Below, piece by piece: positions 1 through 64,000 of a DNA stretch of 64,000 bases. The number at the start of each line of letters is the position of its first letter. Position 1 is the stretch's first letter. A program made the translations under genes and the position numbers. This DNA comes from Vulcanimicrobiota bacterium (GTDB lineage Bacteria; Vulcanimicrobiota; Vulcanimicrobiia; Vulcanimicrobiales; Vulcanimicrobiaceae), in contig JAFAXS010000133.1 of assembly GCA_019240755.1 (NCBI GenBank), forward strand, positions 201 to 64,200. Direction: 5' to 3'. Under the pieces are notes generated by a model. It saw nothing but the letters and a program-made list of their open reading frames with translations, was not told the DNA's origin and ran no database searches.

Positions 1-8
1 GGCGCGTT

Positions 9-44
9 AAAAAGAAAGGGACGGCGCCACCGCCGTCCCCTTTT
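9..44 (-). terminator. Rho-independent terminator hairpin (possibly bidirectional)
   Basis: Stem GGGACGGCG (18-26) pairs with CGCCGTCCC (31-39), loop CCAC. On the minus strand it is followed by TTTCTTTTT (complement of 9-17). On the plus strand 4 T follow. Confidence 0.6.
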
Positions 45-287
45 ACATACCGGGTAAGTCCGTCGTAACCGAGCCCTTCTTCGCCGGATGGAAGTCGCCG
101 TCAACGCCAAGATGGACATGAACATCGCCGCTTCTGAACCAGCAACCTCCGCGCTCTGCCAGTTCTGGTGGTTTCGTCACCTCTTAAATCCGAGCGCGCC
201 GACGTAGAACTCACGCGCGCGGTCTTCTTCGCCGCACGGCATGGCGAGCTGTACGCGATCGAGGCGCACAAGGGGCGCTACTCGTGA
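43..287 (-). pseudogene. Decayed VOC/glyoxalase-family gene (frameshifted and C-terminally short)
   Basis: Two minus-strand frames read as one VOC protein. The first is ..LDRVQLAMPCGEEDRAREFYVGALGFK (ORF 177..362). After a 1-nt frame change near 177-185 comes VTKPPELAERGGCWFRSGDVHVHLGVDGDFHPAKK.., ending at TAA 43-45. The total is only about 80 aa versus about 120-130 expected. Confidence 0.45.
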
Positions 288-1141
288 CACACCGCTTCGA
301 TTCGATAGCCGTCTAGATCTCGGACGAACGCCGCATAGTACCGTTTGCCGTACTCGAGGCACAGTTCGGGGGGACCATCGTCTAACGCACCCTGTGCGAT
401 CGCAGCGTCATAGAAAGTATGCACGGCAGCTCGGTCCGACGCGACAAATGCAATATGACAGCGTTCGTCCGCTACCGGAATCGGGGCGGGTGCCTGCCTT
501 ATAGCAAAGGACTCGTCAATACCCGAGCGCGCGTAGCCCGCGGCATCTACCGTCGTCCAAATCCGGCAGTAGCCAACTCCGGAAAGGGCAGAGTCATAGA
601 ACGCGATGGATCGAGAGAGGTTGGAAACGCCGAACGACGCGTGGTCAAGCATCGGCGAGACCTGTTCGGGCGTGGAGGGATTCCTTTCGACCTTGTTGGC
701 CAGATCGCCACTACGGAAATATGATTGATCGCGAGCAATTACCATATCTGGAACGAACTTGACGAGTACGTCTTGCTGCTCTACAACATTTGCTCTAAAC
801 CATGAATTCCAAGTCGCTTCACTTCCTAGATACCGGGTTACCAGCCGAGCGCGACGATCGATCACCATTGGTAGCACGGTCGCTACGCCCCGCATCCCAA
901 GATGCTGTAAGAACCCGCGCTTCAAATCAAAGTCCACTATGCCAACCGCCGCGCGTTCATCCTTCAGGAGCCGTCTAGCAAAACTGCTTTTAGAAGTTGC
1001 GATTATCCAAAGCGCTTCGTCCTCCCACGAGAACCAAACTGGCGTCTCGCAAGGTCCGGCATCGCTAAGCGTTGTCAAGTGAGCAAAGAGCGGTCGGTTG
1101 AGAAATTCTTCGATATCGAAATCTTGTTCAATGATATCCAT
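278..1141 (-). CDS. Fusion protein: PPOX-class (pyridoxamine 5'-phosphate oxidase-like) domain plus VOC/glyoxalase domain
   Basis: N-terminal half (..PLFAHLTTLSDAGPCETPVWFSWEDEALWII..) looks like the PNPOx-like split barrel. C-terminal half (MLDHASFGVSNLSRSIAFYDS..HIAFVASD..AAFVRDLDGYRIEAV) is VOC-like. It is a single ORF. Start trimmed to ATG 1141, preceded by ACGGAAGG. Confidence 0.7.
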   Translation of the reverse strand: MDIIEQDFDIEEFLNRPLFAHLTTLSDAGPCETPVWFSWEDEALWIIATSKSSFARRLLKDERAAVGIVDFDLKRGFLQHLGMRGVATVLPMVIDRRARLVTRYLGSEATWNSWFRANVVEQQDVLVKFVPDMVIARDQSYFRSGDLANKVERNPSTPEQVSPMLDHASFGVSNLSRSIAFYDSALSGVGYCRIWTTVDAAGYARSGIDESFAIRQAPAPIPVADERCHIAFVASDRAAVHTFYDAAIAQGALDDGPPELCLEYGKRYYAAFVRDLDGYRIEAVCHE

Positions 1142-1549
1142 GGCGCCTTCCGTCTGCAACTGATCGTAACGCTACAATATGGCATGCGACATGTTCTCCC
1201 GGCTCGTTATAACCGTCCTTTTCGGGGTAGATATTCAACTCCGTCACAGGTTTAGCCACACAGAATGTTCCCCGTGCCGGCGCTGCTACGGCCGATCAAC
1301 ATAACGTCGCGTTTACAGCGTCACGCCGCAGCGGTTTACGCCGATCTGCCTATGACTGGAGGTGCCTTCGGCGACAACCGGAAGCTAGCTACAAATGAGC
1401 GATCGGGCGCGCAGGTTGTGGCGAATCGCGGCCGTCTTGGGGCCGGACGGTCCCAGCGTCGCCAACAAAGCAACCGTCACAAGCGAATTCATCCGATGTG
1501 GATAGTCTTCGCGCCATCGTGTACGGGTGTTCGCGTTTTCGAATCCCGA

Positions 1550-2404
1550 TTAGTCGCTGCGAACTCCGACGCCGCGCTGCAGGTCCCGCAGGCTCCAAAG
1601 TCCGTACTGCGTGTTTCCGTAGCGATCGAGCACGAGCGCGAGCATACGAATCGCACGATCTCGCGACGCCGTGCCCGGCAATAGCTCGTAGAGCGTCGCG
1701 ATTTGCCAAGCGCAGCGTTGTTCCCCATCAGCGGTTAGTGAGGGCCCAAGGCTTCGATAGAGCCCTTCGAGCACAGCGGTCGCACCGAAGGCCGCAACGG
1801 GCAAAATGCGACCGGCCTGAAGCCGTGTTCCTACCTCTTGAATCGCGTCTAACAACGCTTGTGCGTCCTTCGGATCACGAATCCAAATTTGTCCGACGAG
1901 CAGCGGTTGCTGCGTGGGCTCGCGTCCCGCCCAGAGCGGCCACGCGCGTACGCCGACACCGCGCGTTAGGTCCACTGCAGCGCTGCGCCCAACGATCGTT
2001 TGGGCGTAACGCTGGGAAATGAGAGCAAGGAAGGTGTATGCTTGCGCTTGCGCGGCTAATCCAGGAAGCTCTTCGTAGAGCGTCGCGAGTTCCCACGCCA
2101 CGCGCGGCAACCATCGATCGTTCGGATAACGGTTGGCCCAGTCGAAGTATGCGTCGGCGATCGAATCAGCTTCATTTTCGATTGCGTCGGGATGACGGCG
2201 GCGGTACTGCAGCTCGGTTTTTAGCGCGAAGACCTGATGGTGGATGCGAACGACGCTTAGTTTCTGATGGCCAAAATACTCGTCGGCCGGAGCAAGCAAC
2301 GAGATATTGTTTTGCGGAGGCAGTGAAGCCGCGTGGACGGCTTGCAAGAGCGTGATCGCCGTAAGGACTGCGGTAACCCAGACGAACCGCGGCATCGTTC
2401 GCAC
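1550..2404 (-). CDS. Secreted hypothetical protein with an internal tandem domain duplication
   Basis: Signal peptide MRTMPRFVWVTAVLTAITLLQAVHA. Two about 60-aa repeats each contain (E/Q)(L/I)ATLYE.LPG ... L.RGVGVR. Confidence 0.6.
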   Translation of the reverse strand: MRTMPRFVWVTAVLTAITLLQAVHAASLPPQNNISLLAPADEYFGHQKLSVVRIHHQVFALKTELQYRRRHPDAIENEADSIADAYFDWANRYPNDRWLPRVAWELATLYEELPGLAAQAQAYTFLALISQRYAQTIVGRSAAVDLTRGVGVRAWPLWAGREPTQQPLLVGQIWIRDPKDAQALLDAIQEVGTRLQAGRILPVAAFGATAVLEGLYRSLGPSLTADGEQRCAWQIATLYELLPGTASRDRAIRMLALVLDRYGNTQYGLWSLRDLQRGVGVRSD

Positions 2405-2480
2405 TGGGAAAGTTCACTTCTGCGGCTGCCGCAAAATCTCTTCTTTTGCAAGAGTAGTCCGCCGGCTCGGCCCGAGTTTG

Positions 2481-2497
2481 TTGGTAGCGCCAACGGG
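2481..2497 (-). repeat. Duplicated 3' end of tRNA-Glu (att-like direct repeat)
   Basis: TGGTAGCGCCAACGGG (2482-2497) is identical to 2967-2982, the T-arm/acceptor/CCA end of the tRNA-Glu gene. Flanking GAGTTT is also shared. Confidence 0.6.
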
Positions 2498-2498
2498 C

Positions 2499-2881
2499 CT
2501 GACGGGAACTACCGACAAGTATCGAAGGACGACGATCCGCGGCAGAAGCTTCGGCGGATGGTGGAGCATTCAGTGTCGGTCAAAAGCCGATCGGCAAAGC
2601 TCCTGGAAGCCATCCGCAGTGCCTCCGGCGAAAAGGACGTGCGCGCGCTGTGGAACGAGGTCGATACTAAGATGCATCAAGTTGCCGAACACTTCGTCAA
2701 GCAACTTTCATGTGCCGGCGCTCTTCGGAGCGACTTGACGATTGGTGAAGCAGCGGATGCGCTATGGGCGCTCAATCATCCTACTCTCTGGCAGCTGCTT
2801 GTGGTCCAGCAAAATTGGCCGGTGACTGCGTACGCCGCTTGGCTCGAGCGCGCCCTCACAGCCGAACTGCTTTGCGACTAA
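2499..2881 (+). pseudogene. TetR-family regulator fragment (middle and C-terminal ligand domain only, no HTH)
   Basis: ..DPRQKLRRMVEH..ALWNEV..AGALRSDLTIGEAADALWALNHPTLWQLLVVQQNWPVTAYAAWLERALTAELL resembles TetR C-terminal domains. No helix-turn-helix is encoded upstream. Homology stops at the tRNA-fragment repeat. Confidence 0.45.
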
Positions 2882-2966
2882 CGCTCTACGCCAAAGCAGG
2901 ACCACTCGTTCGCGCGTGACAGCCGCGCGTCTTATTCGATAACTTAACGCTTATACACTGAGTTTC

Positions 2967-3041
2967 TGGTAGCGCCAACGGGAATCGAACCCGTCTTTCC
3001 GCCTTGAAAGGGCGATGTCCTAACCGATAGACGATGGCGCC
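2967..3041 (-). tRNA. tRNA-Glu (anticodon UUC), CCA encoded
   Basis: Hand-folded cloverleaf: acceptor GGCGCCA/TGGCGCT, D arm GTCT..GGAC, anticodon stem TCGCC/GGCGG with loop CTTTCAA, T arm ACGGG-TTCGATT-CCCGT, discriminator A plus CCA. Confidence 0.9.
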
Positions 3042-3165
3042 TCGATGAAAGATGCTCTCATCGGCGCTTCGTGCCGTCAAGTACGTTCGCCTGGACGGCG
3101 CCCGTAGGGGAGCGATTGAGCCGCTGCCCGCGGAGCTCGCAGCGATTCTGGGTAGAAACGGGGCC

Positions 3166-3723
3166 ATGACGACGACCAGCCCGACCATCTACTATATCAT
3201 CGGTGCGATCGTTCTCGTCGCGATCATCGTTGCGGTCGTGGTTAGCGCTCGCAAACAACGGTCGGCGCGCCTGCAACGCCGGTTCGGGCCCGAATACGAG
3301 CGCACGGCTCGCCAGTACGGCGATCGCGCCCGAGCGGAGCAGGAGCTTGCCGATCGCGAAGCGCGCGTTCGAAAGTTTCGCCTAGAAGAGTTACCGGCCG
3401 GCGCCCGCGAGCGTTATAGCGATGAATGGCTGCAGGTCCAGCAACGATTCGTCGATGAACCCAAAGCCGCTCTCGCGAAGGCCGACGCGCTACTGACGAA
3501 CGTGATGCGCGATCGGGGTTATCCGATCGTTAACTTCGAGCAGCGCGCGGCCGATCTGTCGCCGGATCACGCGACGGTGGTACAAGACTATCGCGCGGCG
3601 CACGAGATTTCGCTTCGGAGTGAAACTGGCGACGTGACGACGGAAGAACTTCGGCAAGCGATGCTCCACTATCGCACCCTATTCGCCGATTTAGTCGGCA
3701 ACGACGAGGTAAGGAAACAATGA
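3166..3723 (+). CDS. Membrane-anchored hypothetical protein (N-terminal TM helix, helical cytoplasmic or extracytoplasmic domain)
   Basis: ATG 3166. TM segment IYYIIGAIVLVAIIVAVVVSA. The C-terminal domain carries W..VQ.RFVDEP...A.. and TTEELRQAM..YR.LF motifs shared with the next gene. Confidence 0.7.
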   Translation: MTTTSPTIYYIIGAIVLVAIIVAVVVSARKQRSARLQRRFGPEYERTARQYGDRARAEQELADREARVRKFRLEELPAGARERYSDEWLQVQQRFVDEPKAALAKADALLTNVMRDRGYPIVNFEQRAADLSPDHATVVQDYRAAHEISLRSETGDVTTEELRQAMLHYRTLFADLVGNDEVRKQ

Positions 3724-4028
3724 ACATGGAGACGCGCGACGATCGCGGGACAGCATTTCTTCCTCCGGAGCGAATGACCGAACTGCGACAACGCTGGAGC
3801 GATATTCAGGCGCAATTCGTCGACGATCCACGCGCATCGGTAAACGACGCTCATGAAATGGTGGCGCAGATCGTCAACGAACTTACGGAAACGTTTACGC
3901 GCGAGCGCACCGGCCTCGAAAATCAATGGAACCGCGACGAGGCGCCCGATACGGAGGAGCTTCGCATCGCGCTGCAACGCTATCGCTCGTTCTTCAATCG
4001 CCTGTTGGGCCCAGCAGAAAACGCATAA
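3720..4028 (+). CDS. Soluble paralogue of the C-terminal domain of the preceding gene
   Basis: ATGA start/stop overlap at 3720-3723. Motifs RQRWSDIQAQFVDDP and DTEELRIALQRYRSFF parallel those of 3166..3723. Confidence 0.65.
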   Translation: MNMETRDDRGTAFLPPERMTELRQRWSDIQAQFVDDPRASVNDAHEMVAQIVNELTETFTRERTGLENQWNRDEAPDTEELRIALQRYRSFFNRLLGPAENA

Positions 4029-4066
4029 CTACTAACGTCGTCACACGGCGACATTCGCCACGCGCA

Positions 4067-5041
4067 CTACCAGGAAATAACGATTTTACCGTCGCCCGGC
4101 GGCGCGCCGCCTTGAATGTGCTTCACGTGGCCGGCGTGCTTCTCAACGAACGACGATCCGCCGCCGCCGCCGCCGCCGGAGCCGTCGGTGAAGCTGGGAC
4201 CGAAATACGACCAAGCGCCGGAGCCGCCGCCGCCGCCGCCGTACCATCCTCCGCCACCACCGCCCCCAGCGCCACCAATGGTGCTCCCGCCTAAACTAGG
4301 CTGACCGCCGAAATGGAATTTACCGGGACGTCCGGCCCCACCGGGACCTTGTCCGCACTCTCGGCACGGCGCCGACGTGCGCTGCGCGTCGTGACCACAC
4401 GAATTTTGCCAACAGCCGCCCGCGCCGCCGGAACCGCCGGCGGTCTGCGTACCGCCGCCACCGCCGCCGCCATCGCCGTAGAAACCGCCCCAGCCGCCTG
4501 CGGCCCCGGTGGTGCCTCCGCCCGCGCCGCCATTACCGGGGCCTCCCGAGTTCAGTGACACGGAGCCCCCGCCACCGCCGCCGCCGGCCACAACGACCCG
4601 ATCCTTCAGATTGCTGCCGCCCTGGCGCACGTCGGACTCGCCGCCGCCGTTGAAATAGCCGAAGCTACTGCCCTTCCCGCGTGCTCCACCGTTCCAACCG
4701 TTGTGTCCGCCGACGTAGACGTACAGCGTCTCCGACGGCGTCACGGCAATCGTCGCGCGCACGAAGCCGCCGTTTCCGCCAATGCCCGAACCGTAACAGT
4801 ACGTGCTGTTCGTGGTCACGCAGCTGGCGCCGCTTGCACCCTCGGCGACAACCATCACCTTCGTAATGCCGGCGGGCACTTCCAAGGTTTGAGCGGCTCC
4901 CGTGAAGTGGAAGACGTGCTTATGCGCCGGCGGATGTATGCTCTGCGGCACGCCGGCCACGCGGGGTGCCGAGAGGTACCCTCCGCCGCAGCCCGTCATT
5001 AGCACCACGAAACTCGCGCCGGCCAAAATCCTCAGCAACAT
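4067..5041 (-). CDS. Glycine-rich-domain lipoprotein (bacterial homologue of the Gly_rich / ALK-LTK GRD-type domain)
   Basis: ATG 5041 preceded by GGAGGA. Lipobox LMTGC. Pattern FHFTGAAQTLEVPAGITKVMVVAEGASG..TLYVYVGG..GG.SDVR...L.DRVVVAGGGGGGG, plus four runs of 6-7 Gly. Confidence 0.8.
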   Translation of the reverse strand: MLLRILAGASFVVLMTGCGGGYLSAPRVAGVPQSIHPPAHKHVFHFTGAAQTLEVPAGITKVMVVAEGASGASCVTTNSTYCYGSGIGGNGGFVRATIAVTPSETLYVYVGGHNGWNGGARGKGSSFGYFNGGGESDVRQGGSNLKDRVVVAGGGGGGGSVSLNSGGPGNGGAGGGTTGAAGGWGGFYGDGGGGGGGTQTAGGSGGAGGCWQNSCGHDAQRTSAPCRECGQGPGGAGRPGKFHFGGQPSLGGSTIGGAGGGGGGGWYGGGGGGSGAWSYFGPSFTDGSGGGGGGGSSFVEKHAGHVKHIQGGAPPGDGKIVISW

Positions 5042-5148
5042 GGGGTCCTCCGAACCGACAAAACGTCGAGCGTAGGGAACAACCGGAGCGTGGTGGGTAC
5101 TTTGACGCGAGACTTGCGAACGCCCACCTGCGGCGCGCCGTTTGGTAG

Positions 5149-5220
5149 TGGGCCTGGTAGGATTCGAACCTACGCGCAACCAGTTATGAGCCGGCCGCTC
5201 TACCGCTGAGCTACAGGCCC
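5149..5220 (-). tRNA. tRNA with CAU anticodon (elongator Met, or Ile2 if lysidine-modified); CCA not encoded
   Basis: Acceptor GGGCCTG/CAGGCCC, D arm GCTC-AGCGGTA-GAGC, anticodon stem GCCGG/CTGGT with loop CTCATAA, T arm GTAGG-TTCGAAT-CCTAC, discriminator A. It lacks the three G-C pairs of initiator tRNA. Confidence 0.85.
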
Positions 5221-6293
5221 CTGCAGAACGCTTCGTAATCGCGTTCGACTTGCTTGGCGTAGACGCTTGCAAACTGCGCCATCGCGTTCTCGTAAACGTC
5301 TCCCGCACCGAGATATGCCGCAATCGCCTGCGGATTGCCGGTGCGCGCGTGCGCGCGCGCCAGCACGGCGCCGCAGCGCCCGGCAAAATCGACGAGCTGC
5401 GGCGCGTCGATCCGTTCCACGTCGAGGCCGGACTTTGCGTCCCGCAGTTGACGCACGTAAAAATCGCGCTCGCCTTCGCTCGTCCATCCCACGAAGAGAT
5501 CCGTCGCCGCCTGCATCAGACGCTGACCGGCGATCGCGCGCTGGCCGTGATTCGCAAACAGCGATGGATGCAGGTACCGCTCCAGCACCGATGCCTGCGC
5601 CTGTTTGATCTGGAGGTAGAGACTCTCGCCCTCGCGAGCTTCGAAGTGCGCGACGACGGTAAGCAAACCGACGCTGCCGACGCCGACGGGATGCTCGAAA
5701 AAATCCATGGGCTGGTAGCGGTCGAGCAATATTCTCACGTGTGGTAACAGCGTCTCGCGGTACTTGTGGATCGTATTGCGGGCGACGTCCTCGTGCTCTT
5801 GCGTCGGCTTAACATGCGTCGCGTACTGCGGCGGCGTGAGCTCGCGCGCGAGCATACCGCGGACGTCCACGCGCGAATACCAAATCTGGAGCGGCGAATA
5901 CGCGGCCAGCTCGCGCATGTGCGTGCGATAGCTCGCGACCGCCTGATACGCCGCCTCTTCGCCGACGCGCTTGCCGAAGGAGCGCGCCGATGCGGCCAGC
6001 GGCGCGCTCGCGCACAGACGGGCGACGTCCCATTCCCACGGGCCGGGCAACGTTTCGTCAAAATCGTTGATGTCGAACGTCAGATTGCGTTCTGGCGTCG
6101 CGTATCCGCCGAAGTTCAGCAGATGCGCGTCTCCGCCGAGTTGCACGCGCAAACCGGTGACGGGCCAACTCGCGAGATCCGCGGCCATCAGCGCGGCGCC
6201 GCCGCGATAGAAGGCGAACGGATTAGCGCTCATGCGACGATGGCGCTCGGGCAACAGCTCGGGAATTCGTCCGGTCTCCGTTTCGTGCAGCAA
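5211..6293 (-). CDS. DUF2252-family protein
   Basis: ..MSANPFAFYRGGAALMAADL..LGGDAHLLNFGGY.. is characteristic of DUF2252. TTG start as given by the track. The 3' end overlaps the tRNA 5' end by about 10 nt. Confidence 0.7.
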   Translation of the reverse strand: MLHETETGRIPELLPERHRRMSANPFAFYRGGAALMAADLASWPVTGLRVQLGGDAHLLNFGGYATPERNLTFDINDFDETLPGPWEWDVARLCASAPLAASARSFGKRVGEEAAYQAVASYRTHMRELAAYSPLQIWYSRVDVRGMLARELTPPQYATHVKPTQEHEDVARNTIHKYRETLLPHVRILLDRYQPMDFFEHPVGVGSVGLLTVVAHFEAREGESLYLQIKQAQASVLERYLHPSLFANHGQRAIAGQRLMQAATDLFVGWTSEGERDFYVRQLRDAKSGLDVERIDAPQLVDFAGRCGAVLARAHARTGNPQAIAAYLGAGDVYENAMAQFASVYAKQVERDYEAFCRGL

Positions 6294-6388
6294 GGCGACG
6301 GGGTCGAAACGATCCCGCGCCGGCTTCCAGCCCGCGAGCGTGCTGCGAGGTGCGGTCTTTCGAAGATTCTTCGACGCGTCCGGCGTCC

Positions 6389-8142
<1,754 letters not shown>

Positions 8143-8150
<8 letters not shown>

Positions 8151-8961
8151 AGAAGCGCGCAATACGCCGGGGCGCGGTGTAACTCCGCTGCCGGAGGCGG
8201 GTCCCTACGAGTCGGTCGCGCAGGAGCTGCGGGATTCGCCGTTTGCAGCAATCCGCTATCTCGAAGAAACAACCAGCACGAACGACGACGCCGCGGCTCT
8301 ATTGCCCGACGAGCGTTATGGCGGGCTCACGATCGTTGCAGAATATCAGCGACGCGGCGCCGGGCGGAAGCGGCGGCGCTGGAATGCACCGGCGGGATCG
8401 GCATTGCTCTGCACGACCATTCTGCCACGATCCTTCGCCGCCGACCGGCTGTGGCTCGCACCGTACTGGGCGGCGCTCGCCGTGCGCGGCGCGCTTGCCG
8501 AGTGCGGCATCCATACGCTGCTGCAGTGGCCCAACGACGTGTTGTTGTCGGAACGGAAGCTCGCGGGAATACTCTGCATTTCGAGCATTGCAGGCGCCGC
8601 CGCGCGCGTTGCCTGCGGCGCCGGCATCAATGTCCATCGCTTCACCGGCGCGCCGGAGCTCATTGCGCCGCCGCCCGCATTTTGTGACGATGCCGCGGCG
8701 GTCGAACGGGGCACGTTGCTGCGCACGCTGTTGCGGCGGTACGAAACGTCACTAGGGACGCTGGACAATCCCGACGCTATCGTCGGGCTTTGGGATGAAG
8801 CCGCTCAGCTTCCCGGCCGGCGCTACCGCATCGCGCCCGATACCGGTGCAGCGTTTGAGGCCACGGCGCTCGGGCTGGCGCCGGGCGGCGGCCTGCGCGT
8901 GCGGCGGGCGGGACGAGCACCCGAGGTAGTGTCGCTCGCCGACGTTCGAGTCGAACGTTAA
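8143..8961 (+). CDS. birA: Biotin-[acetyl-CoA-carboxylase] ligase (class I, no HTH)
   Basis: ETTSTNDD.., biotin-binding loop QRRGAGRKRRRWNAPAGSAL, LQWPNDVLL. No ATG/GTG/TTG lies downstream of ATG 8143, so the start is 8143 or earlier. Confidence 0.8.
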
Positions 8962-9500
8962 CGGGGGTCGGCGCGCCGCGTGAGGCGCCGGTCGCAGCCC
9001 TCGCAGAAGTGCGGCATCTTGTTGTCGGTTTCGAAGATCGAGTTGGAGTAATACATCGCGCAGCGCGCGTTATAGCAGTGGCGCAAGCCGAAAACGTGGC
9101 CGAGCTCGTGGGCGCACTCCTTGAGGGTGCGCTGAAAGACGAGGTTCCCGTCCGCCGGCTCGCCGTAGAATTCGGGTCGCAGCCGGTAGATCGAGACGAT
9201 CGCGACTCGCTGCGCCTCGTCGGCGTCGCCGAAGATAAAACGGTGTGACGTTTTGTAAAGATCGAAGGCAGTGATGGCGAGCAGGTTCGCGTCTCCGGAC
9301 TCCGGGTAGGCGCGCCGCACTCGCGCCGTCAGCGTCGAAGCAAAGAGCTGCCCGCGGGCGGCGTTGAGAGCGCTACGGGGCACGGCTAACGAACGTTCGA
9401 TCCGCGCGCGCGCCAAAAACGACTCTTCGAGACACGCGGCAAGCCGCTCCAAGAACGTCGCATCGACCGCGTTCACCGGCACGATGCCAATCTGGCTCAT
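8958..9500 (-). CDS. Archaemetzincin-like zinc peptidase (M54 family)
   Basis: HELGHVFGLRHC zinc motif followed by Cys-rich CYNARCAMY..HFCEGCDRRL. Start trimmed to ATG 9500 (MSQIGIVPV..). Confidence 0.75.
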   Translation of the reverse strand: MSQIGIVPVNAVDATFLERLAACLEESFLARARIERSLAVPRSALNAARGQLFASTLTARVRRAYPESGDANLLAITAFDLYKTSHRFIFGDADEAQRVAIVSIYRLRPEFYGEPADGNLVFQRTLKECAHELGHVFGLRHCYNARCAMYYSNSIFETDNKMPHFCEGCDRRLTRRADPR

Positions 9501-9598
9501 CTCGTCGCGGAATCTTCGCCAATCATCGCGCAATACTTTCAGAACATGCCGGCTCGCGCGCAAGATGCGCCGGCGGCGGATGCGTCGAAACGGTCGCG

Positions 9599-9957
9599 GT
9601 GATCGTTGGAGTGGGCATCGACATCGCCGAGGTGGCGCGCTATCGCTTTGATGAGCGCGCCCTCGAATGGTTCGCGCGCAAGGTTTATACCGACGAAGAG
9701 ATGGCCTACGCGCTGCGAAAGCGCAACTGGCACGAGCGATTGGCCGGATTCTTCGCGGCAAAAGAGGCCACGCGCAAGGCGTTTGGACACGCGATTCCCT
9801 GGCGGAACGTCGGCGTGACGCATCAGTCCAGCGGGCGACCGACGATCGAACTGCTTGCCGGGGCGGCACGTCTGCCTGCGTTGCGCGGCGTGCGCGGCAT
9901 TCACTTGACCATCACGCACACGGCGCAGGCGGCGGCAGCGGTCGTCATACTCGAAGG

Positions 9958-9961
<4 letters not shown>
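9599..9961 (+). CDS. acpS: Holo-[acyl-carrier-protein] synthase
   Basis: GTG start. (M)IVGVGIDIAEVARY.. and the overall 120-aa length are typical of AcpS. Confidence 0.9.
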
Positions 9962-16468
<6,507 letters not shown>

Positions 16469-16481
16469 GATGCGGTCCGCC

Positions 16482-17225
16482 TCAGGATACACCGGCGGGC
16501 TGCAAAAGTATGCGTCCCACGTCGCCGATCGAGCCACAGGTTGCGTCGGGAGGTTGAGCGCCGGGCGGCAGCCGCTCGTCCCGCACGTTGAGCCAGATCG
16601 TAAAAAGGCCCGCGTCGAGGGCGCCGCGCACGTCGCGCTCGTAGCGGTCTCCGACCATCGCCGCATGCGACGGACTCGTGCCGAGCGCGCGACAGGCATG
16701 CGCGAAGAGCAGGGGATCGGGTTTCACCATCCCGACCTCGTCGGCGAGAAAGATGGCATCGAAAAGCTCCGTCAGGCGCAGCAGCGCGATCTTTTCCCGG
16801 TGCGTTTCCGAAAAGCCGTTGGTGAGGATGCCCAGCTTGACGCCGCGCTCCCGCAGCTCGCGCAGCAGTTCGACGGCGCCGGGAAAGACCGTATAATATT
16901 TCGCGCGATACGCATGATAGCGGGCAGCGCTGCGCTTCGCAAGGTCCGGGACCTCGCCTGCGCCGACACTGTCCAACGCGGCCTGCCATAGCGTCGCGCG
17001 CAGATTCGCCAGCTTCGCCTTCAAATCGCTTCCGGCGAGTCGTTCCCAAAAGCCCTCCGCCTGCGCGATGTACGCATCCTTGAGTTCGAGGGCGTCTATG
17101 CCATGCTCGGCAGCGATCTCTCGCGCCACCTCGTGCGCGGCGCTCTGATTTGCGAAGGTGTCGTCGTGCAGGGTGTCGTCGAGGTCGAAAAGGATGGCGT
17201 CAAGACGGCGAAACGGCAAGCTCAT
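16482..17225 (-). CDS. HAD-superfamily hydrolase
   Basis: Motif [32 protein letters not shown] 17225 overlaps the upstream stop (ATGA). Confidence 0.8.
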
Positions 17226-18022
17226 CGAACGGCGTGCATGCGTTGCTGAAAATACTGCCAACCTTCCGGAGATATTCTCACGGAGCCGGAAAAAGGCGTC
17301 GAAAACTCCGCAATCACCACAAAGAGCAATCCGATGAGACCGACCAAGATTGCGGTCATCAGCAGCTGAGCCGGACGGTTTTCGACACCGAAGATGTAGC
17401 AGAAGGCGACCATCGCCAAGGCCCCGCAGACCAAGGCAAACCACAACACTGCAGGAACCGCGGGAACGGCCTGAACCAGCCGCTGCCGGCGAGCGTCGAA
17501 GAGCCGTTGCATATCGGCAATTGCGGCTTGCTGCGCGGCCAACTCCTTCCAATTCCGCGGTGAATACGCGTCGACGCGATACGCCGCATCCTCGAGCTGG
17601 CTCGCCGCCGCCCACGAGATCCGCTGTCCCGCGGCCATCGCCGGCCATTCCTGCATCACGACGATCCGCGCGTAACGCGCCAGATCGCTTCGAATTCGAG
17701 AGCGGCTGGCACCGGTGTAACCATCCACCGCGTGATACAGGTCGGCGGTCGCGTCAACTTCGTTTTCGACGTTGGAGACGGAGGCGTCGTATTTCTGCCA
17801 GACGACGACGACAACGAAGCCGAGCACCACCGCGTAGAGCACGCCGACCGCCGAGAAGAGATATCCCGCGACGTCGTTGTGGCGACGCAAGACGTCGCTG
17901 CGCAGCCGTTGCTGCAAAACGAAGTGGAGCGCCACGCAGAACGCGACGGCGAGGAATATGAAGAAGACCTCGAGCAACGCTTCGGGCAGGCTGACGATCG
18001 TTCGGCTTACGAACTCTGCCAA
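17222..18022 (-). CDS. Four-TM membrane protein, DUF4239-like
   Basis: Two N-terminal and two C-terminal hydrophobic helices flank a soluble central region. Family assignment is from memory of the architecture only. TTG start as given by the track. Confidence 0.55.
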   Translation of the reverse strand: MAEFVSRTIVSLPEALLEVFFIFLAVAFCVALHFVLQQRLRSDVLRRHNDVAGYLFSAVGVLYAVVLGFVVVVVWQKYDASVSNVENEVDATADLYHAVDGYTGASRSRIRSDLARYARIVVMQEWPAMAAGQRISWAAASQLEDAAYRVDAYSPRNWKELAAQQAAIADMQRLFDARRQRLVQAVPAVPAVLWFALVCGALAMVAFCYIFGVENRPAQLLMTAILVGLIGLLFVVIAEFSTPFSGSVRISPEGWQYFQQRMHAVR

Positions 18023-18027
18023 AGACT

Positions 18028-18307
18028 AGGGAACCTCTGAAGAAGTCGCTGCACCGATCGCAACGAGCAGTTTCGGCACAGCTCTAGGCGAAGCCGAGGG
18101 AGCATACTCGCGGAGTCTGTGACCGAGGCTGCAACAACGAGACGTGCCGAAAATGCCGTTGCCCAAAGGGTTTGACCACAAAGGCGGCGCCTGCGTCGTC
18201 GCCGACTCCGTCGAATACCGCTGCGGGTATGCTCCGTCGCCGTCTCCTAGCACTCGCCGCCTTTGTGGTTCAAACGATCGGTACATGGACTTCTTCAGAG
18301 GTTCCCT
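18028..18307. ncRNA. Candidate structured RNA element (three-way junction closed by a perfect 20-bp helix); strand undetermined
   Basis: No credible ORF. Hand-paired helices: 18028-18047/18288-18307 (20/20), 18053-18060/18275-18282, 18067-18079/18144-18156, 18170-18189/18255-18275 (one bulge). In addition 18099-18113 is complementary to 18221-18235. Confidence 0.4.
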
Positions 18308-18318
18308 CGATCCGCCGG

Positions 18319-20364
18319 CTAGTTACTGACCAGCTCGGCCAACGCCTTATCGAAAATCTTCGGAGCCTTGCCGCCGAAAAGAATGGACTCGTTGCCGCCG
18401 ATCTGCTTGCGTAAAGCGATCAGTTCGTCGCGCAGTGCCGCCGCCTTTTCGAACTCCAGATTCGCCGCGGCATTGCGCATGGCACGCTCCAAGTCCCGCG
18501 CCATGTTGAGCGCGGCATCGCGCGGCAACTTGTCGAACTTTAGCTTCGCCGTGTTCTCTTCCGTCGCGCCGACCATGCTCAAGATGTCGTGAATCTGCTT
18601 GCGCACCGATTTGGGTTCGATCCCGTGCTCGCGATTATATGCGACCTGCATGTCGCGGCGCCGGCGCGTTTCGCCGATCGCACGCGCCATCGACTCGGTC
18701 ACCACGTCGGCGTACATGATAACCTTTCCCTCTACGTTGCGCGAAGCGCGCCCGATCGTCTGGATCAACGACGTGCCGCTTCGGAGGTACCCCTCTTTAT
18801 CGGCGTCGAGGATCCCCACCAAGGATACCTCGGGCAGGTCGAGACCTTCCCGCAGCAGATTGATGCCGACGAGCACGTCGAAGACGCCGGCCCGCAGGTC
18901 GCGCAGGATCGCCACCCGCTCGAGCGTGTCCACTTCGCTGTGCAAGTATCGCACCCTCAGACCGTTCTCGAGCAGATAGTCGGTAAGGTCCTCGGCCATC
19001 TTTTTGGTAAGCGTCGTTACCAAGACGCGTTCCCGGCGCGCGGCGCGTTGCGCGATCTCTTCCATGAGATCGTCCACTTGATTGCGCGTCGGCCGCACCT
19101 CCACCTCGGGATCCACCAATCCCGTGGGCCGAATGATCATCTCGACGACTTGACTGCTCCGGCCGGTCTCGTACGTGCCCGGCGTCGCCGAAACGTAGAC
19201 GACCTGCGAGACGTGCTCGTCGAATTCGGCGTACGTCAGCGGCCGATTGTCGAGCGCGCTCGGCAAACGGAAGCCGTGCTCCACCAAAACCTCTTTGCGC
19301 GAGCGATCGCCGGCGTACATGCCATGCACTTGCGGCAGCGTGACGTGCGACTCGTCAACGAATAGCAGCCAGTCCTTCGGAAAGAAGTCGATCAGGCACC
19401 AGGGCGTCGAGCCGGGCTCGCGACCGGTGAGGTGACGCGAGTAGTTTTCGATTCCGTTACAGTACCCGACCTCGCGTAACATGTCGAGATCGTAACGGGT
19501 GCGCATCTCGAGACGCTGCGCCTCGAGCAGCTTGCCATGACCTCGAAAATAGACGAGTCGCTCTTCGAGCTCCTCTTCGATCGACACGATCGCCCGGCGC
19601 AGCTTCTCTTCCGGCGTGATGAAGTGCTTGGCGGGGAAGATCAGCAGCTGATCCTTGCGCTCCAGATACTCTCCGGTGAGCATGTTGACGACGTCGATAG
19701 ACTCGATTTCGTCGCCGAAAAACGAGATGCGATGGACGAGCTCTTCGTCCACGCCCACGAATTCCAGCGTATCGCCCCGCACCCGGAAGGTGCCGCGAAC
19801 GAGGTTGAGATCGTTGCGGCGATACTGCATGTCCACGAGCTTGCGCAGCAGCACGTCGCGGTCCAGCGCCTCCCCGGGCCGAACCTTCACGGACATCTCG
19901 ACGTAATCCGAGGGCGACCCCAAGCCGAAGATGCACGAGACCGAGGCGACGATGATCGTATCCCGGCGCGTCAGGAGCGACTGCGTGGCGGAGTGGCGCA
20001 GGCGCTCGATCTCGTCGTTGATCGAGCTGTCCTTCTCGATGTAGGTATCGGTCGACGGCACGTACGCCTCGGGCTGGTAGTAATCGAAATACGAGACGAA
20101 ATACTCGACCGCGTTGCGCGGAAAGAACTCGCGGAATTCGGCGCAGAGCTGTGCGGCGAGCGTCTTGTTATGACAGAGCACCAGCGTCGGCTTGCGCACC
20201 AACTCGATCGTCCGCGCCATGGCCATCGTCTTGCCGCTCCCGGTGACGCCGAGCAACGTCTGCGCGCGCTCGCCCCGCAGCACGCCGTCGGCCAATGCCT
20301 GCGTAGCTTTAGGCTGGTCGCCGGCAAGCGCGAAGGGACTGACCAAGGTGAACTCTTGGGGCAC
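18319..20364 (-). CDS. uvrB: Excinuclease ABC subunit B
   Basis: GDQPKA.., helicase motif [10 protein letters not shown]-terminal UVR domain ([17 protein letters not shown]). Start trimmed to GTG 20364, behind AAGGAAGG. Confidence 0.95.
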
Positions 20365-20429
20365 GACCTTCCTTATAAACCATCCCCGAGGGCGGAACGA
20401 TTCAGGGCGCGAACTAGCCCGCGACTGCC

Positions 20430-21446
20430 GTGACACACCCTCCCTTGCTATTCTGCGGGAACTCGAATCCGCAGTTGGCCGAAGAGATCGCCAAACGCCT
20501 GCGACTGCACGTGGGCAAGGCGCTCGTTTCCGAATTCAAAAACGAAGAGACGCGCGTGGAGATACGCGAGAACGTCCGCGGGGCCGAGGTCTTCGTGTTG
20601 CAGTCAATCTGCAAAGCATCCAACGGAAAGGGCGTCAACGACGCCGTGATGGAGCTGCTGCTGATGATCGACGCGCTGAGGCGGGCGTCGGCTGCGAGGA
20701 TCACCGCCGTCATCCCCTACTACGGCTACGCGAAGCAAGATAAGAAGACTAAGGGACGCGAGCCGATCTCCGCCAAGGTGGTCGCGAATTTGCTGAAGGT
20801 CACGGGGGCGCGCCGGATCGTAACGATGGACCTCCATGCAGCGCAGATCCAGGGCTTCTTCGACATCCCCGTGGACAACTTGATGGCAATGCCCGTGCTC
20901 TGCAACTATCTAAAAAAGGAAGGGCTCTGCGACGACAAGATCGTCGTGGTATCGCCCGACGCCGGCGGCGTGCATCGCGCGGAGCTCTTCGCGAAGTGGC
21001 TCAACAGCTCGCTCGCGATCGCGTTCAAGCGACGCCCCGAGCCGGACGTCTCGGAAGTAACCGACATTGTCGGCGACGTTCACGACAGGGTAGCGGTCAT
21101 CGTAGACGACATGATTTCGACCGGCGGAACGCTTGCCAAGGCCGCGGAGGCAATTAAGGCGCGCGGAGCCACGCAGGTGTATACGGTCGCGACCCACGGA
21201 ATATTTGCGGGCGATGCGGTGCGGGTGCTGGAAGCGTCCGAAATCGAAAAAGTACTCTTTACCAACACGATACCGTTCCAGAACGGCGTCACGCATCCGA
21301 AGTTCGTGCAGCTCTCCATCGCGCAGACCTTCGCCGATGCGATCAATCGCATTACGACCAATCGCTCCGTTTCCGAGCTCTTCGAAGGCGAGGATGCGAT
21401 CAACACCATGCTGAGCGCGCCGACCGAGCCGCTCGCGCCAGTCTAA
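20430..21446 (+). CDS. prs: Ribose-phosphate pyrophosphokinase
   Basis: ..[15 protein letters not shown].., PRPP loop [14 protein letters not shown]. Confidence 0.95.
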
Positions 21447-21463
21447 ACAGACGGAAAGCCACG

Positions 21464-22123
21464 ATGCCAAAGAAGGATCTCACGCTCACTACGCAATCGC
21501 GCGAAAAGCTTGGAACCACGGGCTCTCAGGCGCTTCGCGCCGGAGGCAAAATTCCCGCGGTCGTCTACGGCCACGGCGCGGCGCCAGAGCATATCGCGAT
21601 TAACGCGCACGACTTCAGCGAGTTGTTGCACCATGGCGGACGCAATGCCATCATCACGCTCGCGGATGGCCGCCGTAAGCGCGAGACCGCGATCGTGCGC
21701 CAGGTTCAAATTCATCCGGTCTCGCGCCGAATCATCCACGCGGACTTGCAACGCGTCTCGGCCAACGAAGCGATCGATGCGCGCTTGCCGATCGTAACGG
21801 TTGGGGTTGCGGAAGGCGTTCGCAACTTTGGCGCCGTGATGGACGTGATCGCGCACGACATCGAGGTGGAGGGCCCGGCGAATCGGATTCCGGAGCACTT
21901 GGAGATCGACGTCAGCGGCCTCAACATTCACGAGCACGTTACGGCAGGCGACGTGAAGCTGCCGGAGGGCTTCAAACTGCTGACTTCGCCCGAAACGATC
22001 GTCGTAACGATCGAGCCGTCGCGCACCGCGCAGGAAGTCGAGGAGGCCGCGGCTCCCACCGAAGAGGCCGCGGAACCCGAGGTCATCGGCGCCGAGCCGC
22101 AAGCAGCGACCGAGGAACAGTAA
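21464..22123 (+). CDS. rplY: Ribosomal protein L25 (long Ctc form)
   Basis: ..RAGGKIPAVVYGHG.. L25 fold with an Ala/Glu-rich C-terminal tail. Lies between prs and pth as in Bacillus. Confidence 0.9.
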   Translation: MPKKDLTLTTQSREKLGTTGSQALRAGGKIPAVVYGHGAAPEHIAINAHDFSELLHHGGRNAIITLADGRRKRETAIVRQVQIHPVSRRIIHADLQRVSANEAIDARLPIVTVGVAEGVRNFGAVMDVIAHDIEVEGPANRIPEHLEIDVSGLNIHEHVTAGDVKLPEGFKLLTSPETIVVTIEPSRTAQEVEEAAAPTEEAAEPEVIGAEPQAATEEQ

Positions 22124-22690
22124 CTGGCGCCACGGCTCGTCGTCGGGCTGGGCAACCCCGGAAAAGAGTACGCGGCGACGCGCCACAACGTCGGCTTCAT
22201 GGTCGTCGACGAGGTCGCGCGACGCTACGGAATCGATCGTTGGAAGCGCAAGGACAGCGCCGCACAGGCGTTCGATTCACGGCGCGGCATCGTCTTCGTT
22301 AAGCCGGCGTCGTTCATGAATCTCTCGGGCACGCCGGTTCGCCTCATCTCGTCTTGGTATCGGGTGCCGCCCGGCGAGGTCTTGGTGATCAGCGACGACT
22401 TGGATCTGCCCTTCGGCAAACTTCGCATGCGCCGCAGCGGAGGTCACGGCGGACACAACGGACTGCGCTCCGTTATCGCGACGATCGGCGAAGACTTCCC
22501 CCGCATTCGCGTCGGCGTCGGCCGGCCCGAGTTCGACAGCGTCGATCACGTGCTGGGAGAGTTCGTTGCCGACGAGCGCCAGGCGCTTCCGGAGATCATC
22601 GCGGCCGCGGCCGGCGGCGTCGAACGCTGGCTCGACGGCAACGTCGAGGCCGCGATGCGGTTCGTTAACTCGTGGGCGTCGCCACAGTAG
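22124..22690 (+). CDS. pth: Peptidyl-tRNA hydrolase (start codon non-canonical or unresolved)
   Basis: The conserved N-terminus LVVGLGNPGKEYAATRHNVGF is encoded at 22136-22198, upstream of the first ATG (22199). The only upstream start-like codon is CTG 22124, directly after the L25 TAA. Confidence 0.85.
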   Translation: MAPRLVVGLGNPGKEYAATRHNVGFMVVDEVARRYGIDRWKRKDSAAQAFDSRRGIVFVKPASFMNLSGTPVRLISSWYRVPPGEVLVISDDLDLPFGKLRMRRSGGHGGHNGLRSVIATIGEDFPRIRVGVGRPEFDSVDHVLGEFVADERQALPEIIAAAAGGVERWLDGNVEAAMRFVNSWASPQ

Positions 22691-22693
22691 CGG

Positions 22694-23956
22694 TCACGGG
22701 CAGCGGCTTGGCACGTGATTGATCGCGGCAACGCGCGCGCCGATTCCCGGCGACGTTGAAAGAAACAGCAGCGCGGAGCTCTCCGGGCAGACCTCTTCCA
22801 TGCGTTGATCGGCCTCGCGAACGAGCGCACGCACTGCCGCGGCGGGCCTCTGAGTGAGCGCGACGGCGTAGCGGTCGGCATCGAACACGTAAGGTCGCAG
22901 CGCGGCATTGCGCACGGGTACCGCAACGAGATAGACCAGCGCGAAGAGCGCGCCGACGATCGCAAGGCGCGAGAGCGGATCGTCATCGCGCCGGAATCGA
23001 ATTCGATCGGCAATTCCGGTCGCCAGGGCGGCAAAAATGATGATGGTGCCGCCTTCGATCAATGCGACCGACAACGCGTCATCATGCGCAATTCCACCCA
23101 CCTCGTAGGCCACGCGATACGCGATCTCGAGCGGCGTGTCCGCCGCCACGACGGTCCGGCCCACGATGATTCGGCGCTCCGGCCATGCCGGCAACACGGT
23201 CACTTCGCCGATCGGTGAGTCGCGGGAACTCTCGACGACGTCCATCGGCGCAATCCCGGCACGCGCGAGGAGCGAATCCAGGTTGTCAACGAGTCCACCG
23301 TGCAGCGCACGGGTGCGCCCGAACGGCGCCTGCACGTACGGGCTGGCGAATCCCCACCCTACGCTGACCGCGAGGATCGCAAGGACGGTGTACGCGTACC
23401 ATTGGTGCGTTCGATCGACGAGCCACAACACCACGGCTGCAATTATTCCGGCCACGATCATCGCCAGCAGGGTGTGAAATAGCCAGAAGAGTCCCCACGT
23501 TCTCGTAAGCATCGGAGTGAGCTGCAGCGTTCGATCCACGCGATAGAGGTAGAACGCGGGCAACAATGCCGCCAACCGCGCCAACAACGCGAGCGCCGCG
23601 CCATAGCAAAATCGAATGCTCCATCGCGAACGAAGCCTCCGCGCGAGCCAATTGCGCAAGGATGCCGCACCTCCCGAGCTCCACAGATAGAAGAGCGCGA
23701 TCGCCTCGAAGACGGGGGCCACGATCCAGCCGATTGCGGTCCAGTGCACCTTGCGCGACGCCGCCGCTTGGCGCTCTCGGTCCACCAGCACGATCGCTGG
23801 CCGTTGCATCAACGCGCGATCGGAGATCGCCGTAACGTGCCGATCGAGCACGTTGGGACGCTGGATCGCGGCTACGGCGGGGGCGAATCCCGCCAAGAAC
23901 AGCAGCGACGCCACGGCGACGCCATAGAAAGCCGGTAGCGTTAGACGACTACGCAT
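22694..23956 (-). CDS. Polytopic membrane protein, M48 (Ste24/HtpX)-like with degenerate zinc site
   Basis: Multi-TM N-terminal half. HEXXH position reads AYEVGGIAH. C-terminal ..FDADRYAVAL..STSPGIGARVAAI resembles the M48 E..ADxxA / HP...R region but lacks the ligand residues. Confidence 0.55.
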   Translation of the reverse strand: MRSRLTLPAFYGVAVASLLFLAGFAPAVAAIQRPNVLDRHVTAISDRALMQRPAIVLVDRERQAAASRKVHWTAIGWIVAPVFEAIALFYLWSSGGAASLRNWLARRLRSRWSIRFCYGAALALLARLAALLPAFYLYRVDRTLQLTPMLTRTWGLFWLFHTLLAMIVAGIIAAVVLWLVDRTHQWYAYTVLAILAVSVGWGFASPYVQAPFGRTRALHGGLVDNLDSLLARAGIAPMDVVESSRDSPIGEVTVLPAWPERRIIVGRTVVAADTPLEIAYRVAYEVGGIAHDDALSVALIEGGTIIIFAALATGIADRIRFRRDDDPLSRLAIVGALFALVYLVAVPVRNAALRPYVFDADRYAVALTQRPAAAVRALVREADQRMEEVCPESSALLFLSTSPGIGARVAAINHVPSRCP

Positions 23957-24330
23957 CGTACGTCATACCGTTCGAAAACGGTATCGCCGGTAATTACGGT
24001 GAGATTTTCAAGCTGCGCCTGAGCAGTGAGCATTCGATCGAATGGATCGGCATGATGCAAGGGAAGTTCGGCAACCCCTAGTGCGTGCTCTTCGCTGATC
24101 GGCAAAGAAAGGATATTGGATTCTCGCGCTCGCCGCGGAACGTAGAGAGCCGGATTACCGGGGAGCTTCATTTTTCCAATCCTCACCTTAATCGCGATCT
24201 CCCAGGCGCTCGCAGCCGAAAGGTAGAGTTGATTCTCCGCGTTCCGGAGCTGTGCCCAAAATTTTGCCTTAATCTTTCCCGGATAAAGAAACATCCAAAG
24301 AAAGACCTGCGTATCGAGCAAGAATCTCAC
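23941..24330 (-). CDS. vapC: PIN-domain toxin (VapC type)
   Basis: MRFLLDTQVFLW.. (first acidic residue), ..SAASAWEIAIK.., ..HHADPFDRML.., ..ITGD.. are typical PIN acidic motifs. Lower GC than the flanks. Confidence 0.85.
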   Translation of the reverse strand: MRFLLDTQVFLWMFLYPGKIKAKFWAQLRNAENQLYLSAASAWEIAIKVRIGKMKLPGNPALYVPRRARESNILSLPISEEHALGVAELPLHHADPFDRMLTAQAQLENLTVITGDTVFERYDVRCVVV

Positions 24331-24557
24331 GCGTAAAACTGCTTTAGTAGTTCGGCCGGCAAGGGCGCATCGAAATCGTCCGCCACGAAGCCCAGACCCT
24401 CATCGTTAGCGAAGGAACGCTCTTTGGCAGCGCTTGCGGGGACGATTCTGGCAACGGGAACGCCGCTGCGCGTCACTACAATCTCCTCGCCGGCCTCCGC
24501 CCGTTTGATTAAAGCGGAAAAGTGAGCCTTTGCCTCGCCGACGCTCGCGTGCTTCAT
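24327..24557 (-). CDS. Type II antitoxin (Phd/YefM-like fold)
   Basis: 76 aa. VGEAKAHFSALIKRAEAGEEIVVTRSGVPVARIVP is typical of the prevent-host-death family. 4-nt overlap with vapC. Confidence 0.8.
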   Translation of the reverse strand: MKHASVGEAKAHFSALIKRAEAGEEIVVTRSGVPVARIVPASAAKERSFANDEGLGFVADDFDAPLPAELLKQFYA

Positions 24558-24563
24558 GACACG

Positions 24564-24593
24564 AGCATACGCGCTTGACCATGGTAGGTCAAG
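24564..24593 (-). promoter_or_regulatory. Putative vapBC promoter with operator palindrome
   Basis: Minus strand: TTGACC - 17 nt - TATGCT, ending 6 nt before the ATG, which implies a near-leaderless mRNA. Inverted repeat CTTGACC(24574-80)/GGTCAAG(24587-93) overlaps the -35. Confidence 0.5.
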
Positions 24594-24621
24594 ATAGTTG
24601 GTCAGGCCCTTTGAGCGGGGG

Positions 24622-25956
24622 CTACTTCTTCGGCAGTGGGCGCGCCGGGTTGCCCGCGACCCGTTCGCCCGGCTCTACGTCGTGCGTCACGACTGAGCCG
24701 GCGCCGGTCAGCGAACCGTCGCCCAGACTTACCGGGGCAACGAGCGAGGTGTTCGAGCCGATCGAAACGTCGCGTCCGATCGATGTGACGTTCTTTCGTA
24801 CGCCGTCGAAGTTGCACGTGATCGTCCCGGCTCCGACGTTGGTGTCTTCGCCGATCGTCGCGTCGCCTAGATACGCCAGGTGCCCCGCCTTGACCCGAGC
24901 GGCGAGCCGCGCCTTCTTTATCTCCACGAAGTTTCCGACGCGCACGCCTTCGCCCAACGCCGCGTCGCCCCGGAGATGCGCGAAGGGCCCGATCACGGCA
25001 TCGTCTCCGACGCTCGAGTCGGAGATCACGCTTTCGCGCACGGTCACGCGGTCGCCGAGGCGCGCGTTGGAGAGGCGGCTGTTGGGACCGATCGTGCAGT
25101 TGCTCCCGACTTGCGACAAGCGAGAAATCGCCGTGTTCGGATAGATGACCGTGTCGGCTCCGATGCTCAGCTCCGGTTCCAGATAGGTCGTTTGCGGATC
25201 GACAATCGTCACGCCGTCGGCCATGTGCGCGGCGCAGAGCCGCTCGTTCATCTCGCGCCGGGCGAGCGCCAGTTCGGCGCGGTCGTTGATGCCCAAGACG
25301 TGCTGATGGTCGGCCGTCACGGCCGTCACTTTCTTCCCGGCTTCCACAAAATATCCGACCGCGTCGGTCAAATAGTATTCGCCCTGCGCGTTGTCGCTTC
25401 GAAGCTTCGTCACGGCGTCGCGCAGCGCGGCTTCATCGAACGCGTAGATCCCGGCATTCATTTCGGCAATGGCCAACTGCTCGGCCGTGGCATCGGCGAC
25501 TTCCACGATTCGCTCGACCTGCGAGCCGTTACGCACCACGCGGCCAAAGTTCGACGGGAGCGGCATCGCGGCGCTCACAAGCGCCATCACCGCGCCGTCG
25601 CTCGCATCGAGCGCGCGAACGACCGAGGCAAACGTCTCCACTTGCACCAGCGGCATGTCGCCGCACGCGACGACGATGCGCCCTCGGGGATCGGAGTCGA
25701 GACGCTCCAGCGCCGTCCGAACGGCGTCTCCGGTTCCACGCTGTTTGCGCTGTACGACTGCCGTCACGCCGAACTGCGCCATCTCCGCATTCAGCTCGTC
25801 GTTGACGACGACGACGACCTGGTCCATCCCCGAGCTGCGCAGCGACTCCAGCACGTACCAGAGCATCGGACGTCCGCAGAGTTCGTGCAGCACCTTCGTA
25901 CGGCTGCTCTTCATCCGCGTGCCTTTGCCCGCAGCCAGCACGACCGCGCGAATCAT
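24622..25956 (-). CDS. glmU: Bifunctional GlcNAc-1-P uridyltransferase / GlcN-1-P acetyltransferase
   Basis: LAAGKGTRM nucleotidyltransferase motif. C-terminal hexapeptide-repeat beta-helix. Confidence 0.95.
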   Translation of the reverse strand: MIRAVVLAAGKGTRMKSSRTKVLHELCGRPMLWYVLESLRSSGMDQVVVVVNDELNAEMAQFGVTAVVQRKQRGTGDAVRTALERLDSDPRGRIVVACGDMPLVQVETFASVVRALDASDGAVMALVSAAMPLPSNFGRVVRNGSQVERIVEVADATAEQLAIAEMNAGIYAFDEAALRDAVTKLRSDNAQGEYYLTDAVGYFVEAGKKVTAVTADHQHVLGINDRAELALARREMNERLCAAHMADGVTIVDPQTTYLEPELSIGADTVIYPNTAISRLSQVGSNCTIGPNSRLSNARLGDRVTVRESVISDSSVGDDAVIGPFAHLRGDAALGEGVRVGNFVEIKKARLAARVKAGHLAYLGDATIGEDTNVGAGTITCNFDGVRKNVTSIGRDVSIGSNTSLVAPVSLGDGSLTGAGSVVTHDVEPGERVAGNPARPLPKK

Positions 25957-27449
25957 GCCGGCACCTGCGCCGATGCCAACAACGACTCCCAGACCTCTTG
26001 CTCGCGCTTACTGGGCGTACCCAACAACGCCAAAGCGTTGCGCAACCGTTCGCGAACGAGATCACGTCCCAGCAATTCCATCGAGTCGAAGAGGGGGATG
26101 CTCGTGGCGCTGCCGGTGATCGCAACATAGAACGGACGCGCGGCGTCCCGCGCTTTCTTTCCCAAGGCCTCCGCAATGCGCTTGATCACGGTTTCGATTC
26201 CCGCCGCGTCCCAGACGGGCAGCGCGTCGAGCTCGCGAATCGCCAGGGCGAACGCTTGGCGCACTTCAACCTCTTCGAGTTTGGCAACGCGCAAGTCGTC
26301 CCGCATAAGCGCGAGCCGCCCCGAAAACAGAAAGCCGACGAGCGGCGCCAGATCGCTCAGGCGCTCGATGCGGGGAGCGCTGATCTCCGCCAAACGGTTC
26401 AGGCGCTCGGGACCGCCGGCCCAGCGCGCTACGCGATCCATCAACGCTTCCGGCGTAAGGCGTTCGCGAATGTAGCGCGCGTTGAGCCAGTCCAACTTCG
26501 GAACGTCGAAGATCGGGCCGCCCACCGGCACTTGTTCGACCTCGAAACGTCGCACGATCGCATGAAGATCCATCAACTCGTCTTCGCCGTCACGAGCCGC
26601 GTTGGCCAACAAGGCCAAAAAGTTGATCAGCGCCTCGGGGAGATAACCGAGAGCACGATAGAACAGAATCCCGGTCGGATTCTTGCGTTTGCTCAGCTTG
26701 CTCTTGTCGGGATTGCGCAGCAGCGGCAGGTGCAGCAGCTTTGGAGGCTCCCAACCGAAGTACGAGTAGAGCAGCAGGTGCTTCGGCGCGCTCGAAAGCC
26801 ACTCTTCGCCGCGGAACACGTGCGTTATTCGCATCAGGTGGTCGTCTACCACGTTCGCGAGGTGGTACGTCGGCATGCCGTCCGATTTCACGAGCACCTG
26901 CATGTCAACGCTGCGGTACTCGAACTCAACATCTCCGCGCCGTAAGTCGCTGACCACGCACAAGCCCTCGTTCGGCACTCGCAGCCGGATCACGTGGGGC
27001 TCGCCGGCCGAAATTCGGCGTTGGACGTCGCCGGGCGAGAGCGTCAAGCAGAGGCCGTCGTAGCGCGACGGCTCCGCCGCGGCTCGCTGCGCCGCGCGCA
27101 TCTCGTGCAGCCGCGCTTCGCTGCAAAAGCACCGGAATGCTTGACCCCGCGACACCAGCTCGTCGGCATAGCGCCGATAGATTTCAGACCGTTCGCTCTG
27201 CCGGTATGGGCCGTGCGGGCCGCCCACGTCGGGACCTTCGTCCCACGCAATGCCGCACCAGCGGAGCGCGTCCAAGATCAGCCGCTCGCTCTCGGCGGTG
27301 CTGCGCGCGGCGTCCGTATCCTCGATGCGGAGGATGAACTCTCCGCCGTGCTTTTTGGCAAAGCAATAATTCACGAGCGCGACGTACGCAGTGCCGACGT
27401 GAGGATCGCCCGTCGGCGACGGCGCGACGCGCGTTCGAACTCCGCTCAT
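25953..27449 (-). CDS. gltX: Glutamyl-tRNA synthetase
   Basis: RVAPSPTGDPHVGTAY (HIGH region), KLSKR (KMSKS). ATGA overlap with glmU. Confidence 0.95.
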   Translation of the reverse strand: MSGVRTRVAPSPTGDPHVGTAYVALVNYCFAKKHGGEFILRIEDTDAARSTAESERLILDALRWCGIAWDEGPDVGGPHGPYRQSERSEIYRRYADELVSRGQAFRCFCSEARLHEMRAAQRAAAEPSRYDGLCLTLSPGDVQRRISAGEPHVIRLRVPNEGLCVVSDLRRGDVEFEYRSVDMQVLVKSDGMPTYHLANVVDDHLMRITHVFRGEEWLSSAPKHLLLYSYFGWEPPKLLHLPLLRNPDKSKLSKRKNPTGILFYRALGYLPEALINFLALLANAARDGEDELMDLHAIVRRFEVEQVPVGGPIFDVPKLDWLNARYIRERLTPEALMDRVARWAGGPERLNRLAEISAPRIERLSDLAPLVGFLFSGRLALMRDDLRVAKLEEVEVRQAFALAIRELDALPVWDAAGIETVIKRIAEALGKKARDAARPFYVAITGSATSIPLFDSMELLGRDLVRERLRNALALLGTPSKREQEVWESLLASAQVPA

Positions 27450-27454
27450 TTCGA

Positions 27455-27871
27455 CTAACCGACGAGCGCTCTTCGCTTACCGCACTCGGATCGGACGAAG
27501 TCCACTATATCTTGCAGCGGCGCGCCGGGAGTGAAGATCGCGCGCACGCCGAGGTCGCGCAGCCGCTGCGCGTCGTCGGGCGGGATCGTTCCGCCGCCGA
27601 AAAAAACGATGTCGCCGGCGCCCTGCGCCTGTAGCTGCTCGACCACTAGGGGGAAGAGCGTCATATGGGCGCCCGATAGGATCGACAAGCCTATTCCGTC
27701 GGCATCTTCCTGAACGGCGGTCTGCACGATCTGCTCGGGCGTTTGAAAGAGTCCGGTATAAATGACTTCCATGCCCGCGTCCCGCAATGCGCGCGCGATG
27801 ACCTTGGCCCCTCGATCGTGGCCGTCGAGGCCCGCCTTAGCGATGACTATCCGAAGAGGTCGCTCGTTCAT
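27455..27871 (-). CDS. Methylmalonyl-CoA mutase, B12-binding small subunit
   Basis: IVIAKAGLDGHDRGAKV (DxHxxG cobalamin-binding motif). 138 aa. Confidence 0.9.
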   Translation of the reverse strand: MNERPLRIVIAKAGLDGHDRGAKVIARALRDAGMEVIYTGLFQTPEQIVQTAVQEDADGIGLSILSGAHMTLFPLVVEQLQAQGAGDIVFFGGGTIPPDDAQRLRDLGVRAIFTPGAPLQDIVDFVRSECGKRRALVG

Positions 27872-27998
27872 TCTCTTTCTCGTTCTTATGCCGGCTCAGC
27901 GCAAGCGCTTCCTCGAGCTTACGCTTCACCTTCGCCAGCGTTCGCCGGATCCGGTAGATCTCGATATCGGTCCGGCGGCGCCAGCGGTCACGGGCCAT
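27837..27998 (-). CDS. Possible small basic protein (53 aa) between the two MCM subunit genes
   Basis: ATG 27998 overlaps the TGA of the large subunit (TGATG). MARDRWRRRTDIEIYRIRRTLAKVKRKLEEALAL.. Third codon positions are mostly G/C. The 3' end overlaps the small-subunit start by 35 nt. Confidence 0.3.
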   Translation of the reverse strand: MARDRWRRRTDIEIYRIRRTLAKVKRKLEEALALSRHKNEKENERATSSDSHR

Positions 27999-29758
27999 CA
28001 CACCACCGCGGTTTCGGTGTAACGTCCATAGACCTTGGCCATCGCTTCGACGATTTCGCCTTCCGTGCAATACGCGTTGACGCTATCGATCAAATGCGGC
28101 ATGAGGTTGTCCTTCGGATCGCGGCAGGCGGCCTGCAGGCGGTCCAGCGACGAGGCGACGCTCGCGCCGTCTCGCCCCTGCCGAACCGCTTGCACCGCGC
28201 GCGCCTGGCCGCGCTCGGTCTCTTCGGTGATCTTCAGTAGCTCGATCTCCGCCGCTTCTTCGTCCTTCGCAAAGGCATTGACGCCGACGACGATCCGTTC
28301 TTTCGCCTCGATCGAGCGCTGGTAGCGGTAGCTCGCCTCCGCGATCTCGCGCTGGAAAAAGCCCGCTTCGATCGCCTCGATCACGCCGCCGTACTCGGCG
28401 ATCTGTGCGAAGTAGCTCTCGGCCTGGCGCTCCATCTCTGCCGTGAGCGCCTCGACGTAATACGATCCGCCCAGCGGATCCACGACGTTCGTAACGTTGG
28501 TCTCGTACGCGAGAACCTGCTGCGTACGTAATGCGATCTCCACGGACTTCTCGGTAGGCAACGCCAGCACTTCATCCATGGAGTTCGTGTGCAGCGACTG
28601 CGTTCCGCCGAGCACTGCCGCCATCGCTTCGAATGCGACGCGCACGATGTTGTTCTCCGGTTGTTGCGCCGTCGCGCTACAACCGGCGGTCTGCGTGTGG
28701 AAACGCAACTGCCACGAGCGGGGATTACGGGCCCCGTACTTCTCGCGCATGTGGCGCGCGTAGATTCGCCGCGCAGCGCGGAACTTTGCGATCTCTTCGA
28801 AGAAATCGATGTGCGAGTTGAAAAAGAACGACAGGCGCGGAGCGAAGCTGTCCACGTCCATGCCGGCTGCCATGCACGCCTCCACGTAGGCAAAACCGTC
28901 GGCGAGCGTAAAGGCTAGCTCTTGCGCCGCGGTCGAGCCGGCTTCACGAATATGGTAGCCCGAGATCGAAATCGTATTCCACTTCGGCATCTCGCGCGTG
29001 CAGAAGTCGATCATGTCCACGATGATGCGCATGTGGGGCCGCGGGGGAAAGATCCACTCTTTCTGCGCGATGTACTCTTTGAGGATGTCGGCCTGAATCG
29101 TGCCGCCGAGCTTGGCCCGCGGGATGCCTTTCTTCTCCGCCGCCGCCACGTACTGCGCCAACGCGATGCATGCCGGCCCGTTGATCGTCATGGACGTCGT
29201 AATGTCCGCCATGTCGATCCCATCGAAGAGCAACTCCATGTCCGCCAGCGAATCGATCGCGACGCCGCACTTGCCGACCTCGCCCCGAGCCTGCGCCGCG
29301 TCCGAGTCGTATCCCATCAGCGTCGGCATGTCGAACGCAACGGAGAGTCCGTGCTGTCCCTGCGCAAGCAAAAAGTGATAGCGCGCGTTCGTCTGCGCGG
29401 CGGTGCCGAAACCGGCGAACTGGCGCATCGTCCACAGGCGGTCGCGGTATCCGTTCGCATGGATCCCGCGCGTGTACGGATACGCGCCCGGCCATGCCAG
29501 GTCTCGCGCCGGGTCGAGATCGGCGACGTCGGATGGATCGTACGCAACCTTGAGCGGGACGTCGGAAATCGTGCGGTCGACGGCACCGGAACCGGGGCCT
29601 CGTCGCCGCCGCCCGCGCGCCGAACGCTCTTCCCAATGCCGGCGCTGCTCTTCGAAGTCCGGCGTCGGCTGCGCTCCTAGACCGCTGGTGCGGTCAATTA
29701 TCTGGGGCCTGTCCTGAGCTTGTCGAAGAGCCTGTCCTGAGCTTGCCGAAGGAGTCAT
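27998..29758 (-). CDS. Methylmalonyl-CoA mutase, catalytic large subunit
   Basis: ..YPYTRGIH..LWTMRQFAGFG.. and full-length barrel-domain similarity. The only canonical start is ATG 29758, which puts the 23-nt tandem repeat inside the first about 20 codons. Confidence 0.9.
   Translation of the reverse strand: MTPSASSGQALRQAQDRPQIIDRTSGLGAQPTPDFEEQRRHWEERSARGRRRRGPGSGAVDRTISDVPLKVAYDPSDVADLDPARDLAWPGAYPYTRGIHANGYRDRLWTMRQFAGFGTAAQTNARYHFLLAQGQHGLSVAFDMPTLMGYDSDAAQARGEVGKCGVAIDSLADMELLFDGIDMADITTSMTINGPACIALAQYVAAAEKKGIPRAKLGGTIQADILKEYIAQKEWIFPPRPHMRIIVDMIDFCTREMPKWNTISISGYHIREAGSTAAQELAFTLADGFAYVEACMAAGMDVDSFAPRLSFFFNSHIDFFEEIAKFRAARRIYARHMREKYGARNPRSWQLRFHTQTAGCSATAQQPENNIVRVAFEAMAAVLGGTQSLHTNSMDEVLALPTEKSVEIALRTQQVLAYETNVTNVVDPLGGSYYVEALTAEMERQAESYFAQIAEYGGVIEAIEAGFFQREIAEASYRYQRSIEAKERIVVGVNAFAKDEEAAEIELLKITEETERGQARAVQAVRQGRDGASVASSLDRLQAACRDPKDNLMPHLIDSVNAYCTEGEIVEAMAKVYGRYTETAVV
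29708..29753. repeat. Tandem 2 x 23-nt direct repeat
   Basis: CCTGTCCTGAGCTTGTCGAAGAG (29708-29730) followed by CCTGTCCTGAGCTTGCCGAAGGA (29731-29753). A third copy lies at 61213-61235 on the other strand. Confidence 0.85.
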
Positions 29759-29795
29759 AGGGGCCGAGCCATTCGACGCAAACGGCAAATTTTCC

Positions 29796-30719
29796 CTAAA
29801 ACTTGGGCAGGCTCGCGAGTATGCGCTCTGCGGCTTCGTACGGATCAACCCCGTCGCGAGCTCCGTCGCGAATAGCACGATTGAGCCGTTGTTCCAGCCG
29901 CCCCAGCGCCAACTGGCGCACTTGATGCGTGAACGCATCCCGCCGGCGCATCTCCATTTCGCCCGTCTCGTTGAGGTATGCGACGTGACGTTCGACCGCG
30001 CTCCATAGCTCGTCGATTCCGGTGCCCGCGAGCGCCTGCGTGACGACCAGCTCCGGAACCCAACCGTCCCACTGCAACATCTCCATGGTCGAGCGGATCT
30101 CGCGTCGCAGTTGGTCGGCCATCGGGTGATCGGCTTTGTTCACAACGAACACGTCGGCGATTTCCATGATGCCGGCCTTGAGCACTTGAATCGAGTCGCC
30201 GCTGCCGGGCTGGAGGGCGACGAGCACCGTGTGGGCGAGCTCCGCAATCGCGACCTCGCTCTGCCCAACGCCGACCGTTTCGATCAATACGACGTCGAAA
30301 CCAAACGCGTCCATCAGTAGCACCGCATCGGCCGTCGCGCCCGCAAGGCCACCGAGATGGCCGCGGCTCGCCATCGAGCGTATGAAGACGCACTCGTCCG
30401 TGAAATGCTCCGCCAAGCGAATTCGGTCGCCGAGCAAAGCGCCGTGCGAGAACGGCGAGCTCGGATCCACGGAAACGACGCCGACCCGCTTTCCCAACGA
30501 GCGCGCCTTCCGCACCAGTCCGGAAGCGAGCGTTGATTTGCCCACGCCGGGCGGACCGGTAAGTCCGAGCGTCATCGCGCGGCCGGTCTTTGCATAGAGC
30601 GCGCGGATCAGGTCGCCGCCGCGACCCGACTCGGACCACGAGATCGCACGCGCCAACGCCCGCGGCTGTCCTGCTTCGAAGTCGCGTAGAAGTCCACCGT
30701 ATCCGGCCGGGCTGCTCAA
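29796..30719 (-). CDS. meaB: MCM-associated G-protein chaperone MeaB
   Basis: ..RALARAISWSE.., P-loop GPPGVGKST, VVNKAD. Start trimmed to TTG 30719. Confidence 0.9.
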   Translation of the reverse strand: MSSPAGYGGLLRDFEAGQPRALARAISWSESGRGGDLIRALYAKTGRAMTLGLTGPPGVGKSTLASGLVRKARSLGKRVGVVSVDPSSPFSHGALLGDRIRLAEHFTDECVFIRSMASRGHLGGLAGATADAVLLMDAFGFDVVLIETVGVGQSEVAIAELAHTVLVALQPGSGDSIQVLKAGIMEIADVFVVNKADHPMADQLRREIRSTMEMLQWDGWVPELVVTQALAGTGIDELWSAVERHVAYLNETGEMEMRRRDAFTHQVRQLALGRLEQRLNRAIRDGARDGVDPYEAAERILASLPKF

Positions 30720-30778
30720 AGCTGGCTTGTTGCGGCTCCCGCAAGGCCGAACCTCTCGTAGCAGAAAACCTGCGCGGA

Positions 30779-33700
30779 ATGGATCAAGGGTACTATCGCT
30801 ATCCGACGATCGCCCAGGATCGTTTGGTCTTCGTCTGCGAGGACGATCTCTGGAGCGTGCCTTCGGCCGGCGGCGATGCGGTTCGGCTGACGGTGAGTTT
30901 CGGCGCCTGCTCGTATCCGCGGCTCTCGCCCGACGGCGAATCACTGGCCTTCTTTTCGAACGACGACGGCAATCCGGAGCTCTACGTGATGCCGGCGCAA
31001 GGCGGTGAACCGCGCCGTTTGACGTTCCTGGGCGCGACGCTTGCGTGGACCGCCGGCTGGAGTGCGGATGGCAATGACATCTATTTTCTCGCGAATCCGG
31101 CCACGTGGTACGAGGGCGAAACCCGCGCCTTCTCTATCGCCAAGGAGGGCGGCACGCCGCGAGAACTCGACCTCGGACACGCCCGCTCGCTATCGTTCGG
31201 AACGCGCAACAGGATGGCGATCGGGCGCAACGCTGCTGATCCCGCGCGGTGGAAGCGATATCGCGGCGGCACGGCCGGCGAGGTTTGGATCGATGCTCGC
31301 GGAGCGGGACGGTTCGCGCGGCTGGCGTTGCCGAACGGCAATCCCTGCTGGCCGATGTGGATCGGCGAGCGAATCTTCTTTCTAGCCGACCACGAAGGCA
31401 TCGGCAACATCTATTCCGTCGCGCTGGACGGCAGCGACGTGCGCCGGCACTCGCACGAATCGGAATATTATGCGCGCTTCCCGAGTACCGACGGCGCACG
31501 GATCGTGTACGGCGCCGGCGCACAGATCCGCTGTTACGATGTCGCTTCCGATAGCGTGCGCAACGTCGAGATCGCGACGAAATCCGCCACTCCGCAGACC
31601 GTTCGGCGCTTCGAGGATGCGGCGGAGTCGTTGGATCAGTTCGTGCCGCACCCCGACGGCACCCAACTCGCGCTCGACGCACGCGGGCAGCAGTTCACGA
31701 TGCCCCTGTTCGAAGGCGCGGTGACGCGCCACGGCACGGGAAGCGTCGCGCGAATTCGGCTCACTCAATGGTTCCACGATGGAAAGCACCTCGCGTTCGT
31801 CACCGATCAAAGCGGCTACGAACAGATCGCGATCTGCCCATCCGAGGGCCCCGGCGACGTGAAGCTCGTCACCAAAGGCGACATCGGCCGCGTCACCGAC
31901 CTCGTCTGCTCGCCGAACGGCAGCGTGATTCTTTTTGCCAATCATCGGCACGAGCTGTGCGCCGTGGACGCCGACGACGGCAAAGTCCGAATCCTCGACC
32001 GATCCGACGCGCACCGGATAGAAGACCTCGCGTTCTCGCCCGACGGCCGGTACGTCGCATACGTCTGGTACCCCGCGTACGGCACTTCAATCATTCGAAT
32101 TGCAAAGGTTCGCTCCGGAAAGATCTACGATGTCACCTCGCCCGTACGCGTGGACGAATCACCCGCCTGGGATCCGGAAGGGAACTATCTGTATTTCGTC
32201 TCGACTCGCGACTTCAATCCGGTGTACGATGCGCTGCAGTTCGACCTGAGTTTTCCGCAGGCGAGCCGACCGTTCGTCGTCACACTGCGGGCCGACGTCC
32301 CGTCGCCCTTCGTTCCCAAGCCCAAACCGATTCACCAGGATCACGAGCGCTCGCGCGAGCAGCCGAAGGAGGACAAGAAACCGGTACGGATCGAGATCGA
32401 GTTCGAAGGGATCGCCGGCCGCGTCCTTGGCTTTCCCCTCGACGAAGGCGACTACCGCGACATCGTGGCGGCGCGCGAGCGCGTGCTGTTCACGCGCTTT
32501 CCGGTCAAGGGCATCAAGCCGGCGCGGCGCGAGGATCTCGAGGACGATGGGCACGGCACGCTGTTGGCATACGACTTCGAGCAGCAGCGGCTGGCCACCA
32601 TTGCCAACGAGTGCGACGACATTCGGCTCGGCCGGGATGGCCGAACGTTGATTTACCGTTCGTTGAATCGGCTGCGCGCGATCGACGCCGTCGCCGAATT
32701 GCCCGAGGAGGGCGACGAACAAAAACCGCCGGTCGAAACCGGCAGGCGCAGCGGCTGGATCGATCTCGAACGTGCGAGCGTTGAGATCGTTCCGCGCGAC
32801 GAGTGGGCGCAAATGTATCGTGAAGCGTGGCGCATGCAATCCGAAAATTTCTGGGTTGCCGACATGAGCGACGTCGACTGGGACCGGGTCTTTGACCGCT
32901 ACGCTGCGCTGTTGCCCCGGCTGCGAACGCGCGGAGAGCTCTCCGATCTCATCTGGGAGATGCAAGGCGAACTCGGGACCTCTCACGCGTACGAATCGGG
33001 CGGCGACTATCGTGAGCCGCGGCAGTACCAGCTCGGATTCCTGGGCGCCGATCTACGGTGGGACGATGGGTGCCAGGGCTATCGCATCGACCGAATCTAT
33101 CGCGGCGATTCTTGGAATCGCGACGTCGACTCGCCGCTCGCCGAGCCCGGCCAGAACGTTGCGGAGGGCGAGTGCATCGTCGCGATCGGCGGAAAACGCC
33201 TTTCGTGCGACGTTCCGCCGGAGCGGCTGTTGGTAAACGCATCGGAGCGCATGGTCTCGCTGACGCTGCGCGACAAGAAGCGGCACGAGCGAACCGTTCT
33301 GGTGAAACCTCTCGCGAGCGAGGCGGCCCTGCGCTATCGCGCCTGGGTCGATGCCAACCGGCGCCTGGTTCACGAACGCACTCGCGAAAACGTCGGCTAC
33401 CTTCACATTCCCGACATGGGGCCATGGGGCTTTTCGGAGTTCCATCGCGGCTACTTGAGCGAGTTCGATCGTAAAGGATTGATCGTGGACGTCCGCTACA
33501 ATCGCGGCGGCCACGTGTCGCCGCTACTGCTGGAGAAACTCGCGCGAAAGCGCGTCGGCTACGACGTGCCTCGGTATGGCGCGCCCGTTCCCTATCCGCC
33601 CGAATCGGTCGGCGGCCCCATCGTCGCGCTGACCAATCAATTCGCGGGCTCGGACGGAGACATTTTCAGTCACTGCTTTAAGCTCTATAAACTCGGGCCT

Positions 33701-34003
33701 TTGGTCGGGAAACGCACCTGGGGCGGCGTTATCGGAATCGATCCGTATCATCACCTCGTTGACGGCACGGTGACGACCCAGCCGGAGTTCTCGTTCTGGT
33801 TCGTGGACGCGGGCTGGGGAGTCGAGAACTACGGCACCGATCCCGACTACGACATTGACATCGCACCGCACGACTATCGCAAGGGCAGGGATCCGCAGCT
33901 GGAGCGCGCGCTCGAGCTGATGGATCGCGCGCTAAAGGGCTACGTCGCGGAGCGTCCGGATCTGTCAACGCGACCGTCGCTGCCCCTTCCGTCGTTGGTG
34001 TGA
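30779..34003 (+). CDS. Tricorn-protease-like peptidase (beta-propellers, PDZ, S41-type catalytic domain)
   Basis: MDQGYYRYPTIAQDRLVFVCEDDLWSV.., repeated propeller blades, C-terminal ..VDVRYNRGGHVS.. and ..NQFAGSDGDIF.. About 1074 aa. Confidence 0.85.
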   Translation: MDQGYYRYPTIAQDRLVFVCEDDLWSVPSAGGDAVRLTVSFGACSYPRLSPDGESLAFFSNDDGNPELYVMPAQGGEPRRLTFLGATLAWTAGWSADGNDIYFLANPATWYEGETRAFSIAKEGGTPRELDLGHARSLSFGTRNRMAIGRNAADPARWKRYRGGTAGEVWIDARGAGRFARLALPNGNPCWPMWIGERIFFLADHEGIGNIYSVALDGSDVRRHSHESEYYARFPSTDGARIVYGAGAQIRCYDVASDSVRNVEIATKSATPQTVRRFEDAAESLDQFVPHPDGTQLALDARGQQFTMPLFEGAVTRHGTGSVARIRLTQWFHDGKHLAFVTDQSGYEQIAICPSEGPGDVKLVTKGDIGRVTDLVCSPNGSVILFANHRHELCAVDADDGKVRILDRSDAHRIEDLAFSPDGRYVAYVWYPAYGTSIIRIAKVRSGKIYDVTSPVRVDESPAWDPEGNYLYFVSTRDFNPVYDALQFDLSFPQASRPFVVTLRADVPSPFVPKPKPIHQDHERSREQPKEDKKPVRIEIEFEGIAGRVLGFPLDEGDYRDIVAARERVLFTRFPVKGIKPARREDLEDDGHGTLLAYDFEQQRLATIANECDDIRLGRDGRTLIYRSLNRLRAIDAVAELPEEGDEQKPPVETGRRSGWIDLERASVEIVPRDEWAQMYREAWRMQSENFWVADMSDVDWDRVFDRYAALLPRLRTRGELSDLIWEMQGELGTSHAYESGGDYREPRQYQLGFLGADLRWDDGCQGYRIDRIYRGDSWNRDVDSPLAEPGQNVAEGECIVAIGGKRLSCDVPPERLLVNASERMVSLTLRDKKRHERTVLVKPLASEAALRYRAWVDANRRLVHERTRENVGYLHIPDMGPWGFSEFHRGYLSEFDRKGLIVDVRYNRGGHVSPLLLEKLARKRVGYDVPRYGAPVPYPPESVGGPIVALTNQFAGSDGDIFSHCFKLYKLGPLVGKRTWGGVIGIDPYHHLVDGTVTTQPEFSFWFVDAGWGVENYGTDPDYDIDIAPHDYRKGRDPQLERALELMDRALKGYVAERPDLSTRPSLPLPSLV

Positions 34004-35457
34004 GATGGCTTGCGTTCCTGATTCCGGCCGTAATTTATGCGGCGAGCGCGTCGCACGAGCCGGGATCGTGGGATACGGCCGAGCTTCAAGGCGTTCCCTT
34101 CATCCTCGGCATCTCGCATCCGACGGGATTTCCGTTGTACGTGCTGGCCGGCTACGTTTGGTCGCACGTCGTCGCCGTAGATACGATCGCGTGGCGCATG
34201 AACGTGATGAGCGGCGTCGCCGTGGGCATTGCCTGCACCGCGGCATACGGCGTCGCGCGGCTCTTGGGAGCGGCGCGAACGACTGCGCTGGGGGCGACGC
34301 TCTGGTGTTCGGTCACGCCGAATATCTGGTCGCACGCCTCGCGCGCCGAGGCGCAGGATCTCGCGTTCATGTGTGCGGCACTGGCGATCTACGCGATGCT
34401 CCGCTGGATGCACGGCGCCTCGACCGCATGGTGCGTCGCGGCATTCGCCTTGAGCGGCCTCGGGATTGCGGCGCACCCGAACGCGCTGTGGATTCTTCCG
34501 GCATTGATCCTCGGAGCGATCGTCGGACGGCGCCGCGGCACATCGGGGCGGCGCGCACGAGCGCCCGCGCTGCTCGCGCTGGCCGCATTCCTCGCCGGGA
34601 TCGCGCTCTACGCCTACCTTCCACTGCGCTCGAGCTACCTCGTCGCGCATAACGCCGATCCTACGCAGGCGCTCGCGGGCGCAGGCGGCGGAATTTTTTG
34701 GAACTACAACGATCCACGCTCGCTCGCCGGTCTTGCGCGCGAGCTCTCCGGCAGTGAGTCTCAAACGCCCTCGTATCTGTTGGCCTCGCTCAATCCGGTA
34801 CATTTTTTCTCTGCGCTGGTCGCCTTCGTTGGAGAGACGCGCGCGCAGTACGGCATCGCCGGTGCCATCGCGATCGCCGTGGGTGTCGTTCTGAGCTGGC
34901 GACGCGACTGGCGCGTTACGCTAGTCCTTTTGCTTGCCGGGGTCACCGGTTTGGTCTTCTCGGTGATTTACCCCAACGAAAGCGACGTCGATCGATACCG
35001 ACTGTTGGTCCCCTGGATCGCGGTGCCGTTTCTCTGTGCGTTGGCTCCGCGAGCAGCGCGCGGCGGTCGCGCGGTGCTGCACGTAGCGCTCGTCCTGGCC
35101 TTCCTCGCCGCGGCGGCGTGGAACGTGCAACGCCACCTGAGCTTCTTCAATCATCCAAGCGGCGAAGGGGGACGATGGGTGATCGAGGCCGTTCGCCCGT
35201 ACGCCGGCACGAGTGACGTCATCGTCACCGGTTGGCTCGATGCGACCTCGCTCGCCTACGGCGCGTACGTGGACGGGACTCTGCCTCGGCGCATCATCGT
35301 CTCGGACAACTCCTTGCGGCTGGGGCTCTATCGGGTGTGGTCGCAACGGCGTCGAGTCTTCGTCTTGGTCGATCCGCACGACACGAAAATGCTGCCCGGA
35401 GCGCAAGATTTTGCCAAACTGGACGACTACCACGAGCTCTATCTCGTCGAGCGCTAG
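34000..35457 (+). CDS. DUF2723-family polytopic membrane protein (GT-C-like, putative glycosyltransferase)
   Basis: GTGA overlap with the tricorn gene stop. ..WDTAELQGVPFILGISHPTGFPLYVLAGY.. matches the DUF2723 N-terminal signature. Many TM helices. Confidence 0.7.
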   Translation: MRWLAFLIPAVIYAASASHEPGSWDTAELQGVPFILGISHPTGFPLYVLAGYVWSHVVAVDTIAWRMNVMSGVAVGIACTAAYGVARLLGAARTTALGATLWCSVTPNIWSHASRAEAQDLAFMCAALAIYAMLRWMHGASTAWCVAAFALSGLGIAAHPNALWILPALILGAIVGRRRGTSGRRARAPALLALAAFLAGIALYAYLPLRSSYLVAHNADPTQALAGAGGGIFWNYNDPRSLAGLARELSGSESQTPSYLLASLNPVHFFSALVAFVGETRAQYGIAGAIAIAVGVVLSWRRDWRVTLVLLLAGVTGLVFSVIYPNESDVDRYRLLVPWIAVPFLCALAPRAARGGRAVLHVALVLAFLAAAAWNVQRHLSFFNHPSGEGGRWVIEAVRPYAGTSDVIVTGWLDATSLAYGAYVDGTLPRRIIVSDNSLRLGLYRVWSQRRRVFVLVDPHDTKMLPGAQDFAKLDDYHELYLVER

Positions 35458-35480
35458 GGAACCTCTTGCCGCTTGAGCGC

Positions 35481-35511
35481 TTGACACCGCGCCGAGCCCT
35501 TCCTATATAAT
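35481..35511 (+). promoter_or_regulatory. Sigma-70-type promoter upstream of aceA
   Basis: TTGACA (35481-86), 17-nt spacer, TATATA/TATAAT (35504-11). GGAGGACGGAG RBS precedes ATG 35537. Confidence 0.6.
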
Positions 35512-35536
35512 TCGTTTTTGCTCTCGGAGGACGGAG

Positions 35537-36832
35537 ATGAACGTGAACGGACGCGCCGCGACGCTGGAGCAGCGGTGGGCAACGGAGAGTCGCTGGAAGG
35601 GAATCGAACGCCGGTATGACGGCGATGCGGTGCGCCGGCTGGCGGGCAGCGTGCACCAAGAACACACGCTGGCACGGCTCGGCGCGGAACGTCTGTGGGA
35701 ATCGTTGCACGGCGACGCGCCGACGACGGCACTCGGGGTCGTCACTGGAAATCAAGCCGTCCAAGCCGCGCGAGCGGGATTGGCCGCGCTGTACTGCAGC
35801 GGCTGGCAGGTCGCCGCCGACGGCAACCTCGCGGGGGAGATGTACCCCGATCAGAGCCTGTACCCCGTGAACAGCGTGCCGGCGATGGTCGAACGTTTGA
35901 ATAACGCGCTCACGCGCTTGGATCAGATTGAATCGCTCGAGGGAAGAGGCGGCGCGCACTGGTATCTGCCGGTCGTCGCCGACGGCGAGGCCGGCTTCGG
36001 CGGCGCCTTAAACGTTTTCGAGCTAACGAAAGCGATGATCAAGGCCGGCGCAGCCGGCGTTCATTTCGAAGATCAACTCAGCTCCGAAAAGAAGTGCGGC
36101 CATCTCGGCGGCAAGGTTCTGATTCCGACGCAGCAGGCGATTCGACATTTGATTGCGGCGCGGTTGGCGGCCGACGTCCTCGACGTACCGACCATCATCA
36201 TCGCGCGCACCGATGCCGGGGCTGCCAAGATGGTCACGAGCGACGCCGACGCCCGCGATCGCCGTTTCCTCACCGGTGAACGAACCCCGGAGGGATTCTT
36301 CAACACCACGCCCGGCATCGAAGCGAGCATCGAACGCGCGATCGCGTACGCTCCCTATGCGGATCTGCTCTGGATGGAGACGTCCGAACCGAACGTTGCC
36401 GAAGCGGAGCACTTCGCGCAAGCGGTCCGCGCAAAGCATCCGGGAAAAATGCTCGCCTACAACTGCTCGCCGTCGTTCAACTGGCGCAAGAAGCTCGACG
36501 CGCAGACCATCGCGCGCTTTCGCGGTGCGCTCAACGAGATGGGCTACAAGTTCCAGTTCGTGACGCTCGCCGGGTTCCACGCAATCAACTACAGCTTCTT
36601 CAAGCTGGCCTACGAGTTCAATCGCAGCGGCATGACCGCGTACGCCGACTTCCAGGCGCACGAATTCGCCGATGAGTCGCTCGGCTATACGGCGACGCGC
36701 CATCAGCGCGAGGTCGGCACCGGATACTTCGATGAGGTCGCCGAGATCGTCGGCGAAGGGAAGGCCTCGACGACCGCGCTACACGGCTCCACCGAGCGCG
36801 ACCAGTTCTACGAACCTCAAGCCAAAGCATGA
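35537..36832 (+). CDS. aceA: Isocitrate lyase
   Basis: Signature KKCGHLGGK and full-length similarity (431 aa). Confidence 0.95.
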
Positions 36833-38334
36833 ACGTGGCGCCGGCCGGCTTCGCGATCGAACGCGATCTGCCGGCTGGATTCGCTGACTTCTACCTGCCG
36901 CTGCACCGGCAATTAACGCCACCGCAACGAGCGCTCGCGCAAGCGCGCAAAGACCGACTGGCGCGCGCGCATCGCGGCGATCTGCCGACCTACCTTCCTT
37001 CCTCCGATGCCACGCGTTTGCCGTGGCGCATCGAGCTGCCGGAGTGGTGCGCGGATCAGCGTAATCAAATGACTGGGCCGGCCGACGACGCCGAGCTGTG
37101 CGTGAAAATGCTCAACTCCGGCGCCCCGGGCGTGATGCTCGATTTGGAAGACTCGATGGCCAATACGTGGGAGCACTTGATGGCGGGGCACCGCAACGTC
37201 ATCAGCGCGTTGTACGGCGAGCTGACGTACGAGGACGCCAAGCGCGGCGGAATCGTTGCCATCAAGCCCAGCGCGACGGTCGTGTGGAGTCGCGTGCGCG
37301 GTCTGCACCTCTCGCAGGCCGGAGTGATCACGAACGTTCCGACGAGCGCATCGCTCTTCGATCTCGCGCTGATCGTTTTTCGCACGGATCTCGCGCGATT
37401 GCGTCATCCGCTCTGCATCTACATCCCGAAATCGGAATCGGCCGAAGAGGCCCTCTGGTGGAGAGACGCCTTCGACGCGTTGACGGCGGCGAAGAGCTGG
37501 CCGCGCGGCTCGATCAAGGCGATGGCGCTGATCGAATCCCATCCCGTGGCGTTCGAGATGGAAGAGTTCTTGTACAACCTGCGCGACTACATCGTCGGGC
37601 TGAATCTGGGACGCTGGGACTACATGGCCAGCCTGATTCATTATAACTTCGAAGATGCGCGGTGGCGGTTGCCGGACCGCAACACGATTCCGTTCGACGT
37701 TCCCTTCTTTCAACGGGTTCGAACGCTCATGCCGGAGATCACGCATAAGCACGGAGCGCTCGCGATCGGCGGCATGACGGCGCTCTATCCGAGTCGTGAC
37801 GACCCCGAACTCAACGCGCGCGCTCTCGCCGTGCTGGAGCGCGATAAGGCCAACGAAGCCGCCTGCCTGATGGACGGCGCGTGGACCGGGCACCCCGACC
37901 AAAACGCGATCGCGGTCGCGCAGTTCCCCAACCCCAACCAGCTCGACCGCCGTCCGGCGCTCGAGACGACGCATCCGGATCTGCGTCCTGCGCCTGCGGG
38001 TGTCGGTATGACGACGCTCGAGGGAACGCGCGCCGCCGTTCGCACCGTCATCCGCTACCGGCAGGGCGTGCTCGAAGGGCGCGGCGCCAGTCTGCTCGAC
38101 GGCTACATGGAAGATCTCGCCACCGACCGCATCTACCGGCTGACGATCGCGCAGCGTTTGCGCCATCCCGGCGCATACACGCCGGCCTCGTTGAGCGCAA
38201 CCTTCGACGAGGAGCTCGACCGCATTCTGCGCGAGCTTCCCCCCCAGACCGACGAGCTCGCCCGCTCGCGCTATCGGAAAGCCCGCGAGATTTCCGAGGA
38301 GATGATCCGCTCCGGCACCTTCGACCCGACGTAA
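36829..38334 (+). CDS. aceB: Malate synthase A
   Basis: ATGA overlap with aceA. ..MLDLEDS.., ..GLNLGRWDY.. are typical of malate synthase A. Confidence 0.9.
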
Positions 38335-38422
38335 CGTCGCGGCGGTCCCGCTCGTCCCGCCCGGCGCGCCTCCTATCACGGCGGCGTTGACTCGTACGCC
38401 CCCGACGGCTTATGAAGGAGCC

Positions 38423-39505
38423 ATGAAGATTCGCGCGGGCACGATTGCGCTACTGGCGGCACTGTTCACCGCGATCGGCCTGCTGTTCTTCAGTTATCAC
38501 CTGCTCGACGACTTGGCTCGCCACCACGGCGGAACGGCGCTTCCGCGGTTCATCGAGGAGATGACGGGCGCCTACGCCGCCGTCGTTATCCTGCCGATCG
38601 TCCTTTGGATCTCGCGACGGTTCCCGCTCGGCCGCCACTGGCCGGCCGCCTTGGTCGTGCAGTTCGGCGGACTGGTCCTTTACACCATAGTTCACACGAC
38701 CCTCATGGCGCTCTCGCGAGCGGCGCTCTTTCCGCTCGCGGGCCTGGGTTCGTATAACTATGGAGTCATGCTCTACCGCTACCCGATGGAGGCCTCGCAG
38801 GACGCCATCTTTTATTCCATCACCGTCGGGTTCGTCTACGTCTTTTCACGCCTGCGAATCGCTCGCGAGGCCGAAGTCCAGGCTGCCAAGCTGCGGACGG
38901 AGTTGACGCGAGCGCAACTCGACAACCTCAGACTGCAACTTCATCCACACTTTCTCTTCAATACTCTCAACGCGGTCTCGTCGGTCATGTACGAAGACGT
39001 CGCAAAGGCCGATACTATGCTCGCGCAACTCAGCGATTTTCTTCGGATGGTCTTGGAAAGCGGCGGCAGCGACGAAGTTCCGTTGGAGCGCGAGCTGGCG
39101 GTCGAGCAGACGTACGTTGCTATCATGAAGACAAGATTCGAGAACCGCCTCAACGTTGTATTGGAGGTCGAGCCGCAGCTGCGCGACGCCGCCGTTCCGT
39201 TCATGCTGTTGCAGCCGTTGCTGGAAAACAGCATCAAGCACGGCCTAGCTTCCGACTCGGCGGCGCTGGACATCGAAATCCAAGCGCACCGCGAACGGGA
39301 CACCACCGTCATCGCGATCCGCGACAACGGAATAGGTCTTGGCGGAAAGGCCGTCGCGGAGCGCCACGGCCTTCGCAACGTCCGCTCCCGTTTGGCCAAC
39401 ATGTACGGCGAAGCCGCGGCCTTTTGCCTCGGGCCGGCATCGGGCGGGGGGACACTGGCGCGATTGACCATTCCGTACGCGGCGACGCCCTCGAGGCAAT
39501 CGTGA
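38423..39505 (+). CDS. LytS/YehU-family sensor histidine kinase
   Basis: ATG 38423 behind GAAGGAG. N-terminal TM helices. His_kinase box LQLHPHFLFNTLNAV. ATPase box LLENSIKHG. Confidence 0.85.
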   Translation: MKIRAGTIALLAALFTAIGLLFFSYHLLDDLARHHGGTALPRFIEEMTGAYAAVVILPIVLWISRRFPLGRHWPAALVVQFGGLVLYTIVHTTLMALSRAALFPLAGLGSYNYGVMLYRYPMEASQDAIFYSITVGFVYVFSRLRIAREAEVQAAKLRTELTRAQLDNLRLQLHPHFLFNTLNAVSSVMYEDVAKADTMLAQLSDFLRMVLESGGSDEVPLERELAVEQTYVAIMKTRFENRLNVVLEVEPQLRDAAVPFMLLQPLLENSIKHGLASDSAALDIEIQAHRERDTTVIAIRDNGIGLGGKAVAERHGLRNVRSRLANMYGEAAAFCLGPASGGGTLARLTIPYAATPSRQS

Positions 39506-40254
39506 ACCGAATCCTGATCGCCGACGATGAGGCGCCCGCGCGCCGCAAGCTCGTACGGTTCGCGGAAGCCTACGGCGGCCTTGAAGTTGTGGCGGAAGCA
39601 TCCAACGGCGTGGATGCCGTGGATCTGATCGAGATGACGGCGCCCGAGATCGTCTTTCTGGACATTCACATGCCGGATTTGGATGGTTTCGGCGTCGCCG
39701 AAGCGATCGCGCGAAGCCAATCTCCGCCGGTCATCGTCTTCGTCACGGCCCACGACCGTTATGCGCTCCGGGCGTTCGACGCCAATGCAGTTGACTATCT
39801 ACTTAAGCCCTACGACCGCGCACGGTTTGCGCGCGCCGTCGAACGTGCGCTCGAGCGACTGTCGGTGGGGACCGCCGGCGCGACCGCGCTCGAACGTGTC
39901 GTCCAGCAAGCCCGCAACGAAACAGGCTATCTCAAGCGTCTGCTGATTCCACACGAGGGACGTTCCTTTTTCCTCCCGGTGAACGACATTCTTTGCGTCT
40001 CCAGCGACGGCAATGCCGTCGAACTCGAGACTGCTCGCGGACGCTTTCGAATGCGAACCACCATGGAGTCGTTGGAAGAGCGGCTGGATCCCGCGCAGTT
40101 CGTCCGCATCCACCGCTCGTACTTGGTCAATATCGACTCCGTCGCGGCCATCGAGCCGGCATTCCACGGCGATCGCACGGCTATTCTGCGCAGCGGCCGG
40201 CGCGTCACCTGGAGTCGCCGTTACGCGACGCGCAGGTCGGATCTGCTGGCGTGA
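39502..40254 (+). CDS. LytR/AlgR-family response regulator (receiver plus LytTR DNA-binding domain)
   Basis: GTGA overlap with the kinase. ILIADDE..FLDIHMPDLDG receiver domain. C-terminal LytTR (..FVRIHRSYLVN..). Confidence 0.9.
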   Translation: MNRILIADDEAPARRKLVRFAEAYGGLEVVAEASNGVDAVDLIEMTAPEIVFLDIHMPDLDGFGVAEAIARSQSPPVIVFVTAHDRYALRAFDANAVDYLLKPYDRARFARAVERALERLSVGTAGATALERVVQQARNETGYLKRLLIPHEGRSFFLPVNDILCVSSDGNAVELETARGRFRMRTTMESLEERLDPAQFVRIHRSYLVNIDSVAAIEPAFHGDRTAILRSGRRVTWSRRYATRRSDLLA

Positions 40255-41771
40255 ATCGAAAGATTGCCATCGCCGCTACGGCGGCGGCGCTGACGCTCTG
40301 CCTGCACCTGGCTGCGAATCCGCATTACGGTTTCTTTCGCGACGAACTCTACTTCATTATCTGCGGTTTTCATCCGGCATTCGGATACGTGGATCAGCCG
40401 CCCATAGTTCCGCTACTCTCGGCGGGATCGCAGCTCTTCGGTCACTCACTCCTTTTCCTTCGCGCATTGCCCGCAGTCTTTGCCGCGGCGGGCGCGTACG
40501 TAACGTGTCTGCTCGCGTTCGAGCTCGGCGGCGGAGTCGCCGCCGCGGTGCTTGCCGTGCTGGCCTACTTGGCCGCGCCGGTGCTCGAAAGCTTCGGCGC
40601 CAAGGTCGGCCCGGACATGGTCGGCCTGTGCCTCTGGCCGCTGGCCGCGCTGTACGTGCTGCGCGTCGTCAAAGGCGCTGACGCGCGGTCCTGGGTCGCC
40701 GCCGGTGCGGCGGTCGGCGTCGCGCTCGAAAGCAAGTACAGCGTGCTGTTCTTCGCCCTCGCACTGGTCGCAGGACTCATCCTGACGCCGCAGCGCCGCG
40801 CGCTGCGTTCGCGATGGTTTTTCGCCGGCGTTGGAGCGGCCGTCGCCATCGCGCTGCCGAACTTCATCTGGCAGGCCGCGCACGGATTTCCGATGTGGGA
40901 GCTCTTACGCAACGGCGCCAACGGCAAGAACGTCGTCGCCGGCCCCGCGCTGTTTCTCTTCCAGCAGCTGTTGCTCACCAATCTGTTCGTCGCGCCCATT
41001 TGGATTTTGGGAGTGATTTGGCTGCTCCGTGACAGCGCCGCGCGCTTTCTCGGGTACGCGTACCTGATCTTGATCGCAATGATGATCGCGCTGCACGCGA
41101 AGCATTACTATCCCGCCGACGTCTACCCGATCGCGATGGCCGCGGGCGGCGTCGCCATCGAGCGCTGGACGCGTGGACTGCCGGTCGTTCGTTGGGCCGT
41201 CGCCACCGTCACGATCGCTGCCGGGTTGTTCTTTGCACCATTCTGCCTGCCGGTTCTCTCTGAGAACGCGATGCTGGCCTATACGGATTTCGCGAGCCGG
41301 CTGCTGCACGTTCCTCGTTCCGCGATGGCCACCGAGCATGGACGCAGCGCGGCCCTTCCAGAGGACTGGGCGGACATGCACGGATGGCCGGAACTCACTG
41401 AAACCGTTGCAAGGATCTACGAGTCGCTGCCCCCCGGTCAGCGGCGCCGCGTGGCCATCGTCGCCAACAACTACGGCGAAGCCGCGGCGATAGACTTCTT
41501 CGGCGGAGCCTACGGACTGCCGCCGGCGATCTCATACCATAACAACTATTGGATTTGGGGAACGCACGGAGCGAGCGGTGACGTGGTGATCAACGTTAAC
41601 GGCGATTGCGGACGGAGGGATTTTCCTGGGCTATATCGCGCATCGCGCTTGGTCACGCGATCGAATCCTCCCTGGGTGATTTCGTACGAGCAGAACATTC
41701 CCATCTCGCTGTGTACCGGAATAACTGCGCCGCTCGGGGAGCTGTGGCCAAAGTTGCGCCGGTACATTTAG
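40251..41771 (+). CDS. GT-C fold membrane glycosyltransferase (family 39 / ArnT-PMT-like), copy 1
   Basis: GTGA overlap with the response regulator. NPHYGFFRDELYFIICGF..YVDQPP (DE motif in the first loop). About 12 TM segments and a C-terminal soluble domain. Confidence 0.8.
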   Translation: MNRKIAIAATAAALTLCLHLAANPHYGFFRDELYFIICGFHPAFGYVDQPPIVPLLSAGSQLFGHSLLFLRALPAVFAAAGAYVTCLLAFELGGGVAAAVLAVLAYLAAPVLESFGAKVGPDMVGLCLWPLAALYVLRVVKGADARSWVAAGAAVGVALESKYSVLFFALALVAGLILTPQRRALRSRWFFAGVGAAVAIALPNFIWQAAHGFPMWELLRNGANGKNVVAGPALFLFQQLLLTNLFVAPIWILGVIWLLRDSAARFLGYAYLILIAMMIALHAKHYYPADVYPIAMAAGGVAIERWTRGLPVVRWAVATVTIAAGLFFAPFCLPVLSENAMLAYTDFASRLLHVPRSAMATEHGRSAALPEDWADMHGWPELTETVARIYESLPPGQRRRVAIVANNYGEAAAIDFFGGAYGLPPAISYHNNYWIWGTHGASGDVVINVNGDCGRRDFPGLYRASRLVTRSNPPWVISYEQNIPISLCTGITAPLGELWPKLRRYI

Positions 41772-42340
41772 GTCCGCACGCCCGCGCGGTCGTGCCAAGC
41801 GCAGCTGACTGCATGATCGTTGACGAGCCCCGCGGCTTGCATGAAAGCATAACAGATCGTCGGTCCGACAAACCGGAACCCGCGCCGCAGCAGATCCTTG
41901 CTCAGTGCAACGGACTTCGGAGTCGAACTCGGCACGTCGCCCTTTCCACGGCGGCGATTCACGATTGGTTTCCCGCCGACGAACCGCCACACGTACGCAT
42001 CGAAGCTGCCGAACTCTTGGACGATCCCGCGCACCGCCTTGGCGTTGCCGATCGTCGCCTCCACCTTCGCGCGGTTACGAATGATGCCGGGGTCTTGTAG
42101 GATCCGCTGCACTCGAGCGGGCGTGATGCGCGCGACCGCCGCGGGCTCGAATCCTGCGAAGAGCGCGCGGTAGCGTTCGCGCTTACGTAAGACCGTTTCC
42201 CAACTCAAGCCGGCCTGCGCTCCTTCGAGCGAGAGCAACTCAAAAAGGGAAGCGTCATTGTGGAGGGGCACCCCCCACTCCTGATCATGATAGGCGATCA
42301 AGAGGGGGCTGGTCGCCCACGCGCAGCGCGAGAGATTCAC
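41768..42340 (-). CDS. tag: DNA-3-methyladenine glycosylase I
   Basis: ..LSRCAWATSPLLIAYHDQEWGVP.. The start must lie upstream of the RCAW zinc-site Cys, so it is GTG 42340 or ATG 42382. Confidence 0.85.
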   Translation of the reverse strand: MNLSRCAWATSPLLIAYHDQEWGVPLHNDASLFELLSLEGAQAGLSWETVLRKRERYRALFAGFEPAAVARITPARVQRILQDPGIIRNRAKVEATIGNAKAVRGIVQEFGSFDAYVWRFVGGKPIVNRRRGKGDVPSSTPKSVALSKDLLRRGFRFVGPTICYAFMQAAGLVNDHAVSCAWHDRAGVRT

Positions 42341-43846
42341 CTCATTGCCGCCGTCGCGGCGGTCTGCACGCTGGCCGTTCATCTCGTCGCCAATCCTCAT
42401 TACGGTTTCTTTCGTGACGAGCTTTATTTCGTTATCTGCGGGTTTCGGCCGGCGTGGGGATTCGTCGATCAGCCGCCGGTCGTGCCGCTGTTGGCGGCGG
42501 CCTCTCAAATCTTTGGGCATTCGCTCTTCCTCCTTCGCGCCGTTCCCGCGCTGTTTGCGGCCGCTTGCGTTTATACAACCTGTCTCCTTGCGACAGAGTT
42601 TGGCGGCGCAGCCTTCGCCGAACTCTTTGCGGCGCTCGTCGCCGCAATCACGCCGGTGCTGATGCGCTTCGGCACGACCATCACTACCGACATGGTCGGT
42701 CTTTGGCTATGGCCGCTCGCCGCACTCTGCATCCTACGAATCGTCAAGGGCGCCGATCCGCGCTGGTGGCTTGCGGCCGGCGCCATCGTGGGCGTCGCGC
42801 TCGAGAGCAAGTACAGCGTCACGTTCTTTGTTGCGGCCGTCGTCGTCGCGCTCCTGGCGCTGCCCCAACGCCGGGTGCTCGCAACGCCCTGGTTCTTTGC
42901 CGGAGTTGCGCTCGCAACGATCATCGCGCTTCCAAACTTCCTGTGGCAGGCGTTGCACGGTTACCCGATGTGGACGCTGCTGCGCGACGCCGACGAGTAC
43001 AAGAACGTGCAGCTGACACCGCTGCAGTACGCCGCCACGCAGATCCTGATCACCCATCCGTTGCTCGCTCCGGTTTGGCTCATCGGTTTGTGGACGCTGT
43101 TGCGCCGCACGACTGAACGATTCTTGGGAGTCGCCTATCTGCTGTTGATCGCGCAGATCAGCCTCTTGCACGGCAAGCACTACTATGCGGGCGCCGTGTA
43201 TCCGATTCTCATCGCAGCGGGCGCCGTCTCCATCGAACGCTGGACCGCGCGATCGGCGCTCTGGCGACCGGCGCTCGCCGCCTACGCGCTCGTTGCGGGA
43301 ATTCTCTTGGTGCCGCTCTTGATGCCCGTGCTTCCGGAGCGAACGATGTCGGCGTACGATCGCGTCGCGCAGAGCATGCTGGCGCGCGAAGTCACCTTAG
43401 CGCGAACGGATGGTTCGACGATCGGCAACTTACCGCCGGACTGGGCCGACATGCACGGCTGGAGAGAGCTCGCCGCTGCGGTCGCGCGCGTGTACCACTC
43501 CTTGCCACCAGCGCAACGGGCCCAGGCCGGCATCCTCGCGAGTAACTATGGCGAGGCGGCGGCCATCGATTTCTTCGGCGCCCAGTACGGCCTTCCGCCG
43601 GTGATCTCGGGGCACAATCAGTATTGGATCTGGGGCACCCGCGGCTACAGCGGCAACGTTATCATCGACGTTCACGGCGAGTGCGACCGCGACGCGCGCC
43701 TCTTTCGAACGTATCGTGTGGCCACGCATTTTTCGAACCCGTGGGGACGTCCGTTCGAAAACGGTTTTCCGATTTCGGTATGCGAGGGAATTACCACGCC
43801 GTTGGCATCGTTTTGGCCGAAGCTGCGGAACTACAATCAGATCTAG
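42287..43846 (+). CDS. GT-C fold membrane glycosyltransferase (family 39-like), copy 2
   Basis: Roughly 70 percent identical by eye to copy 1 (NPHYGFFRDELYFVICGF..FVDQPP..). The only canonical starts are ATG 42287 or TTG 42260. Confidence 0.8.
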   Translation: MIGDQEGAGRPRAAREIHLIAAVAAVCTLAVHLVANPHYGFFRDELYFVICGFRPAWGFVDQPPVVPLLAAASQIFGHSLFLLRAVPALFAAACVYTTCLLATEFGGAAFAELFAALVAAITPVLMRFGTTITTDMVGLWLWPLAALCILRIVKGADPRWWLAAGAIVGVALESKYSVTFFVAAVVVALLALPQRRVLATPWFFAGVALATIIALPNFLWQALHGYPMWTLLRDADEYKNVQLTPLQYAATQILITHPLLAPVWLIGLWTLLRRTTERFLGVAYLLLIAQISLLHGKHYYAGAVYPILIAAGAVSIERWTARSALWRPALAAYALVAGILLVPLLMPVLPERTMSAYDRVAQSMLAREVTLARTDGSTIGNLPPDWADMHGWRELAAAVARVYHSLPPAQRAQAGILASNYGEAAAIDFFGAQYGLPPVISGHNQYWIWGTRGYSGNVIIDVHGECDRDARLFRTYRVATHFSNPWGRPFENGFPISVCEGITTPLASFWPKLRNYNQI

Positions 43847-44694
43847 ACGAATGCTCCGGCCGTTGCGGGATCGATCGCCGCTAAGAGATACGGATGCGCC
43901 CGTTCGGCCAACCGGCGGCCACGCAGCGGCGAAACGATATCGTGCGATAGCGGAAATCCGGTCAGCATGATGAGTTCCACGCGCTGCGGACGCGCCGAGC
44001 GCCAGTTCTTGTACAATCGCCGAATGGCGTAGTTGTTCACCGCGATTTCGGCGGAGTTTGTAACGATGGCGATCCGCTGCGCGCGTGGAGCGCTCGCGCG
44101 CGACTCGTCGAGCAGGCTTCGCGCAACCCGATACGAGTACGCGATAGCGTGGGTCGCGTAGCGCGGATAACCGTTGGTGGCCAGGAATTGCCGTTCTCGC
44201 AAGATCGGATTCCACCAGTGGAAGCGGTTCGGCACGCGCAGCAGCCGTTCCGCAACCGGTGCCATCAACAGGTTGGGAATCCACGAAACGCCGAGAAACG
44301 GCGCGATCGGCACGCAGCGATCGATCGCATATCGCTGGCCGATGCACGCGGCCAGCAGGCCCCCGAGGGAGAACCCGGCCACCGTTACCGACTCTCCGAG
44401 CTCTGCGGCGATCTCCAGATATCGCTCGGCGGCGTCGTAGAGCTCCTCCGACCGCAGTCGCTCCAGCGCGGTGGAGAGCCGGTTCGCGTGACCGTGGTGC
44501 GGCAATCGGGGAACGATCACATTGTGGCCGCGGTCGAAAAGCGCGCGCGCCAACCGCTCGAACTGCGCCGGCGTCGCGCTCATTCCGTGCAGCAGGACGA
44601 TCGCGCGCTCGCGGCGCCCCGGATGGACGTACGCGATCGTCCGAGAGTCTTGCGCAACGCCCGGATGATCTCGTCCCACGAGGCGGTCCAGCAT
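43843..44694 (-). CDS. Alpha/beta-fold hydrolase
   Basis: ..IVLLHGMSATPAQF.., nucleophile elbow GFSLGG. Start trimmed to ATG 44694. Confidence 0.7.
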   Translation of the reverse strand: MLDRLVGRDHPGVAQDSRTIAYVHPGRRERAIVLLHGMSATPAQFERLARALFDRGHNVIVPRLPHHGHANRLSTALERLRSEELYDAAERYLEIAAELGESVTVAGFSLGGLLAACIGQRYAIDRCVPIAPFLGVSWIPNLLMAPVAERLLRVPNRFHWWNPILRERQFLATNGYPRYATHAIAYSYRVARSLLDESRASAPRAQRIAIVTNSAEIAVNNYAIRRLYKNWRSARPQRVELIMLTGFPLSHDIVSPLRGRRLAERAHPYLLAAIDPATAGAFV

Positions 44695-44737
44695 CGGAAA
44701 GCAGGTAGTCAAGAAAAAATTCCTTAACAGCCGACGG

Positions 44738-45958
44738 GTGTATCTCCTCTCGGAAAACGCCCGCGAACTGATCGCGCAAGAAGAACGGTTCGGTGCGCGC
44801 AATTATGCGCCGCTTGATCTGGTCGTCGAGCGCGCGCACGGCGTTTGGCTGTGGGACGTCAGCGGCAAGCGATATCTCGACTGCGTCAGCGCATATTCCG
44901 CGGTCAACCAGGGCCATTGTCATCCGAGGATTCAGGCCGCGCTCGTCGATCAAGCGGCGAAAGTCACGTTGACGTCGCGTGCGATGCGCAACGATCGGCT
45001 GCCGGCGTTTCTCGCGGAGTTAACGCGGGTCGCCGGTTACGAAAAGGCGCTGCCGACCAACACCGGCGTCGAAGCCGTCGAAACTGCGATCAAGCTGGCA
45101 CGCCGCTGGGGCTACGTTACCAAAGGCATCCCGGCTGATCGCGCCGAGATCATCGTCTTTTCGAACAACTTTCACGGCCGGACGCTCGCGGCGATCAGCG
45201 CCAGCTCCACGGCGCAGTACCGGGCGCACTTCGGCCCATTCGTTCCGGGATTTCGGGTTGTGCCGTTTGGCGATGCGGCTGCAGTTGAAAACGCGATCAC
45301 GCCACACACGTGCGCGGTGCTCGTCGAGCCGATTCAAGGCGAAGGCGGCGTCAACGTGCCGCCCGATGGCTACCTCCGCCGGCTCTGGGCGCTCTGTCGC
45401 GAACACGACGTGCTGCTCGTTGCGGACGAGATTCAAACGGGACTTGGACGCACGGGCGACCTGTTTGCCTGCGACTACGATGGAATCAAGCCCGACGTCT
45501 TGCTTCTCGGCAAGGCGCTGGGAGGAGGCTACTACCCGGTCTCTGCGACGCTGGCAGCCGGCCCGCTCATGGACTTACTCCAGCCGGGCGATCACGGCAG
45601 CACCTTCGGCGGCAATCCCTTGGCCTGCGCCGTCGCTCTCGCGGCACTCGACGTCGTGATTTCCGAAGATCTGCCGGCCCGGGCGCGAACCGCCGGCGCG
45701 GCAATACTGCGGCAGCTGCGCGCCGCCCCGTCGCCGCTCATCCGCGAGGTTCGGGGGCGCGGTTTGCTGATCGGAATCGAGCTCACCGTCCCGGCGACGC
45801 AACTGTCGGCGGCACTGCTCGAGCGCGGCGTCGCAGCGAAAGACACCCAGGAACGCGTCTTGCGCCTTGCGCCGCCCTTGACCATCGACGATGCGGAGAT
45901 TGCCTACTTGCTTGAGCGCTTCCACGGGGCTCTCGCGTCGCTCGCTCCGCAACCTTGA
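44738..45958 (+). CDS. rocD: Ornithine-oxo-acid aminotransferase
   Basis: ..EERFGARNYAPL.., ..VADEIQTGLGRTG.., class III aminotransferase of about 400 aa. Confidence 0.9.
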   Translation: MYLLSENARELIAQEERFGARNYAPLDLVVERAHGVWLWDVSGKRYLDCVSAYSAVNQGHCHPRIQAALVDQAAKVTLTSRAMRNDRLPAFLAELTRVAGYEKALPTNTGVEAVETAIKLARRWGYVTKGIPADRAEIIVFSNNFHGRTLAAISASSTAQYRAHFGPFVPGFRVVPFGDAAAVENAITPHTCAVLVEPIQGEGGVNVPPDGYLRRLWALCREHDVLLVADEIQTGLGRTGDLFACDYDGIKPDVLLLGKALGGGYYPVSATLAAGPLMDLLQPGDHGSTFGGNPLACAVALAALDVVISEDLPARARTAGAAILRQLRAAPSPLIREVRGRGLLIGIELTVPATQLSAALLERGVAAKDTQERVLRLAPPLTIDDAEIAYLLERFHGALASLAPQP

Positions 45959-45999
45959 CAGTCCCCCCTTTCCGCGTGATATGGTGGGCGGGCCGAAGC

Positions 46000-46104
46000 A
46001 GCGGCTCGTTCCGCTCACCGGATGCCACGTGGTTATCCGGTCTTCACTCTAGGAACTGCGGCTTTTAGTTCCACGGTGGGGCTGCTCCGGCGGCGCCTTT
46101 TTTT
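46000..46104 (+). promoter_or_regulatory. Structured leader upstream of infC ending in a terminator-like hairpin and T7 run
   Basis: Hairpins 46000-15 (AGCGG/CCGCT), 46018-40 (CCGGAT/ATCCGG), 46052-72 (GGAACT/AGTTCC), and 46079-97 followed by TTTTTTT (46098-46104). GGAG lies at 46111. Confidence 0.35.
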
Positions 46105-46122
46105 GTTTATGGAGATGAGCTC

Positions 46123-46722
46123 ATAGCACGACCCCTGCGCGTCAACGATCAGATTCGGATCCGGGCGGTTCGGGTGATCGACGAAAACGGACATCAACTC
46201 GGAATACTTCCCACCGAAGACGCGCTCGCCCGGGCGCAAGGCGCCGGCCTCGATCTGGTCGAGGTCTCGCCCAATGCGCAGCCGCCGGTCTGTAAGATCG
46301 CCGACTACGGGCGCCTGAAATACGAGCAATCGAAAAAAGACAAGGACGCGCGAAAAAAACAGCGACACTTTGAACTAAAGGAAGTAAAGCTTCGACCGAA
46401 GATCGAGACGCACGACTACGAGACGAAGGCCAGGATGGCCGAGCGTCTTCTGCTCGACGGCAGCAAGATCAAAGTGACTATCATGTTCCGCGGGCGCGAG
46501 ATCACGTACACATCGTTTGGGCGGCGGTTGCTCGATCGAATGGCCGAGGACTTGGCGCCGCTGGCGACGGTGGAACGTGAAGCACGGCTCGAAGGCAGGA
46601 ACATGTTCATGATCATGGCGCCGCGCATGACGCCGACGGGGCCGCCGAAGTTTTCGATCCTACGCGACCGGGAGGCCAAGCCCGTGACGCAGACGACAGA
46701 GAAGGAGCGTACCAGTGCCTAA
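46123..46722 (+). CDS. infC: Translation initiation factor IF-3 (ATA start codon)
   Basis: The conserved N-terminus (ARPLRVNDQIRIRAVRVIDENG) lies upstream of the track's GTG 46174. No in-frame ATG/GTG/TTG is available. ATA 46123 sits 8 nt after GGAG. Confidence 0.85.
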   Translation: MARPLRVNDQIRIRAVRVIDENGHQLGILPTEDALARAQGAGLDLVEVSPNAQPPVCKIADYGRLKYEQSKKDKDARKKQRHFELKEVKLRPKIETHDYETKARMAERLLLDGSKIKVTIMFRGREITYTSFGRRLLDRMAEDLAPLATVEREARLEGRNMFMIMAPRMTPTGPPKFSILRDREAKPVTQTTEKERTSA

Positions 46723-46921
46723 AATTCGAACGCACCGAGGAACCGCGAAGCGCGTGAAAGTCAGCGCGACCGGCAAGGTGCAGCATCGGCATCAATTTGA
46801 CGGTTGCGGCCACATTCTGAGCAAGAAGAGCCGCAAACGCAAGCGGCGCTTCCGCAAGGATCAGCCCACGGCCAAGGGCGACCTGAAGCGCTTGGCTCCG
46901 ACGATCCCCTACCTCGTGTAA
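46715..46921 (+). CDS. rpmI: Ribosomal protein L35
   Basis: (M)PKIRTHRGTAKRVKVSATGKV.. Overlaps the infC stop. Confidence 0.95.
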   Translation: MPKIRTHRGTAKRVKVSATGKVQHRHQFDGCGHILSKKSRKRKRRFRKDQPTAKGDLKRLAPTIPYLV

Positions 46922-46936
46922 GAAAGGCTCCTTCAC

Positions 46937-47320
46937 ATGGCACGTATCAAACGCGGCGTCAGCGGCATCAAGCACCGGCGTAGGGTCATGAAGCTCGTCA
47001 AGGGTTTTCGCGCTGCCCGGCGCCGAAACTATCGCGTCGCAAACGAGGCACTCCTGAAATCGCTGGCCTACGCCTTTCGCGACCGCCGCGTGCGCAAACG
47101 CGATTTCAGAACGCTTTGGATTAGCCGTATCAACGCGGCGGTTCGCCGCGAGGGAATTTCGTATTCCGTCTTCATGCACGGATTGAAAAAATCCGGCGTT
47201 ACGTTGAATCGCAAAGCGCTCGCCGATCTCGCGCTTACGGATCAAAAGGCGTTCGGCGCACTCCTCAACGTGGCGAAGGACGCGATGCGACAACGAGCGG
47301 GCATGCCGCCCGAGCATTGA
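46937..47320 (+). CDS. rplT: Ribosomal protein L20
   Basis: MARIKRGVSGIKHRRRVMKLVKGFRAARR.. Confidence 0.95.
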   Translation: MARIKRGVSGIKHRRRVMKLVKGFRAARRRNYRVANEALLKSLAYAFRDRRVRKRDFRTLWISRINAAVRREGISYSVFMHGLKKSGVTLNRKALADLALTDQKAFGALLNVAKDAMRQRAGMPPEH

Positions 47321-47336
47321 ACCTAGGGAATCTTAG

Positions 47337-47627
47337 TTATTCGTCTCCGTCCGCCAAGCGGCGACCGGTAGCCTCGACAACCTTCCCCAGCATCGTTACC
47401 GCTTCGGCTCGGGTCGCGTTGCTGAACATATAGCGTAAGCGTTCGTCGGGATCTTCGACGATCAGCACCGAGCGGCGTCCAAGCCGGACGGCCGTGATCA
47501 ATGAGCGCAAGTATGCTTCGTCTTCCGGCGCCAAGACCGAATGCGATGGTGCGTCTGATTCGTGCTCCAATAAACGCTTCAGTACGCCATCAATGTCGCT
47601 CGGTATCTCCACGTCCACCTCCAACAC
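47337..47627 (-). CDS. Small acidic hypothetical protein
   Basis: 96-aa ORF downstream of the Nudix gene with no recognisable motif. A better RBS (GGAGG) precedes the internal GTG at 47612. Confidence 0.4.
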   Translation of the reverse strand: MLEVDVEIPSDIDGVLKRLLEHESDAPSHSVLAPEDEAYLRSLITAVRLGRRSVLIVEDPDERLRYMFSNATRAEAVTMLGKVVEATGRRLADGDE

Positions 47628-47630
47628 CGA

Positions 47631-47678
47631 TTCCCTACGGCTGTAGCAACGGAGTCGGAACGTCTCCGCCGTAGGGAA
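47631..47678 (-). other. Stem-loop directly after the Nudix stop codon
   Basis: TTCCCTACGGC (47631-41) is perfectly complementary to GCCGTAGGGAA (47668-78), with inner GGAG/CTCC pairing. No U-tract follows. Confidence 0.5.
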
Positions 47679-48302
47679 CTATCGAGGAACGATTCTTCCA
47701 AATTCTCGGCGTTCACCCTGCAGCCAAAACAATGCGAGCAGGGTCTTTGCGTCGGCGGTTCCGTCAGCGACCAGGCGCCATGCCGCCTCTGACTCGAAGA
47801 TTTCAACGTCGATGCGTTCGTCGGCGTCGAGCGCCTGCGCGCCCGGGGATAGCCCGTCGGCATGGAAAAGCTGCATCGCTTCGTCGCAGAATCCGGGCGT
47901 CGTCCAAATCGTGCCGATTGGCTCGATCCGCGCCGCGGCATAACCGGTCTCCTCGCGAAGTTCTCGCTTGGCCGCATCGAGCGCCGGTTCGTCTCGGCCG
48001 GCCGTTCCCGCGGGAAGTTCCCAGAGGCAAACGCCTGCGGCGTGCCGGTATTGGCGCACGAGGACGAGCTCCCGCACGCTCGGCGTCGCAACGATCGCGA
48101 TCGACAAGCCGTGTTCGACGACGTCAACTCGGTGTTGCGCACCGTCGGAATATGCGACCGTGTCGCTCCGAACACCGAAGACGCTGCCGTCAAAGCAACG
48201 CCGGGTGGCGACGACCCGCGGGATCTCTTCCATCGGCCTGACGTTGGCGGAAGCGCGGACCGCAGCCTCGTACACATCGGCGCATGGCTCGTTCGTCCTC
48301 AT
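47679..48302 (-). CDS. Nudix hydrolase (ADP-ribose pyrophosphatase-like)
   Basis: Nudix box ..GTAGRDEPALDAAKRELREETG.. Alternative start at ATG 48233. Confidence 0.8.
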   Translation of the reverse strand: MRTNEPCADVYEAAVRASANVRPMEEIPRVVATRRCFDGSVFGVRSDTVAYSDGAQHRVDVVEHGLSIAIVATPSVRELVLVRQYRHAAGVCLWELPAGTAGRDEPALDAAKRELREETGYAAARIEPIGTIWTTPGFCDEAMQLFHADGLSPGAQALDADERIDVEIFESEAAWRLVADGTADAKTLLALFWLQGERREFGRIVPR

Positions 48303-48487
48303 CGGTCTCCGCCGAAGTCGGATGGCTCGCGCTCTTCTTGGTCGTCTTTGCCGGTTGCGTTTTTCTCTTCGTGCGGACGCTCGTGCCGCACCACTTCAAC
48401 GACAAAATTGCGATCTGCCTGGCGGCTCTTTTTGCGGGCCTGATCTGGATCGTCGTGCGAGCGTGGGCCTCGCGCCTCCGAAGCTGA
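48284..48487 (+). CDS. Possible two-TM small membrane protein
   Basis: 67 aa with two hydrophobic helices (WLALFLVVFAGCVFLFV, ICLAALFAGLIWIVV). Ends 4 nt before the methyltransferase gene. No homology recognised. Confidence 0.3.
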   Translation: MARSSSSVSAEVGWLALFLVVFAGCVFLFVRTLVPHHFNDKIAICLAALFAGLIWIVVRAWASRLRS

Positions 48488-48490
48488 CGC

Positions 48491-49312
48491 GTGGCGGTAC
48501 CGCTCGGGCGCCACTCCGACCGCCTCACCGCCGTGCGCGCACTCCACGCAGCGAAGGGTCGGCGCGAGCAGGGGCGTTTTGCCTTCGAAGGCTTCACGCT
48601 GCTGCAAGAAGCCGTCTACTCCGGTTTCCCGGTTGAAGAAATCTATGCCACACCCGAGACGTACGAGTCCCTGCCGCTCCTGCGAGAAGTTGAAACGACG
48701 GGCGTCCCGGTCTTTCTCGTCACCCACGAGAGCGCGGCGAAGCTTTCCACGTTGACCAGCGGGACCGGTTTGGTGAGCGTCGGTGGCATCGGCCTGCGCG
48801 GACCCGACGCGCTGCTACAACCGACCAGCTTCTCGCTCGTCCTCGCCGATCTCAATGACCCTGCAAACGCCGGGACGCTTCTGCGCTCCGCCGATGCTTT
48901 CGGCTGCGACGGCGTCGTGTGCGGCCGCGCGGGCATCGACCCCTTTCATCCGAAAGTCGTGCGGGGCTCGATGGGGGCGATCTTCCGCTTGCCCGTCGCG
49001 GTCTCGGATCCGCAGTCGCTGCGCAAGGCCGCGAAAGCCGCTGGGATGCGGCTCGTGGGGCTCTCGACTGCGGGCGACGGGATCGAGGGGCAAGAGTGGG
49101 GTCGCCCGGTCGGACTCGTCGTGGGAAATGAGCGGCACGGCCTCGGCGCCTGGGAAGCCTGCTGCGATCGGTTGGTTTCGATTCCGATGCGTGAGCGGGT
49201 CGACAGCCTCAGCGCAGCCGTGGCCGGATCGATCGCACTTTTCTCCGCCGCTAGGAACGAATTGCGAGCAAAAGTCAAGACTACCGGTGCTAAAAGTCGC
49301 ATGGTATACTGA
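48491..49312 (+). CDS. TrmH/SpoU-family RNA 2'-O-methyltransferase
   Basis: ..LVVGNERHGL.., ..IPM...VDSLSAAVAGSIALF.. SpoU knot motifs. Confidence 0.85.
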   Translation: MAVPLGRHSDRLTAVRALHAAKGRREQGRFAFEGFTLLQEAVYSGFPVEEIYATPETYESLPLLREVETTGVPVFLVTHESAAKLSTLTSGTGLVSVGGIGLRGPDALLQPTSFSLVLADLNDPANAGTLLRSADAFGCDGVVCGRAGIDPFHPKVVRGSMGAIFRLPVAVSDPQSLRKAAKAAGMRLVGLSTAGDGIEGQEWGRPVGLVVGNERHGLGAWEACCDRLVSIPMRERVDSLSAAVAGSIALFSAARNELRAKVKTTGAKSRMVY

Positions 49313-49371
49313 TGCCCATCCCGTGACGTCGGCCTCGGAGCCAACTACTGGAGGAGGAGACTGTAAGCGCA

Positions 49372-49473
49372 ATGGCAACGTCCAATCTCTTTTGGAAGCT
49401 CTTCGCCCAGACGGGTTCCATCGATGCCTACTTGGCATATCGGAGGCTGCACGCGGCTCTTACCGCGACGTAG
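49372..49473 (+). CDS. YqzL-like micro-protein (33 aa)
   Basis: Below the track's size cut-off. MATSNLFWKLFAQTGSIDAYLAYRRLHAALTAT matches my recollection of Bacillus YqzL (F.WK.F.QTG.ID.YL). GGAGGAGGAG lies upstream. Confidence 0.55.
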   Translation: MATSNLFWKLFAQTGSIDAYLAYRRLHAALTAT

Positions 49474-49521
49474 GGTTGCGGGTCAAAAAGTACAAAAAAG
49501 TTTTTCGTTCGTTTCTCGAAG

Positions 49522-49557
49522 CGCCCGGCATGATGAAGAGACCGGGCGTTTTACTTT
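49522..49557 (+). terminator. Intrinsic terminator / attenuator hairpin abutting pheS
   Basis: CGCCCGG (49522-28) pairs with CCGGGCG (49542-48), 13-nt loop, followed by TTTTACTTT. The pheS ATG is at 49567. Confidence 0.6.
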
Positions 49558-49566
49558 CATGAGGCG

Positions 49567-50613
49567 ATGACCGATCTCGCCGAATCGTTGGAGCGGCTGC
49601 GGCAACGCTTCTCGGCGCAGGCCGAAGCGGCGATCGACGAGCGCGAGCTCGATAGCTTGCGCGTTCGCTATCTGGGCCGGCAGGGCGAGGTGACGCAGCT
49701 TCGCCGCGGTATCGGGACGCTGCCGCCGGATCAGCGTCGCGATGCCGGTAAGGCGATCAACGACGTCGTCGCCGTGATGGAAGGTCGTCTCGCCGCGGCG
49801 TCGGCTGCGCTCCAAGCGCGCAGCTTTGAGACGGAACTGGCAAGTTCCATTGACGTTACCTTTCCTGCGCGAAAGGCACGCCTGGGGTCGGTGCATCCCG
49901 TTCGGCAAATCATCGAACGGACGTGCGACTACTTCATGCGGCATGGATTCGCCGTCGTTCTCGGACCCGAAGCAGAACCGGAGTACTACAACTTCGACGC
50001 GCTCAACATTCCGGCCGATCATCCGGCGCGGGAAAATTTTGACTCGTTTTGGCTGAGCGACGGCTTGCTGCTCCGGCCCCACACGTCGCCGATTCAAGTT
50101 CGAACGATGCAGCGCTATCCGCCGCCCGTCGCGATCGTCGCACCGGGAAAATGTTACCGCCGCGACGCGACCGATGCCCGCCACCTGTTTCAATTCCATC
50201 AAGTCGAGGGACTGCTCGTCGCGGAGGGCATTCACTTCGGCCATCTCAAGGGGATGCTCGAGGGACTCTGCCGCGAGTTGTTCGGACGTCGCCAAAAAGT
50301 TCGCTTTCGCCCGTCGTACTTTCCGTTTACCGAACCGAGCGCGGAAGTCGACACGACCTGTCCAAAGTGTTCCGGCGCCGGCGCGCCGCAAGGTACGCGC
50401 TGCGGCATGTGCGGGGGATCGGGATGGATCGAGCTCGGCGGCGCGGGAATGGTGCATCCGAACGTGCTGCGGGAAGTGCAGTACGATCCCGAAACGTATT
50501 CCGGCTGGGCATTCGGCTTCGGTGCCGAGCGACTCGGCCTCGCGCTGTACGATGTAGACGACATCCGTCGCTTCGTCACAAGCGATCCCGATTTTCTCGT
50601 TGCACTAAGTTGA
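49567..50613 (+). CDS. pheS: Phenylalanyl-tRNA synthetase alpha subunit
   Basis: ..FRPSYFPFTEPS.., ..GGAGMVHPNVL.. class II motifs. Confidence 0.95.
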   Translation: MTDLAESLERLRQRFSAQAEAAIDERELDSLRVRYLGRQGEVTQLRRGIGTLPPDQRRDAGKAINDVVAVMEGRLAAASAALQARSFETELASSIDVTFPARKARLGSVHPVRQIIERTCDYFMRHGFAVVLGPEAEPEYYNFDALNIPADHPARENFDSFWLSDGLLLRPHTSPIQVRTMQRYPPPVAIVAPGKCYRRDATDARHLFQFHQVEGLLVAEGIHFGHLKGMLEGLCRELFGRRQKVRFRPSYFPFTEPSAEVDTTCPKCSGAGAPQGTRCGMCGGSGWIELGGAGMVHPNVLREVQYDPETYSGWAFGFGAERLGLALYDVDDIRRFVTSDPDFLVALS

Positions 50614-50629
50614 GTCAGGACGATCCCGC

Positions 50630-52987
50630 GTGCGCGTACCGATAAGTTGGTTGCGAGTCTTCGTCGCGTTACCGCGCGACTCGTCCGAGATCGCGAGCCG
50701 CTTGGCGATGCTGGGATTTCCCGTCGAGGAGATCGAGCGACGCCCTCGGATTAGCGGCGTCGTCGGAGGACGAATCGTCGAGCTGGGCAAGCATCCCAAT
50801 GCCGATCGACTCGCGATCGCGCGCGTGGAGGTCGGCGCCGGCGAACCGCTGACGATCGCGACGGCGGCTACCAACGTCGCGGCGGGTCAGAGCATCGCTG
50901 TCGCAACGATCGGCGCGCAACTTCCGGCGTTACGGATCGAGCGCCGTTCGATGCGCGGCGTCGTGTCGGAAGGGATGTTGATCTCGGCCGACGAGCTCGC
51001 GCTGCCGGCAGAGTGGTTCGAGGACGGCATTCTGCAGTTCGATTCCGGCATGGTGCCCGGCAGCGATGTCGTCAATCTCTTCGGTCTGGCCGATGACGTT
51101 CTCGAGGTCGAAATCACGGCGAATCGCCCCGATGCCCTTTCGATACTCGGTTTGGCACGCGAGTTGGCGTCCTCGTACGGCGTTGCGCTCGACGCGCCGT
51201 CCGCACGCAATCCGGGCGAAGGCGACGAGGCCGCCGGTGAACGTCCGAACGTCGTTTTGGACTCGCCGGATTGCCGGCGCTTCGTCGTCCAGCGTTTCAA
51301 CGGCGTCGTTGCCGGTACGGCTCCGGCGTGGATGCGCGTGCGGCTCGCGCTGGCGGGTCAACGGCCGATTAATACCCTCGTGGACGTCTCGAACTACGTG
51401 ATGCTCGAGACGGGACAGCCGCTGCACTTTTACGACGCCGCGGCCATCCACGGCTCGCTGCGGGTTCGGGATGCGCGCGACGGCGAACGCGTCGTAACGC
51501 TCGACGGCGTGGAGCGCGCGCTGACCGCGCAGGCGCTGGTCATCGCGGACGAACGGCAAACGCTCTGCCTGGCGGGCATCATGGGCGCGAGCGTGGCCGA
51601 GGTCGCTCCGTCCACCAACTCGATCCTGGTTGAGGCGGCCAACTTCAACGGTGCGCGCGTTCGCCGCACGAGCAAGGCTCTGGCATTGCGGTCGGAGGCC
51701 TCCACGCGCCACGAAAAATCGCTTCCGCTCGCCCTCACGGATTTCGGCGCCTCGCGCGCCGCGCAGTTACTCACCGAATTGGGAGCAACTGCGTTCGCTC
51801 CCCGAGACTATGGAGCTCGCGTCGCGCCGGCATCGCCGATCGTGCTGCGCCTCGGCGAAGTTGCACGCGTGCTTGGACTCACGATCCCCCGAGAGCGCAT
51901 TACGGAGCATCTGCGCGCGCTCGGATGTACCGTCGAGGCCGCTGACGAGGCACTCTCCGTTACGCCGCCGCTGTGGCGACGGGACGTGAGCGCGCCGATC
52001 GACCTAATCGAAGAGATCGCGCGCATCGAGGGATACGAGAGGATCGAGGCGAGCATGCCGCCGGTGCCCGCTCACGGCGTTTCGAGCGACGCGTTCGATC
52101 TGGACCGCCGCACGGCACAGACGTTGGCCGCGCTCGGCTACCGTGAAGTCATCACGCTATCGCTGCACGGACGCCGCCGCAGCGACAGGGTGGCGCGGGC
52201 CGGACTGACGCCGGAGGCCGAACCGATTGAGGTGCTCAATCCGCTCTCGGAAGAGCAGCGCTTTCTTCGCGCGTCGCTGCTCCCCGGTTTGCTCGAGTAT
52301 CTGTCGGCACACCCCGGGAACGAGCGCATTTTCGAAATCGGGCAAATTTTTTCGCGCGACGGAAGCGAGTTGCGCGAACGAACCGTGGCGACGTTCGGAT
52401 TCGCCGCCGACGCCGCGGCGGATTCCTGGCGCGACGACGCCTTCTTGCAGCTCAAGGGCGACTGCGAGGCGCTCGTGCGCCGGGTCACGGGACACGGTCT
52501 GACGGTACAGGCCGCAACGGTGTTCGGCATGCATCCTGGTAAGAGCGCGACTCTTTCGATCGCAGACGCGCAAGCGGGGTCGCTCGGGTGCGTCGATCCC
52601 CGATTGAGCAACGCCTTCGAACTGGCGCGCAACGTCTATCTGTGCACGCTCGACCTTGGAGCGCTACCGCCCTACCAGCCGCCGCGCTATCGCGTACCGT
52701 CGAAGTTTCCATCCACCTATCGCGACCTGGCGATCGTCGTCGATATCGGCGTCGCGGCGGCTGCCGTCGAAGCAACCGTCGCGCGAGGGCTTGCGCCGCT
52801 GGGGACGGCGGTCAGCGCCTTCGATGAGTATCGCGGCGCGCAGGTGCCTGCGGGCCGAAAGAGCCTTGCACTGCGAATGACGCTTCAGCGCTTCGACGCG
52901 ACGATCACCGACGAAGAGGCCGATGCGGCCGTGGCGGCCGTCGTGCGCGCGCTCGAGGAAGAGTTCGGAGCGACGCTGCGCGCGTGA
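50630..52987 (+). CDS. pheT: Phenylalanyl-tRNA synthetase beta subunit
   Basis: GTG start. tRNA-binding, B3/4, B5 and C-terminal FDX-ACB domains are recognisable along the 785 aa. Confidence 0.95.
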   Translation: MRVPISWLRVFVALPRDSSEIASRLAMLGFPVEEIERRPRISGVVGGRIVELGKHPNADRLAIARVEVGAGEPLTIATAATNVAAGQSIAVATIGAQLPALRIERRSMRGVVSEGMLISADELALPAEWFEDGILQFDSGMVPGSDVVNLFGLADDVLEVEITANRPDALSILGLARELASSYGVALDAPSARNPGEGDEAAGERPNVVLDSPDCRRFVVQRFNGVVAGTAPAWMRVRLALAGQRPINTLVDVSNYVMLETGQPLHFYDAAAIHGSLRVRDARDGERVVTLDGVERALTAQALVIADERQTLCLAGIMGASVAEVAPSTNSILVEAANFNGARVRRTSKALALRSEASTRHEKSLPLALTDFGASRAAQLLTELGATAFAPRDYGARVAPASPIVLRLGEVARVLGLTIPRERITEHLRALGCTVEAADEALSVTPPLWRRDVSAPIDLIEEIARIEGYERIEASMPPVPAHGVSSDAFDLDRRTAQTLAALGYREVITLSLHGRRRSDRVARAGLTPEAEPIEVLNPLSEEQRFLRASLLPGLLEYLSAHPGNERIFEIGQIFSRDGSELRERTVATFGFAADAAADSWRDDAFLQLKGDCEALVRRVTGHGLTVQAATVFGMHPGKSATLSIADAQAGSLGCVDPRLSNAFELARNVYLCTLDLGALPPYQPPRYRVPSKFPSTYRDLAIVVDIGVAAAAVEATVARGLAPLGTAVSAFDEYRGAQVPAGRKSLALRMTLQRFDATITDEEADAAVAAVVRALEEEFGATLRA

Positions 52988-53526
52988 TCGGGGGATTCGC
53001 TTGGCCCGACATCATCATCGTCGCCATCTTGGCAATCGCAGCGCTCAAGGGATATTCGCGGGGCTTCGTCTCCGAGCTCGGCGGCGCGGTCGCCGTGACG
53101 GCGGGTTTAGTCACGCCGTGGTTTTACAACGGCAGCTTCGATTCGCAGATCGAAGGCGTCAGCAAGTTGGGTCCCGGATCCGCGCACGTCGTCGGCATGT
53201 TCGCGACGGGCCTCGTCACCTACGTCGTCATCTTGATCGTCGCGCGTCTGCTCGGCGCGATCGCCAAGCTGCCGGTGCTGGGAATCGGCAACGCGATCGG
53301 CGGAGCGCTGATCGGATTCATCAAGGGAGCGGTCCTGTTGTGGCTCGTGCTATTCGTGGCGCTGTTCTTCCCGCTCTCGCCCGATATCCGAGCCGGCTTG
53401 CACGATTCGCGTTTCGCGCCCTACTTCGTGACCTACGACGGGCCGATCGACGACGCGATTCTCTCGACGATTCCTTGGTTTGCCCGCCCATTCGTGATGC
53501 CGTACTTCAGGCGACACCACTTGTAA
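52984..53526 (+). CDS. cvpA: CvpA-family membrane protein
   Basis: ..WPDIIIVAILAIAALKGYSRGFVSEL.. About 180 aa with 4 TM segments. Confidence 0.8.
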   Translation: MIGGFAWPDIIIVAILAIAALKGYSRGFVSELGGAVAVTAGLVTPWFYNGSFDSQIEGVSKLGPGSAHVVGMFATGLVTYVVILIVARLLGAIAKLPVLGIGNAIGGALIGFIKGAVLLWLVLFVALFFPLSPDIRAGLHDSRFAPYFVTYDGPIDDAILSTIPWFARPFVMPYFRRHHL

Positions 53527-54673
53527 CGCGACCGCCGAAGGCTTCGATCGCGGCGGCGCAGCCCGTGCCCGGCTCGACCGCGATCCCCATCTGCAATAAG
53601 GCGAGCTCGATCGTCGCGAGCGCGGCGAGAATATCCCGCTCGCCGACGTCGCCCATGGTCCCGAAGCGCACGATCTTGCGCGCCAGCGATCCCTGCCCGC
53701 CCGACAGCACGATCCCGTACTCGTTGCGCAGCCGCTGCAAGAAATCGGGAACGTCTACTTCCGCCGGCGGCGTCGCCGCCACGACGGTGGGCGAGTGCGC
53801 GCCGGACTGCGAGAAGATCGTAAAGCCGAGCCGCTCGAGGGCCGCGCGAACCGCCGCGGCGTAGCGGGCATGGCGTGCGTACGCGTTGTGCGCGCCTTCC
53901 GCGTGGTAGCGGCGCAGCGCTTCGTCGAGCGCGAAGAGTATCGAGATCGGCGGAGTCCAGGGCATCTGGCCGAGCCGCGCGGCATTCCGCGCGGCGGCGA
54001 GATCGAAATAGAAGCGCGGTGCGCGGACTTTGGAGCTTCGCTCCCATGCCCGATCGCTCAACGCGATCATCGAAACGCCCGGCGGCGCCGCGAACGCCTT
54101 CTGTGAGGCGGTGACCGCGACGTCGTATCCCCACTCGTCCATGCGGAACTCCGATGCGCCGATGCCGCTGATGGAATCGACCAGCGTCAGCGCGCCGTGC
54201 GACCGCAGAACCGGCGCGAGCGCTGCCATGTCGTTGGTGACGCCCGTGGACGTTTCGTTGTGCGTGAGCAGCACGGCGGCGATTTGGTGTCGCGCGTCCT
54301 TGCGCAGGCGGTCAGCCAACGCCTGAAGATCGAGCGCGCTACCTAACGGTGTCTCCAACCGCTCAACTTCGCAGCCGTAGTTTTGTGCGATCGTCGCGAA
54401 ACGGTCGCCGAAGAAGCCGACGCCGCACGAGAGCACGAGATCGCCCGGAAAGAGCGTGTTGGCAACTGCGGTCTCCAGCGCCCCCGTTCCCGAGCTCCCG
54501 AGCACGATCACGTCGTTGCGCGTACCGAAGAGCGGCCGCAGCGCCTCGGTGATGCGGGTCAAGAGTTCGGCAAACTCGGGACCGCGATGGTCGATCAGCG
54601 GTCGCGCGAGCGCCTCGGTGACCGGCTGCGCCACGCTGACCGGTCCCGGGAGGAACAACAACTGTCTCGGCAT
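53507..54673 (-). CDS. Class V aminotransferase (serine/alanine-glyoxylate aminotransferase-like)
   Basis: MPRQLLFLPGPVSV.., ..HNETSTGV.., PLP-lysine context ..TASQKAF.. Start trimmed to ATG 54673. Confidence 0.85.
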   Translation of the reverse strand: MPRQLLFLPGPVSVAQPVTEALARPLIDHRGPEFAELLTRITEALRPLFGTRNDVIVLGSSGTGALETAVANTLFPGDLVLSCGVGFFGDRFATIAQNYGCEVERLETPLGSALDLQALADRLRKDARHQIAAVLLTHNETSTGVTNDMAALAPVLRSHGALTLVDSISGIGASEFRMDEWGYDVAVTASQKAFAAPPGVSMIALSDRAWERSSKVRAPRFYFDLAAARNAARLGQMPWTPPISILFALDEALRRYHAEGAHNAYARHARYAAAVRAALERLGFTIFSQSGAHSPTVVAATPPAEVDVPDFLQRLRNEYGIVLSGGQGSLARKIVRFGTMGDVGERDILAALATIELALLQMGIAVEPGTGCAAAIEAFGGRVTSGVA

Positions 54674-54687
54674 CGAATACCCCTTCG

Positions 54688-55722
54688 ATGGACGTCGCAC
54701 GCATCCGCTTAACGGAACTCTCCTCGTGCGCGGGGTGTGCGGCGAAGCTTGGCGCGGCGGAACTGCACGGCGTGATGCAACGCGTTTCACCCGCAACCAA
54801 CGATCGCGTGCTGGTCGGTTACGGCACGAACGACGACGCCGGCGTTTACTTGCTGGAGAACGGGACGGCGCTCGTGCAGACGGTCGATTTCTTCACGCCG
54901 ATTGTCGACGATCCGTACGACTTCGGCCGCATCGCGGCGACGAACGCGCTCTCCGACGTCTACGCGATGGGCGGACGTCCGCTCTCGGCGCTCAACATTG
55001 TCGCGTTCCCCGAAGATTTGGATCTCGCGATCCTCGCGCGCATCTTGGAAGGCGGCAATGCGGTGGCCCGCGCGGCAGGCGTCGCGGTCGTCGGCGGCCA
55101 CACCATCAAGGACACGGAGCCGAAGTACGGCATGGCGATAACCGGCGTCGTAGATCCCACGAAGATCGTGACGAACGCCGGAGCGCGCGTGGGCGACGTG
55201 TTGGTGCTGACGAAACCGCTGGGCACCGGCGTGCTCACGACGGCACGCAAGCGTGGCCTCATCGAGGATCGCGATCTCGACGAGGCAATCCGCTGGATGA
55301 CCACGCTCAACGATCGCGCCGCAACGGCGATGCTCGCTGCCGGTGCGCACGCCGCAACCGACATCACGGGCTTCGGCTTACTCGGTCATGCGATCAACAT
55401 GGCGCGCGCGTCGGGAGTTCTGCTTGTCTTCGATTCGAGTAAGGTGCCGTTTATGGAGGGCGTATTGGAGTTGATCGACCGCGGCGCCGTGCCGGGCGGA
55501 ACGCGCCACAACGCCGAGACACACGCGGCGTTTACCGATTTTGCATCGACCGTAGCCGAGGCCGTCCGTATCGGCCTCTCCGACGCTCAAACTTCGGGCG
55601 GCTTACTGGTCAGCGTCGCGCCGCAACGCGTCAATGAGTTGATACGCGATCTAGAAAGTAGCGGCGCTCTCGCAGCGGTCGTTGGCGACGTTCGCGAAGG
55701 CACCGGAATCGAGGTGCTTTAG
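54688..55722 (+). CDS. selD: Selenide, water dikinase (Cys-type)
   Basis: N-terminal ..LTELSSCAGCAAKLG.. (Cys/Lys motif). AIR-synthase-like body ..NDDAGVY.., ..VVGGHTI.. Confidence 0.9.
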   Translation: MDVARIRLTELSSCAGCAAKLGAAELHGVMQRVSPATNDRVLVGYGTNDDAGVYLLENGTALVQTVDFFTPIVDDPYDFGRIAATNALSDVYAMGGRPLSALNIVAFPEDLDLAILARILEGGNAVARAAGVAVVGGHTIKDTEPKYGMAITGVVDPTKIVTNAGARVGDVLVLTKPLGTGVLTTARKRGLIEDRDLDEAIRWMTTLNDRAATAMLAAGAHAATDITGFGLLGHAINMARASGVLLVFDSSKVPFMEGVLELIDRGAVPGGTRHNAETHAAFTDFASTVAEAVRIGLSDAQTSGGLLVSVAPQRVNELIRDLESSGALAAVVGDVREGTGIEVL

Positions 55723-55727
55723 GAGCC

Positions 55728-56669
55728 TTAGTAAACCGCGTTGGGCGTGTCCACAGCGCTTTCGGCAAAAAGAATTCCGTTTGCCGTGCCGAGCACCTTA
55801 ACGGTGGTTCCGCCGGGATAGTTCAGAATCGTTACCTCACCGGTCGAACGATCGCTTACAAATGCGAGGGTGTTTGTCTTGTTCAGCCTCACATCTCTGG
55901 CGAAGGCAAAGGATCCTATCGTCGACGTTACGGTGGTGTATGGAGGAGCGATGACGGCAACGTTGCTATTGCTCGCGACTAGAAGATTGCTGTTATTATC
56001 GAGCGCCAGTCCAGCGGCGGCGGGCAGCGATACTGGAAGAACAGATTCAGAGCAGGTTTGGAGTCCGCCGACATACTCCGCTAGTTGCGCGCCATTCCCC
56101 ACTGAAAATGAAATGAATACATCGCCATTCGAATCGACGGCAACGCCCGTAACAGGGTTCCCTACCGAACAGCTCGCCACGTCCACATCCTGGCCCTGAA
56201 AGAACTCATTTAACCGGCCGTTAGTATCGGCCTCGAAAACATTCCCATATGTGTCCACGGTGACGGCGAGCGGCTTGGTCATTCCGGCGCTATACGTGAA
56301 GATCGGACCGCCAGTGTTTCCAGGTGCATACTCCGTAACGTTGGCGCCGGCATAGTTCGCCACGTATAGGCGTGCCCTGTTGTCGAGAAAGACGTCGATC
56401 GGACCGGAGACGCCATTTTGAATCACGCCAACGTCCTGGTACGTCTTGTTGTGCAGCAGTTTTACCTCGCTGTAGGTGTAATCCCCGATATAGATCACTT
56501 GCGGGCGTTTCGCCGTCGTTGGCCGCAAAGATTGCAAGAGATCTGAACTGCGCAGCGTCGCCGCGCCGCGACTAGGCAGCATCGGACTTGCGATTTGAAC
56601 TGGGCTGCAACCTGGTACTAGTACCGCGATTGCCGCTGCAGCAGAAACAATGGACAGTCGATTGTGCAT
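55728..56669 (-). CDS. Lipoprotein with NHL/YVTN-like beta-propeller repeats, paralogue A
   Basis: Lipobox LVPGC. Repeated blades (..LYVANYAGANVTEY.., ..VAVDSNGDVFIS..). C-terminus ..AVDTPNAVY. Lower GC than the flanks. Confidence 0.75.
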   Translation of the reverse strand: MHNRLSIVSAAAAIAVLVPGCSPVQIASPMLPSRGAATLRSSDLLQSLRPTTAKRPQVIYIGDYTYSEVKLLHNKTYQDVGVIQNGVSGPIDVFLDNRARLYVANYAGANVTEYAPGNTGGPIFTYSAGMTKPLAVTVDTYGNVFEADTNGRLNEFFQGQDVDVASCSVGNPVTGVAVDSNGDVFISFSVGNGAQLAEYVGGLQTCSESVLPVSLPAAAGLALDNNSNLLVASNSNVAVIAPPYTTVTSTIGSFAFARDVRLNKTNTLAFVSDRSTGEVTILNYPGGTTVKVLGTANGILFAESAVDTPNAVY

Positions 56670-56713
56670 TATGCCTGCCTCGTCATGGAAAACTCCAAGC
56701 GAGAGTGCATCTC

Positions 56714-57634
56714 TTAGTAGACCGCGTTTGGTCCATCGACCGCCGCGATAGGCTGAACCAAACCGTTTCCGCCACCGAGCGTGGTTACGTTCGCGCCCGT
56801 CTGGTAGTTTACGACCTGGACCACTTCTCTGCTATCGTTGATGTCGGTCACGAACGCGTACTTGTTATCTCTGCTAATTGCGACGGTCCAGGGTGATACC
56901 CAACCTGAACCGATAGTTCGCGTCACGCTCGTGTAAGGAGGAGCGATTACGTCTACGGTACCGGGCCCGCAGACAACAAGATTTCCCGCTTTGTCTACCG
57001 CCATGCCGTACGCCTGGATACTCACCCCGAGTACCGTAGGGTTGCAGCCCCGCAAACCGCCAACGAACTCCAGAATTTGATCCGATCCCCCGACGCCAAC
57101 AAATACGTCATTATTGGAGTCCACGGCAATGCCGCTAGGGAACGGGGAAATGGAACAGGTGTATAAGACCTGATTGACACCTTGGTAATACTCGTTTATC
57201 GATGACTTATCGACTTCAAACACGTCGCCATGGTTGTCTACCGTCACCTCGAACGCTGAGCTCATGCCGGCATTGTACGTAAACGAGGGCGTGTTGGAGT
57301 TTGGAGGAAATTCGTCGATCCTACCGGCGGTGTTGGCAACGTAAACGTTTCCGCTGCGATCCAAGGCGACGCCAAAAGGCGTGCCGCCGTCCGATATCGA
57401 GCCGATTTCGGCGTAGCTCTTGTTCTTCAGTACGTCGACGAGCCCGGTCGCTTTATCGAGCACGTAGAGAGCCCGCGGCGCAGTGTAGGCCGCTGCGCGA
57501 AGTGCCAGCGATCGTTGTGCCGGAAGCACCGTAGCGGCGGGCATGGTGCTTGCTGAGTTTACTGGGCCGCTGCAACCCGAAAGCGCCATGCCAATCACAG
57601 CGGCAGTGTAAGAAAGAGATAGACGGCATCGCAT
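56714..57634 (-). CDS. Lipoprotein with NHL/YVTN-like beta-propeller repeats, paralogue B
   Basis: ATG 57634 behind AGGAGG. Lipobox ALSGC. Collinear with paralogue A (..VYVANTAGRIDEF.., ..IAVDSNNDVFVG..). C-terminus ..AVDGPNAVY. Confidence 0.75.
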   Translation of the reverse strand: MRCRLSLSYTAAVIGMALSGCSGPVNSASTMPAATVLPAQRSLALRAAAYTAPRALYVLDKATGLVDVLKNKSYAEIGSISDGGTPFGVALDRSGNVYVANTAGRIDEFPPNSNTPSFTYNAGMSSAFEVTVDNHGDVFEVDKSSINEYYQGVNQVLYTCSISPFPSGIAVDSNNDVFVGVGGSDQILEFVGGLRGCNPTVLGVSIQAYGMAVDKAGNLVVCGPGTVDVIAPPYTSVTRTIGSGWVSPWTVAISRDNKYAFVTDINDSREVVQVVNYQTGANVTTLGGGNGLVQPIAAVDGPNAVY

Positions 57635-57657
57635 ACGGCCTGCCTCCTTGTCAGGCC

Positions 57658-57686
57658 AGCCTAGCACCCGGCCTGTTCGCAGTCAA
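57658..57686 (-). promoter_or_regulatory. Sigma-70-type promoter for the propeller-lipoprotein genes
   Basis: Minus strand: TTGACT (57686-81), 17-nt spacer, TAGGCT (57663-58), then AGGAGG and ATG 57634. Confidence 0.5.
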
Positions 57687-57693
57687 GGGTCGT

Positions 57694-57712
57694 GCGGGCG
57701 CCGCGCGCCCGC
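57694..57712 (-). terminator. GC hairpin downstream of lon (no U-tract)
   Basis: GCGGGCG / CGCCCGC 7-bp stem with a 5-nt loop, about 30 nt after the lon stop. Confidence 0.3.
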
Positions 57713-57739
57713 GATGCTTACCGGTGGCAGTGTCTCCGG

Positions 57740-60214
57740 TTAGCGCTTAATTCGCGTCTTCCGATCGCGCACGCGTTTCAGGACGCCGTTGCGGCGCCGA
57801 GCGTTGCCGGAAGAAGGCCTGCGCAGCGGGACGACGTTGCTCACTTTCGCCTGGTCGCCCAGCGGCACCGGCGAGATAAGCCGCTTGCCCAGCGCATGAT
57901 AGAGCACTTCCGACAACTCGTCTACCGGCACGAACGTCATCGTGTCGCGCACTTCTTTGGGTATATCGTCGAGATCCATCTCGTTGCGGCGCGGCAGTAG
58001 GATCTTCAGAATTCCCGCGCGTTTTGCACCGAGCACTTTTTCCTTGACGCCGCCGACCGGCAGCACTTGCCCCGTCAGCGTAATCTCGCCCGTCATCGCC
58101 AGATTGGGATCGACCTTGATCCCGCTGAGCATCGACGCAATCGAAGTTGCCAACGCGATTCCGGCAGAGGGACCATCCTTCGGCGTCGCACCGGCCGGGA
58201 CGTGAATGTGGATATCGTGCTTGGCGAAGTAGTCTTCCGACAATCCGAGTTCTGCGGAACGCGAGCGCAAGAACGAGACCGCAGCCTGCGCGCTCTCCTT
58301 CATCACGTCGCCCAGTTGGCCGGTGAGCACGAGTTTGCCGGTTCCCGGCATCGCCTGCGTCTCGATGAAGAGAATGTCGCCGCCCACGGGCGTCCACGCC
58401 ATTCCCGTCGCGACGCCGACCGACGCGACGCGCTTTCGCACCTCGTTGAAGAATTTCGGCTTGGAAAGGTACTCGGCGAGATTCTCCGGCTTGATGCGCC
58501 CCTTGTACCGCGCATCCTCCGCGATCTTGCGCGCGACCTTTCGGAAGACGGTGCCGATTTCGCGCTCCAAATTGCGCACGCCCGCCTCGCGCGTGTAATC
58601 GTTGATGATGGCGCGAATCGCGGAATCGCTGATCTGGGCTTGCGTGTCGCGCAGCCCGTTCGCTGCCCGTTGCTTCTTCAGAAGATAGCGCTTGGCGATC
58701 TGCAGCTTTTCGAACTCGGTGTAGCCGGAGAGCGTGATGATCTCCATGCGATCGCGCAGCGGCGGCGAGATCGTATCGAGCGTGTTGGCGGTGCAGATAA
58801 AGAGCACCGCCGAAAGGTCGAACGGCAGATCGAGGTAGTGGTCGCGGAAGTTGTTGTTCTGCTCGGGATCGAGCACTTCGAGCAACGCCGACTGCGGATC
58901 GCCGCGGAAATCGGCCCCGACCTTGTCGATCTCGTCGATCATCATAACTGGATTGCGCGTGCCGGCGTCCCGGACCGCGCGGACGATCGTGCCCGGCATG
59001 GCGCCGATGTACGTCCGCCGATGGCCGCGGATTTCGGCCTCGTCGCGAACGCCGCCGACCGATAGCCGCACGAACTTACGCCCCATAGCGCGTGCGATCG
59101 ATTGTCCGAGCGAGGTCTTCCCGACGCCCGGCGGCCCGACGAAGCATAAAATCGGACCGCTCAGCTTCTTCTTGAGCTTTCCGACCGCCAAGTACTCGAT
59201 GATTCGATCCTTGATCTTGTCCAGATCGTAGTGGTCTTCGTCCAGAATCTTTCGCGCCTGCGCGATGTCGATGTGATCGGTCGTCTCCGTCTTCCACGGC
59301 AACGTCACGAGCCAATCGAGATAGGTTCGGATTACGCTGTATTCGGGGCTCGCCTGCGGAACGCGGGATAGTCGCTCCAGCTCGCGATCCGCGGCTTTCT
59401 TGACGTCCGGCGGCATCGAGGCCTCGTCGATCTTCGAGCGCAGCTCGTTGGCCTCGGCCTGCTGCGGATCGGCCTCGCCGAGCTCTTCTTGAATCGCGCG
59501 CAGTTGCTGGCGCAGATAGAACTCGCGCTGGTTCTTCTCCATCTCGCGTTGGATGTCGCTTTGAATCTTGTGACCCAGCTCGACCACTTCCAGCTCTTTG
59601 GTGAGCAGCAGCGTGAGCTTGCGCATGCGCTTGGCGGTGTCGCGCTCCTCCAGTAGAGCCTGGCGATCCGCCGTTTCCAACCGCATGGTAGACGCCACGA
59701 AGTACGTGAGCACCGCCGGATCGGTGATGTTGGCGACCTCCATCTCCATCTCGCGCGGCGCTTGGGGAAGATACGACAGCAACTTTTGGAAGAGCCCGGC
59801 GAGGTTGCGTTGCATCGCCACGAGCTCCTCGTTTTCGACCGTCGTATCGGGCAGCTCGGTAAACGTTGCCGTCATGTACGGCGACAACTGCGTGAATTCA
59901 TCAATCCGGAAGACCTGTTGGCCGGCGATGATGCAGCGCAGCGTTCCGTCCGGTACCTTGAGCATCTTCTGAATCACGCCGATCGTGCCGATGCGGTGCA
60001 GATCGTCCGGCCCGGGATCTTCCACCTCACGATCGCGCAACACCGTCAAGCCGATGGGCTTGCCTTCGCGCAGCGCTTCCTCTACGAGAGCAATGCCCGG
60101 CTTCTTCACGACCGCGAGCGGAATCACGGTGTGTGGAAAGAGCACGGCCTCTTGCATCGGCAGGATGCCGATGGTAGTGGGTTGGGCGTCAGGCGTATTT
60201 GTTTCTTGCGGCAT
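57740..60214 (-). CDS. lon: ATP-dependent Lon protease
   Basis: Walker [10 protein letters not shown]. Proteolytic-site context ..[10 protein letters not shown].. 824 aa. Confidence 0.95.
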
Positions 60215-60219
60215 AGTCC

Positions 60220-60609
60220 TTACGAATGCGTTCTGGTGATGACGAGATGGAGCTCACTCTTTTGGGTCGTCAGATAGGCGCCCGGCTCGATCGGCGCGAC
60301 GATCGTGAGCAGACCCTCTTCATAGGTCGCCGAAACCTCGTTACAGTTAATGGAGACCGGCAACCGGATGCGCTTTACGAAATCGCCGTACGCGATCTCC
60401 TTCTGCAGAAAGGAGCCCTGCCGAATTTGCCGTGGCTTTCGCCGGCGTCCGGCGATGACCAGCGACCGTCCGTCAAAACCGAACTGCAGGGACTCGGCTT
60501 CGGCGCCGGCCACTTCGATAACGACCCTGATTGCCTGCTGCTCTTCGTCCACGAGCACGTCGGCGTTGGGAGCAAAGGCGGCGAGGCGAGTCCGTGCAAC
60601 GAACTCCAT
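60220..60609 (-). CDS. Hsp20/alpha-crystallin-family small heat-shock protein
   Basis: Start trimmed to ATG 60609. ..[19 protein letters not shown].. and ..[25 protein letters not shown].. fit the ACD beta-sandwich. Lies 5 nt upstream of lon. Confidence 0.75.
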
Positions 60610-60658
60610 CGGCTCTCTTAACCCTCTGGCTGAGCCGCCGGATGCGCGAGTCGCTTGG

Positions 60659-61174
60659 TCAGAGCATTGGATCCGGCAATGCGCGACCGGGCGGCCACGC
60701 AACGCACGGCTGCAGCCGGAAACGAAGCGCCTCCATCGCGCCCGGCGCGATTCTCACTTGGAAGAAGCGCGGATATCGGGTGGGTACGCCATAACGGCTC
60801 TCGGGGGGAAACTCGCTGACGTTTTCATTGGGCATGTGCGTCGAAGCGAGAATTTGATTGACGGCGCCGGCGCTCGCGGGCGAGATGTACTGCAGGCTGC
60901 GCTGACCGAGCCAGGTCGAGCCGTCGGCCGTCGTGTAGAGGAAGCCGATGACTTGATTCGGCATCATCGTCGCCGTGGAAACGACTTCGTCGATCCGCAC
61001 GATTTGCGACGATCGGGCGGCGGGGGACTGGAGCACCTTCGGCACCGCCCGCAGCGAATCGAGACACGCGCCGTTCTCTAACGGCACCGGAGGCATCGGC
61101 GGCGGCGCTTCCGGAGGAGCTTGCGCTACGACGGACTGCAGCGCGCCCAGCAAGAACCCAGCAATCAACAACAT
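60659..61174 (-). CDS. Secreted hypothetical protein
   Basis: Signal peptide MLLIAGFLLGALQSVVAQA followed by a Pro-rich linker. No family recognised. Confidence 0.5.
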   Translation of the reverse strand: MLLIAGFLLGALQSVVAQAPPEAPPPMPPVPLENGACLDSLRAVPKVLQSPAARSSQIVRIDEVVSTATMMPNQVIGFLYTTADGSTWLGQRSLQYISPASAGAVNQILASTHMPNENVSEFPPESRYGVPTRYPRFFQVRIAPGAMEALRFRLQPCVAWPPGRALPDPML

Positions 61175-61212
61175 GCCGCATCTGTTCGCGCACGATACCG
61201 GCGCATCATTCG

Positions 61213-61235
61213 CCCTTCGACAAGCTCAGGGCAGG
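61213..61235. repeat. Third copy of the 23-nt motif seen at 29708-29753
   Basis: CCCTTCGACAAGCTCAGGGCAGG is the reverse complement of CCTGCCCTGAGCTTGTCGAAGGG, matching the 29708 unit at 21 of 23 positions. It ends 12 nt before the permease ATG. Confidence 0.75.
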
Positions 61236-61246
61236 CTAAGCTGCGG

Positions 61247-62626
61247 ATGACGCACCGCATTACGCAAGCGCGGCTTCTTCGGCGTCTCGGCGTGCGGGAT
61301 GCCGCCCTGATCGTGATGGGCGGCATCGTCGGGTCGGGCATCTTCATGAACCCGTCGGTCGTTGCGCGGTTCGTTCACAGCGGATCGTTGGTGATGCTCG
61401 TGTGGGCCATCGGCGGTTTGGTCGTGCTCCTGGGCGGTGGAGTTTTCGCCGAGCTCGCCGCGCGACGGCCGCACGACGGTGGAGTCTACGCCTACATCAA
61501 GGAGGCCTTCCACCCATCGTTGGCCTTCATGTACGGCTGGACGTTGTTGCTCGTCTCACAGAGCGGCGGCGCGGCGGCGGCGGCGGTCACGTTCGCAAAG
61601 TACTTTGCGCCCCTTACCGGGTTGCAGGTCAAGAGCATGTTCGTCGCCGCGCCCGTCATCATTTTGTTTACCGCGATCAACGCGCTGGGCGTTCGGACGG
61701 GGGCGACGACCCAGAACCTCTTCATGATCCTCAAAATTCTCGCGATCGGCGGGTTCATCGCCGTTGGCCTGATTGCTCCGCACGCCACGCCGGCCGCGGC
61801 TCCGCCCAACGTATTGGCCGGCGGCGCATTTGCCGCTATCGGCCTGGCCATGGTTCCCGTCCTGTTCGCTTACAGCGGCTGGCAGACGTCGAGCTTTATG
61901 ACGGCGGAGTTGAAAGAACCGCAGGTGACGCTGCCGCGAGGCATGATCGCCGGCGTCGTCGCGGTCGTCGTCCTGTACCTAGCCGTCAACGCCGTCTGCC
62001 TGCGCGCGCTCGGGGTCGATGCGCTCGCCGCGACGAGCACGCCGGCCTCGGCGATCGCGCGGCTCGCGTTCGGGCCCGTCGGACTGCAGATAATGGCAGC
62101 GGTGATCGCACTCTCGACCTTGGGTTTTTTGAGCAATCAAATACTGACGTCGCCGCGCGTCTATTTTCAGATGGCCGCAGACGGCACGTTCTTCAAGCAG
62201 CTGGCATGGGTAAACCCGAAGACGCACGCGCCGGTGATCGCAATCGTCGTGCAAGGCCTGATCGCGCTCCTGATCTCGTTCCTGCCGTACGAGCGGATTT
62301 TGAACTATGTGACGTGCATCGACTATATTTTCTTCGGATTGGCCGCAATCGCGCTGATCGTCTTTCGCAATCGCGACGCTCGCGACCCGGCCGCTCCTCG
62401 GCCGACCATCCGAATGCCGGGGCATCCCGTGACCACATTACTCTTCCTCGTTGTGGCGTGGGGCGTCGTCGGCGACGTCATGATCACGACGCCGGAAACG
62501 ATGTTCGGCCTCGTCATCCTTATTTCGGGACTGCCGGTGTACTGGATGTTTACGCGAGGGCGTCGGCAATCGCCGGCAGCGCTCGTGCCGCAGGCATCCG
62601 TAGAACGCAGCGAGCTGCGCCGCTGA
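61247..62626 (+). CDS. APC-superfamily amino-acid permease
   Basis: ..ALIVMGGIVGSGIFMNPS.. with about 12 TM helices. Start trimmed to ATG 61247. Confidence 0.85.
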   Translation: MTHRITQARLLRRLGVRDAALIVMGGIVGSGIFMNPSVVARFVHSGSLVMLVWAIGGLVVLLGGGVFAELAARRPHDGGVYAYIKEAFHPSLAFMYGWTLLLVSQSGGAAAAAVTFAKYFAPLTGLQVKSMFVAAPVIILFTAINALGVRTGATTQNLFMILKILAIGGFIAVGLIAPHATPAAAPPNVLAGGAFAAIGLAMVPVLFAYSGWQTSSFMTAELKEPQVTLPRGMIAGVVAVVVLYLAVNAVCLRALGVDALAATSTPASAIARLAFGPVGLQIMAAVIALSTLGFLSNQILTSPRVYFQMAADGTFFKQLAWVNPKTHAPVIAIVVQGLIALLISFLPYERILNYVTCIDYIFFGLAAIALIVFRNRDARDPAAPRPTIRMPGHPVTTLLFLVVAWGVVGDVMITTPETMFGLVILISGLPVYWMFTRGRRQSPAALVPQASVERSELRR

Positions 62627-63266
62627 TCGTGGTCGCTTCCGGATTGATCTCCGCCAGGAAGGCGTTTTTGTTGTAGCCGGTTGCGAGGGCCGCCGCGGGA
62701 TAAACCACCGCGCTCGTTCCGACGACGAGGATGACGTCGGCGCGCCGCGCGGCGGCCTCGGCGGTGCGCCACGCGTGGATCGGAAGCGATTCACCGAACC
62801 AGACGACGTTGGGGCGAAAGCGCCCTCCGCACTCGTGCTCGATTTCGCCCAGCGGCAATCCCCGCTCGGCCAACGAGCGGCGCGCATCGCAGCGCGTGCA
62901 GCGCGCCCCGCGCAGATCTCCGTGCAGCTCGACGACGTTGCGCGAACCCGCGCGCAGGTGCAGCGAATCGACGTTTTGGGTCGCGAGGGTGAAGTCGGGC
63001 AGTGCCTGCTCGAGCCGCGCCAACGCGTGATGGCCCGCGTTGGGTTGCGCGCGCCGATGCGCGGCCAATCGTTCGTTGTACCAGGTCCACACTAACTGCG
63101 GATTGGCAGCGAAGCCTTCGGCTGACGCGAGCTCCTCGACGCGGCGCTCGCGCCAAAGGCCGCCAACGCCGCGAAACGTCGGCAATCCGCTTTCCGCGGA
63201 CATACCGGAGCCGCTCAACACGAGGACCGACGCTGCGCCGCGCAGCGCATCGATCAGCGCCTCCAC
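62550..63266 (-). CDS. cobB: NAD-dependent protein deacylase (Sir2 family)
   Basis: ..VLSGSGMSAESGLPTFRG.., Zn ribbon CTRC..ECGG, ..VVGTSAVVYPAA.. GTG 63266 lies 2 nt after the upstream stop. Confidence 0.85.
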   Translation of the reverse strand: MEALIDALRGAASVLVLSGSGMSAESGLPTFRGVGGLWRERRVEELASAEGFAANPQLVWTWYNERLAAHRRAQPNAGHHALARLEQALPDFTLATQNVDSLHLRAGSRNVVELHGDLRGARCTRCDARRSLAERGLPLGEIEHECGGRFRPNVVWFGESLPIHAWRTAEAAARRADVILVVGTSAVVYPAAALATGYNKNAFLAEINPEATTISGAARCVLRMPAARALPAIADALA

Positions 63267-63267
63267 G

Positions 63268-63999
63268 TCACGGCGTGACGGAGATCCGGTGGTGCAGCTT
63301 GCCGAACGGCACGTAGTGGCGCGCCGGGATTTGGGCGCGGGCCGCATGGCGTAATCCCGCAGCGGCGGCGACGAGCATGCACGCCCCAAGCGCGATCGAG
63401 GCCCAAAACGAGGCGTGTAATCCGGCGTCCAGCGCGGCGACTGGATCTGCTCCCGCGCGCAGCGCGGCAGCGGACCGCATCTCCGCGACGGCGGCCCCGA
63501 TCGCAACGCCGAAGCCGATTCCGAGTTGCAGCGCGAAACTCAGCGCCGCCGAAGCGCTGCCCTCATCGGCGTCCTCAACGTGCGCCAGCCCGGCAATCAT
63601 GCCGCCCTGATAGGCAAGCATGCCGCCAAAGCCTCCGATACACGTCGCCGGCAGGACGATCGCCCAGAAGGGAGATCCGGGCTTGATAAAGAGCAGGATC
63701 GCCTCGCCCGCAATCATCACGGCGCCCGTCGCGATGCACATGCTTCGCACGCCGATCGCACGCGCAATCGGCATCGTCAAGGGCGCCGCGACGAACGATA
63801 TAATCAACGACGACGGTAAAAACGCTAAGCCGGCCGCGAGAGGCGAGTATCCCGCGACGCGCTGAACGTACACCGATGCAAAGACCATAATGCCGGCGTA
63901 CGACATGGGTTGCAGCATCACGACCCACGCCCCCGACAGCAGATCGGGGTAGCTGAAGAGCGGGCGCGGCAAGATCGGCTCGGCGGCGCGACGCTCCAC
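63268..63999 (-). CDS. MFS transporter, C-terminal half (gene continues beyond the window)
   Basis: Successive hydrophobic helices typical of 14-TM drug:H+ antiporter-type MFS proteins. The ORF is open at the window edge. Confidence 0.75.
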   Translation of the reverse strand: MERRAAEPILPRPLFSYPDLLSGAWVVMLQPMSYAGIMVFASVYVQRVAGYSPLAAGLAFLPSSLIISFVAAPLTMPIARAIGVRSMCIATGAVMIAGEAILLFIKPGSPFWAIVLPATCIGGFGGMLAYQGGMIAGLAHVEDADEGSASAALSFALQLGIGFGVAIGAAVAEMRSAAALRAGADPVAALDAGLHASFWASIALGACMLVAAAAGLRHAARAQIPARHYVPFGKLHHRISVTP

Positions 64000-64000
64000 G

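Follow-up and report, generated by a model that had tools for sequence, protein, structure and literature searches.

The window analysed here is a 64-kb stretch of a contig from a Vulcanimicrobiota bacterium. In it, uvrB is separated by 296 bp from the gene that follows, which encodes a DUF4239/Bestrophin-like protein. Almost all of this spacer can be paired, and an earlier note on the same DNA proposed it as a candidate novel structured RNA inside a string of uvr repair genes. What kind of element occupies the spacer, and what does its fold serve? We conclude, with a probability of about 0.9, that it is a non-coding, non-autonomous IS5-type MITE with a 276-bp core at positions 18030-18305. 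This conclusion is based on the dispersal of the element in many copies, its IS5-group terminal repeats, the 4-bp YTAR duplications at its flanks, and the absence of the element from orthologous sites. The element is one copy of a family dispersed across Eremiobacterota genomes. It is ordinary in kind, and the conservation of its folded layout is unusually good.

A folded 276-bp element between uvrB and a DUF4239 gene

Both neighbours named in the earlier note, uvrB and a DUF4239-like gene, are confirmed at the positions given for them, and all of the pairings that it listed are present (Table 1). P1 joins 18028-18047 to 18288-18307 at 20 of 20 positions. In an inverted-repeat search it extends to a pair of 33-nt arms, 18028-18060 and 18275-18307, that are 91% complementary and include P1b. 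The P1 20-mer has exactly two occurrences in the 64 kb, one per strand, compared to 0 expected from 100 shuffles. The same search returned P2 as 18067-18084 with 18139-18156, P3 as 18175-18194 with 18250-18269, and the complementarity between the P2 and P3 apices as 18084-18111 with 18223-18250. The three-way junction is reproduced by minimum-free-energy folds of both strands, at -155.9 kcal/mol for the plus strand (z = -9.2) and -163.1 kcal/mol for the minus strand (z = -10.4), with none of 200 shuffles as stable in either case. Because the internal palindromes P2 and P3 are roughly inverted copies of each other, the element can be described as a pseudo-dimer. Its hairpins carry four (C/G)AGAT(G/C) motifs in all. 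No known RNA class had been recognised in the spacer previously; in agreement with this, an Rfam search of the window region at permissive thresholds gave nothing meaningful, nor did one at gathering thresholds with three proteobacterial loci of the family.

The dimensions of the element are those of a MITE. Its core lacks coding capacity, is below the limit of about 500 bp, and is bounded at both ends by the inverted 18-mer GGAACCTCTGAAGAAGTC, and its terminal arms show the perfect and extended pairing of P1 described above. P1 is simply the pair of terminal inverted repeats, the putative transposase-binding ends.

Table 1. Features of the uvrB–DUF4239 interval (window coordinates; MFE, minimum free energy)
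Feature	Position	Strand	Remarks
DUF4239/Bestrophin-like gene	17222-18022	-	TTG start
Target-site duplication copy 1, CTAG	18026-18029	.	Exit side with respect to uvrB transcription; YTAR duplications are family-wide
86-codon ORF	18026-18286	-	Opens at the conserved ATG, closes at the duplication's TAG; considered non-coding
Left terminal inverted repeat GGAACCTCTGAAGAAGTC, P1 5' arm	18030-18047	+	Nearly invariant in 33 copies
Internal-loop bases GCTGC, then P1b 5' arm ACCGATCG	18048-18060	+	Alignment; loop bases conserved
P2, left internal palindrome	18060-18162	+	Long imperfect hairpin; MFE folds
Box A GAGGGAGCATA	18096-18106	+	Within P2
Box B TCTGTGACCGAG	18116-18127	+	Within P2
Central motif GCCC-AAA-GGG-TTTG	18161-18174	+	Junction mini-palindrome; conserved in Eremiobacterota copies
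P3, right internal palindrome	18170-18275	+	Approximately an inverted copy of P2; inverted repeats, MFE folds
Box B'	18206-18218	+	Within P3; degenerate
Box A' TATGCTCCGTC	18228-18238	+	Within P3
P1b 3' arm CGATCGGT, then internal-loop bases ACATG	18275-18287	+	Inverted repeat, alignment; loop bases conserved
Right terminal inverted repeat, P1 3' arm	18288-18305	-	Inverted repeat
Target-site duplication copy 2, CTCG	18306-18309	.	3/4 bases identical to CTAG; family YTAR pattern
uvrB	18319-20436	-	Pfam UvrB domains; stop TAG at 18321-18319

Empty orthologous sites and dispersed copies

Conservation of the spacer downstream of orthologous uvrB genes had been suggested as a check on the RNA-gene proposal. 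In four relatives (L123/L124, L125, L126 and L127) the element is absent without trace. In these genomes the two genes are separated by 14 bp or 2 bp, or overlap by 8 bp, compared to 296 bp here, so the orthologous site is empty. The DUF4239 proteins of these relatives are 86%, 74%, 70% and 70% identical to that of the window, and even the closest empty site (86%) is too diverged for the target to be reconstructed base by base. One of the four, L127, has a family copy elsewhere, between prs and uvrB.

The terminal 18-mer occurs in over 116 stretches from species-representative genomes, most of them Eremiobacterota MAGs, and often as plus/minus pairs. Family copies have a modal length of exactly 280 bp and occur in both orientations. 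Their identity to the window copy is 70-87% for genome contigs and reaches 90% for metagenome contigs. A covariance model, which also recovered copies whose ends are degraded, located the family at no fewer than 64 separate sites in MAGs of Eremiobacterota, with at least 3-5 copies per MAG. Within single genomes, pairs of copies at different sites are 98.2%, 94% and 93% identical. The copy-number check proposed earlier therefore returned many dispersed copies rather than a single element tied to one locus. The 64-kb window contains one family copy only. The viral contigs searched contain no family copy, and the plasmids searched contain nothing similar to the window element or to the betaproteobacterial element.

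IS5-group ends and target duplications

The consensus of the bases flanking family copies is YTAR on both sides. Exact 4-bp duplications flank 12 of 52 copies, compared to 4.4 in shuffles (p<1e-4), and five of the 12 are non-palindromic, including TCAA, TTTA, CTGG and CTAA. In the window the duplication is imperfect (CTAG / CTCG). The TAG of its first copy is located 3 nt upstream of the DUF4239 TTG start, and the second copy lies downstream of the uvrB stop codon, with 9 nt between them. The earlier note had stated that many near-identical copies with target-site duplications elsewhere in the genome would make the element a MITE, and both dispersed multiple copies and target-site duplications were found.

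The 18-19-mer of the terminal repeat also ends IS5-group insertion sequences. For example, it is present at the ends of an annotated IS5-family element of about 1.2 kb on pA81 (L128:1822-3023), which is flanked by TTAA, and it adjoins ISPre1 on pCAR1 (L129). The exact 19-mer occurs 49 nt upstream of the N-terminus of an IS5-type transposase with PF05598-type relatives (L140), and adjoins a similar IS5-type transposase fragment at another locus (L098). The family shares with IS5, ISPre1 and the Achromobacter pA81 element a terminal repeat of the type GGAACCTCTGAA(G/C)AAGTCC and a 4-bp YTAR duplication, the target duplication of IS5 being 5'-YTAR-3' (PMC5009759). It differs from these elements in lacking a transposase gene, in size (276 bp compared to about 1.2 kb), and in having an interior of two covarying palindromes that is unrelated to the IS interiors examined. 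An origin from IS630/Tc1-mariner elements, which produce a 2-bp TA duplication, was rejected: the exact duplicates TCAA and CTGG have no TA in register, a 4-bp register fits the flanks better, and the terminal repeat is that of IS5-annotated elements.

The copies would have been moved by an IS5-group DDE transposase acting in trans through a cut-and-paste mechanism. In Eremiobacterota we infer this mobilisation rather than show it, because the loci examined from this phylum contain no full-length IS5-group partner with matching ends. Similarly, no transposase was found at terminal repeats that occur singly or at pairs of them spaced 0.6-4 kb. A tblastn search with two IS5 transposases matched only L098 and L140, which are of unassigned or other phyla. 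When the L140 fragment was used as a protein query, all matches were partial IS5/IS1182 transposases and none was labelled Eremiobacterota.

A conserved fold, probably maintained at the level of DNA

In an alignment of 33 copies, 39 of the 79 pairs show compensatory (double) changes and 95.9% of cells are paired. None of 500 shuffles reached the observed values for pairing and double changes, and slid controls gave 36-46%. Compensatory changes affect 16 pairs in the P2 helices (2-5) and 17 in the P3 helices (7-10), and the P1b pairs also covary (columns 26-32 with 256-262). Thus, the part of the earlier claim that described a structured element stands, as the fold exceeds chance and is kept by compensatory changes across 33 paralogous copies. 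The part that assigned it to a locus-specific RNA gene does not. Proteobacterial relatives have the same three-way layout with unrelated stem sequences. Their central motif is GCCC-NNN-GGGTTTG in the betaproteobacterial members and GCCC-GAA-GGGGCTTT in a gammaproteobacterial one (L012).

Selection for an RNA fold normally leaves G·U more frequent than A·C. Among the helices of this family both mismatches are rare, with G·T in 45 and A·C in 39 of 2598 cells. This equal rarity points to maintenance of the palindromes at the DNA level rather than selection on RNA. It also offers no support for the suggestion, made from two G·T pairs, that the RNA is read from the plus strand, which is antisense to both neighbours; the orientation bias described below favours co-transcription in the sense direction. 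A contact between the apical loops of P2 and P3 had been considered as well. What is conserved in the apical boxes is their sequence. Most of their changes lack a compensating partner, which gives the plus-strand suggestion no support either, and we rejected this pairing for want of covariation. One interpretation of the conserved palindromes is that lineages of copies that are still mobile require intrastrand DNA hairpins or cruciforms, and template-switch correction of quasi-palindromes may help to preserve complementarity. A scan of both orientations for sigma-70-like promoters and intrinsic terminators found none, although the rules for sigma-70 may not be those of the host phylum.

An open reading frame without coding signature

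The spacer had been described as containing no credible ORF. An 86-codon ORF with an ATG start does exist, and it has no coding signature: it has no Pfam match, its third codon positions are not more variable than its first and second positions, and two control frames are open in 16 of 33 and 13 of 33 copies, compared to 23 of 33 for the ORF frame. We therefore rejected a small-protein gene. The start codon is provided by the loop bases ACATG, which give a minus-strand ATG at element position 22; among the matches listed, 59 of 64 Eremiobacterota copies have it.

The ORF could also act as a relay by which ribosomes carry the translational coupling of uvrB across the insertion to the DUF4239 start. 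We consider this very improbable. Its geometry is suitable, with 32 nt between the uvrB stop codon and its ATG and 3 nt between its end and the DUF4239 TTG. The conserved ATG is also consistent with a relay, as is the frame reading through in 41 of 64 copies among the matches listed, several of them size variants that differ by multiples of 3, and a relay would explain the polarity of the family. Against this, the codon positions and control frames provide the same evidence as against a protein, a whole frameshifted subfamily occupies the same operon contexts, and proteobacterial relatives lack the feature. The ORF is not enriched in operon contexts, being intact at 8 of 15 tandem sites compared to 64% overall (among the matches listed). 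Nor does the conservation of the exit-side stop depend on whether the ORF is intact, since the exit-side YTAR is kept in 25 of 38 compared to 14 of 21 copies.

Polarity relative to flanking genes

In most family members the end with the right terminal repeat faces the stop codon of the upstream gene. Among the matches listed, the neighbouring gene's 3' end adjoins this CATGGAC end in 21 cases and the opposite end in 1 (p = 1e-5), and the ratio in tandem gene contexts is 15:1 with the same polarity. In the window, the element lies sense to uvrB, as is typical of the family, and 11 nt separate its CATGGAC end from the uvrB stop codon. This bias points to co-transcription of the family in the sense of the flanking genes. 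The two duplication copies have also decayed unequally: YTAR is kept on the exit side in 39 of 59 copies and on the entry side, where duplication copies are often degraded, in 17 of 59 (p = 9e-5, among the matches listed).

At the window locus, the element inserted at a CTAG-like (YTAR) site just 3' of the uvrB stop codon, with duplication of 4 bp. The insertion split a formerly tight uvrB–DUF4239 junction that had probably been translationally coupled. In its family-typical orientation the element would be co-transcribed with uvrB, and such co-transcription would place a very stable fold of about 280 nt inside a polycistronic mRNA, where it could affect processing and how DUF4239 is translated.

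Alternative explanations

A free-standing structured RNA gene with a function of its own, located within or close to the uvr repair cluster and read from the plus strand, opposite to its neighbours, would account for the stability of the fold, the covariation among copies and the lack of a known Rfam family. It is contradicted by the empty orthologous sites in four relatives. In addition, the family occupies at least 64 unrelated sites with IS5-type ends and duplications and has no link to repair genes elsewhere, its wobble pairs show no strand asymmetry, its polarity is sense rather than antisense to flanking genes, and promoter-like or terminator-like sites were not found. We regard such a gene as highly unlikely. 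We give equally little credence to a REP/REPIN-like or other single-stranded DNA element moved by a hairpin-recognising tyrosine transposase (Y1/RAYT, IS200/IS605-type). Hairpins maintained by strict Watson-Crick pairing without strand asymmetry, a strong orientation bias and an extragenic location are compatible with it, and the family resembles REP, BIME and REPIN sequences as dispersed extragenic palindromes with orientation patterns and maintained hairpins. However, REPs are 20-40 nt long, have neither terminal repeats nor duplications, and are linked to RAYT tyrosine transposases. The 276-bp architecture described here instead combines consistent 4-bp YTAR duplications with long terminal inverted repeats that are identical with the ends of DDE-type IS5 elements. 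Y1 elements are not known to have either of these features.

Exaptation would add to the MITE explanation rather than replace it. Many copies, possibly including that in the window, could be kept for an action in cis on host mRNA in one orientation, a reading that we hold to be possible and rather unlikely. Candidate roles are stabilisation of 3' ends or of intercistronic mRNA, processing by RNase III/E, obstruction of Rho loading, and uncoupling of the next gene or supply of its ribosome-binding site. The 21:1 and 15:1 polarities, the typical orientation of the window copy and the preferential retention of the exit-side YTAR favour exaptation. So does the finding that paired columns have about 0.4 times the differences of unpaired columns in five close pairs of copies, one of them orthologous. 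A further point in favour is a GAGG in the terminal repeat that lies 11 nt ahead of the DUF4239 TTG. Arguing against it are the near parity of G·U and A·C on both strands (45 compared to 39), the lack of promoter-like and terminator-like sites in either orientation, and the nature of recent differences at paired positions, which are mostly pair-breaking (1 of 23 is compensatory). With similar reservation, we speculate that this is an old, horizontally spread MITE lineage with IS5 ends in which the three-way-junction body of about 270-280 bp is itself functional. The parts of such a body would be the terminal-repeat stem, the two long hairpins, the complementary apical boxes and the central GCCC-NNN-GGG. 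The body would have been kept from Proteobacteria to Eremiobacterota with its stem sequences wholly turned over and with one orientation relative to transcription. Three observations are not predicted by a plain selfish MITE: the 21:1 orientation, the unequal decay of the duplications, and the three-way layout shared across phyla. If this speculation is correct, the body may be a folded-DNA cofactor for IS5-type transposition of miniatures, or a co-opted intercistronic or 3'-UTR module.

Relation to known elements and implications

Like the IS5-type MITE described here, Correia elements of Neisseria and ERIC/IRU elements of Enterobacteria are MITE-like repeats in transcribed intergenic regions that form long hairpins through their inverted ends. 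Effects on mRNA processing or stability, sometimes dependent on orientation, have been reported for them. They differ in being single hairpins of about 100-155 bp without sequence similarity to the present family, and Correia elements duplicate TA. BrickBuilt, MITE293 and MITE700 of Porphyromonas gingivalis and ATR of Neisseria are similarly short, non-coding, multi-copy and intergenic, and as type II MITEs their only link to an autonomous IS is an IS5-family terminal repeat (PMC4596501). Their sequences are unrelated to the present family and their host phyla are different. The present family is distinguished from them by its consistent 4-bp YTAR duplications, conserved three-way junction and strong polarity relative to genes. 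Literature searches on the terminal-repeat sequence and on Eremiobacterota transposable elements found nothing relevant. On the basis of the literature searched and Rfam, this MITE family, from an uncultivated phylum, has not been described before.

Identifying the spacer as a MITE removes a false lead, the idea of a riboregulator linked to repair. For genome annotation, the family accounts for intergenic spacers of excessive length and for spurious ORFs of about 86 amino acids in Eremiobacterota MAGs, and its insertion sites are usable as strain markers. For the bacterium studied here, the insertion interrupts the uvrB-DUF4239-HAD-uvrA-ligA string, and expression of the downstream genes may change. 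More broadly, covariation without RNA-type wobble, the 21:1 polarity and the unequal decay of target duplications bear on whether the structures of MITEs serve the element or its host.

The element and its family

The spacer between uvrB and the DUF4239 gene consists largely of nested inverted repeats. In the 64-kb window there are exactly two occurrences of the 20-mer AGGGAACCTCTGAAGAAGTC, in opposite orientations, compared to 0 expected from shuffles. These two arms, the P1 helix of the earlier note, are a pair of terminal inverted repeats; a repeat search merged P1 with the adjoining helix P1b into a 33-nt arm pair that is 91% complementary, and also recovered the inner helices P2 and P3 and the complementarity of their apices. 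P2 and P3 are internal palindromes, each approximately an inverted copy of the other; aligned with its reverse complement, the full element shows 67% identity. Folding gives the same three-way junction for both strands, with energies of -155.9 kcal/mol for plus (z = -9.2) and -163.1 kcal/mol for minus (z = -10.4). Rfam gave no meaningful match to the element, even at E values up to 10. The genes following DUF4239 on the same strand encode a HAD hydrolase and then UvrA.

Features of the element and its neighbours in the window
Feature	Coordinates	Strand	Length
DUF4239/Bestrophin-like protein	17222-18022	-	
Target duplication, copy 1 (CTAG)	18026-18029		
Exact 20-mer, first occurrence	18028-18047	+	
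Element core	18030-18305		276 bp
Exact 20-mer, second occurrence	18288-18307	-	
Target duplication, copy 2 (CTCG)	18306-18309		
UvrB	18319-20436	-	

The window holds a single copy, and the element is a dispersed repeat, not a feature specific to this locus. When one genome per species was scanned for the inner 18 nt of the terminal repeat, the matches listed comprised more than 116 stretches, most of them in Eremiobacterota MAGs (Cybelea, Baltobacteraceae, Rubrimentiphilum and "Vulcanimicrobiota"), frequently as +/- pairs and at multiple loci per genome. When mismatches were allowed, paired ends were most often exactly 280 bp apart, as they are in the window. Interiors in the family match the window copy with 70-87% identity and occur in both orientations; shorter (about 185-200 bp) and longer (about 303-387 bp) size variants exist, and metagenome contigs contain additional copies with up to 90% identity. 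With a covariance model trained on 33 full-length copies, which also picks up copies with degraded ends, the total rose to 69 copies at 64 distinct sites. Copies at separate sites in the same genome are up to 98.2%, 94% and 93% identical, and several subfamilies only about 70% alike live side by side within one genome, a pattern of repeated transposition bursts. Two loci each carry two family copies 1-2 kb apart (L053:1047-1326 and 2200-2473; L003:1343-1614 and 3363-3642), the second copy in each having ends too degraded for the exact-word scan.

Relationship to IS5-family elements

The flanks of the family have the consensus YTA|...|TAR, and a register test assigned 4 bp to the target duplication, with the element proper running from GGAACC to GGTTCC. 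Identical 4-mers are present on both flanks of 12 of 52 copies, compared to 4.4 in shuffles (p<1e-4). Five of these 12 exact duplications are non-palindromic (TCAA, TTTA twice, CTGG and CTAA) and therefore cannot be extensions of the inverted repeat. Duplication of 4 bp of the sequence 5'-YTAR-3' is the signature of IS5 (PMC5009759). Searched by BLAST against annotated plasmids, the terminal palindrome gave weak matches (E = 1-5) at the termini of IS5-family elements. On Achromobacter pA81 the matched element is about 1.2 kb long and has the ends TTAA|GGAAGGTCTGAACAAG...CTTGTTCAGAGGTTCC|TTAA and an annotated IS5-family transposase; the other match adjoins ISPre1 on pCAR1. In metagenome contig L140, an exact copy of the 19-mer GGAACCTCTGAAGAAGTCC precedes the N-terminus of an IS5-type transposase by 49 nt. 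This N-terminus is 65% identical to both plasmid transposases, and every relative of it is an IS5/IS1182 fragment; L098 has a similar fragment adjoining the terminal repeat.

We assign the spacer element to the IS5-type MITEs with a probability of about 0.9. MITEs that have only terminal repeats in common with IS5-family elements are already known (PMC4596501); no counterpart of this family was found in Rfam or in the literature searched. No full-length autonomous partner was found in the Eremiobacterota loci examined, so mobilisation in trans by an IS5-type transposase within this phylum is something we infer.

The same terminal repeats occur in other arrangements. Very short palindromes (47-77 bp), in which the two IS5-type terminal repeats enclose a small loop, are found in Proteobacteria and Eremiobacterota (L107, L002, L057, L084, L022, L045 and L113); in L107, two near-identical 57-bp palindromes (7440-7496 and 7621-7677) lie 181 bp apart. 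A Bdellovibrionota MAG contains two MITEs of about 134 bp, head to tail, with the same terminal repeat and an unrelated interior (L111:6774-7042). Four contigs of one Chloroflexi MAG (L014, L015, L056 and L101) end in the same 93-96 nt, starting with an identical terminal repeat, and probably mark a full-length IS present in multiple copies, at which the assembly broke. At L025:4902-6073, a 190-bp family MITE and an inverted solo terminal repeat 1.17 kb away bracket a 369-codon ORF (4979-6088); judged from this layout, the unit could be composite and mobilisable.

Elements of 269-329 bp in Beta- and Gammaproteobacteria carry the terminal repeat of this family together with four (C/G)AGAT(G/C) motifs, and they adopt the same three-way fold (z = -12 and -10). 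A central GCCC-NNN-GGGTTTG is also found in the betaproteobacterial elements (GCCC-GAA-GGGGCTTT in L012); the stems are otherwise unrelated in sequence to those of Eremiobacterota. The proteobacterial elements score 72-117 bits against the Eremiobacterota covariance model, compared to 30-56 bits for palindromes consisting of terminal repeats only.

Insertion between uvrB and DUF4239

Six contigs encode a DUF4239 protein identical at every residue to that of the window, and all six carry the element, identical to the window spacer except for one base in L117. The nearest different relatives lack the element at this junction: the DUF4239 start follows the uvrB stop by 14 nt in L123 and L124 (86% DUF4239 identity) and by 2 nt in L125 (74%), and the genes overlap by 8 nt in L126 and L127 (70% each). 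With the core and one copy of the duplication taken out, the window junction reads TAG-CCGGCGGATCTAGTCT-TTG, a 16-nt spacer comparable to that of L123. Given the empty junctions and this short remaining spacer, the element is an insertion into a compact gene string and is not ancestral. L127, though empty at this junction, has a 209-bp family member between the divergent prs and uvrB (1749-1957), an independent insertion in the same conserved neighbourhood. In L126, uvrA is called as two ORFs of 275 aa and >691 aa (5962-8813) and DUF4239 is separated from the HAD gene by an additional ORF of 117 aa (4835-5188), which may reflect a frameshift, a pseudogene or an assembly error.

At the window junction (18020-18047, -), the terminal repeat sets GAGG 11 nt upstream of the DUF4239 TTG start, and the TAG of the duplication lies 3 nt upstream of it. 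There is no obvious Shine-Dalgarno sequence at the DUF4239 start of the relatives, at any of their three spacings.

Conservation of the fold

The earlier note proposed a candidate novel structured RNA. Its sequence observations and helices stand, and the structure is both genuine and conserved; what carries it, however, is a MITE, the outcome which that note had itself named as refuting its proposal. RNAalifold recovered the proposed three-way junction from the 33-copy alignment, with 79 pairs, standard pairs in 95.9% of cells and changes on both sides of 39 pairs. None of 500 shuffles reached any of five pairing measures, and sliding the partners by 1-3 columns lowered pairing to 36-46%. Substitutions in the helices do not follow the pattern of a selected RNA. 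Helices of functional RNAs usually accept G·U much more readily than A·C; here the two mismatches are equally rare (G·T 45, A·C 39), whichever strand is read. In close copy pairs, paired columns change at about 0.4 times the frequency of unpaired columns, and new differences at paired positions are mostly pair-breaking, with 1 of 23 compensatory. The complementarity noted earlier between the P2 and P3 apices resolves into two pairs of conserved boxes (GAGGGAGCATA/TATGCTCCCTC and CTGTGACCGAG/CTCGGTCACAG). Changes in these boxes are mostly uncompensated, and they therefore behave as inverted sequence motifs, not as a tested pairing.

In our reading, it is as DNA that the helices are kept complementary, most likely through selection on copy lineages that stay mobile, for which intrastrand hairpins or cruciforms would be needed. 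Correction of quasi-palindromes by template switching, known from E. coli, may add to this upkeep.

Polarity and possible functions

Across the 64 distinct sites, GC3-supported gene 3' ends lie within a few nt of the CATGGAC end, which in the window faces the uvrB stop, at 21 sites, of the other end at 1 and of both at 2 (binomial p = 1e-5), and co-directional contexts prevail 15:1. The window copy has the usual orientation, and a transcript through it would therefore be sense to uvrB, opposite to the plus-strand, antisense call made earlier. No consensus promoter or terminator accounting for the polarity was found. YTAR is kept on the exit side, relative to transcription, at 39 of 59 sites versus 17 of 59 on the entry side (p = 9e-5). 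Entry-side variants are frequently NGAG (CGAG in the window).

An 86-codon ORF on the minus strand of the spacer runs from a conserved ATG at element position 22 (in the window, 32 nt past the uvrB stop) through the whole element to the TAG of the exit duplication, and is open throughout in 41 of 64 copies. We rejected it both as coding and as a selected translational relay on the basis of codon positions, control frames and operon contexts. Its third codon positions are not the most variable, and among 33 copies this frame is open in 23, compared to 16 and 13 for two others. A frameshifted subfamily occupies the same operon contexts, intact ORFs are present at 8 of 15 tandem sites compared to 64% overall, and exit-side YTAR conservation is independent of ORF integrity.

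The polarity, the unequal decay of the duplications and the layout shared across phyla are not predicted for a plain selfish MITE. On these grounds, a minority reading gives the element's body its own function. At the window locus, the MITE most plausibly acts as an insertion only, parting uvrB from a downstream gene to which it was once tightly linked, and would most plausibly put a very stable fold into the operon mRNA.

Follow-up and report, generated by a model that had tools for sequence, protein, structure and literature searches.

In-frame copies of a dispersed 24-nt unit at a repeatedly hit start-codon junction of an acyl-CoA mutase gene

Introduction

In the genome of a Vulcanimicrobiota bacterium, the gene for the large subunit of an acyl-CoA mutase opens with a tandem repeat that directly follows its start codon. 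The gene lies in a stretch of 64,000 nucleotides (GCA_019240755.1 JAFAXS010000133.1:201-64200), here called the window. What is this repeat, how did it come to lie within the first codons of an enzyme gene, and is it read as protein? A first-pass annotation of the sequence had left three possibilities side by side: a protein-binding operator, a half REP-like dispersed element, or an insertion that created a new N-terminal extension. In this study, we closely examined the locus and its counterparts in related genomes and found that the repeat consists of a dispersed unit inserted in frame at a site that is polymorphic and has been hit repeatedly. We consider it probable (about 75%) that two copies of the unit were inserted in frame between codons 2 and 3 of the mutase gene as selfish, tolerated DNA and not as an operator.

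Results

A tandem repeat in the first codons of the mutase gene

On the minus strand of the window, a meaB gene is followed after 37 nt by the gene for the mutase large subunit and then by the gene for the B12-binding small subunit (Table 1). The best solved match of the large subunit is that of 2-hydroxyisobutyryl-CoA mutase (4r3u, E = 5e-171). The protein carries the motifs RQ-F-AGF and YIA-Q-KEW, which we take to be the isobutyryl-CoA-mutase-type (F/Q) signature, as opposed to the Tyr/Arg signature of methylmalonyl-CoA mutase. The gene had initially been named methylmalonyl-CoA mutase (MCM); its assignment to the acyl-CoA mutase large subunits held, but in view of the HcmA match and the ICM-like F/Q residues "MCM" may be too specific, and the gene product is not necessarily a methylmalonyl-CoA mutase. 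Solved mutases are homologous to the protein from residue 32 (TPDFEE) onward, and the Pfam domain starts at residue 62, so that recognizable mutase sequence starts past the repeat, as had been proposed.

Tandem Repeats Finder placed the top-scoring tandem repeat of the window at 29707-29751 (period 23, 2.0 copies, 95% matches, score 83). The two repeat units agree at 20 of 23 positions, and the repeat 21-mer was found four times in the window with up to three mismatches, compared to no match in 100 shuffles, which confirms the tandem 23-nt repeat first noticed in the initial codons of the mutase gene. The sequence GTCAT that adjoins the repeat on the plus strand provides the minus-strand ATG at 29758-29756.

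Table 1. Features of the window and inserts at the mutase codon 2/3 junction in genomes of the genus
Feature	Position in window	Strand	Remarks
MeaB-type GTPase gene, upstream	29796..30944	(-)	Pfam PF03308
meaB-mutase gap	29759..29795	(-)	37 nt; genus-conserved leader (..GCGTCGAAWRGCTCGGCCCCT)
Acyl-CoA mutase large subunit	27998..29758	(-)	Pfam MM_CoA_mutase residues 62-578; best solved match HcmA 4r3u
Start ATG of the mutase large subunit	29756..29758	(-)	homologous to the relatives' conserved ..CCCCT ATG GCC..
Repeat unit 1	29731..29753	(-)	gene sense TCCTTCGGCAAGCTCAGGACAGG; plus strand CCTGTCCTGAGCTTGCCGAAGGA, then GTCAT; codons 3-10, P-S-A-S-S-G-Q-A
Repeat unit 2	29708..29730	(-)	gene sense CTCTTCGACAAGCTCAGGACAGG; plus strand CCTGTCCTGAGCTTGTCGAAGAG; other frame, L-R-Q-A-Q-D-R
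ATA at the ancestral second ATG (M of MAKM-IE)	29699..29701	(-)	start potential lost here and in G015
B12-binding small subunit	27455..27871	(-)	Pfam PF02310
Unit copy in ligA	13001..13021	(-)	in frame (..RLR[SSTGSRQG]..); 7-aa insertion relative to solved LigA
Unit and half copy (AAGCTGCGGATGAC)	61215..61252	(+)	at the start of an amino-acid permease gene
Codon 2/3 junction, this genome			two units
Codon 2/3 junction, G012			one 24-nt unit (MALRQAQDRPKM..)
Codon 2/3 junction, G015			decayed unit
Codon 2/3 junction, G009			two to three decayed units
Codon 2/3 junction, G016 and G013			ATGAC-tailed variant (MPFDKLRMT.., MSFDNLKMT..)
Codon 2/3 junction, G004			decayed copy
Codon 2/3 junction, G005			reverse-orientation copy
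Codon 2/3 junction, G003 and G006			other insert, net +27 nt, without recognizable element copy
Codon 2/3 junction, G018			two copies

In the frame of the mutase start, the minus strand translates as MTPSASSGQALRQAQDRPQIIDRTSGLGAQPTPDFEE. Both units together take up codons 3-17 and, since the period is 23, differ in reading frame (PSASSGQA for the first, LRQAQDR for the second), giving a predicted N-terminal mutase peptide of MTPSASSGQALR... when the repeat is read through. The insert amounts to a net gain of 48 nt, which is in frame and contains no stop codon. Before about residue 110, ATG 29758 is the sole in-frame ATG or GTG, in agreement with its earlier description as the only canonical start; an in-frame TTG 11 codons further 5' (29791-29789) is unconserved and coincides with an in-frame stop in the relative G010. 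Pairing within the repeat units is limited to CCT/AGG (3 to 4 bp) and the outer GTCAT/ATGAC arms are missing, i.e., the units are not hairpins. An Rfam scan of the region at a permissive threshold returned only a chance match to malK-III (E = 6), and resemblances to tRNAs, CsrA sites, hammerheads and k-turns were dropped upon inspection by eye, as the defining positions do not fit.

The mutase start is polymorphic in the genus

We analyzed the orthologous gene of 18 genomes of the same genus and of 12 genomes from further genera of its order and class. In 8 of the 19 genus genomes the start reads ..GCGTCGAAAAGCTCGGCCCCT ATG GCC AAG ATG ATC GAG.. (MAKMIE; ..CTATGGCCAAGATGATCGAG..), and all outgroups start with (M/V)-A-K; therefore, the short start is ancestral. 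The junction between codons 2 and 3 is filled in the other 11 genus genomes, with inserts of varying type, orientation and copy number (Table 1), and the forward units among them come with either a CAGG tail or an ATGAC tail. A comparison of N termini, as suggested in the first-pass annotation, thus gave the opposite of a peptide common to the orthologs: relatives have no such peptide or different element-derived ones at the same point, which supports the proposed insertion with a newly created N-terminal extension.

Filled and empty alleles were found as well-supported sisters in the gene tree (G012/G002, G016/G011 and G018/G014). Alignment of G012 with G002 revealed a clean 24-nt insertion, CCTTCGACAGGCTCAAGACAGGCC, into ATGGC^CAAGATG with a positional ambiguity of at most 2 nt. 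Ten of the 11 inserts are multiples of 3 (net sizes of 15, 21, 24, 24, 24, 27, 27, 33, 48 and 60 nt); the exception is the 46-nt insert of G018, for which the mutase gene is interrupted by a further frame break in the assembly. Both this genome and G015 have ATA in place of the second ATG of the ancestral start. The three forward CAGG-tailed alleles share one junction and could also go back to one insertion followed by precise loss or interspecies recombination, which would mean fewer independent events.

Since the frame is preserved and the downstream ATG is lost, translation very probably starts at ATG 29758 and continues through both units, adding about 16 N-terminal residues. Alternatively, the repeat could form an untranslated leader, with translation starting at the ATA or ATT that replaced the ancestral second ATG and with the AGGA of unit 2 as Shine-Dalgarno sequence. 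The ancestral protein could indeed have begun at the position of the second ATG (MAKM), and AGGACAGG is located about 8 to 16 nt upstream of ATA 29701 and ATT 29698. However, the upstream ATG is in frame in all 10 well-assembled insert alleles (15 to 60 nt, all divisible by 3), which argues against an untranslated leader, as such a leader needs no frame. Furthermore, ATA and ATT are rare starts, and G015 shows the same ATG-to-ATA change next to a decayed unit without AGGA. We therefore consider a start behind the repeat quite unlikely.

Conservation of the reading frame would also fit a selected N-terminal tail, in which the element-encoded peptide serves, e.g., subunit contact or stability. 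In known mutases, the tail region contacts the partner subunit. The peptides at this junction are wholly different between species, being encoded in other frames or orientations, many species have none at all, and the same 8-residue peptides occur in unrelated proteins. An adaptive extension is accordingly improbable, and a tolerated one is the reading we prefer.

A widely dispersed unit of eight codons

Both repeat units are copies of a dispersed 24-nt unit, CCTTCGRCAAGCTCAGGRCAGGCY. Its exact core, TTCGRCAAGCTCAGGRCAGG, is present in four copies in this 2.6-Mb genome, as obtained from the genome-wide count that had been proposed earlier. A cross-phylum scan with one genome per species detected the exact 20-mer core in at least 120 genomes and, among the matches listed, in more than 20 phyla. 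These matches include Acidobacteriota, Chloroflexota, Pseudomonadota, Bacteroidota, Planctomycetota and Verrucomicrobiota, as well as lineages of the candidate phyla radiation (CPR), Chlamydiota, Actinomycetota and others, with some cultured isolates among them. Thus, the half REP-like dispersed element is borne out, and the suggestion of a widespread element seen as peptides (LSLSK, FDKLRAG, STSSGQA, LRQAQ) proved correct. With its flanks, the consensus is CCC-core-CTC. Of 301 genomes from the phylum of this genome, 41 have the core, all of them in one family, compared to none for the controls. By nucleotide comparison, this genome is matched best by an Eremiobacterota metagenome-assembled genome.

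The 24-nt unit corresponds to eight codons and is open in all three sense frames. Besides the mutase repeat, the window harbors an in-frame copy in ligA and a unit with a half copy at an amino-acid permease gene, for which ATG 61247-61249 within the half copy is the likely start. In genome G084, each of the seven copies that we examined is sense-oriented and located within a gene or at its edge: three lie inside genes, which encode an acyl-CoA dehydrogenase, a PD-(D/E)XK protein and a Cache-domain protein, one near the N terminus of an aconitase, one immediately behind the start of a tetrapyrrole methylase and two at gene-gene junctions. Overall, 10 of 10 gene-associated copies are in sense orientation. 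The GC3-based gene map is crude and served only for rough context. Repeats of this kind are hence not only intergenic, as a 24-nt derivative occurs in frame in essential and metabolic genes and repeatedly at one start-codon junction. The unit also explains the source of puzzling peptides (FDKLRAG, PSTSSGQA, LRQAQDR, SLSKG) in predicted proteins and spurious open reading frames of soil and sediment bacteria; a literature search revealed nothing relevant on such peptide artifacts or on the DNA motif.

These data also bear on a role of the repeat as a regulatory element of the mutase operon, which could be an operator for a DNA-binding protein or a structure in the 5' mRNA that adjusts how the large subunit is translated. 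Its position exactly at the translation start and 3' of the genus-conserved leader would suit such a function, as would the fact that the permease gene (61247) and the TP_methylase gene of G084 also have copies at their starts. Yet 8 of 19 genus genomes have nothing at this site, and the others differ there in the type, orientation and copy number of the insert, a pattern that also gives no support to the protein-binding operator considered at the outset. Moreover, predicted accessibility of the start codon shows no systematic difference between alleles with and without an insert, the region has no Rfam match, and the unit is also found inside unrelated genes. Taken together, regulation by the repeat appears quite improbable.

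The unit is related to a family of hairpin repeats

The same 24-nt boundaries were obtained from three kinds of comparison between filled and empty sites. The first is the mutase start of G012 and G002. The second is provided by a metagenome-assembled genome (MAG) of Cloacimonadota with two GIY-YIG cassettes, of which one has the upstream hairpin CTTCGACAG^GCTCAG and the other its unit-bearing counterpart. In the third, the relative G130, 10 to 11 of 13 copies interrupt a canonical hairpin within its loop (TTCGAC^AAGCTC or GAGC^CTGTCGA), and taking out 24 nt restores this hairpin. The clear cases are those in which the unit interrupts hairpin loops of its own family. Flanking stems of at least 6 bp accompany 10% of the unit copies compared to 2% in permuted flanks, i.e., they are enriched but in a minority.

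The hairpin family is described by GTCATCCTTCGAC-N2-3-GCTCAGGATGAC, with the longer form (C)GTC(AT)CCTTCGAC-N2-3-GCTCAGGATGAC. In this genome, the 12-mer GCTCAGGATGAC has 24 copies, compared to none for the reversed control. Many family copies are hairpins with arms GTCATCCT/AGGATGAC and a loop of 10 to 11 nt, and subfamilies show compensatory stem changes (T-A to C-G), from CCT/AGG to CCC/GGG and from GTCAT/ATGAC to GTCAC/GTGAC. The motif TTCGACN2-3GCTCAGG occurs in 1 to 142 copies in all 19 genus genomes (controls, 0 to 3) and in 0 to 1 copies in 12 genomes of sister genera. The 24-nt unit is a stem-less derivative of the hairpin family. The earlier remark that the motif has no internal palindrome therefore holds for the unit itself, which forms no hairpin, but not for its origin and frequent location within a true hairpin family.

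The hairpin family is tied to a GIY-YIG nuclease gene

In this genome, a single-domain GIY-YIG gene of 118 aa (G000:C141:1963-2316(-); Pfam GIY-YIG E = 1.9e-17, residues 4-76) is bracketed by inverted hairpin copies, and so are all 19 close homologs from genus relatives. The downstream hairpin copy even provides the last codons and the TGA stop of the gene. Close homologs are confined to the genus, and distant GIY-YIG genes have no flanking repeats. Four of 19 genus genomes have the repeats and no close homolog of the gene; two of these genomes are incomplete. Among solved proteins, the best relatives of the nuclease are the UPF0213 proteins 1zg2 and 1ywl (E = 6e-10).

A Y1/RAYT transposase (PF01797) was found in none of 21 genus genomes, while six control genomes scored, and spread by RAYT was rejected on these grounds. 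Copying by a reverse transcriptase is likewise unsupported, with RVT_1 in 3 of 21 genus genomes and not in this one. Thus, it is the GIY-YIG gene to which the family is tied, rather than a RAYT transposase or a reverse transcriptase. Literature searches for a link of GIY-YIG to REP/RAYT gave nothing relevant.

An ordinary REP/REPIN mobilized by RAYT (Y1), or a purely local slippage duplication without any dispersed family, might nevertheless be considered: the element is short, dispersed, palindrome-derived and mostly intergenic, a single-copy enzyme gene lies between inverted copies, and stutter arrays of partial copies are common. Besides the missing Y1_Tnp gene, the element has no GTAG tag, and a unit that is identical across phyla and present at other loci of this genome is no local invention. 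Both variants are extremely unlikely compared to insertion of a dispersed unit from the hairpin family.

Discussion

Comparison with known repeat systems

The closest known systems are the Ssn nuclease with its SRM repeats and, for the in-frame location, the palindromic elements of Rickettsia. Ssn proteins are site-specific single-stranded DNA (ssDNA) nucleases associated with NTS/SRM hairpin repeats (Chenal et al. 2025, Nat Commun 16:2388, PMC11893778). As in Ssn/SRM, a single-domain GIY-YIG gene of about 95 aa (about 90 to 120 aa for this type of protein, 118 aa in this genome) lies between inverted hairpin repeats, tens to hundreds of repeat copies are dispersed in the genome, repeat and gene co-occur by lineage, and the hairpin has a CGTCAT-type 5' end. 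In contrast, the published degenerate SRM motif matches neither the family hairpins nor the mutase repeat, and its 15 matches in this genome are unrelated; the family described here has a 10- to 11-nt loop with conserved TCGAC..GCTC. A stem-less 24-nt derivative, loop insertion and in-frame gene insertion are absent from the text of PMC11893778 ("intragenic": no matches). Also, Ssn nucleases form the clade cd10448 of CDD and cleave ssDNA strand-specifically next to the hairpin; the best solved relatives of the nuclease described here are UPF0213 proteins, so that it is a candidate member of this clade, with putative cleavage activity. Selfish repeats of this kind are already known, and we read the sequence type missed by the published SRM motif as a new variant. 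The findings extend the Ssn/SRM partnership of nuclease and repeat to Eremiobacterota-like genomes and to this overlooked repeat type.

REP/REPIN elements with RAYT transposases (Bertels & Rainey 2011, PMC3116915; PMC3337134) share with the present family short palindromes scattered over intergenic regions and a single-copy gene for an enzyme that is framed by inverted copies. They differ in the enzyme, which is a GIY-YIG protein here, with no Y1 transposase found in 21 genus genomes, and in distribution, since REPs are lineage-specific and the core described here is near-identical across phyla. CGTC-tagged REPs, including Neisseria dRS3 and Rickettsia RPE-4/-6 (Di Nocera et al. 2013, PMC3733652), are likewise hairpins without a dedicated transposase, and some of them lie in genes, often for replication or repair, comparable to the copy in ligA. 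Their stems of 8 to 9 bp, loops of 4 to 5 nt and CCA tails contrast with the 5- to 8-bp stems and 10- to 11-nt loops of the present family.

The mutase insert keeps the frame, contains no stop codon and is absent from eight orthologs, and in this it resembles Rickettsia palindromic elements (RPEs). These reportedly lie in frame in protein-coding genes, where they are said by Ogata and colleagues (in 2000) to be translated as a tolerated extra peptide. RPEs measure about 100 to 150 bp, have long palindromic arms and are confined to one genus. Unlike these, the unit described here has 23 to 24 nt (eight codons), is open in three sense frames and is spread over more than 20 phyla among the matches listed.

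Turnover and a proposed mechanism of insertion

Turnover at orthologous sites was visible in the genomes G003 and G006, whose mutase genes diverge by about 4%. We observed a clean 34-nt gain, a gain abutting the 3' end of a tRNA gene, and stutter arrays of partial copies. Inside one gene, native GCTCAGGGCGGC was converted to GTCCTTCGACAG-GCTCAGGATGAC by a 12-nt in-frame addition. The mutase start of G013 shows a comparable completion of a half-site: the 3' arm is provided by native AAG ATG A(T)C, to which TCCTTCGATAACCTG was added on the 5' side. The ancestral start GCC AAG ATG ATC resembles the 3' arm of the element (AAG..ATGAC); in light of the completion in G013 the ancestral mutase start thus looks like a half-site, and this likeness may explain the hotspot.

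We infer the following course of events. The GIY-YIG nuclease would nick single-stranded DNA at hairpins or at half-sites that look like them, and repair would then use another copy of the element as template, with a few similar bases as anchor. The mutase codon 2/3 junction would be a hotspot through mimicry of the 3' arm of the element. In this genome, a unit landed in frame between codons 2 and 3, and the second ATG later mutated to ATA. The second unit may stem from local stutter or from a second hit; as the period is 23 and not 24, the duplication step was no simple second insertion. Tandem arrays with periods of 22 to 24 nt are found in several phyla. The resulting extension of 16 residues would sit on an already variable N-terminal tail outside the catalytic domain, where it is presumably tolerated and neutral. 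Should the nuclease be the driver, filled and empty sites in sister species would offer a tractable system for studying how a 24-nt repeat is copied.

A more far-reaching reading, which we put forward only tentatively and regard as rather doubtful, is that the 24-nt unit represents the smallest mobile DNA yet seen in bacteria: mobilized in trans, strand-specific, compatible with coding and spread by Ssn-type GIY-YIG nucleases. Nick-and-copy repair would then act on hairpin loops and on look-alike half-sites, including start-codon regions. If true, the same 8-residue insertions would have been written into proteins across the more than 20 phyla among the matches listed.

A point against the proposed mechanism is that the units at the mutase start have no hairpin arms, and a nuclease that depends on hairpins may not act on them directly. 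The center of the genus-conserved leader in the 37-nt gap upstream of the mutase start (29759..29795) resembles the element core at 12 of 16 positions.

Unit copies within and in front of coding sequences

Besides the start of the mutase gene, copies of the 23-24-nt unit lie inside one gene of the window and at the likely start of another (see table). Within the gene for the NAD-dependent DNA ligase, the copy is read in frame, giving ..IPLRLR[SSTGSRQG].., in which SSTGSRQG is the unit-encoded stretch, and alignment to a solved LigA revealed a 7-residue insertion in the window's protein at exactly this place. In the divergent intergenic gap, the most plausible start codon of the amino-acid permease gene is the ATG within the half copy; the Pfam domain of the permease begins at residue 16.

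Coordinates of the unit copies and of the genes and regions discussed with them
Feature	Position	Context
In-frame unit copy	window 13001-13021	ligA ORF 11484-13499, minus strand
One unit plus half copy (AAGCTGCGGATGAC)	window 61215-61252	divergent intergenic gap
Candidate permease ATG	window 61247-61249	within half copy
Mutase large-subunit gene	window 27998-29758	minus strand
meaB-mutase leader	window 29759-29800	GGGGAGAA ... GCGTCGAAAAGCTCGGCCCCT ATG
G018 mutase locus (L023)	G018:C3:2602339-2606574	genome of the same genus
GIY-YIG cassette	G000:C141:1940-2370	genome of the window

The mutase gene and its leader

The large-subunit gene, called methylmalonyl-CoA mutase in the first-pass annotation, finds a better match in HcmA (4r3u) than in methylmalonyl-CoA mutases. 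Its two specificity positions are F and Q (RQFAGF, YIAQKEW), an isobutyryl-CoA-mutase-like signature. A second paralogue, with 56% identity, is found on contig C108.

The leader that separates the mutase gene from meaB is kept throughout the genus, but not beyond it (loci L006 to L022). Its centre is identical to the element core at 12 of 16 positions, and in most predicted folds its GGGG can pair with the CCCC directly before the ATG. Possible readings of this leader are an ancient copy of the element and a translational hairpin.

In G018, the 5' region of the mutase gene, which contains two element copies, has lost the reading frame (net +46), and the frame breaks a second time further downstream. 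Either the long reads contain indel errors here, or the gene is a pseudogene.

Ends and copying patterns of the element

The GIY-YIG gene ends on the TGA that lies within the AGGATGAC arm of the element and serves as its stop codon, and further partial copies (GCTCAGGATGAC) follow behind the cassette; both features recur in most relatives.

In the congeneric genome G003, arrays of three to four half copies, consisting of GTCATCCTGAGC plus 7 to 8 nt or of GCTGTCGAAGG, lie before or after full hairpins (L189 to L207), as if copying stuttered at one arm. Comparison of L209 in G003 with L215 in G006, another genome of the genus, revealed the gain of a hairpin copy between the stop codon of a gene and a tRNA gene that converges on it; the copy directly adjoins the 3' CCA end of the tRNA. 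The hairpin loop is a general insertion point: for one orthologous hairpin (L213 in G003 versus L220 in G006), the loop spacer measures 2 nt in one of the two species, and the loop of the other contains an additional GC mini-hairpin of 17 nt.
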